A DNA stretch of 63,896 nucleotides, counting the filler, from Octopus bimaculoides (taxonomy: Eukaryota), in assembly GCF_001194135.2 (NCBI RefSeq). It is 9 parts of 9 records of this genome, joined end to end, with 100 filler letters (N's around TTAATTAATTAA, not from the genome) between each part and the next. Parts side by side here need not be neighbours in the genome. Positions count along the whole stretch, not along the records: positions 39,982 to 55,195 come from NC_068983.1; positions 55,296 to 57,172 come from NW_026336583.1; positions 57,273 to 62,747 come from NC_068991.1; 6 more parts are not named here. One strand, written 5' to 3'. Position 1 is the stretch's first letter; each line of letters starts with the position of its first letter. Position numbers and translations under genes: made by a program. The notes beneath the pieces were generated by a model. That model saw only the letters and a program-made list of their open reading frames with translations. It did no database searches and was not told the origin of the DNA. This document shows positions 1 to 63,896 of the stretch, in pieces.

Positions 1-40
<40 letters not shown>

Positions 41-70
41 TCTGTCTGTCTGTGTATGTGCGTGTGTGCT
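1..70. repeat. (TG)n microsatellite, representative of the very many (TG/CA), (TA), (GA), (TAGA), (CAGA), (ATT), (CAT), (TAG), (AAC) and (GGT) arrays across the window
   Basis: Directly visible. Other arrays include (TAGA)n 1852-1895 and 11738-11811, (TTA)n 12907-13029, (TAG)n 13290-13363, (CAT)n 32798-32850. Confidence 0.98.
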
Positions 71-317
71 CGTCTACTTCTAGTAAAAGAAACCGGTTTC
101 TTAATATAAAAACACAATGACCAACGACATCTATAAATGTTGATCGGTATCGTATAGAGAGTGAAGGAAAAGAGCAACAGGAAGACAAAGAAATCATTAA
201 CATAAGAGATTCAGGATAAGAGCACACTGGCCTAACTCAGCCTGGATCAGAAACTGATTTCTTTTTCTGGAAACACACCTATTCCCTCAGTAACTTCAGA
301 CTGATGTGTCTCTAGTA

Positions 318-458
318 ACAAGTTTGCTTCCTAACTACATGGTCTGGAATTCAGTTCCGCTTCATATTACCTTGGGCAAGCGTCTTCCGCTATAGCTTCG
401 GGCCGACCGAAGCCTTGTGAGTGGATTTGGTAAGAAGAATCCGAAAGAAACCCGTCGT
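318..458 (+). mobile_element. tRNA-derived SINE, 5' part (octopus OR/CORE-like family), cut by a gap
   Basis: ACCTTGGGCAAG...CTATAGC..CGGGCCGACC.AAGCCTTGTGAGTGGATTTGGTA motif shared with copies at 3.7, 10.2, 24.5 and 50.6 kb. Confidence 0.8.
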
Positions 459-1850
459 NNNNNNNNNNNNNNNNNNNNNNNNNNNNNNNNNNNNNNNNNN
501 NNNNNNNNNNNNNNNNNNNNNNNNNNNNNNNNNNNNNNNNNNNNNNNNNNNNNNNNNNNNNNNNNNNNNNNNNNNNNNNNNNNNNNNNNNNNNNNNNNNN
601 NNNNNNNNNNNNNNNNNNNNNNNNNNNNNNNNNNNNNNNNNNNNNNNNNNNNNNNNNNNNNNNNNNNNNNNNNNNNNNNNNNNNNNNNNNNNNNNNNNNN
701 NNNNNNNNNNNNNNNNNNNNNNNNNNNNNNNNNNNNNNNNNNNNNNNNNNNNNNNNNNNNNNNNNNNNNNNNNNNNNNNNNNNNNNNNNNNNNNNNNNNN
801 NNNNNNNNNNNNNNNNNNNNNNNNNNNNNNNNNNNNNNNNNNNNNNNNNNNNNNNNNNNNNNNNNNNNNNNNNNNNNNNNNNNNNNNNNNNNNNNNNNNN
901 NNNNNNNNNNNNNNNNNNNNNNNNNNNNNNNNNNNNNNNNNNNNNNNNNNNNNNNNNNNNNNNNNNNNNNNNNNNNNNNNNNNNNNNNNNNNNNNNNNNN
1001 NNNNNNNNNNNNNNNNNNNNNNNNNNNNNNNNNNNNNNNNNNNNNNNNNNNNNNNNNNNNNNNNNNNNNNNNNNNNNNNNNNNNNNNNNNNNNNNNNNNN
1101 NNNNNNNNNNNNNNNNNNNNNNNNNNNNNNNNNNNNNNNNNNNNNNNNNNNNNNNNNNNNNNNNNNNNNNNNNNNNNNNNNNNNNNNNNNNNNNNNNNNN
1201 NNNNNNNNNNNNNNNNNNNNNNNNNNNNNNNNNNNNNNNNNNNNNNNNNNNNNNNNNNNNNNNNNNNNNNNNNNNNNNNNNNNNNNNNNNNNNNATATAT
1301 ACTGCAAAAATAGCCTGCAGACTGCCATAGTCAATAAAATAAAAGTAAATTTCCAAAAGTTATTCTTTCTATGAAGTCAGGTGCCATACGATCCACGGCT
1401 TGGTACTGGTCCGCTGTCCGGTGGTAAAGGAGCCCTGTTCTAAGACATAAAAAGATACTTTTAAAGTATAAGAAAGCAAAATATAAATGGAATATTCTAA
1501 AATTTCTCTACGTCAGTGAGTCCCAACTTCTCTATCATCTATTCCCCTCGATTTTACCTATTTCGTCATTTTAAACACTAAATAATATCTATGTATATAA
1601 AAGTTAGATGGTATTGTGCTGAATTTCGAACGCAACATATTCTTGATTAACTTAAATTTCCCAGTTAATTAGAGGCAAAAATCTAGTGGAAGTTGTTAGT
1701 GACGCCTAATGAAAGGAATTACTAACTTAAATAAATTAGGAATTTATCTTTCAAAGCTAATTTACATGATTAGAAGGAGGAAAGCCCATGTTACTGTCAA
1801 CACGCTATTTTAAACGTAGCATGTTAGTGGTTGCATATGTGTGTGTGTGC

Positions 1851-1896
<46 letters not shown>

Positions 1897-2499
1897 TATT
1901 CATGACAGTTCCGGAGATTTAGACGTGCATATATATGCGTGTATGTGTATGCCTGTATGTATGTATAATTTGAAATGCATGTGCAGTACATTAAAAACTA
2001 TAAAACATTTTTAAAATATAATGAACGAAAGAAAGAGAATCCCCTAAAGGTGAAAGTGAATGAGCTAAAAAAAAATCCATTTGGTATAGCTTAGTTTCTT
2101 TGCACTCGCTTTTAACAGAGAAACTAGCTAACCTAATGAATTGGGCTACCCACAGGACGAACAAACATGTTGGAAGAAAAACACATATTGGGAAAATTTC
2201 AACAAGAATCACTAAACCTATTTTATCCTTATATGTAATTAATCTAAAATAAGTGTTATTACAGTTTGTAGCAGGTAAAGCTTTTATGGAGTTGCTTTCT
2301 ATTTTCTTCAGTAACAAACGGTATTCACTGAAGGCAAGCATCCTGATTTCAATTGTTGACTGGAACCATTTGGCTTATTTTTTGAAATTGAATGGCATAA
2401 ACCAGTCAAATTTTCGCATCTCTCTCTTAAAATCTAATTGCTATGTTAGCAACGTTCTAAAACTTCAAGGCAAGTATAGAAGCATTTTCAAGATTTAAA

Positions 2500-2600
2500 A
2501 GGCATTCTAAAATATAGAAGCTATTCTAAAGAATAAGAAAGTACTCAAAAGTATACAAGCTATTCTAAAGTATAAAATGGTATTCTAAAGCATAAGAAGG
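2500..2600. repeat. Degenerate minisatellite, about 19-nt unit (gctattctaaagtataaaa-like)
   Basis: About five recurrences of attctaaa/actcaaaa at near-regular spacing. Confidence 0.6.
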
Positions 2601-3141
2601 CAAAGTATCAAAGGTTGTATACTCTATACCTTGAAAACAAGTTATATGTAATACTTTGCCGCAAAGAAACTCCTCAACGAGACTTTTGTGCCAAAAACAC
2701 ATTAATTCAATCCTAGCATGACTAGTTTTTGTACAAGTCTGTAGGTTTTGTTTACCGATTTCTATATCCGATTAAGCATTTTTCGACTTAGCTCAGAACG
2801 CCAGGGGTACGCGTCACTGAGGAGACCAAATCAGGTCGATACACGGGGTTTAGTAATCCACTGATGCTCTGAGCGGAGTTGTGTGTTTTTAACACATGTC
2901 TTTCTGTGAAGTTTCTCTCAGACAATATATTATAGTTAGTGCTGTTTCTGGCTTTTATATACATTATAAATATGCATACACATTTATAATGTAATTCATT
3001 TTATATCATAATGCTTCAGATAAACTACAACACTCTTCTTTCATTACTAGAATATAAGTAGAGTCGATTGACGTCGACGATATATATTTTTTACTTCTAA
3101 AATATATTCCTGAAGATATTTTATCAATTTTTCTCTAGGAA

Positions 3142-3203
3142 AAATTCCATCTCATAAATTCCGTCTCATAAATTCCGTCTCATAAATTCCATCTCATAAA
3201 TTC
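3142..3203. repeat. 14-bp tandem repeat AAATTCCRTCTCAT, 4.4 copies
   Basis: Four near-perfect units differing only at one A/G position. Confidence 0.9.
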
Positions 3204-3689
3204 ACACTCTCCGTTTCGAACCTTGACAGCAGAACATTTCCGCCGCACTCTTCTAACTATCCATTTAATTTTTATCAACTTAAATTTCGAACATGCTTTC
3301 CTTATCCATGCTAACAATAATTTTCATTAAATCTAATTATGTTTCTTCTCATTATGAGTGTCATTCTATTTAATTAAAAACATTTTTTAGTTCAGGCTTA
3401 CTACATCCCTCACTATATAACATGTCTCACTTAACTTCATGTATTCCATGCTACGAACACCCCTGAGAAATACACCATGTATATAAGTGCTACTTTGCTT
3501 GACATAAGCAAGGGATATGACATCATCAAAGTGCTGCCTCAATCATCTCTTCAGTTTGAAGCGTTGATTTATTTTAACGCTACACACACCAATGTTTGTA
3601 ATGTACAACCTAGTGCATTGAGGTAACTTTTTAAAAGAAACAACATTGAGACACACGGATGAATTCTACACACAAATTAAACGTGAAGT

Positions 3690-3854
3690 CGACACTCTTT
3701 GCAACCATGTGGTTTTGGGTTCAGTTTCCCTGCACGGCATCTTGGCAAGTGTTTTTGTACTATAACCCCATGTCGACCAATTCCTTGGGAGTGAATTTGG
3801 TAGATGGAAACTGTGGCCGCCCGAATTTGGTAGACGGAAACTATAGCAGCCCAC

Positions 3855-3860
<6 letters not shown>
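3690..3860 (+). mobile_element. Diverged SINE 5' part with an internal duplication of gaatttggtaga(t/c)ggaaact
   Basis: Same family motifs as 318-458. Confidence 0.7.
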
Positions 3861-3892
<32 letters not shown>

Positions 3893-3944
3893 TGTCTGTC
3901 TGTCTGTGTCTGTGTGTGTCTGTGAATGTCTGTATGTGCAGACG

Positions 3945-4300
3945 TCGCTCCGTTGCTCACGTGAGATATGTACTCTTTACAGGTACCATGTAAGTGTCCT
4001 AGAACGCTTCCATCAGAGATGTCTGAGATATATTCTGAAGCTATAAAGTGAATATTTTTGCGGAAAGCGCTCCTAACAGAAACCAAGACTACGATTTAAG
4101 GATTGTGTAAAGTGTTCATTGAAAGCAGGTGTCAACTGGGAAACAATGCTTGTCATTGCCACCAATAGAAGAAACAAGTAAAGGAAGGAGTGAGTGTTTT
4201 CGAAAAAACATGCATTTTTTATGCAGAATTTAAACGAACTGCTCGAAAATGCAATGCCAGTATAGTAAATAGGGAAACTTGGTCCGCAATATCTGTGGAC
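3945..4300 (+). mobile_element. RTE-clade LINE ORF2 C-terminal fragment, decayed
   Basis: Translates TLYRYHVSVLERFHQRCLRYILKL and RFKDCVKCSLK, typical RTE post-RT motifs. Confidence 0.7.
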
Positions 4301-4482
4301 ACACGTTTATCATCAGCAGAACCACAAGTGCGCTTTGTTCTTAATAGTCAGTGACGATCTTTCACGTTCACGAGTGGACAGCCATCCTCATAATGCACTT
4401 ATATATGTAGATAGGTAAGTAAGTAGGGAGGGAGCGAGGAAGGGAGGTATACATGTGTGTCTTTGTGTTTACTTTTTACTTC

Positions 4483-4670
4483 CACCACTGCTTGACAACC
4501 GGTGTTGGTTTGTTTACATCCTCGTTACTTAGCGGTTCGGCCGGCCCAAGTGTACGATAGAATTAGTATCAGACTTAGGAAATAAATACTGGGGTCGGTT
4601 TGTTCGGCTAAACCCTTCAAGACGGTATCCCAGCATGGCCTCAGTCTAATAACTGAAACAAGTAAAAGAT
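4483..4670 (+). mobile_element. SINE 3' half
   Basis: gcttgacaaccg..gtttac..acttagcggttcgg..ggggtcg..ccagcatggcc..actgaaacaagtaaaag, shared with other copies in the window. Confidence 0.8.
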
Positions 4671-6512
4671 CAGAAGGAAACTAGCTAAATTATATTTGAA
4701 ACTTAGTTCCGAGTTTTATTCTTTCTGCCATCTTGCTTGCTACTCTTACTTTCGTACAAACTATTGAACACAAAATCGTGTTCCTTTAATTTCTGTCATT
4801 AACAGAATGAGTCTTTCATTTCTATTGCTATTGAATCTGATTCAGTTTGCTAATCTATTTTCTTGAAACGTTCCACATCTGACAAGTTTTAAGTTTATAT
4901 TAAATCCAGATAACAATAGAATAACAACGTTCTGGCTGGGAAATCATACAATAATATTTTATATTCTAACCTCTAAGAAACAGATTCAGGATTCTATTGT
5001 TAAATAATGTTGAAATATTTGTAATGATTACAAACATTATTAAGATGGCGACGGATGCCTCTTCTCGTTGTCCTTTATAAAGCTACATCAACTGCTATTC
5101 ATACTTTTAAATTCTTCTTTTCAACATGACTGTTATCAAATTAATAAACAGAAAGATCATGCTAAGACTGTGACATTAAAATTGAATACATTTCATCGGA
5201 ATATGTTCCTTTCAAACAACCTAACCAGCAGACACTATTAGTTTCAGAGATAAAATATAAAAACAAAAATCTGATGGAGAAAAACAAATTTAATCAAATA
5301 CAACACTCTATGAAAATAATTTGTTTGAATTTTTGCCGCCTGGCTAAGATGAATTTGTCGCAATCATTTTATATTTGCCTGTCGACATGGCTTTATTTTC
5401 TTTCAAATTTTTCTTTTTATGTGTTTAATACAGCAAATGTGATTCAGAAGTGATATCACCAGAATTAATCAATGTCGATAAAAATCGAATATTCATAGCT
5501 CGGTCAGTTTTTCGAGAAAACAGACGTGCTTGTCTCCAACAATTTTCTGCATTCAATTTTGTTCCTGAAATTCATCAGCATGTTTCCATTTATTCGTCGT
5601 CAACAACTTGTTCTACTATTTTCGGTCACATTTTAAGGATAAAATACATCAGATTTTACTTCTCCACTTCCATTTGTTTTAAATTTCTTCTTGGATATCA
5701 TAAACATATATTTTATTCTATTTATATATTTATTCTATTTTAATTTGCTTTGTTTTATTTCTCTCCGAAGTAAATTTTCGTGTTTTCCATCATTTTCCAT
5801 TAATGTAAAGGTGACTGTAAAAATGTTATGTTTGATGATATTATGAACAAAAATTTATAGATATATATGTGCGTGTATGTATGTGTATATGTGTATACAT
5901 AAATAGAAAGAAAGAAAGATAGATAGATACATACATACATACATACATACATAAGCATAGCTTGTATGTGTGTATGTATATAGATATATATTGAATATAC
6001 GTATGTGTGTGTATGTATGTATATATNNNNNNNNNNNNNNNNNNNNNNNNNNNNNNNNNNNNNNNNNNNNNNNNNNNNNNATATATATATCCAGTCACAC
6101 ACCGTATGCATGTATAAGGTAAGCAGGTATACATACATACGTAGACATAATATATAGAGAGAGATAGCGGGATAGGAGACAGAGAAATAGACAGTATTCG
6201 CACATATATACACTTATTAAACCCATATATTTATGCAAGCATATGAAAATATTTCCATATGTATATAGACATATATATATGCGTGTGTGTGTGTGAGTAT
6301 GTGTGTGAGTGCACACACACATACATGTCTGTGTGTATATATGTACGTATGTATGTGTGTATGTGTGAATGTATGCATGCAGGCATAAACAGTGCTAGAA
6401 CAGGAAATTATATTCCTGGAATTATATTTATATTTGTAAATTAACGGATGCATTTATGTGTGTGCGTGTTTATTTATACATATATGCACAACACATGCAC
6501 ACACATACATAG

Positions 6513-6596
<84 letters not shown>

Positions 6597-6769
6597 NNNN
6601 NNNNNNNNNNNNNNNNNNNNNNNNNNNNNNNNNNNNNNNNNNNNNNNNNNNNNNNNNNNNNNNNNNNNNNNNNNNNNNNNNNNNNNTCTTCTATCTATTA
6701 GTTGTCTCAGTCATTAGAGTGTGGTCATGCTGGAGCGCTGCCTTGAAGAATATTTCGTCGAACGAATTG

Positions 6770-6900
6770 ACCTCAGTACTTTTTTTAAGCCAGGTACTTA
6801 TTCCATCGTTCTCCTTTTCAGAACCACTAATTCATGGAGACGTAAACACACCAACACCAGTTATCAAGCAGTGTTGGGGAAGACAAACACAGATACAAAC
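6770..6900 (-). mobile_element. SINE 3' half, inverted relative to 7100-7290
   Basis: Reverse complement of the 4483-4670 motifs, diverged. Confidence 0.6.
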
Positions 6901-7099
6901 ACCCACACACACATCACACACACACACGCGCGCGCACACACACATATAGATATATACATATCTATATATACGATGGGTTTCTTTCAGTTTCCGTGTGTGC
7001 GTGTGTGTATGCGTACGTGTTTCTGTGTCTGTGTGGGTAGGTGTGTGTATTTGTGTCTGTGTGTGTCTCTGTGTGTGCGTGCGCGCGTCTTTGCGTTTG

Positions 7100-7290
7100 T
7101 CATACACCGCTTGATAACTGGTGCTGCTTTGTTTGCATCCCCGTAACTAAGTGATTCAGCAAAGAAATTACTAATAGAAGAATTACTAGATTCAAAAAAA
7201 CTAAGTACTGAGGTCGATTTAATCGACTGAACTCATCGTGACGCTGCCCCAGCATGACTGTAGTTCAATGAGTGAAACATGTAAAAGAAT
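7100..7290 (+). mobile_element. SINE 3' half
   Basis: ccccgtaact..gaggtcgattt..ccagcatgactg..gaaacatgtaaaagaataag. Confidence 0.7.
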
Positions 7291-7422
7291 AAGCTACACG
7301 CATATAGAGAAACAATCAGTCGGAGGAACGTGAAAGTTGATAGAGAGTCAGACAGTGAAACAAACAGATGGAGAGACAGACAGAAAGATAGACAGACAGA
7401 CAAACAGACGGACAGACAGACA

Positions 7423-7490
<68 letters not shown>

Positions 7491-8216
7491 AATATGTCTG
7501 TACTGTGTGGAACGCCATATTTCCCATTTAAACGAATTTTATCGCCATAATTTTCAATATATTTAACGTTATACAATATCACTACTTCCATTATTTTTCA
7601 AGTTTTCTCTAAAATTATGGAGTTTTGCTTCCTATTTCTTTATCTCGCTTCCCTTACTTCTTCCGTACTTTTTTTTATATTACTTCCGGCAACCTCAACA
7701 CTATAAGCGGACAATATTGTCTTGGACGTTTTTTGATTCGTCCATTTTATGACTTTTACACCGTAAAGATTGTGCGGTACCCAGTGACATTACTATATCT
7801 TCATATAATTGTACATAACACTTTCCTTTCTGTTTCCCCGTCTCTTAGGAATCATTCACTGGTTAATTCTTCAACTTCTCACCTTTCTATTATTCCGTTC
7901 CTGTTTTATTGATATTGAATATCATCTCTAAATCTTCTGGCTACCATTGTATATATGGTTGTGTACATGTGTCTTGTGTTTGTATATGTTTGTGCGCATG
8001 TATGTTATGGATGCGTATGTGTCTGTGTTTGTAAATGGGGAAGCCGTATAGAAATATATACAGACTTACACACACACGCACACACACACACAAACACACA
8101 CATATATATATAAACACATACAAACATAACTATATGCAGACATTTGCTCTTATACATATATGTACGTGTATATAACATGAGAGAAAGAGACAATGAAATT
8201 CACAAGATTCTTTATT

Positions 8217-8324
8217 AATCACTACAATCGTTTCGACCCATCGCGCATCGGTCCCTCGCTGGTGAGATTCTGTGCAACTGGTTGTGGTGCATGATTCGGT
8301 GTAGATTTGCCTCGTCAGGTAACT
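8217..8324 (-). ncRNA. Second copy of the same hammerhead-like motif on the opposite strand
   Basis: AGTTAC-CTGACGA-G(77 nt)C-GAAAC-GATT-GTA-GTGATT. Helix I kept with two G-U pairs; palindrome broken by one substitution. Confidence 0.5.
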
Positions 8325-8477
8325 TTTCAAAATCCGGTTTTGTTAATTTCGATTATAATACATTTCGTTATTTGTCTGCGATTGGTGGTGTACAGGAGAG
8401 ATCATGATTCAGAATCTAGATCTGATCTTCCTTGTACTATGCGAAACCGAGATTGATAAGCGAGGTACTTTTTGAAA

Positions 8478-8585
8478 AATCACCTGACGAGGCACATCTG
8501 CACCGAATGACGCACCACAATCAGTTGTATAGAATCTCATCCGTGAGGGACTGATGCAAAATGGGTTGAAACGATCGTAGTGATT
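8478..8585 (+). ncRNA. Minimal type I hammerhead-ribozyme-like motif with a 77-nt helix II region
   Basis: AATCAC-CTGACGA-(77 nt)-GAAAC-GATC-GTA-GTGATT: perfect 6-bp helix I, intact core, palindromic ACGATCGT in place of helix III. Helix II closing pairs are weak. Confidence 0.55.
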
Positions 8586-9326
8586 AATGAAGAATATCGT
8601 GAATTCCATTTTCTCTTTCTCTCCTATATTATATACATGCAGGTGGGCGATGGGCGAATTTCTAGAAAATGGTGGCCTATTTGAGATTTTGGCGGGCGAT
8701 ATGAACATTTTGTGGGTGACAATGAATTTTTAGAAATTAAGTCTGCATTTACTGATATCTAGTTATGCCTAGTTATGCGTATTTCTATGTGTGTGTCTGT
8801 GTGTGTATAAGCAAAATAATTCTGTCTACTTCCAGTGAAGTGGTGTGCTTACAACTGTACTTAGTAGTATTGCTGGATATGATATACAGAGCAAATGTAT
8901 GAGAAATTATGATTAGCACGTGTTTATTTCATATGTTCCCTACGTACGTTTCACCATAGTGGTTATTTGCATCCTCTGCAGTTGATATTCCAAGCTTAAA
9001 TGAATGCTGAACCACAATAGTTCATTAAGGGAATACTTTATTGCATTATGTTACACAGGTCAAATGCCATATGTTATCAGATTTGAGTGGTAGACTTAAC
9101 CCGTCGCCTTGTTTAACGCCTTCACTTGGCAACTTGAGCGCTTTGTTATAAGCATTCAGGTCAAATCTCCCATTTGAGAATACCTCATTCCCTAATCCAA
9201 CCAATTACCAAACCTCTACAAAAGGATAATGGTCGTTCCTTCTGGTTGGAAGGTATTAAAAATAGAGAAGTATATCTTCTCTCTACTTGATGGTAAGGAG
9301 ATATGTTTTTGGTTATTAGTTAAAAG

Positions 9327-9572
9327 CAGTGGTTCTCCATCATTTTTTGCCAATAGACCCCTTTCGTTCTTGTTTTACTTAGATGGACCCTCATATCCAT
9401 TCGACTTTTAAATTCCTGTATTTTTGTAATTAAATATTATAAAGAATTGTATAGAAATTGTTGAAAATATTTTGCGTGTTGTAAAACTATAAACAATTTA
9501 TTGCACAAATTTTAACAACAAACTCTTATGTGAACCCCCAAGGATCATATGAACCCCGATTGAGAACCGTTG
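9327..9572. mobile_element. hAT-like MITE, old
   Basis: Termini CAGTGGTTCTCCA and TTGAGAACCGTTG resemble hAT/Charlie TIRs. No convincing 8-bp TSD. Confidence 0.55.
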
Positions 9573-10159
9573 GACTAATGTTACAACACTAAGTATAACT
9601 TATGAAAAGATATTCTATTAAAGTATTTACACCTTTTAGTGAGTCAACAGCTGATAAATCCAGGTTTTCTTAGCAATAAAGAGGAAGACTAGTCTTTGCG
9701 ATACAATTTCGACTGGCTTTGACCTGTTGGTACCATGAAGTTTAGCACTTGTAAAACGTTTGCAGCATTTTGACGTGTTTGTTACAGGGGTAGGAATCGT
9801 GTTGTTATTCAGAGTGTGTTGCAGAAAAACATTTCGCCCCTGCATCTCATAATTATGAAAAAATGCGGCCAGTACAACTTCTTGATTAAATTTTCAACTT
9901 AAATCCTGCTCTGATTTCGTTTCTTTTCTTTTTCATTTCTATTGTTCTATACGAGGAAAAAAGAATACACCATTACATATTATATATTCTCCACCACATT
10001 TCCGCTCGGCCAGTGAACTGTGCCCCACTAAAATTGCACTGTTTTTTTCTTGCTATCTTGGATCGTAAACCAATATTCAAAACGTTGAAAAGAACTATAA
10101 CATCCAAACTTGCATTTTGAAAATGCCTGCAAATCTTATATACAGGTACGGGTATGTCT

Positions 10160-10535
10160 GTGAGGTTAAGAAGCTTATTTTCCAATCACGGGGTTTCGAG
10201 TTCAATCCTACTGCGCAACACCTTGGGCAAGAGTTTTCTACTATAGCCTCCGGCCGACCAATACCTTGTGGGAGAATTTCATAGACAGAAATGTGTGGAA
10301 TCTCGTCACATGTATATATATTATGTTTGTGTATATATGTATGTGCGTGTGTTTTTATGTATGCATGTGTTTGACCCCACTGCCTGACTACCATAATTTA
10401 GTGGTTGAGCAAAATAAATCGTCAGAATAAGCACCAGACTTTAAAAAAAGTACTGGGGTCGATTTGTTCTACTAGACCATTCAAGACCTAGCCCCAGCAA
10501 GGCTTCAGTTCAATACAGAAATAGTTAAAAGATAT
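10160..10535 (+). mobile_element. Near full-length tRNA-derived SINE
   Basis: B-box-like GAGTTCAATCC, ACCTTGGGCAAG core, internal (TA/TG) tract and family 3' end. Confidence 0.8.
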
Positions 10536-11154
10536 AACGAGTGTGTGTGTGCGTGTGTGTGCGTGTGCGCGTGAGAGAGAGAGATAGGGGAGGAAGAGAA
10601 CATATTCCCGTTTATATATTCCAGTTCTCGTATTCAATTGAGATATTGTCTTCCTGGACTGATGCTTCTTCCGGAACCTACATCTCTATTTCCGTTGAAT
10701 TACTGAATGTTTTATTAAATTATTAACTGTCACACAGCCAGTCACTTTTCCATGCATATCGCATGTATTGATGGTTCATTTGTTAAAGACATTTGTATAC
10801 CTATTTATATAGTGACCTCTAGCCTATGTTCTCACTATTTTTCAGTCTATATCTTTATATCACATTATATATGCGTGTGTTTGTGCTTCTGTACAAAGTA
10901 GAGACAACAAATATATATGTATATGTTTATGCTTGTGCGCATGTGCGTATGGTATATATATGTCTGTGCGCATATGAAAGTATGTACATGTTTTGTTTGT
11001 GGCCAAACAAGTACATCTCTTGATCTATCTACCTTTGCAGCGATAGTCACCAAATACTTATCGATTATTCAGGAAGGATCGTGCAATCTCAATTGTTGTT
11101 TCCTGTCCCCATAAGTTTTAACTTCTATTTCTCGAGATTTCGAAATTTCTCTTA

Positions 11155-11219
<65 letters not shown>

Positions 11220-11736
11220 CTTTTTCATGTATGTATATGTATACATACATACATACATACATACATACATTATAACAGATAATAAAAAAGTGAAACATTT
11301 GGCATCATTCAAGAACATTTAGTTCATAATTTATAGTTATATTTAACAGTAAAGTCTCTTACAGCTGTTTCTTGAATAGCGAAGCATGTTTGATCATATG
11401 CTATTGAATACAGAATTTCACGTAAGCTAAGTATTCCGTCATCGGAGATAGAAAAAAAATATAGAAATGTAGAATATTATTATGAAATTATAATGAAAAG
11501 CGCACTGAGTGGGAGAGAAACTATAAAACAGAAGTCATATGTAAACTATTGCGATACAGTTTGCATGACATGGGAGTGAGTAGACTTATCCTTCAGCCTT
11601 GTCCGATGATTGCTAATTTCCCTCTCTATTTTTGGCATGAAACCATTTGGTAACAGCATTGACCGGTTGTCATAAAATTATAATATTAAATAATGTAAAC
11701 AGACAGACAGATAGACAGACAGACAAACAGACAGAC

Positions 11737-11812
<76 letters not shown>

Positions 11813-11959
11813 GCCCTGATAGTCCCCATTTACAAAAAGAAGGGGAACCGAAAAGAATGTGAGAACCAACAGAGCATTTCTCTGTTAGCCAACCAGAGAT
11901 ATAATCTTGAAATTTCGACAGCTACAGGAGAAACCAGCAAGCAACATTAACCCCTTTCC

Positions 11960-12470
11960 GTAATGTTTGCGGGCTTTTCCAAAGCATTTGACACGCGAGT
12001 CCAGCTTCGTCATCTGCGTTCCATCTTGCATATCAAATGATAGAATTGCATTCCTGATGAAGAGGTCCTACGTTGCACTGGCGCAGTTAGTGTGGACGCC
12101 CTCATTACTTCATCGCAGCTGCGCTGGGCGGGACATGTTTGCAGGATGGAGACTCCCAAAAGCAGTTTTCTATGCCAAAGGTTGCGATACAGGAATGTGC
12201 TGAAGTACTCTGACATCTCCCCAGACTCCTGAGAAGATAAGGCCCTGCACATAATTCCAGCCATTGAGAAGAAATAACTGAAAGAATACGAAAGAGCACA
12301 TGAGAGACATCATTTCTCCGTTGCGTTAAATAGCTTCACCTGCAGCAGATGGCATCGCTGCTGCAGATCAAGAGCAGGCCATGTAGCCTACATGCGAGCC
12401 CTACCAGAGATGATTACTGAACAAGAACAGTCAACGTCAACTTACGACGGACAGCAGATGTGTGTGCATG
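11960..12470 (+). mobile_element. RTE (BovB-like) LINE fragment with a large internal deletion
   Basis: FSKAFDT motif fused directly to EEVLRCTG..QLRWAGHVCRM, followed by terminal zinc finger FTCSRWHRCCRSRAGHV. Confidence 0.8.
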
Positions 12471-12906
12471 TGGNNNNNNNNNNNNNNNNNNNNNNNNNNN
12501 NNNNNNNNNNNNNNNNNNNNNNNNNNNNNNNNNNNNNNNNNNNNNNNNNNNNNNNNNNNNNNNNNNNNNNNNNNNNNNNNNNNNNNNNNNNNNNNNNNNN
12601 NNNNNNNNNNNNNNNNNNNNNNNNNNNNNNNNNNNNNNNNNNNNNNNNNNNNNNNNNNNNNNNNNNNNNNNNNNNNNNNNNNNNNNNNNNNNNNNNNNNN
12701 NNNNNNNNNNNNNNNNNNNNNNNNNNNNNNNNNNNNNNNNNNNNNNNNNNNNNNNNNNNNNNNNNNNNNNNNNNNNNNNNNNNNNNNNNNNNNNNNNNNN
12801 NNNNNNNNNNNNNNNNNNNNNNNNNNNNNNNNNNNNNNNNNNNNNNNNNNNNNNNNNNNNNNNNNNNNNNNNNNNNNNNNNNNNNNNNNNNNNNNNNNNN
12901 NNNNNN

Positions 12907-12968
<62 letters not shown>

Positions 12969-12970
12969 GC

Positions 12971-13030
<60 letters not shown>

Positions 13031-13254
13031 AAGTAAGGATACTTTTGTTTTGTTTTGTCAGCCATAGATTACAGATAAAAATAAAATCTACTATCACAAA
13101 CATCACCACCACCAACGCCACCAACATCATCACTACTAACACTACCATCAACACCACCACTAACATCCCCCCCCCCTCAACATCACTACTAACATCACCA
13201 CCAACAGCAACAACACCAACAATTGTGACTTCAACATTTAGAACTTCATTTACA

Positions 13255-13286
<32 letters not shown>

Positions 13287-13296
13287 ATTGTAGTAG

Positions 13297-13364
<68 letters not shown>

Positions 13365-14298
13365 AAATCATCAGCATCAATATCATCTGTAACAAAGATA
13401 TGAAGAAAAGATAAATACAAAGAAAAAGTTTCCAGTCTCCTCATTTATATATAAATATAAAAAAAGATGTTATCGATTTGTTGGTTTCATGCAGCTTGTT
13501 TTTGTTGGTTTTATATTTTGATTTTTCTTCAGTCGTCTGCTCTATTTTCTGCTATGTATCTGTGTGTGTGTGTGTGTGTGAGTGTGTGTGTGTGTGTGCG
13601 TGTGTGTGTGTGTGTTTATGTACATACACATGTGTGTGAATGTATGTATGTGAGTGTAGCATAATATTGTAAGAGTTGGGATTATGTGAATACGTACGCG
13701 TACATGTGTGCGTGGATGCGTATTCGTGTGTATGTAGATATATATATTTGTGTGTGTGTGTGTGTGTGTGTGTATCTGTGTGTATCTGTGTGTGTTTGTG
13801 TTTGTGTGTGTATGTGTGTATGTATATGTGTGTGTGCGTTTGACTATTCTTGTATAAATATGTATAAATATTATGCGAGTACGTATTTGTGACTGCATCC
13901 ATGTGTGAATATATATATATAAGTATATATGCACACACACATACATATATATATATAAATATTTATATATATATCCATATATTTATATACATACCGATAT
14001 ATATATGTATATATATGTGTGTGTGTGTATGCATGCATGTATGTATATGTAAATGTGTGTGCACATGTGTGTGATTATGTTAATGCGCATAAATGTGTTT
14101 TTATGCGTAGGAGTGTTTGTGTCTGCATATTTATAAGTGTGCATTTGCATCGGCATATGTGTATGTGTGGGCGCGTTAGTACGTGTACATTGTTTTAAAG
14201 TGCGTTAATCTCCGTATGTGATCGTAGAATCGTGCTTCACGTATATACATTTGTGTCAGTGTGTCTTTATATCGGTGTTTCTGTTTAAATATCCACGT

Positions 14299-14334
<36 letters not shown>

Positions 14335-14381
14335 TAGCGAGAAACAGACAGACAGATAGAAAGTGTGTGCATGTGTTTGTA

Positions 14382-14447
<66 letters not shown>

Positions 14448-14714
14448 GCATGTGTGGGTCTGCCATTTATTTGGGTGAAACGCAAGAAGTTTAAGTGACT
14501 TCAAGAATGACTCTTTAAGTGTTCTGGAATAATGTTTTCATTACTGGAATTCATATAAATCGATGAGAAATCTATTGAAAATATTAACTAGATTGTGGGG
14601 AAACAATAGATATCTATACATAAATACATACATGCACTCACATACACACACACATAAACATACATACATACATACATACATGACGAAAGGTCTAGGAGGA
14701 CGAGGAAGTAAATA

Positions 14715-14940
14715 GTGACATTTCACATAGACGAAGGATATCAAGGAGCTTATCGACCGGATGTTCTTGTCGCTGTTGAGGACTGTAAGATAAGAAAGTA
14801 CCTCCTTATCGAAGTACCAGTCCCAACGGATGATGATGTGTCTGTAGAAGAAATGGAAAAAATTATCCATATTTAGACATCTTGATATACAAATAACCTT
14901 CATGTGAGGACCAAAAGCAGAGACAATCTCTATGATAGTA
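14715..14940 (+). mobile_element. R4/Dong-like (R2 superfamily) restriction-like endonuclease fragment
   Basis: YRPDVLV..KYLLIEVPVPTDDDVSVEEMEK, then after a frameshift DLDIQITFM*GPKAETIS; fits the RPD..IE..P..K..KY RLE motif. Confidence 0.65.
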
Positions 14941-14984
14941 ATAATGATAATAATAAAAATAATGATCTCAAATTTTGGCACACG

Positions 14985-15115
14985 GCCAGCAATTTCGGGG
15001 GAAGGGGTGAATCGATTACATCCATCCCCAGTGGTCTACTGGTACTAATTTTATCGACCTCTAAAGGATGAAAGGCAAAGTCGACCTCAGCGGAATTTGA
15101 ACTCATAATGTAATC
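14985..15115 (-). mobile_element. Second SINE family (tRNA head plus GTCGACTTTGCCTTTCATCCTTT core), partial
   Basis: Reverse complement aligns to 15330-15470. Confidence 0.8.
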
Positions 15116-15274
15116 CAACCGGTGTGAACTTTGCTTTTCATCTTGTTATGGTTGTTCAAAGAAAGTACCACACAAGTACTGCGGTCGACATAATTCATTT
15201 ATACCCCTCCTAAAATTGCTGGCCTTCTGCCAAAATTTGAAACAGTTGTTACTACTGTCGTTCTTATCATTAAG

Positions 15275-15470
15275 TCGTTAGCACGCCGGGTAAAATGCTT
15301 AGCGGCATTTTGTCAGTCCTTACGTTCTGAGTTCAAATTCCGCAGAGGGCGACTTTACCTTTCAACCTTTCGGGGTCAAAAAAATAAGTACCAGTTGAGC
15401 ACTGGCGTCGGTGTAATCGACTTGCCCCCTCCCCCGAAGTTGCTGACCTTGTGCCAAAATTTGAAACCAT
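15275..15470 (+). mobile_element. Second SINE family, near full length
   Basis: gttagcacgccggg..gagttcaaattcc B box, core and ggccttgtgccaaaatttg-like tail. Confidence 0.85.
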
Positions 15471-15504
15471 TGTTATTTTTAAAGATTTTTTTTTTTTTAG
15501 TTTA

Positions 15505-15680
15505 GGCACAAGGACAGTTACTTTCTGTATGGGATGGGGGTTATTCGATTACATCGGCTCCAGTACTTAACTGTGTTAATTTATTCTGAGGACCCTGAAG
15601 GGATGAATGCCAAAACTGATTTTGACGGGATATCAGCTCAGAATATCAAGAGCCAGAACAAATACCGCGAGGCATTTTAT
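15505..15680 (-). mobile_element. Second SINE family, diverged copy
   Basis: Reverse-complement similarity to 15275-15470. Confidence 0.6.
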
Positions 15681-15943
15681 GTCTATGTATTGTGAGAATA
15701 TGGATGCGTGTATTTTTATTTTTTTATTTTTTCTTTCTACCTATTAGAGTTACTTCCCTTTTATTCAACGGTTTTTCATACCTTCAATTGCTATTAATAT
15801 CCGACGAGAATGCATCGTAGCTCTTCACTCTGACATTCGAAACTCCGATTACTATAATGACAACTTACTGTTTGTCCTAAATTATACATATATAAATAAT
15901 CCTCTATTTACCTCATATCTAGGTCTCGTTCTTTTGTTGCCAC

Positions 15944-15993
<50 letters not shown>

Positions 15994-16054
15994 GATATGT
16001 GTATGTATGTATGTATGTATGTATGTATGTATGTATGTATGAAGATCGAAGATC

Positions 16055-16135
16055 GTTCCCGAGCCATAGACTCATAAGACCAGTTTCCCAGATTCTGTGG
16101 CGTATAAATTCCCCACCTGGGCGGGACGCCGGTCA
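16055..16135 (-). mobile_element. SINE 3' fragment (Meta/V-like central domain)
   Basis: Minus strand GACCGGCGTCCCGCCCAGG..GCCACAGAATCTGGGAAACTGG..CTATGGCTCG resembles recalled SINE central domains. Confidence 0.4.
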
Positions 16136-16960
16136 TTTTAATGGTGATATGTGAGAATGAGAATTATACAATAGAGAATGGTGGCATTAGTTTAAAGAAA
16201 CGTTACATAGATGCAGGGAAATGACTTTGATCTGTGCCAGACTGAAGCAAGTATTTCAAGCTGATTTACGTCATGTTCCACGGAGACAAAGCAACCGAGA
16301 TGTTAATATTCTGGTTAGAGGGTAGAAGAAAGGAGAGAGCATATTCTTACATGCTGACTGTAAGAATCTAGCCCAATGTACGTACTAGGAGAAATGGCAG
16401 CGTTGCTAAAATTGTTGACTTGAGAAATTAATGGTGCCCACCAGTCGAAGAAAGAGACGGGTGAGGGGAGAAAGAGAGACGTGAGAGGGGAGTGATGGGA
16501 GATAGTGTGAGAGAGTGAGAGAAAAAGTGAAACAGAGACAGAGAGAGAAAGTGAAACAGAGAGTGTATCTGTGAGAGAGAGAAAGGAAACAGAGAGTGTG
16601 TACATGTGTGTGAGAGAGACACAGAAAATGTAAGACAGTGAGTGTGTATGAGTGAAAGAGTAAGTAAAACAGATAATGAGACAGAGTGTGTGTGTGAGAG
16701 AAAGAGAGAATGTGAGAGCGAGAGGGGGTGAATAGGAAAAAGAGAAAAAAGTGTGTGTGCGTGTGTGTGAGAGAGAGAGAGGGGGAGAGGGAGAGAGGGA
16801 GAGAGTGAGAAAGAGAGAGAGAGATTGGGATGGAGACAGATGGAGAGAGCGAGGTATGGATTCTGCAGGAAAAGCGTTATTAAGAAAGAGAATAGTGAGA
16901 TCTTGTGGGATTTTAGCTTTTCAGTTTGATCATATACTACACAGACGTATCGATTTTGCA

Positions 16961-17003
<43 letters not shown>

Positions 17004-17624
17004 NNNNNNNNNNNNNNNNNNNNNNNNNNNNNNGGAGGAGGAGGAGGAGGATATCATAACAGGGAGAAAGAAGAAATGGAAGAAGGAAGAAGGAACGTCG
17101 GCTTATAGACACGTGAAACCAAATACAAGACAAAAGATTTATGAAATAATTTCAAAAACTAAAATTGAATAAATTGAAAAAAATAGATATGTATTCAAAA
17201 TAGAAATTTTTAGATAAAAAAATGACTTGAAACAATTTCACTTAGAAGGAAAGGTTAGCAAAAATATCTATGAATTTAGCAACGACAAAAAAACTAATAT
17301 TTCAAATAAATTTGGAAAACATTCAAAAGTAAATATATTGAATCAAACAGTGGAGAGTTTGGAGACGTTGCTTACTAGGTTATGGCAGACAAGGATGGCA
17401 AGAAAGTAACACTTCAAACTAAACAAGAAAATTGCAGCAAAGCTGCATGATAGAGGTGTCAGACGTGGCATGCAGACCATCATATAACTTGTTCTCTTCT
17501 TCTATTCCGTTTTATTTTGACATGCGCATTACATTTTTATTTTTCTCTTCCGTTTTACGAATTCAGTGTGCACATGTGCATTGCGTGTTCATATTTTTCT
17601 TTCGGTCCTAGCCAAAACTGTTTA

Positions 17625-18490
17625 CAGATCACAACAATCTCACGAACTTAACGCAGGTACTAGCAAAAAGGTTGGCACGTGTCGCGGGTGGTCTCGTCGG
17701 GGAAGCGCAGACTTGCACCATTCCCGGCAGGACCATCCAGGACAATCTCCACTTTCTACGCTATGCCTTAGTGAGGGTAAATAGGCTTCCAGGCAAGGGT
17801 GGAGCCTTTGTCCATTTTGACCAATCTAAAGCTTTTGACAGGGTTGACTTGGTGACAGGTACTTGGTGTCGATCCTCGCGGCGGTCGGATTTGGCCCGAA
17901 CTTCCATAGGTGGATCATTGATTTATACAGCAACATCGACTCCATCGTTCGGGTGAACTGTTTCTTCTCGAAGCATCAAGCGTTCGGTGCGTCAAGGATG
18001 TCCACTCTCCTCACTTCTGTATATGTTGACTCTAGAACCTTTACTGCAGAAGTTGGAGGGTATGAGGGGCGTCCCGCGTGATCTCGATTGCGGGAAGATC
18101 GGTTACGGCGTATGCGGATGACATCGCTATCATCGTATCCAATGTGGACCACCTCCAGAGGGTAGGTGCAGCCATCAAGGAGTACGAGGCGGTGGCGGGG
18201 ACAAAAATTATCCGGGATAAATCAGTCGGCTTGCAACTCGGCACTTGGAGTGGCAAGTCGCTACCTCCTAACAATGTCGTCGGGCGTTGGACGGAAGGGC
18301 CAGTTAATTTGCTTGGAGTTTGGCTAGGTCTGGATCTCCAGATAGAGAAGAATTGGAGCGAGGTGGTAAGCAGGGTGACCAACCTAACTCGGACCTGGTC
18401 TGAGCGGTGGTTATCTATGAAAGGGAGGGCGGAGGTCGCAAATATGTTTATCGCATCTGTGATTACCTACCGCCTGACCGTCCTGCCTGG
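17625..18490 (+). mobile_element. Tx1/L1-clade LINE reverse transcriptase fragment, frameshifted
   Basis: LAKRLA..GRTIQDNL..DQSKAFDRVD, YADD, and LLGVWLG..LSMKGRAEVAN, all Tx1-type ORF2 motifs. Confidence 0.9.
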
Positions 18491-18726
18491 AAGGACCGAA
18501 ACCCCCACCTCCAGAAGAATCTCCAGAAGCGTCAACATCACCATCATCACCAGAATCATCAACAAGATCAACAGAAGAAACTAAAGAAGAAATGTCAGAA
18601 TATACAGAAGAAGGGGAGTGGAAACAACAAAGGAAGGAAAAAAAACAAAAGAGAAAAAATTGTCAACCTGCACCATCGAGTCCGATATCGAAAAAAGCAC
18701 AGAGGAAAAATAATTCAGACCTCTAA
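18490..18726 (+). pseudogene. P/S/E-rich then basic open frame resembling a Tx1 ORF1 C-terminus
   Basis: GPKPPPPEESPEASTSPSS..EGEWKQQRKEKKQKRK; compare GKWQTVTPQKRKK near 35925 in the other Tx1 ORF1. Confidence 0.4.
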
Positions 18727-18873
18727 ATGGATATTATTTTTAACCATTCAGTCCAACTTGTAGCTGTAATCGCAAAAAATGAGAGTTTAATCACTGGTTG
18801 TCACAAAAGTATTAAAATACATATATACANNNNNNNNNNNNNNNNNNNNNNNNNNNNNNNNNNNNNNNNNNNN

Positions 18874-18885
18874 TTAATTAATTAA
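18874..18885. other. Artificial scaffold linker TTAATTAATTAA inside N runs; also at 21361, 22902, 26984, 39926, 55240, 57217 and 62792
   Basis: Identical 12-mer with stops in all six frames, flanked each time by about 44 N on both sides. Confidence 0.95.
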
Positions 18886-19064
18886 NNNNNNNNNNNNNNN
18901 NNNNNNNNNNNNNNNNNNNNNNNNNNNNNACACACAAACATACGCATGTGTGTATATGCTACAAGGAAGTTAAAAGTCAACTTGCGCCAGTCTGGTTGTC
19001 CCATCGCTAACTTAGAATTTTACTACGAAATCAATCACCTTCGTCTCTTGTCACCCTTCTCACA

Positions 19065-19105
<41 letters not shown>

Positions 19106-19841
19106 AACTGTTAGCATGGCCACGACCACCTCCGCCGACGCCACCACCACCACCACCAACAACAACAACGTCCTGTGTACTATTTGCAACTATCCGCCAA
19201 CATCGGCACCAACCCAAATACCATAGTGACCGTTTGCTACCAACTCGAAAAATCGAAACCACGGGCAGTTCAACACCACCACCAAGACTACCAACACCAA
19301 CACCAACACCAACACCACTACTACCACGACCACCACTACCCTCACTCCTACCCACCCTCTTCCTTCCTCCCTCCCCTCCTCTTCATTATCATCATCACCA
19401 CTACTACATCAATCCTATACACCCTGTTCTTTTTTTTTCTTGATCAACAATCCGATACTTTCCACTTTGCGATCTCCTTCTCTCCTTTCTCTTCGCTTTT
19501 TATCCAACTCCTCATTCATTTGTTCTCTCACTCATTCCAGTCTCTCACTCACTCACCCACTCACTCAGTCACCTACTCTCACGTTCTCCTTACTCACCAA
19601 CTCTCCCTTTCACTCACAGTCTCCTTTACCTTCCCTCCTCCCCCCTCTCTCTCTCTCTGTCTTTTTGTGTCTTTCTCTCTCTGTCTCACTGAATCTCCCT
19701 TTGGTTAAGAAGCCACGCAGTAGGGTTAAGTAGCAGAGGGAGAACATTTGTATGCATGTATGTGTGCGTGCGCGCTTGTATGTATGTGCGCGCGCGTATG
19801 TGCATGTGCGTGCCTATATAAGTGCGAGTGAGTGTGGGTGT

Positions 19842-19873
<32 letters not shown>

Positions 19874-21257
19874 CTCATAGAAGGATGAGTGAGGTAGTAA
19901 ACATTTCCAGAGCGTGATCGGAGGAGGGGTTTTAGTACTGCTGGTGGTGGTGGTGGTGGCGATGGTGGTGGTGGTGGTGCTGCTGGAGGTGTTACAACTG
20001 GAGGTGATGTTGTTATAGGTAGTGGTGGTAGTGGTGGGGGTGACGACAACAGTGGTGGTGGGGGTGGTGTTGATGTTGGCGGTCTTGGTGGTCTTGGTGG
20101 TGGTGGTGGTGGAATTAGCGGAGTCTTTATATTTGGAACATGGCTTCGAAATCTAAAAGCCACTAGTAAACATATATATTTATACACACGCGCGCACACA
20201 CACGCACACACACACACATACATACACACGCATGCATTACGCACAGACATACACATACATGTGCACACACATATACATACATACATGCCGGGCCACACTC
20301 TCGCAAACACACACACGCATACATCCATGAATACATTTATATAGAATCATACAAAACAGATACACGCAAAGACAGTGACACATACACACAAACACAGAAC
20401 GGCGTACACGCACACACTTACGCACACTAATGTAACTAACACATCATGTAACACACTTGCGAGAGAGAGAGAGAGAGAGAGGGGGAGAAAGGGAGGGAAG
20501 GAGGAAGAAAGCGAAAGTAAAAGAGAAAAAGAGAAAGTAAAAAGAGAGAAAGTGAAAGTGAAAGTAAGAGAGAGAGAGAGAGAAAGCGAAAGTAAAAGAG
20601 AGAGAAAGATAGAAGAGTTGAGAGGAAGAAAGAGACGATATTACGTGTACACCTGGAGATAGTAGCGTCCAGGACTTAAATAATCACAGACACACAGACA
20701 CTGTCACTCTTTCTTTTCTCTCTCTCTCTCTCTCTCTCACTGTTTCACACACACACACATACACACGCACACACACACACACCGGGATATACGCATACAC
20801 AGACACAAACTGGGACACACGCACACACTCACACATACGGACACACGCGCGCGCGCGCACACACACTCACAAATACACGTAACGCTGGGACACAGGCACG
20901 CACATAAAATACCGTAGTATTACATTTATTTCTATAAAGAGTGGATGAGGCACGCACATACACACGTACACTCATACGCACACATACACACAGACACACA
21001 CCGATACACACACACACGCACGCACATTTCTCGCTACCTACACGCAGACTTACTTCATCTATAGTAAAGAGTACTTGCGTGTGTTGTTCGCAGCATGTAC
21101 TCACTCACACACATCTCTCAGTCAATCGATTTAGCTTCCATTCACGGACAAATCATCTAAGTCATTCTTACTAATATCGCTTTCTGAGACCAGGAAAGAA
21201 AGAAAGGAAAAATATCAACAACAACAAAATCATACATACATATATACATCCATACAT

Positions 21258-21316
<59 letters not shown>

Positions 21317-21574
21317 NNNNNNNNNNNNNNNNNNNNNNNNNNNNNNNNNNNNNNNNNNNNTTAATTAATTAANNNNNNNNNNNNNNNNNNNNNNNNNNNN
21401 NNNNNNNNNNNNNNNNGCAAACATATGTGTATATATATTTATATATTTATGTGTATATATGTATGTATACACGTCCTACTATTCAGACATGTAGAAAAAT
21501 GAGATTCTCAGAAAGCAGACGACCATTTAATGATGAAAAAAACATACACACTCGACAGCAACAACAGCAACGAC

Positions 21575-21628
<54 letters not shown>

Positions 21629-21764
21629 GACGACGATGATGATGATGATGATGATGGTGATTGTGATATTTGTCACAAGGACACAAAGGATTGGAAAGCT
21701 TCGCGATGAGACATATATTTATATATATTAGACATAAATGCCATACTCCCAGCACATTTGTATA

Positions 21765-21827
<63 letters not shown>

Positions 21828-22141
21828 GTGAATATATACTTTATATATTGTGTATTATATATGTATATATATGTATATATATATAATGCATTAACACACG
21901 TTCACATACATATGTATGTATGTAAGTGTATGTATATATATATATATATATATACATATATATGTATATATGTGTGCATATACTTACATAAGCTAATGTA
22001 CATATGTATATATCCATATATATACAGGTATGTATATTTGTATGCATGTATATAGATATATATATATATGTATAAATATGATTGTATATACATATATATA
22101 TATGTATATATATGTCAACTTGTATCTGTGCATAAGTATTT

Positions 22142-22172
<31 letters not shown>

Positions 22173-22210
22173 ATACCTATATATATGCATATATATATGT
22201 NNNNNNNNNN

Positions 22211-22249
<39 letters not shown>

Positions 22250-22813
22250 TACATATAAGTATATACACACGTGTACGCAAAAATGTTGTTATAATAATAT
22301 ACTTTAACACATTAAAATAATAATGAATAATAATAACAACAACAACAACAACAACAATAATAAGAATAATAACAGCAATCGAGTAAAAACAATAAATGAT
22401 GAAAAAGACGAGGAAGAAGAAGAAGAAGAAGAAGAAGAAAAAGAAGAAGAAGAAGAGGAACAACAACAACAGCGAAGATGACGACAGTAAAAATAACAAT
22501 CTCTAGAAATCAGAAAACATGACAGACAACTCGAAAATGCTATATGGCGTCCAGAGTGAGACGATGCGGAAGGGACATAACTGATAAGTACTTCCGGTAC
22601 GAAAAAAAAAAAAAAAAAACCAAGCCAAAAAAAAACAAAAGAAAACGAAACAAACAAAAATAAGACAAAAAAACCCTCACCCCAAAAATGATAATAAAAT
22701 AAAAGAGAGAAAATAATGCTAAGAATAATAATAATAATAATAATAATAAATGAAGGAAAGAACAACAAACAGAACTTTTAAATGTCGGCCAACGCGCGAG
22801 GAAGGTTGGAGTG

Positions 22814-22857
<44 letters not shown>

Positions 22858-22957
22858 NNNNNNNNNNNNNNNNNNNNNNNNNNNNNNNNNNNNNNNNNNN
22901 NTTAATTAATTAANNNNNNNNNNNNNNNNNNNNNNNNNNNNNNNNNNNNNNNNNNNN

Positions 22958-22989
<32 letters not shown>

Positions 22990-23099
22990 CTATATGTATT
23001 ATGTAGGTGAATGAACAGCTGTACCGTTATGAAGATATGTGCACATAGTAGGTGATGGAATATATTTGTATTTTTCATTTGAATAACTCCATAAACCAT

Positions 23100-23530
23100 T
23101 ATGTATAGCACACCATTGGGAGTACTCATAAACCATTGTGTAGCGTATACCATGGAACATCATATAGGGTACCCACAAATAAATTTAGGGTACACCATAT
23201 GTAATGTACCTATAGAGCATTCGATTGTGTATGTTGTAATACTTATTCTCCATAAAACATTCTGTAGGATACAAAATATCCTATAGGGAACCCACAGCGG
23301 CACGTGAAATATCTTATAGGGTACCCATAAAATATTCTGTAGTATATAAAAATTATTTTCTGAATTTAGCCATAAAAGCAAAATGAAATTTATGGCATAA
23401 AATATTGGTCAGGGTACTCTGCAACAGATCCTGTAGCCCACACCGTAATACATTCTCTAGATTACACCTTAAAACAATATGTAGGGTATAATGCAAAAAT
23501 ATTGAAATATTGTTCAGGGTTACTCATTGA
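23100..23530. repeat. Degenerate tandem array of tagggtacccataaaatattctg-like units
   Basis: Repeated agggtac/agggaac cores, each followed by aaatatt. Confidence 0.55.
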
Positions 23531-24129
23531 GGTGTTGAGGCGTGATCTGGTCTTATCAATTACCGATACTTTTCGGTATTACACTGATTTTTTTTATTCC
23601 AATAGAGATGTATTCAGTCTTGATTCCACTCCTGCTGCAGGACGCTGTGTAGTTTAGTTCCACTTATGTTAAGCTGAATGTGGTTGGCAGTTGACGTGAA
23701 GGAGATTTTGTTCTTGCAGCTTCTTAACCCTAGGTCAGCCCCGATCGATCAGATCTGTCATTAAAATATTCCAGATGTGGTGAATACATTATACAAGGTT
23801 TTCTTTTATTTCATAGAGTAGGGTGTACTTTGAGGAGATACAGCTACTGTTTCTAACAGAGTAATCAGTCACAGAGACAATCCTTTGTTGGTTAAGTTAA
23901 GTTAAGAGTATAGTACTTCGGTCAACTATGTTAAAAATACATGAGCAGTATGAGGGATGTTGCCATGGTCCCAACATAAAGATGGATATGGATTAGAACC
24001 GAGCACTTCAAGAAGTAATTTATTGAAGTCATATCAAATGATATTTGTCAAACATAACCGTAGTGTCGCCGAAAACGGGGCTTTTTCATTCATTGCCAAA
24101 TAAGTTATTGGCTTTCTCAAATTACTTTT

Positions 24130-24280
24130 AGGAGTGATACTGGATCTCCGTCGTTCAACAACGAGGATGCAGTTATTCTTTCAACTGAATTACCTGCTCC
24201 TGAATTAACGTATAAGTGGCTGAGTATTCCGCTGGTGTGTGTCCCTTAACGGAAATCTCAGACAGAATCAATGTGACTAA
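24130..24280 (-). mobile_element. Fragment of the SINE family seen full-length at 50945-51351
   Basis: aagtggctgagtattcc..gtcccttaacg matches 51030-51070. Confidence 0.6.
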
Positions 24281-24340
24281 GGTAATGGTTCTTACCTTAA
24301 TATATATGCACCTGTGGACATATACATACAAAATATGTCT

Positions 24341-24415
<75 letters not shown>

Positions 24416-24479
24416 ACGCTAAATATACACACGGTGTCTGCCTTGTCACATACTGACTTGCCGGTACAACTGCCCGGTA

Positions 24480-24620
24480 GGCTTCCACGTAGTTTCCGCT
24501 GATTCACTTTTACTCACGAAGTATGGGTTGACTCGAAGTTATAGAACACTCCCCGCCAAGATACTACGCAGTGGGATCGAGCTTGAGACCTCTTCGTCAC
24601 GAAGCGAACTTTGTAATCGT
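24480..24620 (-). mobile_element. SINE 5' part, diverged
   Basis: Reverse complement of the ACCTTGGGCAAG-family head and core. Confidence 0.6.
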
Positions 24621-26097
24621 TCGGATATACTACGTCTGAGGATCGATGGTGGTCCGTAAAGAAGAAATTGCCTTTCTGCTAAAAGAACAGGAAGAGATAT
24701 TTCAAACGGAAGGCCGTTAACCGTCTCAGAGAGGAATGGCAACAACTTTTGTAAATTATACTGAATTGTTTCAATATGAGCAATATTGCGACATCGAATA
24801 TAGTAGTACCTTGCTAGCAATAGATATATAAGGTTGGATATTCCTCCTCCTTCGGGGTCCTGTTTCAATCTACTTAGAGATAAGTTTGCTTGTTTTTTAT
24901 GTTTGCTTTTTTTACATTTTGATGCAAGAAGAAGTTGTTTTCGTAGCATTAGTAGTCCAAGTGAAGGTGTCGATTGACTATATTATCGTGAACGAGGAGA
25001 GGAATTAAAACTGGGAAAGATTTTAATGCTACACTGAACAAGGAGGGAAATAAAATATAAGAGAAATTGCCGAAAGGAAGAGAGCAACAGAGATTGCAGA
25101 AAAGCTTTGCAGAGAATCGACTCGCCAAGACTTCCCATGTTGAGAAACCCGCTGCCATCTTCCAAAGATCCTATAATAAACCAATCGGTCGTCTGGATCG
25201 AAGAGTCGTCTATCTAACTAGATCAATGCATCATTGATTGATAGTTGAATATTTGGCTTTTGTGAAGCCCGTCAGTCACAGGTAGAAAGCTATACACAGC
25301 TTTAAAGCGTCCGATTTTAATCCAAATATGGTAGGTCAAGAATGTAGCGAAACCAAGCATCGAAATATATGCCAATTATAAAAGAATATCCGGGATTTTT
25401 AAGAGGGGTGGTAGCAATGAATTGCACGTACATACTGACAAATTTATAGTTTTTGCCCCCACGACTGGGTGAGAGTGAAGTATTGTGTCTTCTATTCAGA
25501 CAGCATACGCCGAACAGGGCCACCTATGTTTGCTGCAAACGGTAGAACAAGGTGTAAGTGGGGAAAGAGACGTATTGTCGTTCACCATCACTATTAGTTT
25601 AATCAGTTTTTCAATTTCATTGTCATATTTCGTTTGTTACCTGAATAATTCATTTTGGTTTTATAATTGTCTCCATTTTAAAGTTCAGTATTCATCTTGT
25701 ATAAAACCATACAACACACTCACACATGCATATATGTGTACACATACACGTGTTCTATTCATGTGAAGTTATATATGAAAGTAATTTGCCGGTAAACTGA
25801 ACGATTACTGAAGACGACACATTTTTTTCAACGGAGACGGTTGATAATGACTTCAACGTTCTGGCTGTCATCAGACTGTGGTTTACAAACGTAAATCACA
25901 GAAAGACAAAAGTAAACCAGTCTGATGACGGTGAATAAGACAAAACTTAGGAAGTTTCTGTCAACTGTTGCCTTACAAAAGTCGATATGTTCGCGCGTGT
26001 ACATATTTATAATTAATATCTATGTGTCATGTATACGTGTGTGTATAACGCCTATATGTGACGTTTTGATGCACATTAAATACAAGATTGTTATTCA

Positions 26098-26135
<38 letters not shown>

Positions 26136-26772
26136 GTGTGTGTGCCGGGATGTGTGGATGTATGCATTTGCATGTGAGAGAGATTTCATGATAATCTATA
26201 TTAAATATATTAAGGTGATAACTTCTTCAGCAGTTACAACTCTGTTATATTTTGAACAGATTCTTATTTGGTTGTTTTACTTTTCATTACTATTATAATT
26301 ATTATTATTATTATTATTATCATTATTATTATTGTTTTTCCTTACATATAAATTTTCATGGGATCATTGATCTCATTGATGTTATTTTTCTGCTTCTTGA
26401 AGTAAATCACAAAATCATGAGACACAACTTTTGTTTAAAGATTTTAGAGGCCTTAATGTCGGTGCCAATGTAAGAGAAGCAAACCATTTCCTTCAGAACT
26501 TCTCAGCCATCCACGGCTTACGAAACGAAGAGGATGTAAATATATAGATATATAAATACATACACATACAATCACAGATAAACATACTAGTATATGTATA
26601 GACACAGAAATATACACAAATATCTTTGTATGTGTTAGAGTATATATAAATGATGTTATATGTGTGTGTGTGTGTCTGTGTATACATATATGTACACATA
26701 TATAAACGTATATATACATGCACATAGATATATAAGTGTGTGCTCGTATATGTCTGTACTGCTATGTATTTG

Positions 26773-26864
<92 letters not shown>

Positions 26865-27062
26865 AGCAAAATACCTAGTACTGCAGTTAAAAGCCACTCA
26901 GCCAGCAGCGATCCTTTAATTCTAGGCTATGCTTCCATTNNNNNNNNNNNNNNNNNNNNNNNNNNNNNNNNNNNNNNNNNNNNTTAATTAATTAANNNNN
27001 NNNNNNNNNNNNNNNNNNNNNNNNNNNNNNNNNNNNNNNATATATATATATATATATAAGTT

Positions 27063-27660
27063 TCTATCAATGTAGCTAGGAGCCTCCTGTCGCTAATTAA
27101 GAAACACTTCCCCAGAGGCCATAAGTATTACAAACACTTCAATCCATATAATGTCAAGGTGATCTACTCTTGCTTAGATGACCTCACATCTGACATCGTA
27201 CACATCAACAGGCGTAAAAATGCACCCACACCACCCTCAAGCACCAACGTCACCAACAGTAAACAACATGAAATACGAAAACAATTGAATTCAATACGCA
27301 GACAATGAGAAACAAATGGAAAACAGAACAAGTAACACAAAGAACGACCCTTCATCAGTTGTCGGCTGTCTATCTACTCCTCATTCCTAGCATTGAACGA
27401 GAATATGAGTCTTCGTAGACAGTTGCTCCCATAAGTACCAAAATAAAATTTTGGATTTAAAGAGGGTCAAATTTGGGAACAAAAACTGGACAGTGGAGAC
27501 ATACAAGGTAACTGAACGAAAACAAGCATGAATTATCTGAACTGAATGATTGTCAACGAAATCGACTTTAACGGTATACTGATGTTTAGTATTGATGATC
27601 TGTTATTGCATGAAGATCGCACTCAATGAAACTCAGGTGCATGGTGATGACCGTGATTGT
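27063..27660 (+). mobile_element. Penelope-like element 3' fragment with decayed terminal region
   Basis: SINVARSLLSLIKKHFPRGHKYYKHFNPYNVKVIYSCL matches the Penelope post-RT motif KHFP..H.L.K.FN..T.K.SYSC. A degenerate ATGAAGA..GAAAC lies at about 27610-27635. Confidence 0.7.
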
Positions 27661-27820
27661 TAGGTAGTTGCGTCTATGTAATTATATGTGCGTGTATACA
27701 CACACACATACACACACAAACACACGCACGCACACACAAACACACATTTATATAGAGGTTATTTCTCTTCTCCCCCTCACATTTCCTTCTTTCTTTATGC
27801 CGTTCTTTCTTTATATTTTT

Positions 27821-27856
27821 TCTTCTGACGAAGTCCCTGCATCTGAAACGTCAAGG
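27821..27856 (+). ncRNA. Minimal hammerhead-like motif (Penelope-type)
   Basis: TCTT-CTGACGA-AGTCCCTGCATCT-GAAAC-GTC-AAGG: 4-bp helix I, ACGT palindrome, GTC triplet; helix II only 2 bp. Confidence 0.45.
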
Positions 27857-28034
27857 CTCGTTTCTTTCTTTTAAGTGTTGAACTAATATAACATTTGGTG
27901 AAAGGTTTCTTCCTGTTTGCTCATCACTTTATATATNNNNNNNNNNNNNNNNNNNNNNNNNNNNNNNNNNNNNNATACATATATATAAGCAATGTTAAAT
28001 CTCTGAACGAGGTATAAACCGTAACTGCACGACA

Positions 28035-28321
28035 ACGTGAAGTATATTTGCCACGTAAATGTGGCTGAACCCTAAGGGTGAATGCTACTGTTGCTTTTAG
28101 CCCCAGGAGAACATCTCCTCGAGCTGGCTTTTGACACACTTTCTGTGTCCTGTCGGTATTTGCAAAGGGAAATCATCCCTCCCATCGTTGATCTGACGTT
28201 ATACGCACAGACTCGAGTTTCTGGGTATTTAACCTTCATCAGCGATGTCCTGGGGCTAAAAGCAACAGTAGCATTCACCCTTAGGGTCTAGCCGCATTTA
28301 AGTGACAAATATACTTCACGT
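28035..28321. mobile_element. 287-bp fold-back/MITE-like element with 74-bp terminal inverted repeats
   Basis: 28035-28108 against the reverse complement of 28248-28321: 5 mismatches counted. Flanks are CA and TA (possibly a mutated TA TSD). Confidence 0.85.
28204..28248 (-). ncRNA. Hammerhead-like core inside the inverted-repeat element
   Basis: CTGATGA-AGGTTAAATACCCA-GAAAC-TCGA-GTC with perfect ACTCGAGT palindrome; helix I poor and helix II junction non-canonical. Confidence 0.4.
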
Positions 28322-29644
28322 TATATATATATATATATCATATCTTGATTTTGTGTGAACTGAGATCCCCTTTGACAGACCACTGATATGAATTAAGGTG
28401 TTCAACACTTATGGTGTGAATATTAGTAACTCCAGTCCTTTGTAGCAACTGCATTTGTTGTGTATATAAACAGATTGTCAGTTTGTTTCTCTGGCGTTGG
28501 TCAATTGATGTAGACATCTCCTACGAGAATCCAATAAGTGTTGAAAATCAAACAAGGCTGTTTATCAATTTTTTCTATCGAGAAATGGAGAAATTTGCCG
28601 TTTATATGTCTACTATATAACTTAAATGTGTGTATGTGCGTGTGTATGTGTGTGTGTGTGAGTGTGTCTGAGTGATTTTTTTTATGGATAATATAGATAT
28701 TTACTGCAAGGCATTTTGATCAGGTGTCTTTAACATTAGGCCCGGTCCGAACAAAACCTTGTGAATGGATTTGATAGCTGGAAACTGAAAAGAAGACTGT
28801 CGTTTATTAGTGCGTGCTTGTGCATCATCCTGTTTGCTTTTTTTCCACCAAAAGCTTCACAACTGATGTTGGGCTTTTTGCGTTGTTGTAACGTAGAGGT
28901 TCGGCTACGTAACCGACGGAGGAAGTACCAGGCTTCAAAACATAAGTACTATGTTTGATTCGTTCTGTAGTGTACCACATGGCTCTAATCCAAAGATTGA
29001 AACAAGTACAAAATAAAAGATAAGTGGTTTCTGTAAAAGAATACTGATTCAGAATTATTTCAAGGGTCCCGATTCTGTAGAATACACAATCACATGCACC
29101 TTATTTCAGTAGGTTTGCAATGTGTGCCACTGAGGTAACAAGGGAATTCTAATCATCACAATCGCCTGAGATCCATTTCCTTTAATATTCATTACGTACT
29201 TCTTGTACTTATACGGTCGTTCTATTACAATACTTCGTTCAATATCTGCGATTGCCCCCTCTTGCCCTTACCCCACCTCCGCACCTCTCATTAACCTCCT
29301 TCCGCTGCCATCGTACTAATAGCCGTAACCTTTCACTAAACGTCCTCTCACCATTTCAATCAGTGCAAATCAGTTACCAAAACACTAGTTCCGTCCCTAC
29401 CCTTTTAATATAACATTTTATCTAAATCCATCTCTCTCCTTTTTTCTCTCATTTGTGTGTGTGTGTCTCTCTCTCTCTGATTCTCTCTCTCTCAAGCCTT
29501 TACTATCACTTTCATTTTCAATTTTTATCTAGACCATCCACACTCACACACACGCTCTTACACACGCATGCACACACAAACAAACACACACATACACGCA
29601 CACACACACGCACATACACATACATATCTGTGTGTGTGTGTTTC

Positions 29645-29683
<39 letters not shown>

Positions 29684-30796
29684 NNNNNNNNNNNNNNNNN
29701 NNNNNNNNNNNNNNNNNNNNNNNNNNNNNNNNNNNNNNNNNNNNNNNNNNNNNNNNNNNNNNNNNNNNNNNNNNNNNNNNNNNNNNNNNNNNNNNNNNNN
29801 NNNNNNNNNNNNNNNNNNNNNNNNNNNNNNNNNNNNNNNNNNNNNNNNNNNNNNNNNNNNNNNNNNNNNNNNNNNNNNNNNNNNNNNNNNNNNNNNNNNN
29901 NNNNNNNNNNNNNNNNNNNNNNNNNNNNNNNNNNNNNNNNNNNNNNNNNNNNNNNNNNNNNNNNNNNNNNNNNNNNNNNNNNNNNNNNNNNNNNNNNNNN
30001 NNNNNNNNNNNNNNNNNNNNNNNNNNNNNNNNNNNNNNNNNNNNNNNNNNNNNNNNNNNNNNNNNNNNNNNNNNNNNNNNNNNNNNNNNNNNNNNNNNNN
30101 NNNNNNNNNNNNNNNNNNNNNNNNNNNNNNNNNTATATATATATATATATATATATTCATTCATATATATACATATACACACATATATATACACACGTTT
30201 ACATATATATATGCATGTATATATATATTTATATACGCATACACATGCATATGTATACATACATAAATGTATATATGTATGTATGTATTTATGTATATAC
30301 ACGCAAAAGAGATTGAGAACGGACAGAGAGAAAAAGAAACATGAAAACACAGAAGCACATACTTTATCACTGTTACGCTTATCTTTCTCCTCTCCCAATT
30401 CCCCTCTCCGCCTTCCATCCCTGCGCCTCTCTCACTCTCTGCCATTTCTCTACATAATTAGTCTGACTCTAAATGAAAACCATCTACTTCAATAATCCTG
30501 TGTTTTATAGCAAGGTCGCGCTGCTGACTAACATAGGCATAGAGTTGCCTCTTCTCCTACTTCATTCTTTTATTCCACCATTCACTCAGTCGTTCATTCT
30601 GTCATTCTAAGAATTATTTTGCTTGTTTAAATGTTTTCCTTCTCTTTCATTACTTACTCTTTCATTCCTTCATCTGTCCTTACTTTTTCAGGTTTCTGAC
30701 CTCTTTACATATATACATTTGTTCACGCCCGCGCGCACACACACTCACACATTAACACACACATATATACAGACACACACACATACATGCATACAC

Positions 30797-30856
<60 letters not shown>

Positions 30857-31059
30857 ATATATATATATATATATACATGTATGCATATATATATAAATCT
30901 ATCTATGTTTCAAGTTCCCACTCTCTCCCCTTCCCTTTCTCTCCCTCTATCTGCCTCTCTCTCTCTCTATATATATATATACATATATATACATATACAT
31001 ACATAGAAATACAGACACAAGCACACATACACATACACACACACACACGCACACACACA

Positions 31060-31113
<54 letters not shown>

Positions 31114-32424
31114 CATACGTTCATTTATTCAGATATAAATATTCAGACTTACATTAAACACATAGGCACACACGTATATATACACACATATATAACTATA
31201 TGTATGCATATATATATATATATATACATATATACATATATGTACATATGTATATATATATATGTGTGTATATATATGTATATATANNNNNNNNNNNNNN
31301 NNNNNNNNNNNNNNNNNNNNNNNNNNNNNNNNNNNNNNNNNNNNNNNNNNNNNNNNNNNNNNNNNNNNNNNNNNNNNNNNNNNNNNNNNNNNNNNNNNNN
31401 NNNNNNNNNNNNNNNNNNNNNNNNNNNNNNNNNNNNNNNNNNNNNNNNNNNNNNNNNNNNNNNNNNNNNNNNNNNNNNNNNNNNNNNNNNNNNNNNNNNN
31501 NNNNNNNNNNNNNNNNNNNNNNNNNNNNNNNNNNNNNNNNNNNNNNNNNNNNNNNNNNNNNNNNNNNNNNNNNNNNNNNNNNNNNNNNNNNNNNNNNNNN
31601 NNNNNNNNNNNNNNNNNNNNNNNNNNNNNNNNNNNNNNNNNNNNNNNNNNNNNNNNNNNNNNNNNNNNNNNNNNNNNNNNNNNNNNNNNNNNNNNNNNNN
31701 NNNNNNNNNNNNNNNNNNNNNNNNNNNNNNNNNNNNNNNNNNNNNNNNNNNNNNNNNNNNNNNNNNNNNNNNNNNNNNNNNNNNNNNNNNNNNNNNNNNN
31801 NNNNNNNNNNNNNNNNNNNNNNNNNNNNNNNNNNNNNNNNNNNNNNNNNNNNNNNNNNNNNNNNNNNNNNNNNNNNNNNNNNNNNNNNNNNNNNNNNNNN
31901 NNNNNNNNNNNNNNNNNNNNNNNNNNNNNNNNNNNNTATATATATATATATATATATATTCATAGAGTACATATACTTGCGTCTAATGATGTAATATAAC
32001 AAGTATATACCATAAGTGCTCGGGGGGTTTATCACTAAAACTTCGACTTGAACTGCAACTAGAACGAAAGTGGTATTGTAGCAGCCAAGCAGTGAATGGC
32101 TATAAGTGGTTCATCTTTGAGCGGGTAAATATATATATTAAAAAGTAAAAGTGAACAGGCAAGACATTTCGTATCACTGTAGAGAGTGAAATTTATGATT
32201 TGATTATATTGCAGTGTAGGTAGATTAAATAAGGGATTAAGAAATACTGCGCAAAGCCTATTACAGCTATATCTAGCATAGATATGCACAAGGTGCATAG
32301 GCTATTGAGCAAAGATTTCCATATAAGACAACTTATACTGTCTTCAGAGAGAAATAATTAAGTTCCATCATCGAATAATATATATGTATACGGATATAGA
32401 TATTTATATGTACAAGCGTATGTG

Positions 32425-32467
<43 letters not shown>

Positions 32468-32796
32468 TGCACACACACGCACACACACATAGGCACATCA
32501 TTCACGGCCACACGCAAACACGGGCGCTTACACACACACACGGACATGAGTAAAGAGATAGAGAGGNNNNNNNNNNNNNNNNNNNNNNNNNNNNNNNNNN
32601 NNNNNNNNNNNNNNNNNNNNNNNNNNNNNNNNNNNNNNNNNNNNNNNNNNNNNNNNNNNNNNNNNNNNNNNNNNNNNNNNNNNNNNNNNNAGTACAATAA
32701 GCAGGGCAGCAGCAGCGATAGTGTGCTTGATAAAGAGAGAGTGAAAGACATAGCCGGGGAGAGTAACAGAAAAGAAAGACAAAGAAAAAATCGTCG

Positions 32797-32852
<56 letters not shown>

Positions 32853-32879
32853 GTCGTCATCATTATGATGATAGAATCA

Positions 32880-34411
32880 AGAAATGGTACACTCATTTCT
32901 ACAACTTGGGACGGATCCAAAAGTTGAGAGTGAAACAGAAAATGAAGAACGAGCAAAGATACTTAACAGTTTGCAAATCGAGGATGGAAACTTCACAATA
33001 CAAGAAGTAAAAATAGCTACAAGTAACCTCAAAGAAGGAAAACAAATTGGTCCTGACAACATCCCACCAGAAGTACTAAAAAGATGTGATTTAGACAACA
33101 TCATCTTTGAATTTGAAAACAAACTACTAAATGATAATGTGAAGCCAGAACAATGGTCTGAGATGGACTTGCTACCGCCGCCCAAAACTGGAGATCTAAG
33201 TGATAGTGGGAATTGCAGAAGGATCAGTCTCTCTTCCAGTGTTGCAAAAATGGTCAACAAGATGATACTTAACCGAATACAACCTAAGATAGACAAACAA
33301 TTGCGACCAAATCAAAATAGATTCAGATCAGCACGGTCAATAGCATCTCACATTGTTGTACTTATAAGACTGATAGGAGGAGTTAAGAGCCATAACAGGA
33401 AGGCTATCATTATCCATGTAGACTGAGAGCAATAAGTAAGCTGTATGAGAACACCAGAGCGAAAGTGATCACTCCTGATGGAGAGACGGAATACTTTGTA
33501 GTCAAAGCCGGATATTACAAGGCGACACGATGGCACCTGATCCCCTCGCCATCGTTCTGGACTATGTAATGCGTAGAACATACGAGAGCAAGGAAGAAGA
33601 ACTGGGATTCAAACTGTATATGCAAAGAAATAGACGGCATCAAGCAGTAACAGTGACTAACCTAAACTATGCTGATGAACTGGAGAGGACAGATCAGGCT
33701 GAGGAGGTGCTGAGCAGATTAGAGCAGGAATCGGGAAAGGTAGGATTGTACTGTAACGCACAGAAAACAGAGCTGCAATACTCAACCACGAAATGCCTGT
33801 GTCAGTGAAAGTATGAGACGGGAAGTCGCTGAAGGTAGTTGAAAATTTGAAATACCTTGGTGCGTGGACACAAAGTACTGAAAAAGACATCGTAGCAAGG
33901 AAAGCTCTTGCCTGGAGCGTATGCCATAAATTGAGAAAGGTATGGAGTTCAAAGTCAGCAAGAAAATTGAAAGTGAGGTTGTTGCTGGCAACAATGGAGT
34001 CTTTTCTTCTATACGGGGCTGAAACATGAACGTTCACTAAAGCATTGAAGAAGCAGTTGGACGGTTGTTAGACGAGGATGCTTAGAATGGCACTCAATGT
34101 CTCCTGGAAGAGTCATATAACAAACGCCGACTTGTACCTGGGATTTCCAAAAGTAACATTGAAGATAAAGTATAGAAGGATGAGGCTAGCTGGACACTGC
34201 ATCAGACACACCGATGAAATTGCTAACAAGCTGGTGCTCTGGCAACCAATAGAAGGAAAAACCAAGAGAAGAAGGAGGAAGACGACCTGTATCGACAACT
34301 TGCAGGAGGATACTGGTATGGAAGGGGTACAGGAACTGAGGGCCATTATGGAAGATCAAGATGAGTGGGAAAACGTGTGGAAACAGTCTTGGGGCGTCCT
34401 GTGGGACGGCC

Positions 34412-34443
<32 letters not shown>
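32880..34443 (+). mobile_element. 5'-truncated RTE-group (RTEX-like) LINE ORF2 with a (TAGA)n tail
   Basis: GPDNIPPEVLK, PEQW..PKTGDLS..RISL, YAD, KYLG, LLYGAET and RMRLAGHCIRH motifs across several frameshifts. The FxKAFD segment after AIIIHVD is deleted. Confidence 0.9.
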
Positions 34444-34444
<1 letters not shown>

Positions 34445-34796
34445 CACCATCATCATCGTTATTATTTTTATTACTGTTGTTGTTGTTGTTGTTGTTATTA
34501 TTATTATTATTATTGTTATTATTATTATTGTTATTATTGTTATCATTGTTGTTGTTGTTGTCGTCGAAGACGTATTTTTCAGAGCTCTGTCAGCTGTCAG
34601 TTTGAAGTGTGTTGCTATTTTTCAAGTTTATTGACTGTTTCTTTGTTGGTTTTTGTTTTCCGAACTCCTTTTGGTGTGCATAAGGGGTTCTTTTGTTGAG
34701 AATTTCCGCATTTAAGGGGCGAATTTCGGATTTTTGTGTCCATTTAAAAAATTTTCTTTTTTCGTTTAACGAAAAAAAAAAACGAAAAAAAACAAG

Positions 34797-36000
34797 ATGG
34801 CTTCTTTTGTCGAGGGAAGTGGCAGTGTCTGTTCTAACAGTCAAGATTTTCCCCCTCTAAGCAGCACAATTACGAGCCGTAATGCCAACACCACCACCAT
34901 CATCAGCAACAACAAAGAAAATATAGCAAACCAAGAAATTGTTCCTGAAAAAGAGGAGGAAGAAAGAAAGAAAAACAAAAAACAAAAAACAATGACACTG
35001 TCAAAGCAAACACGAACAGCAAATCTAGCGGCAACGGTTTCGCCTCGGCAGCAAAGCAGACAAAAGAGTTGTTGAATTTAACAAAATATGAACTACAAAA
35101 TGCAAAGGAGTTGTTAAGAAAGGAAACAAGTCTTCCTTAACAATCCTCAGGAATTAATGAAGGAGGCGGACCTAAAATAAGTAAGATACAGAGTTTTTAA
35201 CGTCAAGAAGAAAAGAGTAGAACGAGCCAACAGTTGGACATTCCTTGGTCGGTGCGTGACGAAAATTCAAATTGCGGAGGTGCCCCCCCGAAATAAATGT
35301 ATGCTGGCTGGTGGCGGCTGTCCTCTATGATATAGAGGATACCACCAATATACTGGAGGGGCATAAATTGCACCAACAAAACTGGACGGGTCAGGGATTA
35401 GAGTTTCTTGTTCAAATTGTCCAAGAAGCCATAAATTCTATCCCCGACGCCATAAATGTACCAGATGGTACGAGACTTCACATGGCCGTGGAAGGCAGGC
35501 GGCCAAGATTCTATTTTGTGGGGACGACCAGCACCTCAAGGTCGACTGCTCTGTATACAAAGAAATGAAAAAAGAAAAAAACAACAGCAAGCGTCAACAT
35601 AAGCGGGGGCACATCCAGTGCAGCAGCAGAAAGCAGCCTCATCACCACCAGTAACAACGACGCCGCCTCCAACATTCGCCAGTGCACCATCAAAACCGGA
35701 GAGTGTCGCCGCAAGCCGAAGTAGCACAGCCGGTCCTAGCACTACCAACAATCCCAGTCGAAGTACAATCACAACCACCAGCCGGAATAAAACCACCATG
35801 AGCCGGAATACCACAACCACCAACAACAACATATGAACACCACCAAAAGAAGGAACATCCAGAGAATATCCTTCTTCCCGATCAAAACAACTCGGACTGT
35901 TCGAGCATTGAGGTCGAGAAGGGGAAGTGGCAAACAGTTACCCCCCAAAAAAGAAAAAAAAGACAGTAGAAGAAAAGCGGGGGCGTAGGGAGAGGAAATA
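34797..36000 (+). pseudogene. Tx1-type ORF1 (gag-like) with a broken CCHC knuckle
   Basis: VEGRRPR followed, after restoring one T, by (F)YFCGDDQHLKVDC; homologous to the 63 kb ORF1 (VEGRKPRCYKCGKKGHIKEKC). Confidence 0.7.
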
Positions 36001-36367
36001 TCCAACAGCAACAACACCAGCACTACTACCTCGAACACCAACACAAACAGACATCACAAACGTCACAACCTCACAGCCATCAACACCGACAACATAGACC
36101 AAGTGAAATACCTTAGACAACACAATGGAAAGCTTTGTCTTTCCAATACACAATGCACCACCACCACACATTACAGATTTTTAAAATACAACAGGAAACA
36201 TACAACGCTTTGAAAATAAACTTCCCAAATGCTGTTGGGTCTTTCCAAAAGACTTTCAGTAAAAGACTGTATAAAAAACCTTGTGGAAAGGCCCACAACA
36301 AAGACCAGGGGCACAACACTGCCATACAACAATGGTAAGTATAGCTCTTCTCTAAATTAATTTTTCA

Positions 36368-36760
36368 ATGGTCATGCTCAGAATAGGTTGTGTAAATGTC
36401 AGGGGCTTCGGGTTGCCTTGGAAACAAGGTCACCTTTTAAATGACCTGAGGTCGTTTAGTGTAGATGTTGTAGCCATTAGTGAATCCAGACTATCCGACC
36501 CACAGGGCCTCATCACCTTTTACGTTGGATACGAGATCTACCTATCTCCGTGTCGGCCAGGAGGGGATGGTGGTGGTACTGTGCTGTTTTTCCGCAAGGG
36601 TATCGATTTGGAAATAAATGCAGATTTCCTGGATCCAGAAGGTAAGTTGGTGGTTCTAGATGTGAACAGCAGTGACAGCGGTGCTTTCAGACTGGTGGCT
36701 GCCTATGCTCGGACAGGGGCAGGGCGGTCTGATTTCTTCAAGCATCTGGAGGTTTTCCTG
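36368..36760 (+). pseudogene. APE endonuclease domain of a Tx1/L1 ORF2, truncated
   Basis: IGCVNVRG..DVVAISESRL..GKLVVLDV..FRLVAAYA. Confidence 0.85.
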
Positions 36761-36775
36761 ATAGGGAAGGAGGTG

Positions 36776-37017
36776 CAAATTTACTTTTTGAACCAGTTGA
36801 AGACACACAAGATGTCGAAATATCGTTCACTAGATAACAATGGCACTCTTCTTTTAATTTTGACTCTATATTTTCAGGAGGAGTTACCTCAATCCTTTCT
36901 ATATTAATGAAAATGAAGTAGATTGACAAATTTATTTTCTGAACCAGTTGAAGACACACAAGATGTCGAAATATCGTTCACTAGATAAAAATGGTACTCT
37001 TCTTTTAATTTTGACTC

Positions 37018-37020
<3 letters not shown>
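36776..37020 (+). repeat. About 94-bp direct duplication (36776-36869 and 36927-37020, offset 151)
   Basis: gaaccagttgaagacacacaagatgtcgaaatatcgttcactagata..ttttgactctat present twice with few substitutions. Confidence 0.9.
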
Positions 37021-37054
<34 letters not shown>

Positions 37055-37099
37055 GAGTGAGAGATCAATGCATGGCGGTAAAGTGATACTGGAATCACT

Positions 37100-37560
37100 T
37101 CGTATACGAAGCCAAATATACCCATCATGACAACACGTGTAATAACAATAGACCAGATACATGCATCACAACCACATGTGCACGATATGGTAATCTCATA
37201 TCAAGATAAACAGCACATGACCCTGCAAGTGGGGGCCCAGTTAGTATTTTCTTCATGTCAAGTAGTCCATCCCGCTCAAAAAGTCCTTCAATTAGATTTG
37301 TTTAGGATGATGAATGTTGATTCTAGAGGTGAATTATTCAATCCCCAAACAATTCCTCTCAATCACGTGGGCATGATGCTCCCCCATTACTCCTGCACGC
37401 AATCAAAGACGCACATATTGTCATTCACTAAGGAACATGCTCAACTGGTTAAGGTCAAACAACTGACAAGCAAATCTGTGGTATTGAGCAGAATATTTGC
37501 TGTAGCCCATCTTTACATCAAGACAAAACATGTACGTGATAACATTTCCAATCATTTAAG
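37100..37560 (-). mobile_element. Probable decayed Penelope-like RT fragment nested in the Tx1 element
   Basis: Frameshift-tolerant minus-strand reading gives LLVS-FDL-TS and TNWAPTC..VM, resembling the PLE LVSFDVTSLY and GTKMAPTYA motifs. Confidence 0.35.
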
Positions 37561-38659
37561 ATCAAAAGCCATGAGAGCCACTGCCTGGCACTGCATCAGG
37601 GCGTTCAGTGTCCGGGTATTGCTGACTTGTGGGGTTATGTCGAACAGCTGCTGTCACGTGTGGGACAGATCCGTCTATCGGCCGAATCTGTAATGGCGAT
37701 CGCACTGCCGCCCTACTTTAGTCGGGCAGGCAAGGCAGTTTACCTTTGCTTGGTGTCTGTAGCGAAAGACGTTGTTTGGTGGACAAGACTGAAAGGCATG
37801 AGGACAGATACATTCCTCCTTGGTAGAGTTCTCATTGACTTTTTCAAGTTTCATTTCAGAATGAAATTGAGAGTGGAGAGGGGAAGTGCTGTCCACGAGT
37901 GAGTTTATTGAAATGTAGGTGAAAATTGTAAGAGTGGATAGTACCTCTCTAAGTGTAGACCTGTGAGTCGGAGAGATGGAGTTGGAGAGGGCACAGGCTC
38001 CTGGGGCTTCAAGGAAATCTCGGACTGTAATTCAACTAATGAACGCTGCTAGCGTTGCAAAACCTGTGACCCCAAGCCCTCCAACTACCACCACTAACAC
38101 TGATACCTAGAACACTCAACAACAACAACAACAACAACAACAACAAAAACAACCCAATGCACTAAACAGCCGAGGTTTTGCTTTAGTTGCAAAACCTCGC
38201 ACTGAATTCATTAATGTTTCTGTAGAATCTCTCAAAGACTACAGAAACATTTTAAAACAAAAAAGCGAAAGATGAGAGTTGCGTATTGTCCAGGGTAAAT
38301 ACCAGTATCTTGAGTAGAACGATTTGCGAGGACATTAATATTAACCCGTTGTATCGTACGTCGAAAGTGCGATACAAGAAGAACGAAAAACAAAATCGCC
38401 AACCTCTACATTTACGAATTGATCAAGACGTTGAAATTGAAAATAAATATACGAAAATGGGTTTACAATAAATTTCAGAGCTAAACAATTCACACACAAA
38501 AATACCCGCACGAAAGTTCACTAAAAAGTAGTAATGTTTGAATCAATTTGATCCAATTCTCTTCCAAAAACATAGTAATTACTGAAGGTGAAATTCAACA
38601 TCAGCTCAGGAATGGCAACGATGCAATAACTCCAATAGAATATGCACACAATTTTTTTT

Positions 38660-38705
<46 letters not shown>

Positions 38706-39842
38706 TTCTCAAAGCAAAGAGTGTTTGAAACTCCAATAATGTTGTAAATAAAAGTTTGGAACACTAAAATATGTGCACAGTCCTGATGATAGGGCTGTTG
38801 CGAGCTCGTTTTACCTATAAAATCCCAAATTTTACGTTCTTCTACACAAGGAAGCACAACAGCTATACAAGTCAGTGCTATTCGTAAATCAATACCGTTC
38901 AAATCAATACACACTCACACATACATATACATCTACATATGCATACATATATATACATACATACGTATATATATATATGTAGATGTGTGTGTGTGTGTGA
39001 GTTTTACGGAGAACAGATGTTTAGGTTGAAGAATTTAATAACTTAATAGTCAAACTATATAAAGCCTACAGAATAATGGTCGACATTTATTGTCAATGCT
39101 CGCTATGGGGTTGGATCTAAGACCATAAAGACAAACAGCTGGAAGATTTCACTCCTAACAATTTATGTATATTTAATGCTAATTCCATCACATAAATGCA
39201 ATCTGTAAACGTCCATTAATATCACTATGAAAGTTCCTTTTCTCGTCTTCGTTTTCCTCTTTGATAAATTCAAGATAACATATGAGGAAGTTACCACTTA
39301 CCTGTATACCGTTACAATACCTGAAACCTCTAGCCATGATAAACTCGACTCTTCAAGATGAAGAATTTGACAACACAGACTACAACTAGATGCCATTCTA
39401 TTGTGCTAATAAACTAAATATTTAAAGTCTGTAGAACTTCTATAATTATGATACAGTGATGCAATCGTAACTCTACAAAAGAGTTCTTGTACACAGTCAT
39501 GACAGTCGTCATTAACCTCAAACCTAGCAAACCGAAGTTTCAAATTTCAAATTTCAAATATTTGGTGGAAATTTCCAGAATGCTGGCATGTCTGTGTAAT
39601 TAAACAACTTGCTACTGCCAGACCATGTGGTCTTGGTTCAATCTTACTCCGTAATCCTTGAGAATATCTCTTCTACTATAGACTCAGGTCAACAAAAGAC
39701 TTGTGAGCGGATTTGGTCGACGGAAACTGAAAGATGTATGCAGGCATACATACACGATTACATACATGCATACATACATACACACACACAAACATGCAAA
39801 CACACACACATGCATGGGTGTCAATACGTATGTGTGTATATA

Positions 39843-39881
<39 letters not shown>

Positions 39882-40364
39882 NNNNNNNNNNNNNNNNNNN
39901 NNNNNNNNNNNNNNNNNNNNNNNNNTTAATTAATTAANNNNNNNNNNNNNNNNNNNNNNNNNNNNNNNNNNNNNNNNNNNNTCCCCTCGCAAACTTAAGG
40001 ACACAGTAATTGTGTCAAGGCCAACAGGAAGCGGTCCAGCTTCCTAGGGCTAAACGACAGTAGTGTGTTCCCTTCTTGGGATTGTCACATTAAGTTGACA
40101 ATACACTACAACTTTAATACTGATATATTATTCTGATTAATGAAAACTATGAATAACCATTTACTGTATATGTATACAATATAGCAACTTTATTTTATAT
40201 ATGTTTTGACCAAGGTGTCTTATGATAATACTTCCCCTGCTCCATTATAAACTGGTCTGCTAGTAGTGAACGCCCCCCCCCACCTACAGTAGTTTGTCAC
40301 CAAACCCTAAGAGATTTTATAACTATATTATCCATGTTTACTGTCTATACTGTTTACCCCTTAC

Positions 40365-40411
40365 CCTACAAAGAAAATGCCAGTGTCCTCTTAAGCTTTG
40401 AATCACTAGGT
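40365..40411 (-). CDS. Candidate downstream exon (47 nt); joined directly to the 49163 exon it reads Q-PSDSKLKRTLAFSL-stop
   Basis: Long pyrimidine tract ending atcttatcAG and donor TAGG|GTAAGG. Another phase is also open (LVIQSLRGHWHFLCR). No homology recognised. Confidence 0.25.
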
Positions 40412-41249
40412 CTGATAAGATGGTCCATAAATCAGAAACAAAAATACAAATAGAATCAGTGACAGTTAAAAATCTGCTTAGAATTAATTACTAGCCTGTA
40501 TGGTCTGGCTAAGTCAAAATGTTTTTTGTATTCTTCTTTTCTACTTGGAGAGTTTAGATGTAGTTATAAAAATATGTCCTGTTTAAATGTAATTTCATTA
40601 AATTTCTATATCTTTGTGCAGCTGAGGATTGTTCACATTGCTTAATTNNNNNNNNNNNNNNNNNNNNNNNNNNNNNNNNNNNNNNNNNNNNNNNNNNNNN
40701 NNNNNNNNNNNNNNNNNNNNNNNNNNNNNNNNNNNNNNNNNNNNNNNNNNNNNNNNNNNNNNNNNNNNNNNNNNNNNNNNNNNNNNNNNNNNNNNNNNNN
40801 NNNNNNNNNNNNNNNNNNNNNNNNNNNNNNNNNNNNNNNNNNNNNNNNNNNNNNNNNNNNNNNNNNNNNNNNNNNNNNNNNNNNNNNNNNNNNNNNNNNN
40901 NNNNNNNNNNNNNNNNNNNNNNNNNNNNNNNNNNNNNNNNNNNNNNNNNNNNNNNNNNNNNNNNNNNNNNNNNNNNNNNNNNNNNNNNNNNNNNNNNNNN
41001 NNNNNNNNNNNNNNNNNNNNNNNNNNNNNNNNNNNNNNNNNNNNNNNNNNNNNNNNNNNNNNNNNNNNNNNNNNNNNNNNNNNNNNNNNNNNNNNNNNNN
41101 NNNNNNNNNNNNNNNNNNNNNNNNNNNNNNNNNNNNNNNNNNNNNNNNNNNNNNNNNNNNNNNNNNNNNNNNNNNNNNNNNNNNNNNNNNNNNNNNNNNN
41201 NNNNNNNNATATATATATATATATATATAGTGAATCCAAACAAAGAAGA

Positions 41250-41400
41250 ACAAACAAGAACAAACAATAACGCGAGGGCATGGTACAAGTACTGTATTAT
41301 CAGACACTCAATAAAGGAAGGAAAGAGGATTTAATGTTTTGAGCAAAGCTCTTCTTCAGAAATAGAGGCAAGTCAAAGGGAAGAGAAGACAGAGGAAGAA
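41250..41400 (-). mobile_element. Penelope-type terminal repeat with a CpG-decayed minimal hammerhead (about 41330-41363)
   Basis: Minus strand TTT-CTGAAGA-A-GAGCTTTGCTC-AAAAC-ATT-AAA; restoring two CpG-to-CpA changes gives GAAAC-GTT. Confidence 0.55.
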
Positions 41401-41944
41401 AATTGCCAATGATACACACATGGTTACATTTTGAAATGACTGGAAGGGAATGGGCGAATAAAAAGTTCTTTCTAAGACAGGAGAGTGCAAGAGAAGGAGA
41501 TATGTGTGTGTATTTGTGGGTATGTGCATGCATGCAGGTCTCTGTGTGTGTGTGGCTTTGGCTGTTTATATGTGTGTGTGTGAGGGGACTTTGTGTTGCT
41601 TAATGTTGTAGGAAGAATTTATAGTAAGAATTTTTGGTAGGAGTAACTGTCTTTTGTGTGTCTCCCTTCACATGTGCATAGGAGAATGGTTAGTAGAAAG
41701 GTGTTTAACTTGTAGTTTGAGGTATGTGTGTGTGTGTATGTATATGCTGTGTGTGTTTGCATGTGCGTACATGTGTATGTGCGTGTGTGTGTGTATGTAT
41801 ATGCTGTGTGTGTTTGCATGTGCGTACATGTGTATGTGCGTGTGTGTGTGTGTGAACGAGGGGTTGTGTGTGGAGGTACATGTGCATTTTTTTGCGTATG
41901 TATGCGCTTGCATGTATGTGTGTGCATATATATGTGTATGTGAT

Positions 41945-43770
41945 GCCTGAAGATCCACCAGGTCAGATCAAATGTGTACAGATGGTGCCTGCACCACAGC
42001 GACCCAGAGCCACTGTCAACTGATATTTCCCAGAACCGTCAGGCGTCACATGCCCCTAATCCAAGCAGAGTAACAGAGCATTTTCAGGTAAAATGGCCTG
42101 AAGCTAACAAGGAATGGTACCAGTTTTATATGGATGTTAACCACATCTTGGAAGCAATAACCAAGAGGGATGCCATTCATTGCCTTCAGACAATGACTAC
42201 TATAACCAGTCTAGCAGCTTAGAGACTTGGACAGGAAGAGAGAAAAAAATATGAAGTCTCCCTATATTATGAGTAACAGAGCTGGGGACTGACGAACCAG
42301 ATGGCCACACCAGACTCCAATCTGATCCAGCTGTAGAAACTCTCCCAAATCAGATTGGAGTCTGGTGTAGCCATCTGGTTCGCCAGTCTCCAGTCAAATC
42401 ATGCAACCCATGCTAGCATGGAAAGCGGACGTTAAATGATAATGATGATGATGATGAGAGCTAACAAAATCCACTAACTCAGGAAGGAGCTTAAGACCTT
42501 GAGATGACAGTTCAAAGAGGTGAGGGAGGAGTACAGGAGAGCTCTAGTGAACATGTAGAATATATTGTGCTGGAAGCTTGTAACATTGAGGAGGGCTAAT
42601 GGGGCAGAGGAGACAGCAGAAAGAGAAAGTCAAGAAGTGAATTAGCATTTTAGCTAACAGATGAAAGTTTACAAAACAACTGCTGGAGAAGAAACATAGT
42701 AGTCAATTCACCTGGTCCAAAGGTTAGTTCAGCATTCACTTCAGAGCCACCTTCAGTTCTGATTCCAGGGACCAAGACCTAAGACGCTGCTGGCCCTTCA
42801 TTAACCCATGTGCACCAACCATAGAATTTGATAGGAAGGAGTTCAGTTGCAATATGGTCCAAAAGAGCATGCTTTCAGGGCTGAGTGGAGTATCTTACAA
42901 GGTAAGTAATTCCCAAGGGTACTTCACATGTTATGGAAGGTCCTGAGAGTGATCTGGAAAAGAGGCAAGGTTGACTCAACTGTGGAGGTATGCAGAAGGG
43001 TGTGGATTCCATAGAAAGAGTAATGGTCTATCAGTCAGTTAGGAATAATTTTGTTATTCAGTGTTGAGGGGAAGGTATTCTACAGTATCGTTGCTAGTCA
43101 CTTGGGAAACTATCTTCTGAGGAATCACTACATCAATACCTCAGTTTAGAAAAGAGATATTGCAATGGTATGAGAGTGTCTGGAGCACTTGGTGTCTGAG
43201 GAAAGGAACTCTGGAGCACATCCTTAGTAGCTGTTCAAAAGCTCTGAGAGAGGGATGCTATTGCTGGAGGCATGATCAGGTTTGGAAGTTCTTAGCAGAC
43301 ACCATCTGATGTGAGACTAGCCATTGCAAGCAATTCCACCTTACAAAGAAGTTTATTGCCTTTGTCAGGGCTGGTGTGAAGAAGGTGCCAGCTGTTAGGT
43401 CTACTTTTTTAGCCTTCATGCAACAGCAGAAAACGGAGCTAAAAGTTGAACTGAAAGAAGCAGAATTTCCCCAAAACTATTGTTTCAATATCACAAAGTT
43501 CACATATTATGCTGATCTCAGAAATATCCAAGCAGGTGGTTCTGTTAAAACTCTCCATTCCCTGGGATGTCTGCATCAAGGAAGCAAATGAGAGAAGGAA
43601 ATATGCTGAGCTGGTGGAGCTGTGCCAAAGCCATATGTGGCAGGCAAGGTGTGATCCCATTGAGGATGGATGCAGAGGCTTGCAGGCTAGTCCCTCTAAG
43701 TAGGCAGAAGACCATCAGGTTGGCTGTAGAAACTGCAGAGGTGGCTTTGGATCAGGAGATATGAGCCCTA
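41945..43770 (+). mobile_element. HERO-like (R2 superfamily, RLE-encoding) non-LTR retrotransposon, decayed and internally deleted
   Basis: LKIHQ zinc-finger remnant, VKWPEANKEW, RT start SVEGKVFYSIVASHL..CLEH, and RLE region KQVVLLKLSIPW..EANER..KYAELVELC..WQARCDPIEDGCRG. Confidence 0.8.
42284..42456 (+). mobile_element. 5'-truncated (ATG)n-tailed retroposon with a fold-back 5' end, inserted into the HERO element
   Basis: AGAGCT TSD at 42278-42283 and 42457-42462. 3' end matches the family at 51940-52260. Confidence 0.85.
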
Positions 43771-43779
43771 AAAGGGGCA

Positions 43780-44030
43780 GTGCTAACTATTTCCATTACT
43801 CCAGTTCACTCAGCTGTAGAAACGAGTTGCAACGTCACTGGTGACAAGCTGTGTCAGCCTTTGCCTTTCCCTTAGATAACATCAGTGGCATGGAGAGGGG
43901 AGGCTGGTATACATGGGTAACTGCTGGTTTTCCATTAAAAAACAATCTTACCCAGACTTGTACCTCAGAAGAGAACTTTCTAGGTGCAATCCCATGGTCA
44001 TTCATGACCTATGGTGGTCTTTATATATAT
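43780..44030 (+). mobile_element. SINE body/3' part
   Basis: ccagttcactcagctg..gtggcatggagaggggaggctgg..aggtgcaatcccatggtcattcatgacc, recalled as an octopus SINE segment. Confidence 0.45.
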
Positions 44031-44907
44031 ATATACACACTCACATATGAAGAAAAGAAGTTGGAAATGCAATTTACAGAAATTTATTTACATTTGCTCA
44101 ACTGTTTTCACAATTTTCCTGATTTTCAAAAGTGAAGTCTGCAGCTGTGTCACAGATTATTTGTTTGGCAGTTTTTCATATTTGATACACAGTGTTAGCT
44201 GTTTGAGTTAATACTTGGTTTCTATATGCTTCTTTGGTTTGGTGATTTTAGAAAAGTCTTATATCAGAGCTGAGCAACCTTGCTGGATTAGCAACCTAAT
44301 GATCTGCCGATGATAGCAAATGCACATGCATGCACGTGCACGTGCGCACACACACACACTTACACACACACACACACACACTTACATCCTCCTATACAAG
44401 CCTGACACTCTCATATGCATACACATGCAGTGCTCAGTTCCATTGACCACTCCTACCATATGTACACAATCTGCTTAAAACAGATTTTTCTCAAACACAT
44501 CCGACTAATACCATAGTTACACACTCATACACATACACACAAACATACACACACACACATGCATACACATACATGTACACAAGTGCACTCACACACACAT
44601 GCACATGTACACACACCCCAGTTTAATGTTCTCCAATATCAGTCTTTTGTATTAAAATAACAATCATGCTCTCTACTTCCTCTCAGAGGTCAAACAAGTA
44701 AATTGAATCCTACATGCTTTTTTCTTCTCTTCTACCCCTTCCCCGTTTTCTTCTGATCTTTCCTCTTGTTTCCCAAAAAGGACTGCCAGAAACAAAATAC
44801 CCTCCACTCTTTCCATTCTTGTTTGAGTGTCATCTCTTGCACTTTCATCATTAGATCTTGTTTTTCGTGTTTGTATTTTACTGTGTGTGTGTGTGTGCAT
44901 ATGCATG

Positions 44908-44970
<63 letters not shown>

Positions 44971-44977
44971 GTATATA

Positions 44978-45230
44978 TCATCATCATCGTCGTCGTCGTC
45001 GTATTCATCATCATCATCATCATCATCATCATTTAGTGTCTGTTTTCCATGCTGATATGGGTCAAGTAGTTTGAGTGGAACTGGTAAGCCAGAGAGCTAT
45101 ACCAGGCTCCTTTCTGTTTTGGCTTGGTTTCTACAGCTTGATGCCCTTCCTAATGCAAACCCCTTTACAGTGTATGTGGGGTATCTTTTACATGATACTG
45201 GTACTGGTGAGGTTGCCTAATAACTTGCAA
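44978..45230 (-). mobile_element. (ATG)n-tailed retroposon 3' end, diverged
   Basis: catcatcatttagtgtctgttttccatgctg..tttctacagcttgatgcccttcctaatgc matches 51950-52100. Confidence 0.7.
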
Positions 45231-46269
45231 GAGAAAAAAAAGAAAAGTAAAAAAGTCCCTTCAACTGACTGGGAATGTATTTAAGAGAGGGAGAGCTGGC
45301 TTTATGCCATGTATTGAAAAACTAAAGTATGATTGAGAAACAAGCACAGGTGTCTTGCTATGGAGGAGGTACATGACTACCTCCAGTTATGTAAAGGTGG
45401 GTTACAGTAGCTGGAAAGAAGGTAAAGATGGTGGTGATGAGATGCCAGAGTGAACACTCAAAGTAAAAGAAGATAAGGAGAAAGGAGAAGGTGGATAATT
45501 ACATAAGAGTGTGAGAGGAAAGTGGCAGATGGTTAGATATGGGGTAGTGGTGAGTGAACAAGTAAGTGTTGATATGCGGTTGATAGAAAATATTAGTATG
45601 GAGGTTTTGAGGTGGCTCAGGAGGGTGACATGTGATTGCACAGCAAGGGAGGAGAGCAGTAATATCATAAAGTAGATAAATGAGAACGTAAGTAGGTGAT
45701 GTGTAGGGTGTGAGAGTGGGGAAGGTGGAGGTGTACAGTGCCAGAGTGTTGATAGTTATAGCAGATATGAGGGGTGTTGAAGAAGGTATGGCAGACCTAT
45801 GATGTCGCTCAGAGGAGAGGGAAAGATAACTAAAGGCACAGAAAGTGGTGGCAGTAGGATCAATGAAAAATAGTGTGGCGAGGTGGGGAAGGATGATATT
45901 GAGAATGAGGGATGGAGGTTAAGAGGAAGTGACACCATGGGGAAGAAGGAGGTAAGTGATAGTGCAAAAGGGAGAAAAAAATAATTACCTATTCTGTATT
46001 CAAATGGGCACAGATGCTGAGTAGTGAACATAGAAAAATGATAGGAGGGATAGGTGATGGGGAAGATTTGGTACAGGGACAGGGCCCAGCGTGTATAGGT
46101 ACAATCTTGCTTTTAAAACCTCACTTTTGTCTTCTGGAACAAAGTGAATTGTCAATCATTTCAGTCCTTTGTCATCTCCTTTGTGAGGCTAAACCACTTG
46201 AAACCAACCTTCACTACTTCATCTCATGTTTTCATGAATCTCCCTTTTTCATAAATTCCATCCACTTTA

Positions 46270-46740
46270 AGCACTGACGTCATCCATTCACATTACGTGA
46301 CCAAACCAATGCAGTCTTCTTTTCATTTGATTCCTCTTATGCCTAATTTTTTTCTCAGTACATTTACACTTTGTTGTTCATGTGAACTGATGTTGCTAGT
46401 ATGCTCCAGTAGTCTATGTATGTCTACATTCCGGGGACCCATTGTTTTTCATATACTACTGCTTTTCACTCTAAGTGAGAGACCATTTGTTGCCAACAAA
46501 GTTAATTATTCTCTGAACTATCACCATCCTGTTTTTATTCTAGCAACTATACTTTCATCTGTTCTCCGCCACTGCTTATTAGGTTGCAGAAGTTATCTGC
46601 TATCTCTTGGGAACCTCCTGAACTTTTGAGAAAATCTCTTTCCTGTGTCCCCTCAGTGTTTACTGCTCCTTCCCAATAACTACTTTCTCTTTTAAGCTTT
46701 TTGTAATTCCACCACACCTCTACTGCGTTCATAACTTGCA
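46270..46740 (-). mobile_element. RTE LINE ORF2 C-terminal fragment
   Basis: Minus strand EIADNFCNLISSGG and SVNVLRKKLGIRGI..RRLHWFGHV. Confidence 0.6.
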
Positions 46741-46759
46741 CTGTGTACATCATATATTT

Positions 46760-46980
46760 ATTTCTTTATTGCCCACAATAGGCTAAACATAGAGGGGACA
46801 GAAAAAGGGATTAAGTCAATTACATTGACCCCAGTGTGTAGCTGGTACTTATTTAATTGACCCCGAAAGGATGAAAGGCAAAGTTGACATTGGAGGAATT
46901 TGAACTCAGAATGTAACGGCAGATGAAATGCTGCAGAGCATTTTGCCTGGTGTACTGATGATTCTGCCAGCTCGCCACCC
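46760..46980 (-). mobile_element. Full-length SINE of the 15 kb family, with CpG decay
   Basis: Head GGTGGCGAGCTGGCAGAAT, B box GAGTTCAAATTCC, tail GGGCAATAAAGAAATA. Confidence 0.85.
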
Positions 46981-46984
46981 TATG

Positions 46985-47663
46985 GCTTTTTCTAAATTAA
47001 CCCTCATTGCTGTTCAGGTCACCGAATAGTGACTGGTGATGAGAAGTGGGTTCTCTATAAAAATGTTAAGTGTCAAAGATAGTGGGTAGGGAAAGGAGAA
47101 ACACTGGCACCCCAGGCTAAAGAAGCTCTTCACCCACATAAGGTGTTGCTATTTTTTTGGATGGGATATGAAAGGTTTAGTCCACTTTGAACTTTTAAGC
47201 CCAAACCAAACAATAACAAAGGAGGTCTACTGTGAACAGCTTAAGTCAGCGCTAGAAGAAAAATGACCATCTTTGGTTTCAAGACGAAAGGTGTTCTTCC
47301 ATCAGGACAATGCTCGGCCACATACAGTAGGATGACATTCCAAAGGCTGGAGCAGTTTGAATGGGAAATGATGCTCCACCCACCATATTCGCTAGACATT
47401 GCCCCATCTGATTATCATTTATTCTGCAGTCTTCAAGACAAATATGAATTCTGTAGACAAGGTTAGACCAGTACTGGAGGAGTTTTTTTCAACATAGATA
47501 AAGAAATTTTGGAAAAGGAGCCTTGCAAGCCTACTAGATAGGTGGAAGAGCATTGTAGAAAATGAAGGAGATTATATTTTAGATTAAAAAAGAACTTTGT
47601 TTATCTTAACTTTGAAAAATAAAAGAGGTATAAAAACCATATTATTTATGGAACTACCCATTA
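46985..47663 (+). mobile_element. mariner (DD34D) transposase remnant, catalytic region to 3' TIR
   Basis: RIVTGDEKW, HQDNARPH and YSLDIAPSDYHLF. Restoring one base gives exactly 34 residues between the second and third Asp. Confidence 0.9.
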
Positions 47664-47839
47664 GAATTCCTACCTACACCTTCCCTACATACTGAACAGG
47701 GCTATTTACCAGATGAGATTAGTGTCCTGCTTGTTTCCCTGTTTATATAGCTTATATCATCATCATCATCATCATTATTATCATCGTTTAATGTCAATGT
47801 TCCTTGATGGCATGGTTCCTCATCAGTACATTGCCAAGC

Positions 47840-47997
47840 TAGACAACCAAAACACATCTATACTTGCTAAAGTGTGACCACTAGTGATGGCAAGGTTATG
47901 CCTCCATTCATCTTCCCACATGGCCTCAGACTCAACACAGAAGCTTACATCAGGTGCCTGGAGGAGGTAGCGCTACCCTGAATCAAGAGGGTGGCAC
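47840..47997 (+). mobile_element. Fragment of a second Tc1/mariner-superfamily transposase (maT/DD37D-like)
   Basis: VTTSDGKVMPPFIFPHGLRLNTEAYIRCLEEVALP*IKRVA. Confidence 0.6.
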
Positions 47998-48003
47998 ATT
48001 TAC

Positions 48004-48162
48004 CTTATTTACATTATTTACATTTGACGGATATTTGTCTGCATCTTGTTTGTTGTTAACACAGCGTTTCGGCTGATATACCCTCAAGCCTTCATCAGGT
48101 GTCTTGGGGAAATTTCGAACCTGGGTTCGCATTCCTAAGGTATTTTTTGATGTTATTATTAT
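48004..48162 (-). mobile_element. Hammerhead-bearing repeat module, inverted copy
   Basis: ACAC-CTGATGA-A-GGCTTGAGGGTATATCAGCC-GAAAC-GCT-GTGT: core and helices I and II present, cleavage triplet altered (GTT expected). Confidence 0.8.
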
Positions 48163-48164
48163 AT

Positions 48165-48243
48165 GCCGACAGGCAATATAGCATAGTGGTTAAGAGTACT
48201 AGCTACTAACCCCAAGATTCCGAGTTTGATTCCAGCAGTGACC

Positions 48244-48283
<40 letters not shown>

Positions 48284-48448
48284 TAATAATAATAATAATT
48301 ACAACATTGAAAAATACCTTAGAAATGAGAACCCAGGTTTGAAATTTCCCCAAGACCTGGTGAAGGCTGGAGGGTATATCAGCTGAAACATGTTAACAAC
48401 AAACAAGATGAGGACAAATATCCATCAAATGTAAATAATGTAAATAAG
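48165..48448 (+). mobile_element. Composite SINE-like unit: tRNA-like head, (AAT)n, then a decayed hammerhead module
   Basis: A box TAGCATAGTGG at 48179-48189, B-box-like GAGTTTGATTCC at 48222-48233. 48303-48448 is roughly 88% identical to the reverse complement of 48004-48155. Confidence 0.75.
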
Positions 48449-49162
48449 ATAAATAATTTAAATATTGTAGAAAGTTGAAAGGGTAGTAATTCTAAATAAA
48501 ATTTGACACAAAATGGAGGGCACTCTACTTTCCTCTCATTTGACAACTTTTCTAATGATGCCAATTGAAAATATTATACATCTGGTACAGTCTATAAAGT
48601 AGTTAGTGATAGGAAGGGTATCCACCCACAAAAAAAAAAACGCCCCCAAAATGGAATGTTTAGGTGAAGCATAAACTCAGCAAGCTGCATTGCAGACAAC
48701 TGTCTAAGAAACCAGTTAACCTCATAAAAGAGCTAAGGAAGAGTGAAAGCTCAGGAAAGAAAAGAATAGCTATGGAGCCTGATTTCAGAAAGTGACAGTC
48801 ATGGATGATGGTGTAGCTGAATCACGGAATTGAATGTGAGGGAGGAAAACACCAATCTCCTAGTCAACATGTAAGTGATAGGAGTACAGTTGTCTTGTTG
48901 GTGGCTAAGGATTGGATAAATGCAGTATTCATGACAGACATAACAACAATGCCACACATTTTCTTACACTTGAACTCACAGTAATAACAAGCACAACAGA
49001 AGTGTCATATCATATTAACGATTTTTAACACCAACAACAAAGACAGTATCAGAATTTAGATAGAACTTTTGGCAATAGCGAAATGAACAAATCCAAAATG
49101 AAGAGCCTGCTTAATAGATATTTTCTGAAGAAATACTATGAAAAGCCATTTTGACTACTTAC

Positions 49163-49331
49163 TGAGTACTCCATCGACAGCAGCGGCACTGAGATACAGA
49201 AGGACAAGTATTCCGTTGAGCAATACCAGGTACTGACTTGCCTGGCTCCCGGTTATTAGTCTGCTTTCTTCTAGAGGTATGTCCATGATGATTATCAAAG
49301 CTCCTATGAGGAATATGTTGCTTGCGACGGG
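49163..49331 (-). CDS. Next coding exon (169 nt, phase 1 to phase 2): (T)RRKQHIPHRSFDNHHGHTSRRKQTNNREPGKSVPGIAQRNTCPSVSQCRCCRWST
   Basis: Acceptor ttttcttttgcaaaAG and donor CTCA|GTAAGT. Open in the phase left by the 1980-nt exon, with the same H/R/N/Q composition, ending in a 4-Cys cluster. Confidence 0.6.
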
Positions 49332-50329
49332 CTTTTGCAAAAGAAAATTTTAAGAATGTCTGCTATATTATCATAAAATATATCATAAAGGAATAACAAG
49401 AATTGGAAGAACAAATTAAGAAGCATCTATTATTTCAATTGGCAAATTTTCCTGGAAACTTAACCTGCAAATATTTCTATTTTATTGATAAGCAGGGAAA
49501 TTCCTATTGTCTATTTCTAATGATGCTGTAATTTGTATTGTACCATGTAAAAAGAAGCATGAAACATAATTATGCATTGAGGGAAAATAAAATTCATGCT
49601 TAATATCATTTCCAGATTTTTCAGGGCTGCATTTCCATACATGTTTCTATCTTATAACCACTTCAGCAAAGCAAAGATCTCACTGTACTTGTTGAAGTTG
49701 TGATGAGATAATTATTTATTCTCTTACTTAAAATAAGATTTATTCCTTGTAGAGAAGTATTTGTTTCCTATAAATCTAGAGCTTCAGAGGTTGGAGATAA
49801 ATATCAACCATTTTTATTCATCTTAGTTTGAGAATTGAAGAAAAATTGTACATGATGTATAACTTTCATTGAGAGATTCTAACTACATTTTAACCAAATA
49901 TATTATCAAGAAAAAAATTAAAAAGTTTATGAAAGCTCATTAACACATAACACATAACGAGCAGAAAATGTCTGCTATTGTTACCTCTGATAATATGCTG
50001 TAAAGTGTAAAAGTTGTGCGAATGTGGAGATTTAGAATTGAACAGTGGTTTAAAATGGTTTTCGATAGATCTAATGTTCACTTTCAAATAACTCAAAATT
50101 TGCAATACATTTTGAAATGTAATGTGACACATATATATATATATATAAATATGTTTGTGTTTACATTGTATTGTATTGTGTGTGTGTGTGCATGCACAAG
50201 GGGTGTTCATTAAAGATTTCCCCAGATCTTTACCCTTTGAACGGCACATCGAGAAATTAATTTTTTGTAACTAAACACTTTCAAACTTCAGACACTGATA
50301 GAATGTGTCATATAAAACATCTTTTACTC

Positions 50330-50735
50330 TTCTTTTATCTTTTACTTTTTCCAGTCAATAAACTGCAACCATGCTGGGGAACTGCTTTGGAGGATTTTAG
50401 TTGAATGAATTAACCCCTTTTTTTAAAGTGCTGGTATTTATTCTATTGGTCTGTTTTGCTGAACTGCTAAGTTACAGGGGACATAGACACACCAGCACTG
50501 GTTGCCAAACAGTGGGGGAACTCATACAAAGTCACACACACACACACACACACACACGCAAACACACACACACACGCACACATGACAGGCATCTTTCAGT
50601 TTCCATCTATCAAATCCACTCACAAGGCTTTGGTTGACGCAAGGCTATAGTAGAAAACACTTGCCCAAGGTGCCACACGGTGGGATTCAACACAGAACCA
50701 TGTGATTGGGAAGCAAACTTCTTATCAGCCATGCT
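50330..50735 (-). mobile_element. Near full-length SINE of the ACCTTGGGCAAG family
   Basis: Head, core, internal (CA)n and 3' end all present on the minus strand. Confidence 0.85.
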
Positions 50736-50944
50736 TTACATATACCACTAGGTCATAATCATGATGTGTTGCTTTTTGCAAGTGCTCTACACAATACTTT
50801 ATACACTGTGAGTCACAATGTACTAAGTTACTGTCCTATTTAAAAATTATTTTACACTGGTGTTTGTGTATACAAGCTTACTGTTCTGCCTTATTGTTTT
50901 GTACAGTTTGTGCACTTATTGAACATATTGACTGTGTATACACT

Positions 50945-51351
50945 GTTGTTGTTGGCACTCCGTCGCTTATGATGTTGAGGGTTCCAGTTGATCCGATCAA
51001 CGGAACAGCCTGCTCATGAAATTAACGTGCAAGTGGCTGAGCACTCCACAGACACGTGTACCCTTAACGTAGCTCTCGGGGATATTCAGCGTGACACAAT
51101 GTGACAAGGCTGACCCTTTGAATTACAGGTACAACAGAAACAGGAAGTAAGAGTGAGAGAAAGTTGTGGTGGAAGAGTACAGCAGGGTTCGCCACCATCC
51201 CCTGCCAGAGCCTCGTGGAGCTTTAGGTGTTTTTGCTCAATAAACACTCACAACGCCCGGTCTGGGAATCGAAACCACGATCCTATGACCGCGAGTCCGC
51301 TGCCCTAACCACTGGGCCATCCCTAACCACTGGGCCATTGCGCCTCCACAG
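50945..51351 (-). mobile_element. Young full-length tRNA-derived SINE (OK-like) with a 12-bp TSD
   Basis: TSD TGTGTATACACT at 50933-50944 and 51352-51363; head GTGGAGGCGCAATGGCCCAGTGG, B box GGTTTCGATTCCC, (CAA)n tail; CpGs largely retained. Confidence 0.9.
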
Positions 51352-51939
51352 TGTGTATACACTACATATACTATATATACTATATAAACTATGCTGCTAC
51401 ACATTGCAGTTAATGCACATTGTTCACTGCTTTATTTTCATTATTTCAACTCTCTGCTTCCCCCACCCTCCATGTTATTCCATTACACTTGCCTGACATC
51501 TTTAAAATTTTGTTTTTTCTTTTAATTCTAATCACTCCATAAAGTTCATCCATTATTTTCCTTACACCATGTTTACTTCCTCCTCCTGTGAGTGCATGTT
51601 ATGTTTTTTCTGCAGTTATTCTTTTGCCCATTGCCCTACCGTTACACTCCACACTTAATTCTTCTGACTTTACTCTCACCACCTCTATTAGTATTCACAT
51701 ATATTCACTCTTATAGAATTTTGCCATCCATCCTCCTCACCTTACCTCCCCCAACCTTGTTTCTCTCTGGTTCTGCAATTCAGAGAAAAGAAAAAAAAAA
51801 AAAGAAAAACAAGAAAACAAATTTCATTCAGTAAATGTTAACAAAGACTTTTGTGAAGTGGCTGTGTCTGTGTGTTTTGACAAACTTACTGAAAATTTAA
51901 AATTCTTCTGATAACTGCATAATATAGTAAATGTATCAC

Positions 51940-52260
51940 TTCATCATCATCATCATCGTTGTTTAACGTCCGCTTTCCATGCTAGCATGGGTTGGACGAT
52001 TTGACTGAGGACTGGTGAACCAGATGGCTACACCAGGCTCCAATCTGATTTGGCAGAGTTTCTACAGCTGGATGCCCTTCCTAATGCCAACCACTCCGAG
52101 AGTGTAGTGGGTGCTTTTACATGCCACCAGCACGAAGGCCAGTCAGGCGGTACTGGCAACAGCCACACTCAAAATTGTGTATTTTACGTGCCACCTGCAT
52201 GGGAGCCAGTTCGGCAGCACTGGCAACAATCTCGCTCAATTGTGATCAACTTTCTTGAGA
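51940..52260 (-). mobile_element. (ATG)n-tailed retroposon 3' portion
   Basis: catcatcgttgtttaacgtccgctttccatgctagcatggg; same family as 42284-42456 and 44978-45230. Confidence 0.8.
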
Positions 52261-52612
52261 CTTCTTTTCCATGAATTTTGTCTCCAAAACTCCTTGAGTT
52301 CACATATTTGTATCCTCGAGTAACTTTTACTTATTTATTCATTCATTTAAAACAATGTAGTCATAACACCACATTTATTACTGAAACAATGAAATAAGGA
52401 TACTAAACTTTAAAATGCATACCTACTGACTTATCCATCTGTCTATCTGTTTGTCTTTACACTGGAAGTGAGAATGAGTGTGTGCATGTATGTGCACATC
52501 ATATGTGTCTGTCAATGTTTAGTCATTGTGGATTATTTAAGAGCAAATGAGAAAATGAAAGACCTGAAAAAAGAAAATGTAAAGTAAAACAATTAGAAAA
52601 AAACACACTTAC

Positions 52613-54592
52613 TTTGTTTCCTATCCTTTAAAGCACTAAATTCACTTGAGCTTTCAAAAGGAGCATATCTATCATAAGTTCCAACAAAAAGATTTGGGTT
52701 TGATAACTGTCTATGGTTAGCATCTGTTAAATGTTGGTTTCTATGATCATAATGTTGGTTAATGTGACTGCCAGTCTTGGAATTGCTATTAGTCATTCCA
52801 AGGTGAAAAGTAGCTGTCCTATCACCAGTTGCTTGTTGAACAGATGTACTATCCTCCTTTTGCAGTGACGGCCTGGTATGTTGCCGAATAGAAGGCCTTT
52901 TAAAATTTGATTGATGCCCTTTACGTTTTTGAGTAATACTGTGGGAATTATCTGTATTTTGATTGGTTGTTTTTCTCCTTCTACCATGATGGTGATTGGT
53001 AATATTATCTCTTGTTGAGTAAATTAGATGGCTGTTTGTTTGTTGCTGTGTATTATTTCGGTGGTGATGAAGGTTCTGCTGTTCATTATGTTGAAACCTA
53101 CTGTTATGCCCACTATTTCTGCTGTTATGGTCATGAGTTTCATTGTGAATGTGTTGTATTTCTTCTTTGTTACTAACATCAGGTTGAAACATTTTGAACT
53201 TTATATCAACTGTTGGGACAGTCACTAGTCTTTCCTTTGCAGCAGTTTCCTTGCTTCTATCCCTGTTTCTAAATTTGTTTTTTATATGCCTAGAATTTGG
53301 ATACTTGCCTTGGGAGGTTATGACTTGCTGAGTTGGTGGAAAAATATTAAGTTTTTTTGTTACTTTGAGTTGCTGTCGTTTGGACAAGCTTTCAGTACGT
53401 CCATTTCGTTCATAGCTTGGTGTATTAGTCTGTGCTTCTTTCCTGACAAATTGGTGATCTGGCAATGGAGATTTTTTTGATGAATGACTCTTTTCTCTCC
53501 CTTCTGGAGCTCTTCTATTTTCCTTTTCCCCATGTCTGTATGGTTTCAAATTCTTGTCTGGCTGGGAAGTACTCACTGGTCTGTTTCCAGTAACTTCAAT
53601 TGGTGAGATTTCTTGTTCTCCTTCCATTGTTGAATGATTAACTTCTTTATTCGGAGCTGGAAGACCATCTTCTCCGGCATGTATGAAATGTCCATAGAAA
53701 TTATCTGGTTGGTTACCTATGTGTTTTTCAATTTCAGATGGATACTGACCATTTGGAGTTTCCTGTATAGAACCTTCACCATCTTTTGTGTTATAGTGCT
53801 GACGGTTTTCATAGTAATAATCTTGTCCATATGGCAAATAACCTTCTCCAGGTGGAACCTGGTGGTGAGAACCATGATAACCATTCTCAGTGTCATAAGC
53901 TGGCAGCTGAGAATGAGGGTAACGTAAATCTGGAAGATGATAACGTTCTTCCTGTTCCACCATAGCTGCACCATTATGATTCATTTCATAGTAGCTATCT
54001 TGGTTTAACCTACTTGGAGGTCCAGGAACGTATTGTATATCTCCATTGTGATTAGGAATAACTTTATCTCTTTCTGTACGATCAAAGTGACCAAAATGTG
54101 TTTGAAGATCAGAGTCTGGATGCTTTGGCACACGTTGTCCATTGAGAAAATAGTCACCATAATGTATTTGACCAGATGGGTCTCGATTCAGAACAGGATA
54201 ATACTGATTTTGTCCAAAATTAGTGTTTTGTTGGTTTTCAACTCCCAAATATTCTCTGTCTGTTTCATAACCATAATGTGGAAGTTCGTATTGACTTTTA
54301 TCTGATTTCTGCAAACCAGTTTGTGCTGCATTCTGTTGCTTATATTCACTCAAAAATTGGGGTTCTTTTTCAATTGTATAGTATCTACGAGAGTTGGGAT
54401 GGGAACCATCAGGCTCAACTGTTTCATCAATGTAGCGACTATCAACTTTTTCATTTTTACGATAGTCAACATGACCTGGATACCAGACAACTCCTTCAGG
54501 ACTTAACCATGACTGCCAGTATGCATCAGAACTTCGTACTTTATCATACTGTTTGCCTTCAGTTGGTGTTCTTTCAATTTCACATGATGCAT
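52613..54592 (-). CDS. Large internal coding exon (1980 nt, phase 1 to phase 1) of an unrecognised, probably secreted low-complexity protein
   Basis: Stop-free 697-codon frame in AT-rich DNA. Acceptor ttttatcctttttctttctcaAG before 54592 and donor CAAA|GTAAGT after 52613 trim it to exactly 660 codons. Y/H/Q/N/G-rich, only one Cys seen, no transposon motifs. Confidence 0.8.
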
Positions 54593-55162
54593 CTTGAGAA
54601 AGAAAAAGGATAAAATTAAAGCATGTCTGATGTATGAGTATTGTTATTTTCATATAATTTTCATATCTCCAATCTGAGTCATTCATTTATTCAGATTGAA
54701 AATGAAACAGTAATATATCACTATTAAACAATCAAACTCATCCATTTTTCTAAAAATGGGTCACACAATGATAACACTAACAAAGACAACAACATCAATA
54801 TTGCCAACAATAAGAGAATATAGTAGCCTAACAACATGAGTGAACAAAAATGAGAACTTATCTGCATTATCCTCTTTATGCTATAGTGAGTCTTAAGGCT
54901 ATTGTAAAGTGTGGCACCAATTTTTCCGTTATGGACACTCAAATGAATTCTAAGAATTTAAAAAGTACACTTTCTTCTTAGCCTAAGGACAGCTTCTTGG
55001 CATTTTAGCTAAGATCAAAGTAGTTAAGAATTTTAAAAACTATCATCATGATACATAAATACATACATCAGTCTCTTTTGCTGAACCTCTAAGTTATGGG
55101 GGTCATAAACTCACCAACATTGACTGTCAAGTGATGGTTGGGTGACACAGACACACAAATAC

Positions 55163-55195
<33 letters not shown>

Positions 55196-56859
55196 NNNNN
55201 NNNNNNNNNNNNNNNNNNNNNNNNNNNNNNNNNNNNNNNTTAATTAATTAANNNNNNNNNNNNNNNNNNNNNNNNNNNNNNNNNNNNNNNNNNNNCTATA
55301 TATGTATGTATACAAATTTAAATATTGAGGATGGGATATTTCCATTATAAGGAAAGAAGGCAAAAGAAGTGAATATGATTGGTTCAGAAACATGAAACAC
55401 TTGAATGGAAATGCATGGAGAGGTGGTGGTGGTGGTGGTTGTGGCAATGTTGGAGATGATGTAAAGAAAGAAAGAGAGAATGTAGAATTGGATGGGAGGT
55501 GGGGAGAGGGTAACAGTCTGTGGTAATCTGAGATAGGTGTGTCGATGTAATCTGGCCAACATATACTACAACACAGCAACATATACACACACNNNNNNNN
55601 NNNNNNNNNNNNNNNNNNNNNNNNNNNNNNNNNNNNNNNNNNNNNNNNNNNNNNNNNNNNNNNNNNNNNNNNNNNNNNNNNNNNNNNNNNNNNNNNNNNN
55701 NNNNNNNNNNNNNNNNNNNNNNNNNNNNNNNNNNNNNNNNNNNNNNNNNNNNNNNNNNNNNNNNNNNNNNNNNNNNNNNNNNNNNNNNNNNNNNNNNNNN
55801 NNNNNNNNNNNNNNNNNNNNNNNNNNNNNNNNNNNNNNNNNNNNNNNNNNNNNNNNNNNNNNNNNNNNNNNNNNNNNNNNNNNNNNNNNNNNNNNNNNNN
55901 NNNNNNNNNNNNNNNNNNNNNNNNNNNNNNNNNNNNNNNNNNNNNNNNNNNNNNNNNNNNNNNNNNNNNNNNNNNNNNNNNNNNNNNNNNNNNNNNNNNN
56001 NNNNNNNNNNNNNNNNNNNNNNNNNNNNNNNNNNNNNNNNNNNNNNNNNNNNNNNNNNNNNNNNNNNNNNNNNNNNNNNNNNNNNNNNNNNNNNNNNNNN
56101 NNNNNNNNNNNNNNNNNNNNNNNNNNNNNNNNNNNNNNNNNNNNNNNNNNNNNNNNNNNNNNNNNNNNNNNNNNNNNNNNNNNNNNNNNNNNNNNNNNNN
56201 NNNNNNNNNNNNNNNNNNNNNNNNNNNNNNNNNNNNNNNNNNNNNNNNNNNNNNNNNNNNNNNNNNNNNNNNNNNNNNNNNNNNNNNNNNNNNNNNNNNN
56301 NNNNNNNNNNNNNNNNNNNNNNNNNNNNNNNNNNNNNNNNNNNNNNNNNNNNNNNNNNNNNNNNNNNNNNNNNNNNNNNNNNNNNNNNNNNNNNNNNNGC
56401 ATTTTAATTATCGACCCTTGCATAATAAAAATCAAAATTAATCTCAGCATGATTTGAACTCAGCAGACAAAGAGTCAGTATAAATACCACAAGGTATTAA
56501 GTCCAATGTTCTAACGACTCTATTAATTGATCTTTTTCTTCTTTCAATCAATGAAATTTTTTTAACTGATTTTTAAAAATTTTAATATTAATCTTTGAAT
56601 ATAAATGGAATTGTTCTGGTGATTTCATTTCTATTTTATATCTTGAAGCAAACAAGAAGAAATGTTTAAATATTAAACAATTTGGTGACAACATATATTT
56701 TCTCTCTCAGCACATCTTTATCCTACATCAACATTTTAACGTGCAATGCATTAAATATGTTTTCTCACCATCTTCGATATTATTTATCAGATGGATGGCT
56801 TTTGAGAATTATTTGGTAAATTTAGAAATATTCTTGGAGATTTCTGTGGAGTTCAAATT

Positions 56860-56965
56860 TTGCCGACGTCAACCTTCATCATTTCAGGGTCAATAAAATA
56901 AGTACCTTTTGAGTTCTGGGGTCGATGTAATCAACTTACCTGCTTCCCCAAACTTGTTGGCCTTG
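56860..56965 (+). mobile_element. SINE fragment of the 15 kb family
   Basis: gagttcaaattttgccgacgtcaacc..ggggtcgatgtaatc. Confidence 0.65.
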
Positions 56966-57272
56966 TGCTAATATTTCCTAATCCACCTCATTAAACCCCC
57001 AATACTTCATAATAAACTACACCAAGTTATATCTCCTCACCTAACACAAAACAAAACACACTTCCCCTGCCAAACCCCTTTCTCATACTAACACATCTTT
57101 CTCATTGCTACCCAAACATTGTCCCTTATATTAAAGATAATTTAGATGAACCTACCTTTCGTTAATTAAGCTNNNNNNNNNNNNNNNNNNNNNNNNNNNN
57201 NNNNNNNNNNNNNNNNTTAATTAATTAANNNNNNNNNNNNNNNNNNNNNNNNNNNNNNNNNNNNNNNNNNNN

Positions 57273-57308
<36 letters not shown>

Positions 57309-57400
57309 ACTACATGAATAATATTTTTATAAACAAAACCGAAAGGCTTTGCGAGTTACGAAGAGAAAGCCACTATACATATATATGTGTGTGTTTGTGC

Positions 57401-57431
<31 letters not shown>

Positions 57432-57917
57432 TGTGTGTGTGTGTGTAGACATTTGGTATACTTTTCTTTTGCATCTTAGGGGTGGTGCCGGGAAGTCTTA
57501 ATAACAAAAGAAATTGCTTCTTATATCGAAATACATGTACTCTATATAAATAGTTCTCTTAGTCTCTCATTCCTGACTGAATATAAGCGTACATACACAC
57601 AGACACACACATTTATTGAATTATACATACATACATACATACATATATATATATATACACATACAAATGTATATATACATAATATATCTATATAATAAAA
57701 GGAGAATAAAGAATTTAAACTGAAATATGTTAATTTATTAACATGATATTATATTAACACAATACTTATAATCCCTACAATTGTTTCGATTCAGACTCAA
57801 AACCAATAACAAGTTTATGAAAATTCACTTTCTGGAAACATGTTGAGTACAAATCTCATCAAGGTAAATCAGGACAAAAATTACATGTTCGAAGTTTCAG
57901 ATCCTTAAACAGACTGA

Positions 57918-57984
<67 letters not shown>

Positions 57985-58115
57985 CACACAATTATACGAC
58001 TACCAATACGACGAATACAATGACGATGCGATGTTGATTGATGATGATGATGATGATTTGGACATTATTTTGAGTTCGGTTGGGGAAGACCCACTCAATT
58101 CGTATAAGTACTTAC

Positions 58116-58191
58116 TGAATAAAGTCTGGATGAGAATTGATGGAATACAAGGGAAAATCGAACTACTTGCTGGAATCGCACGCATAACTTT
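58116..58191 (-). CDS. Candidate first coding exon (ATG at 58185) encoding signal-peptide-like MRAIPASSSIFPCIPSILIQTLF
   Basis: Acceptor acttctcacAG and donor TTCA|GTAAGT. Ends in phase 1; splicing to 54592 gives ...IQTLFNASC-EIER, a hydrophobic core plus an A-x-C cleavage-like site. Separated from the large exon by gaps and two linkers. Confidence 0.5.
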
Positions 58192-59399
58192 CTGTGAGAA
58201 GTCTGAATTATCCTTAGGTATCCAGACTTCATGCAACACTCTCTTCTTCATCATAATTTCGTACTCTTTCTCCTCCTCTTCTCCTTCCTTCCTCCCACAC
58301 TTTCTCTTTTTTCTTCTTTTCATCCTCACTTTCCTCTCCTTAATCTTTCTTCCCTTGCGTTAATAATAATAGTTTCTCTAAGAGCCACCGAACAATTTTC
58401 AAAAAAGAAAAGGAGTAACCTGCTCAAAATATAGTGCATAAAGTGTCATGATATTAACAATACTATCTTTCACAATAATTATTGCGACATAATCATCCGG
58501 CTTATTGAAAAATACATGCCGAATGTACAATGTGTAATTCAGAAATAATGAGTTCAAGTCCAGTCCAATTTAGACTTGCATTATTTTATTTTGTCTGCAC
58601 ACCGTAATTCTATACACATGCTGGTTCTGATAGCCCTGTTATTTACTTAGCAGGTCTAAACGAAGGCCTTATAATTATGGTCATTTAGAGTCCAGTATAA
58701 TAGTATTGCAGAGAAATCATATATTCCGAAAGTAACTTTACACAGTAAACACTAACAATTTTATTTGAAACAAACGATTATTGTAATTCACCCTTTTGCT
58801 GACCAGCATTGACCCAAGGGAACTCAAGGAGACTAACGCTGTGTTTCAAGACTTTCAGAAATGGTCATTTAAGAACATTTATATATATATATATATNNNN
58901 NNNNNNNNNNNNNNNNNNNNNNNNNNNNNNNNNNNNNNNNNNNNNNNNNNNNNNNNNNNNNNNNNNNNNNNNNNNNNNNNNNNNNNNNNNNNNNNNNNNN
59001 NNNNNNNNNNNNNNNNNNNNNNNNNNNNNNNNNNNNNNNNNNNNNNNNNNNNNNNNNNNNNNNNNNNNNNNNNNNNNNNNNNNNNNNNNNNNNNNNNNNN
59101 NNNNNNNNNNNNNNNNNNNNNNNNNNNNNNNNNNNNNNNNNNNNNNNNNNNNNNNNNNNNNNNNNNATATTATATATATATACCGTATTCAATGGTATAG
59201 AAGACACTTTTTTCCCCAGAAAATAAGTGTGAAACAAAAGAAAAAAAAAGAAATCACCTCGGTCCCCGTACGGTCAAGTGCGTCTCCGATAAGCTTTAAT
59301 CTCCTAAAATCTTTTGTGAGCCTAATATGTGTCAAATAAGGGATATATCCATATATATTATCGTTTATGTTCTGCTTGCTTACCACAACCGATTGAGAT

Positions 59400-59690
59400 T
59401 CGGTGTTGCTGTGTTTACCTCCCCGTAACGTAGCCATTCGTCAAGGAGAAAGCGATAAGGTAAATATTAGGCTTAGAAAAACGTACTTGGATCGATTTAG
59501 CCGACTAAACCATTCGACGGCGGTGCCCCAGCATGACTGCAGAAGAGTTTACTTCGAACGAATCGTTCCTAGTACCTTTTATATCTCTTTATAACCTGCC
59601 AATTACTTTATCGGTATATTTTGTCGAGCCGTCAAGTTATGGAGACGTAAACAATCTCAGTCGGTAGCGGACAACAAATACAGGCACAAT
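59400..59690. mobile_element. Two SINE 3' halves in inverted orientation (+ 59400-59540, - 59560-59690)
   Basis: gtttacctccccgtaac..ccagcatgactgcag versus aagttatggagacgtaaac; both diverged. Confidence 0.55.
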
Positions 59691-59724
59691 AACATGAACA
59701 CACACATACACCCCCACACACACA

Positions 59725-59784
<60 letters not shown>

Positions 59785-59832
59785 CGTCTGTCTGTCTGTG
59801 TATCTATCTCTCTCCCTCTCTCTCTCTCTCTC

Positions 59833-59899
<67 letters not shown>

Positions 59900-60490
59900 T
59901 AATATTATCTCAGTTATTAAAACTTTCGATAATTTGAATACGTTAATGGTTACCAGGGGTAGCAATGTATCACGTTATATATTATATATATATATGTGTA
60001 TATGTGTGTGTGTGTATATATATATCATATAGAGATAGATATTATTATATATATACATTCATACATATATATACATCCACACTCACGCATATAAGCGTGT
60101 GCAAGGATGTGTATGTGTCCATGTGTAATATATGTACTTCAATGATTGTGTACTGTGAGTGTGTGTGTGCATGTATGTGTGTGTGTCTGTGTGTGTCTGC
60201 CTGTATATTATATTTTAATCGAAATTGAAACTTTATAAGTGCAACTCTGAGTTTCAAATTCCTTCACGTGTCACAATGAATTAACTTTCATCGTCTAACG
60301 AGGAGTATATATTATGTTCGTACACATTTATATAGTTAGACATACACACACGTATGTAGTGCATACACCCATACCTACCTACATACATACGTACACATTC
60401 ATACAAGTACACACATGCATACACACGTATTTAAATAAATAATTAAATAAATAAACAAAAGTGATTCACGCACGCAAACAGGAACACACG

Positions 60491-60528
<38 letters not shown>

Positions 60529-61018
60529 CACACACGTACACCTACATATTCGGGAATACACCTAGTTTTAATTATCGAGATACACTTAATTCAAATAACT
60601 TCAATGCATGTAAAATGTGAACATAGTAATTTTCACATAGCAAGAGCCGAAAAATGCCGCTGGGCATTTTGTTCGACACGCTGAGCAGTTCTTCATCTCG
60701 TCTGATATGATGAGGATTTCTTTTGATAAGAAACAGTGCTCTGTTCCAAAGGTTCCACAAATCCTTTCTGGAGTAAGGACCACGTACGGAAATAGCTTGG
60801 AATGCAAAAGTCTGAAGCTATGTAATCTCTTGCTAAAAAAATAAGAACCTTGGAGATCAATATGGAGGTGTGGGTTGATATTTTTAATAAAACACCTTGA
60901 CAATCTGCTTTTCAGGATATCTTAGATGAAAGTACATCACTGAATGAAACTCGAAAGAGGGCAGCAAAAAAATTATTATATCGCACGTTCGGACGACATG
61001 CCTTCGCCAATAACGTAC

Positions 61019-61135
61019 CTCTACTCAACTACCGAACTCTCACTTCCGACGACTCAACAGAACTCGACGTCTAGTCTACCAGTTCGATCTATGCGACGCT
61101 TCTACGACTAGCTGCTATCACGTCCACTATTTATA
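61019..61135 (-). promoter_or_regulatory. Candidate TATA box (TATAAATAG, 61135-61127) followed by a short non-coding first exon ending at donor GAG|GTACGT (GT at 61018)
   Basis: CpG-rich non-repetitive patch at about 60980-61210. No ATG in the putative exon, and an in-frame TGA lies upstream of the 58185 ATG when the two are spliced. Confidence 0.35.
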
Positions 61136-61365
61136 CGTTTCGGACTAGCCTACTTATCGTCTGGGAGCGTCCACACAACAGAGACACTGGCCCAAAGTGA
61201 CGCACAGGGTGACAGAAACCAGAAACCAGAACGATGTAGCTCAGGAGCAAACTTCTTACCACATACCCACGCTTGCAAAATAACATTAACTAATTATAAT
61301 TAACTAATTATCATTATAAAATAATTTAAAGAATTATGACATTATTTTAATCGCACTAGACAACG

Positions 61366-61407
<42 letters not shown>

Positions 61408-61974
61408 NNNNNNNNNNNNNNNNNNNNNNNNNNNNNNNNNNNNNNNNNNNNNNNNNNNNNNNNNNNNNNNNNNNNNNNNNNNNNNNNNNNNNNNNNNNNN
61501 NNNNNNNNNNNNNNNNNNNNNNNNNNNNNNNNNNNNNNNNNNNNNNNNNNNNNNNNNNNNNNNNNNNNNNNNNNNNNNNNNNNNNNNNNNNNNNNNNNNN
61601 NNNNNNNNNNNNNNNNNNNNNNNNNNNNNNNNNNNNNNNNNNNNNNNNNNNNNNNNNNNNNNNNNNNNNNNNNNNNNNNNNNNNNNNNNNNNNNNNNNNN
61701 NNNNNNNNNNNNNNNNNNNNNNNNNNNNNNNNNNNNNNNNNNNNNNNNNNNNNNNNNNNNNNNNNNNNNNNNNNNNNNNNNNNNNNNNNNNNNNNNNNNN
61801 NNNNNNNNNNNNNNNNNNNNNNNNNNNNNNNNNNNNNNNNNNNNNNNNNNNNNNNNNNNNNNNNNNNNNNNNNNNNNNNNNNNNNNNNNNNNNNNNNNNN
61901 NNNNNNNNNNNNNNNNNNNNNNNNNNNNNNNNNNNNNNNNNNNNNNNNNNNNNNNNNNNNNNNNNNNNNATATA

Positions 61975-62006
<32 letters not shown>

Positions 62007-62022
62007 GAGAGAGAGAGACATG

Positions 62023-62060
<38 letters not shown>

Positions 62061-62303
62061 CACGTATATATATGTATATACATATGTAAATATACACATA
62101 TTTATATACATATATACGCTTATACACATAGATATGTGGCTCAACATAGGAAACAAATTAGCTTTTAGCCCAGTCGATTGAAGTTACATGTATTTAGTAA
62201 TAAAGTGACTCGGCACCATATGGCATGAAGTTTCGTGGCAGACGTCTCCTATGCGTCGAAACTTCATGTGGACTTGAGTCACACTGTTACAAAATATGTT
62301 ACA

Positions 62304-62344
<41 letters not shown>

Positions 62345-63178
62345 CATATATGCACGTAACATATATATATATGAGTGTGTATGTGTGTGTTTGCGTGTGA
62401 GTGTGTGTGTGTGTGTCCAAGTGGGTATCGCTTGAATATAAACACCGCAGTATATTTGAGACAGCTTGGTATATGAGAAGAGGTTATCCTCGATTCTGAA
62501 TCGTAACCATAGAATATATAAGATGTATATATAAACATATATATAAGTGTGTGTGTCTGTGTGTCTGTGTGTGTGTGTATGTTTGTGTGTATGTTTATAT
62601 ATATACACACACGCACATACATATATATATTATATGTATATAAATGGATATATAGATATATGTGTATAAATATATATACACATAGATATATGTTTCTCTG
62701 TCTCTGTCTTTCTTTCTCTTTTTATATATATATATATATATATATATNNNNNNNNNNNNNNNNNNNNNNNNNNNNNNNNNNNNNNNNNNNNTTAATTAAT
62801 TAANNNNNNNNNNNNNNNNNNNNNNNNNNNNNNNNNNNNNNNNNNNNATTTGAAGGGATACACTGAATGTAATTTGTAGAACTCTACACATGCTCCCCAA
62901 TCTACAGTTACCAGCTGGTAACCAAGTATCCTTGAGTTGTTCGTATTTTGATGGTTTCACCGAAAGGTTGGTTATTTTGCTTTGCTTGCTGTGGATATTG
63001 TTGTAAATTGTGTTTCGCTTGTTCCCGTTAGGGTGACTTTGTTATTATATTATTTGTACTGTGAACTGTGATCCCCCCCCCCTTCGGGGGAAGGAATTTT
63101 GTGCTTAAGTGAACTGTGTTAACAAACTATTATCTCTCCGTTAGACGGAATTGTGTTGTGTTTAAAAAAAAAAAGGAA

Positions 63179-63896
63179 ATGGCTTCTATGGAGGTCCAAA
63201 ATAATATGAATTTTGCAGCGGCCGTCGGCGGTCGTGAAATAATTCAATTTAAAATTGAAGAAATACAGACTTTTTACGGGATGATAACAGAAAAAGATGG
63301 TGAAGCTAAGATCACCTCCAAGCGAACTACAAGATAAAATAAAAGAACGAACAATTATCTACAAAACCTACAATTTAGAGACAAAGAAATTTGAACACTT
63401 GGAGGAGGGGACAATTAAAAAATGTCTTGGTTCAACAATGAACGAAATTAAATATTTAACAAGGGGAAGGAAATTCGCAACTGTGGAAGCAAGGTTCGAG
63501 TCGTCAGAACGTGCAAGAGAATATTCGACTCGAACTTTGCAAAGTGGAAACATACTGCTGCTACCGTTATACCTGGGACAGAGAACATCCAGGATTAAAA
63601 TTAAAAACATCCCCCCCTGAAGCAGAGGTAGGGTGGATTTTGGCCACCCTCCTCTGCAAGAGAGAGGAAAAAATCAAAATAATCGAAATAATACGAGATG
63701 GTCCATAAAATTGGCGAAGTCAGACCCTAGAGATTCTGGCCCAAGCCACAAGCATCGACCTTGAGGATTTACTGGAAACTATTGTAATGGATGACATGAA
63801 CATCTCTATTCACGTCGAAGGGAGAAAACCACGGTGCTACAAGTGTGGCAAGAAGGGCCACATAAAAGAGAAGTGCCCCGAAAACAACAAATCAGA
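63179..63896 (+). pseudogene. Tx1/L1-type ORF1 with an intact CCHC zinc knuckle; two frameshifts, one in-frame stop, runs off the window
   Basis: ATG at 63179, RIKIKNIPP|EAEVGWILATLL, TAA at 63706-63708, then IHVEGRKPRCYKCGKKGHIKEKC. Confidence 0.8.

What the first reader, a model, noticed from the sequence alone, without database searches (positions are those of the whole stretch)
49163..61135. Unannotated-looking secreted protein gene reconstructed from splice phases
Seen: four segments with canonical splice signals fit in phase. These are a non-coding exon after TATAAATAG, a 76-nt exon whose first ATG opens a signal-peptide-like sequence, a 1980-nt exon and a 169-nt exon ending CPSVSQCRCCRW. 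Together they give about 740 codons with no domain I recognise. The signal exon and the Cys exon appear in the ORF track only inside or beside other frames. Inference: a lineage-restricted secreted protein, either a structural matrix protein or a precursor of a Cys-rich ligand.
Basis: partly seen in the sequence, partly recalled or inferred. Interest (0 to 1): 0.75.

Follow-up and report, generated by a model that had tools for sequence, protein, structure and literature searches.

The report
Limpet shell-matrix relative kept in octopus
The proposed gene was stitched from two unlinked parts of the genome; the real octopus gene, annotated but unnamed, encodes a likely secreted, predicted mostly disordered protein whose 12-cysteine domain is shared with a minor limpet shell-matrix protein, so it likely helps build an extracellular matrix in an animal without a true shell.

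Summary
The four-exon model is a chimera across two pack joints. 'Exons 1-2' lie on C11 and exons 3-4 on C3; the 'TATA exon' is a solo LTR.

The C3 exons are real and spliced. RNA reads join them to each other and to a different signal exon 26 kb upstream. They belong to Octopus bimaculoides LOC106882314 (877 aa, five coding exons). The 'CPSVSQCRCCRW' exon is not terminal: it opens a 12-cysteine domain (719-806), predicted as one long beta-hairpin.

The domain has no Pfam match. Its cysteine spacing is kept in four other cephalopod-type proteins and, except the last gap, in Lottia gigantea 236812. That protein is an accepted minor limpet shell-matrix component found at about full length.

Best reading: a secreted matrix protein with an EMI-like disulfide-stapled hairpin. 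EMI membership is unproven, and the octopus tissue is unknown.

The parts
52613..54592 (-). Coding exon 2 of LOC106882314 (1980 nt, phase 1-1, residues 17-677): acidic Tyr-rich then basic His/Asn/Gln-rich region, predicted disordered. G000:C3:122567922-122565943
49163..49331 (-). Coding exon 3 (169 nt, phase 1-2, residues 677-733), with the first four Cys of the 12-Cys domain; ends in a donor, not a stop. The domain continues outside the window in exons at C3:122545805-122545695 and C3:122544847 to the stop at 122544525
54593..55195 (-). 3' end of intron 1 (26,049 nt). The true signal exon (49 coding nt) lies outside the window at C3:122594020-122593972
55196..55295 (.). Pack joint (C3 | C41726), not genomic
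57173..57272 (.). Pack joint (C41726 | C11), not genomic
58116..58191 (-). Whether it is an exon of any gene was not tested
60974..61180 (-).

Best explanation
The real gene is the spliced five-coding-exon C3 gene LOC106882314, whose 877-aa product is likely secreted and likely works uncut as an extracellular-matrix scaffold, with a predicted disulfide-stapled beta-hairpin (residues 719-806, likely EMI-like) as its conserved binding module. The long predicted-disordered part (acidic and Tyr-rich at 20-300, basic and His-rich at 301-715) and the Arg-rich tail would supply bulk, charge and cross-linkable residues. The hairpin would dock on partner matrix proteins or other copies. The ancestral mollusc protein likely had the hairpin plus triple-CC modules and reached the shell matrix; octopods lost those modules but kept the hairpin. 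Shown: exon structure, two junctions in RNA, conservation, the limpet proteomic record. Inferred: secretion, disorder, fold, disulfides, partners, matrix role in octopus.
For: Five C3 exons rebuild P0002 letter for letter; RNA supports both junctions of exon 2. Hydrophobic N-terminus in P0002, P0003 and the distant P0007. The domain is 85% identical to Argonauta and 74% to P0007, against 39-47% and 17-35% for the long region. Cys spacing 5,1,0,12,12,7,18,8,2,0,11 holds in P0002, P0005, P0007 and P0008; Lottia differs only in the last gap, 8. Octopus and Lottia cores are 30 of 76 identical without gaps, 19 of 65 at non-Cys positions; profile E = 4e-9. Lottia 236812 is an accepted shell-matrix identification with 15 peptides (PMC4094399 Tables) and up to 20 peptides in PMC3374290. 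All 20 peptides of soluble matrix C, starting from residue 34 to 920 and including three from the domain, occur in slice 3, which the paper equates with about 103 kDa; the protein is 107.6 kDa. AlphaFold2 gives strands 15-47 and 50-82 of the fragment, block pLDDT 74-91 over 21-70.
Against: No octopus tissue, protein or function data were obtained; the RNA runs are coded and depth was low (86 and 181 reads laid). The limpet protein is very minor (0.0007% iBAQ, soluble fraction only in Table S2), a level shared with intracellular by-catch such as malate dehydrogenase and porin at 0.0006%; the authors warn of such occlusion. The Lottia model shows no obvious signal peptide, shares only the hairpin with octopus, and has it near the N-terminus. 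Dibasic sites lie within 60 residues upstream of the domain in 5 of 5 proteins. The model is weak overall (mean pLDDT 58.9, pTM 0.30, six sequences). SignalP and a real disorder predictor were not run; only hydropathy and charge proxies were.
Confidence: 0.55

Rival explanations
1. Proprotein for a diffusible Cys-rich ligand: convertases cut at dibasic sites and release the 12-Cys hairpin, with or without the basic tail, as a signalling molecule.
For: Only the domain is strongly conserved. RR or KR sites lie upstream in 5 of 5 proteins. A long variable pro-region before a conserved C-terminal Cys domain is the layout of growth-factor precursors (own knowledge).
Against: No R-x-[KR]-R site in P0002, P0003 or P0007, and the dibasic sites are not at a fixed position. 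The limpet domain peptides run with both ends of the protein at about full length. In P0007, P0008 and Lottia the domain is internal.
Confidence: 0.2
2. Secreted mucus or surface-defence protein (cationic, microbe- or polyanion-binding) that reaches the limpet shell only as by-catch from extrapallial fluid.
For: Very low abundance in shell; basic C-terminal half and tail, pI 10-12; di-Cys modules in relatives recall galaxins, which appear in squid symbiosis papers (search listing only).
Against: No Pfam match of any kind, galaxin included, for P0007-P0010. Its identifiers are not in the O. vulgaris ink proteome supplement (weak, depends on the database used). Octopods lack the di-Cys modules.
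Confidence: 0.2
3. The first reader's four-exon, about 740-codon gene exists as drawn.
For: Splice phases fit and the joined frame is open.
Against: Segments lie on C11 and C3 with pack joints between. RNA uses another first exon. The 'promoter exon' is an LTR. The last segment has no stop.
Confidence: 0.01

Closest known systems
Octopus bimaculoides LOC106882314 (XP_014788433.1); O. vulgaris CAI9720399.1, O. sinensis LOC115209349, Argonauta hians GAB1600250.1
   Same: It is this gene: five C3 exons translate to the 877-aa record exactly.
   Different: Annotated only as uncharacterized; no domain or function named, and no main-text mention found.
Lottia gigantea LOTGIDRAFT_236812 (XP_009066184.1), minor shell-matrix protein
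   Same: Same 12-Cys domain. Shares CC-x(9-16)-CC-x(10-16)-CC modules with the unnamed P0007-P0009 by pattern (best BLAST E only 0.009).
   Different: Domain at 133-217 of 957, followed by at least eight triple-CC modules that octopods lack; no similarity to the long octopus region; no clear signal peptide in the model.
EMI domain (Pfam PF07546; EMILIN/multimerin, EGFL7, MEGF10/Draper types)
   Same: About 80-90 residues, two long antiparallel strands (predicted), Cys pair at the tip, CC plus a last Cys at the base. A phase-2 intron lies 22 codons before the CC, as in the octopus EMI gene on C2 (22) and close to two others (20). EMI clusters are 2 of 10 Atlas structure rows, under the bar.
   Different: 12 Cys instead of three disulfides; near the C-terminus in octopus; CCP[S/T/K] instead of CC[P/H]G; no Pfam hit; sequence scores against two octopus EMI domains are at or near chance.
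Galaxin-type di-cysteine repeat proteins (coral skeletal matrix; lead from scan note e1-2794705, papers seen as listings only)
   Same: Secreted, CC-doublet modules, matrix context; applies to the Lottia and P0007-P0009 relatives only.
   Different: No Pfam match; the octopus protein has no such modules.

Membership tests
EMI domain (PF07546) | Matches the Pfam EMI profile | tested here: not met
   No EMI row for any member at E<=10; the PF07546 genome search gave 4 matches, none at this locus (exon splitting lowers its power).
EMI domain (PF07546) | Sequence similarity to real EMI domains above chance | tested here: inconclusive
   Profile score 1.2 bits, reached by 345 of 1000 shuffles. Six global alignments z -0.7 to 2.3, against 6.2 for EMI vs EMI; hhalign probability under 1%. 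Only two EMI sequences were available.
EMI domain (PF07546) | Cys-rich with three disulfide bonds (PMC11949838) | tested here: inconclusive
   12 conserved Cys. Six can be placed on an EMI-like pattern (C728, C754, C762, C793, C794, C806) by inference; disulfides were not read from coordinates.
EMI domain (PF07546) | Single copy at the N-terminus (PMC11949838) | tested here: not met
   Single copy, but at 719-806 of 877 in octopus and internal in P0007/P0008; near the N-terminus only in Lottia.
EMI domain (PF07546) | Two long antiparallel beta-strands (PMC11990869, predicted for MMRN1) | tested here: met
   Predicted only: strands 15-47 and 50-82 of the fragment.
EMI domain (PF07546) | Fold match to a solved EMI structure | tested here: inconclusive
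   cannot decide: a real octopus EMI exon finds no EMI chain in the PDB either, and PMC11990869 states that no crystal structure exists.
EMI domain (PF07546) | C1-XXXX-[S/T] O-fucose motif (partly conserved, PMC11949838) | tested here: inconclusive
   C727+5 is Thr in the four cephalopod-type domains but Met in Lottia, and it fails if C728 is C1.
Molluscan shell-matrix protein | Protein detected in a cleaned biomineral matrix | not testable with these tools
   Met for the Lottia homologue at 0.0007%; no data for the octopus protein.
Galaxin / di-Cys repeat proteins | Tandem di-Cys repeats | tested here: not met
   P0002 has only two CC pairs, both inside the hairpin domain; no triple-CC match elsewhere in G000.
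Furin-processed growth-factor precursor | Conserved R-x-[K/R]-R site before the Cys domain | tested here: not met
   None in P0002, P0003 or P0007; one far upstream in P0005. Only scattered dibasic sites.
   3 of 3 fetched pairs flank integrase frames; RT in 2 of 3; RT-RNaseH-integrase order seen in L058. TG..CA ends in 2 of 2 other copies, TG..TA in the window copy.

The most novel reading that the evidence does not exclude
An undescribed mollusc family built on a 12-cysteine, six-disulfide long hairpin, at least as old as the gastropod-cephalopod split. It began as a shell-field secretion and is still used in coleoids to build shell remnants or other hard tissues (stylet, gladius, cuttlebone, statolith). 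Loss of its triple-CC modules in octopods would track shell loss, making it a molecular marker of the vestigial shell.
Probability: 0.2. Interest if true: 0.65.

Novelty: new variant of a known kind. Interest (0 to 1): 0.36.

Why it matters
The finding as written is an artefact of the packed window, and the true gene is already modelled by NCBI. What remains is modest but real: a conserved 12-Cys domain with no Pfam family that links an orphan-looking octopus protein to a limpet shell-matrix protein. Retention of shell-matrix genes in shell-less octopods is already reported in general (PMC9635652, passages). This family adds a case without a named domain, with a lineage-specific loss of modules, and gives a simple probe for what such retained genes do.

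Tried and rejected
Run search: no RNA holder listed on record; raw RNA runs were laid instead. One lay over the exon 2-3 region was not carried out, so exon 3 itself, exons 4-5 and the C11 segment have no read coverage here.

Pfam gave nothing useful. PDB sequence searches gave only chance hits (S19, SMAD MH1, S12; E>=0.28). Foldseek PDB and viral had no match at E<=0.001; the top PDB rows were unrelated long-hairpin pore stems with TM<=0.23, rejected. VIA wide best Z 2.8. These blanks show neither a new fold nor a different one.

Atlas feature searches gave no usable hit. Structure rows were all under the bar: EMI in 2 of 10 for octopus, 0 of 10 for Lottia. Homodimer prediction of the domain: no answer. 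No paralogue in G000. The first EMI exon of the L044 gene was not found in 60 kb upstream, so only two full EMI controls were built.

No bivalve or other gastropod hit among 7 proteins at E<=0.001. The profile had four close sequences and no second round was allowed, so absence is not shown. Proteins over 1535 aa were not covered by the word searches.

Identifier searches in main texts were blank. Supplements without hits: PMC9635652, PMC13076209 (one scanned file unread), PMC8700984, PMC10142993. Not seen: the .doc accepted-protein tables of PMC3374290 and the bioRxiv argonaut eggcase supplements, which could hold this protein.
Full report
1. Observation. The window, however, has pack joints at 55196-55295 and 57173-57272. 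The 1980-nt exon is G000:C3:122565943-122567922. Window 55296-57172 is contig C41726. The 58.1-kb and 61.1-kb segments are on C11 at about 3.31 Mb. The model is a chimera. Its apparent fit is cheap: 21 such ATG-to-phase-1-donor hydrophobic segments, the true exon among them, occur in 356 kb of strand around the gene.

2. It matches 40 scored places in the genome, the 39 others at 79-86% identity. It sits in a 207-bp element at 60974-61180 whose two inspected relatives end TG...CA. In three fetched regions, two direct copies flank frames matching integrase (3 of 3), reverse transcriptase (2 of 3) and RNase H (1 of 3). It is a solo LTR, which explains the TATA-like motif (inference from general LTR anatomy).

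3. The real gene. The large exon is 100% identical to O. bimaculoides LOC106882314, 877 aa, with relatives in O. vulgaris, O. sinensis and Argonauta hians. Five C3 coding exons (49, 1980, 169, 111 nt and a last exon; introns 26,049, 3,281, 16,687 and 847 nt) translate to that record exactly. About 6% of each of two raw RNA runs was read; 86 and 181 reads were laid, covering the exon, with zero depth in the outermost intron bins. At 52613, 10 and 6 reads continue into the 169-nt exon. At 54592, 5 reads of X21 and one contig each of X14 and X15 continue with the last 30 bases of the C3 signal exon; X20 lists no row there. One minor X15 contig runs into intron 2. The 169-nt exon ends in a donor.

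4. Anatomy. The N-terminus is hydrophobic (9-residue mean 2.77); SignalP was not run. Residues 20-300 are acidic (pI 5.2, 10.7% Tyr), 301-715 basic (pI 10.2, 8.4% His), and the tail 816-877 is 26% Arg. All three score as unfolded on a charge-hydropathy proxy. Twelve of the 13 Cys lie in 719-806. This domain is 85% identical to Argonauta and 74% to the unnamed P0007, against 39-47% and 17-35% upstream. P0007-P0009 are unnamed records; I take them for squid- or cuttlefish-like from their divergence alone. Short upstream motifs are shared with P0007.

5. Reach of the family. A profile of four domains found 7 proteins at E<=0.001 among 1.84 billion; six are cephalopod-type and one, at 4e-9, is Lottia gigantea LOTGIDRAFT_236812. 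Cys spacing is identical except the last gap; the core is 30 of 76 identical without gaps. Lottia has at least eight triple-CC modules and P0007-P0009 have two each. The octopod proteins have none, and none was found elsewhere in G000. The module likeness is by pattern (best E 0.009).

6. The limpet clue. I read supplement rows of PMC4094399 and PMC3374290, and passages plus section 7 of the latter. Lotgi1|236812 is an accepted shell-matrix identification: 15 peptides, emPAI 1.3 soluble, none insoluble, 0.0007% of total. In the 2012 tables it has 1, 3, 13, 17 and 20 peptides in five protein tables. In soluble matrix C (24 h hypochlorite with ultrasound), all 20 peptides, starting from residue 34 to 920 and including three from the domain, occur in slice 3. 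The paper ties that slice to about 103 kDa. So the 107.6-kDa protein is present uncut. Against over-reading: the abundance equals that of intracellular by-catch, the authors warn of occlusion, and the Lottia model lacks an obvious signal peptide.

7. Fold and EMI. AlphaFold2 predicts one long hairpin, confident in the middle and poor at the ends. By register, C754-C762 and C741-C781 could pair across the strands (inference; coordinates not seen). This works like an EMI domain, described as a single N-terminal Cys-rich interaction module with three disulfides (PMC11949838, section 4 and passages) and two antiparallel strands (PMC11990869, passages). For homology: a phase-2 intron 22 codons before the CC, as in the octopus EMI gene on C2, with 20 in two others. 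My rough after-the-fact chance estimate is about 2%. The domain's other intron has no EMI counterpart. EMI clusters were 2 of 10 sub-threshold Atlas rows for octopus and 0 of 10 for Lottia. Against: no Pfam hit, chance-level sequence scores, 12 Cys, C-terminal position. I do not file it as EMI; I put common descent at about 0.5.

8. Mechanism. Most likely (0.55) a secreted, uncut matrix protein: the disulfide-stapled hairpin binds partners, while the charged disordered chain gives bulk or cross-links. Only gene structure, expression, conservation and the limpet record are shown.

9. Novelty. The gene model is known. Its identifiers and those of the homologues gave no main-text hit, and four supplement sets and one preprint text were blank; unread supplements may bear on this. 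Retention of shell-matrix genes in O. bimaculoides is already stated in PMC9635652 (passages). The scan holds no note on this sequence or place. The link between this octopus orphan, an unclassified 12-Cys domain and a limpet shell protein was not found in those searches. Verdict: artefactual model, real gene, new variant of a known kind, interest 0.36.

Noticed in passing
G000:C3:122570845-122570999 (L002, L009), intron 1: Inverted 155-bp copy of part of exon 2 (about window 53403-53557, 90% identical), flanked by a short direct repeat. It could pair with the exon in pre-mRNA; no editing-type change was listed there at depth about 10-20.
   Followed up: partly
G000:C3:122544525 and downstream (L029): After the TGA stop the frame stays open for 69 codons. 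Unnamed relative P0006 has Trp at this position and a matching extension, with two frame-keeping gaps. Either a recent stop, read-through or editing, or plain UTR conservation; untested.
   Followed up: partly
window 53021: A>G on the + strand in 4 of 13 reads of X20 only; T>C on the transcript, so likely an allele and not A-to-I editing.
   Followed up: no
window 58116-58191 (C11): Good splice signals and two open frames; it may be an exon of an unrelated C11 gene. No long gene-like frame was evident in 70 kb around it.
   Followed up: partly
G000:C1:183633977-183679621 (L050, L041) and C2:130027897-130037606 (L042, L043): Two octopus EMI domains, each split by a phase-2 intron just after the hairpin-tip Cys; used as controls.
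   Followed up: partly
L058, L059, L060: Three two-LTR Ty3/gypsy-type elements of the family whose solo LTR lies at window 60974-61180, with fragmented pol frames.
   Followed up: partly
window 56460-57100 (C41726): Made of dispersed repeats, 44 matches in the genome.
   Followed up: no
P0005 residues about 540-575: Argonauta-specific tandem repeat of about 11 residues in the disordered region.
   Followed up: no
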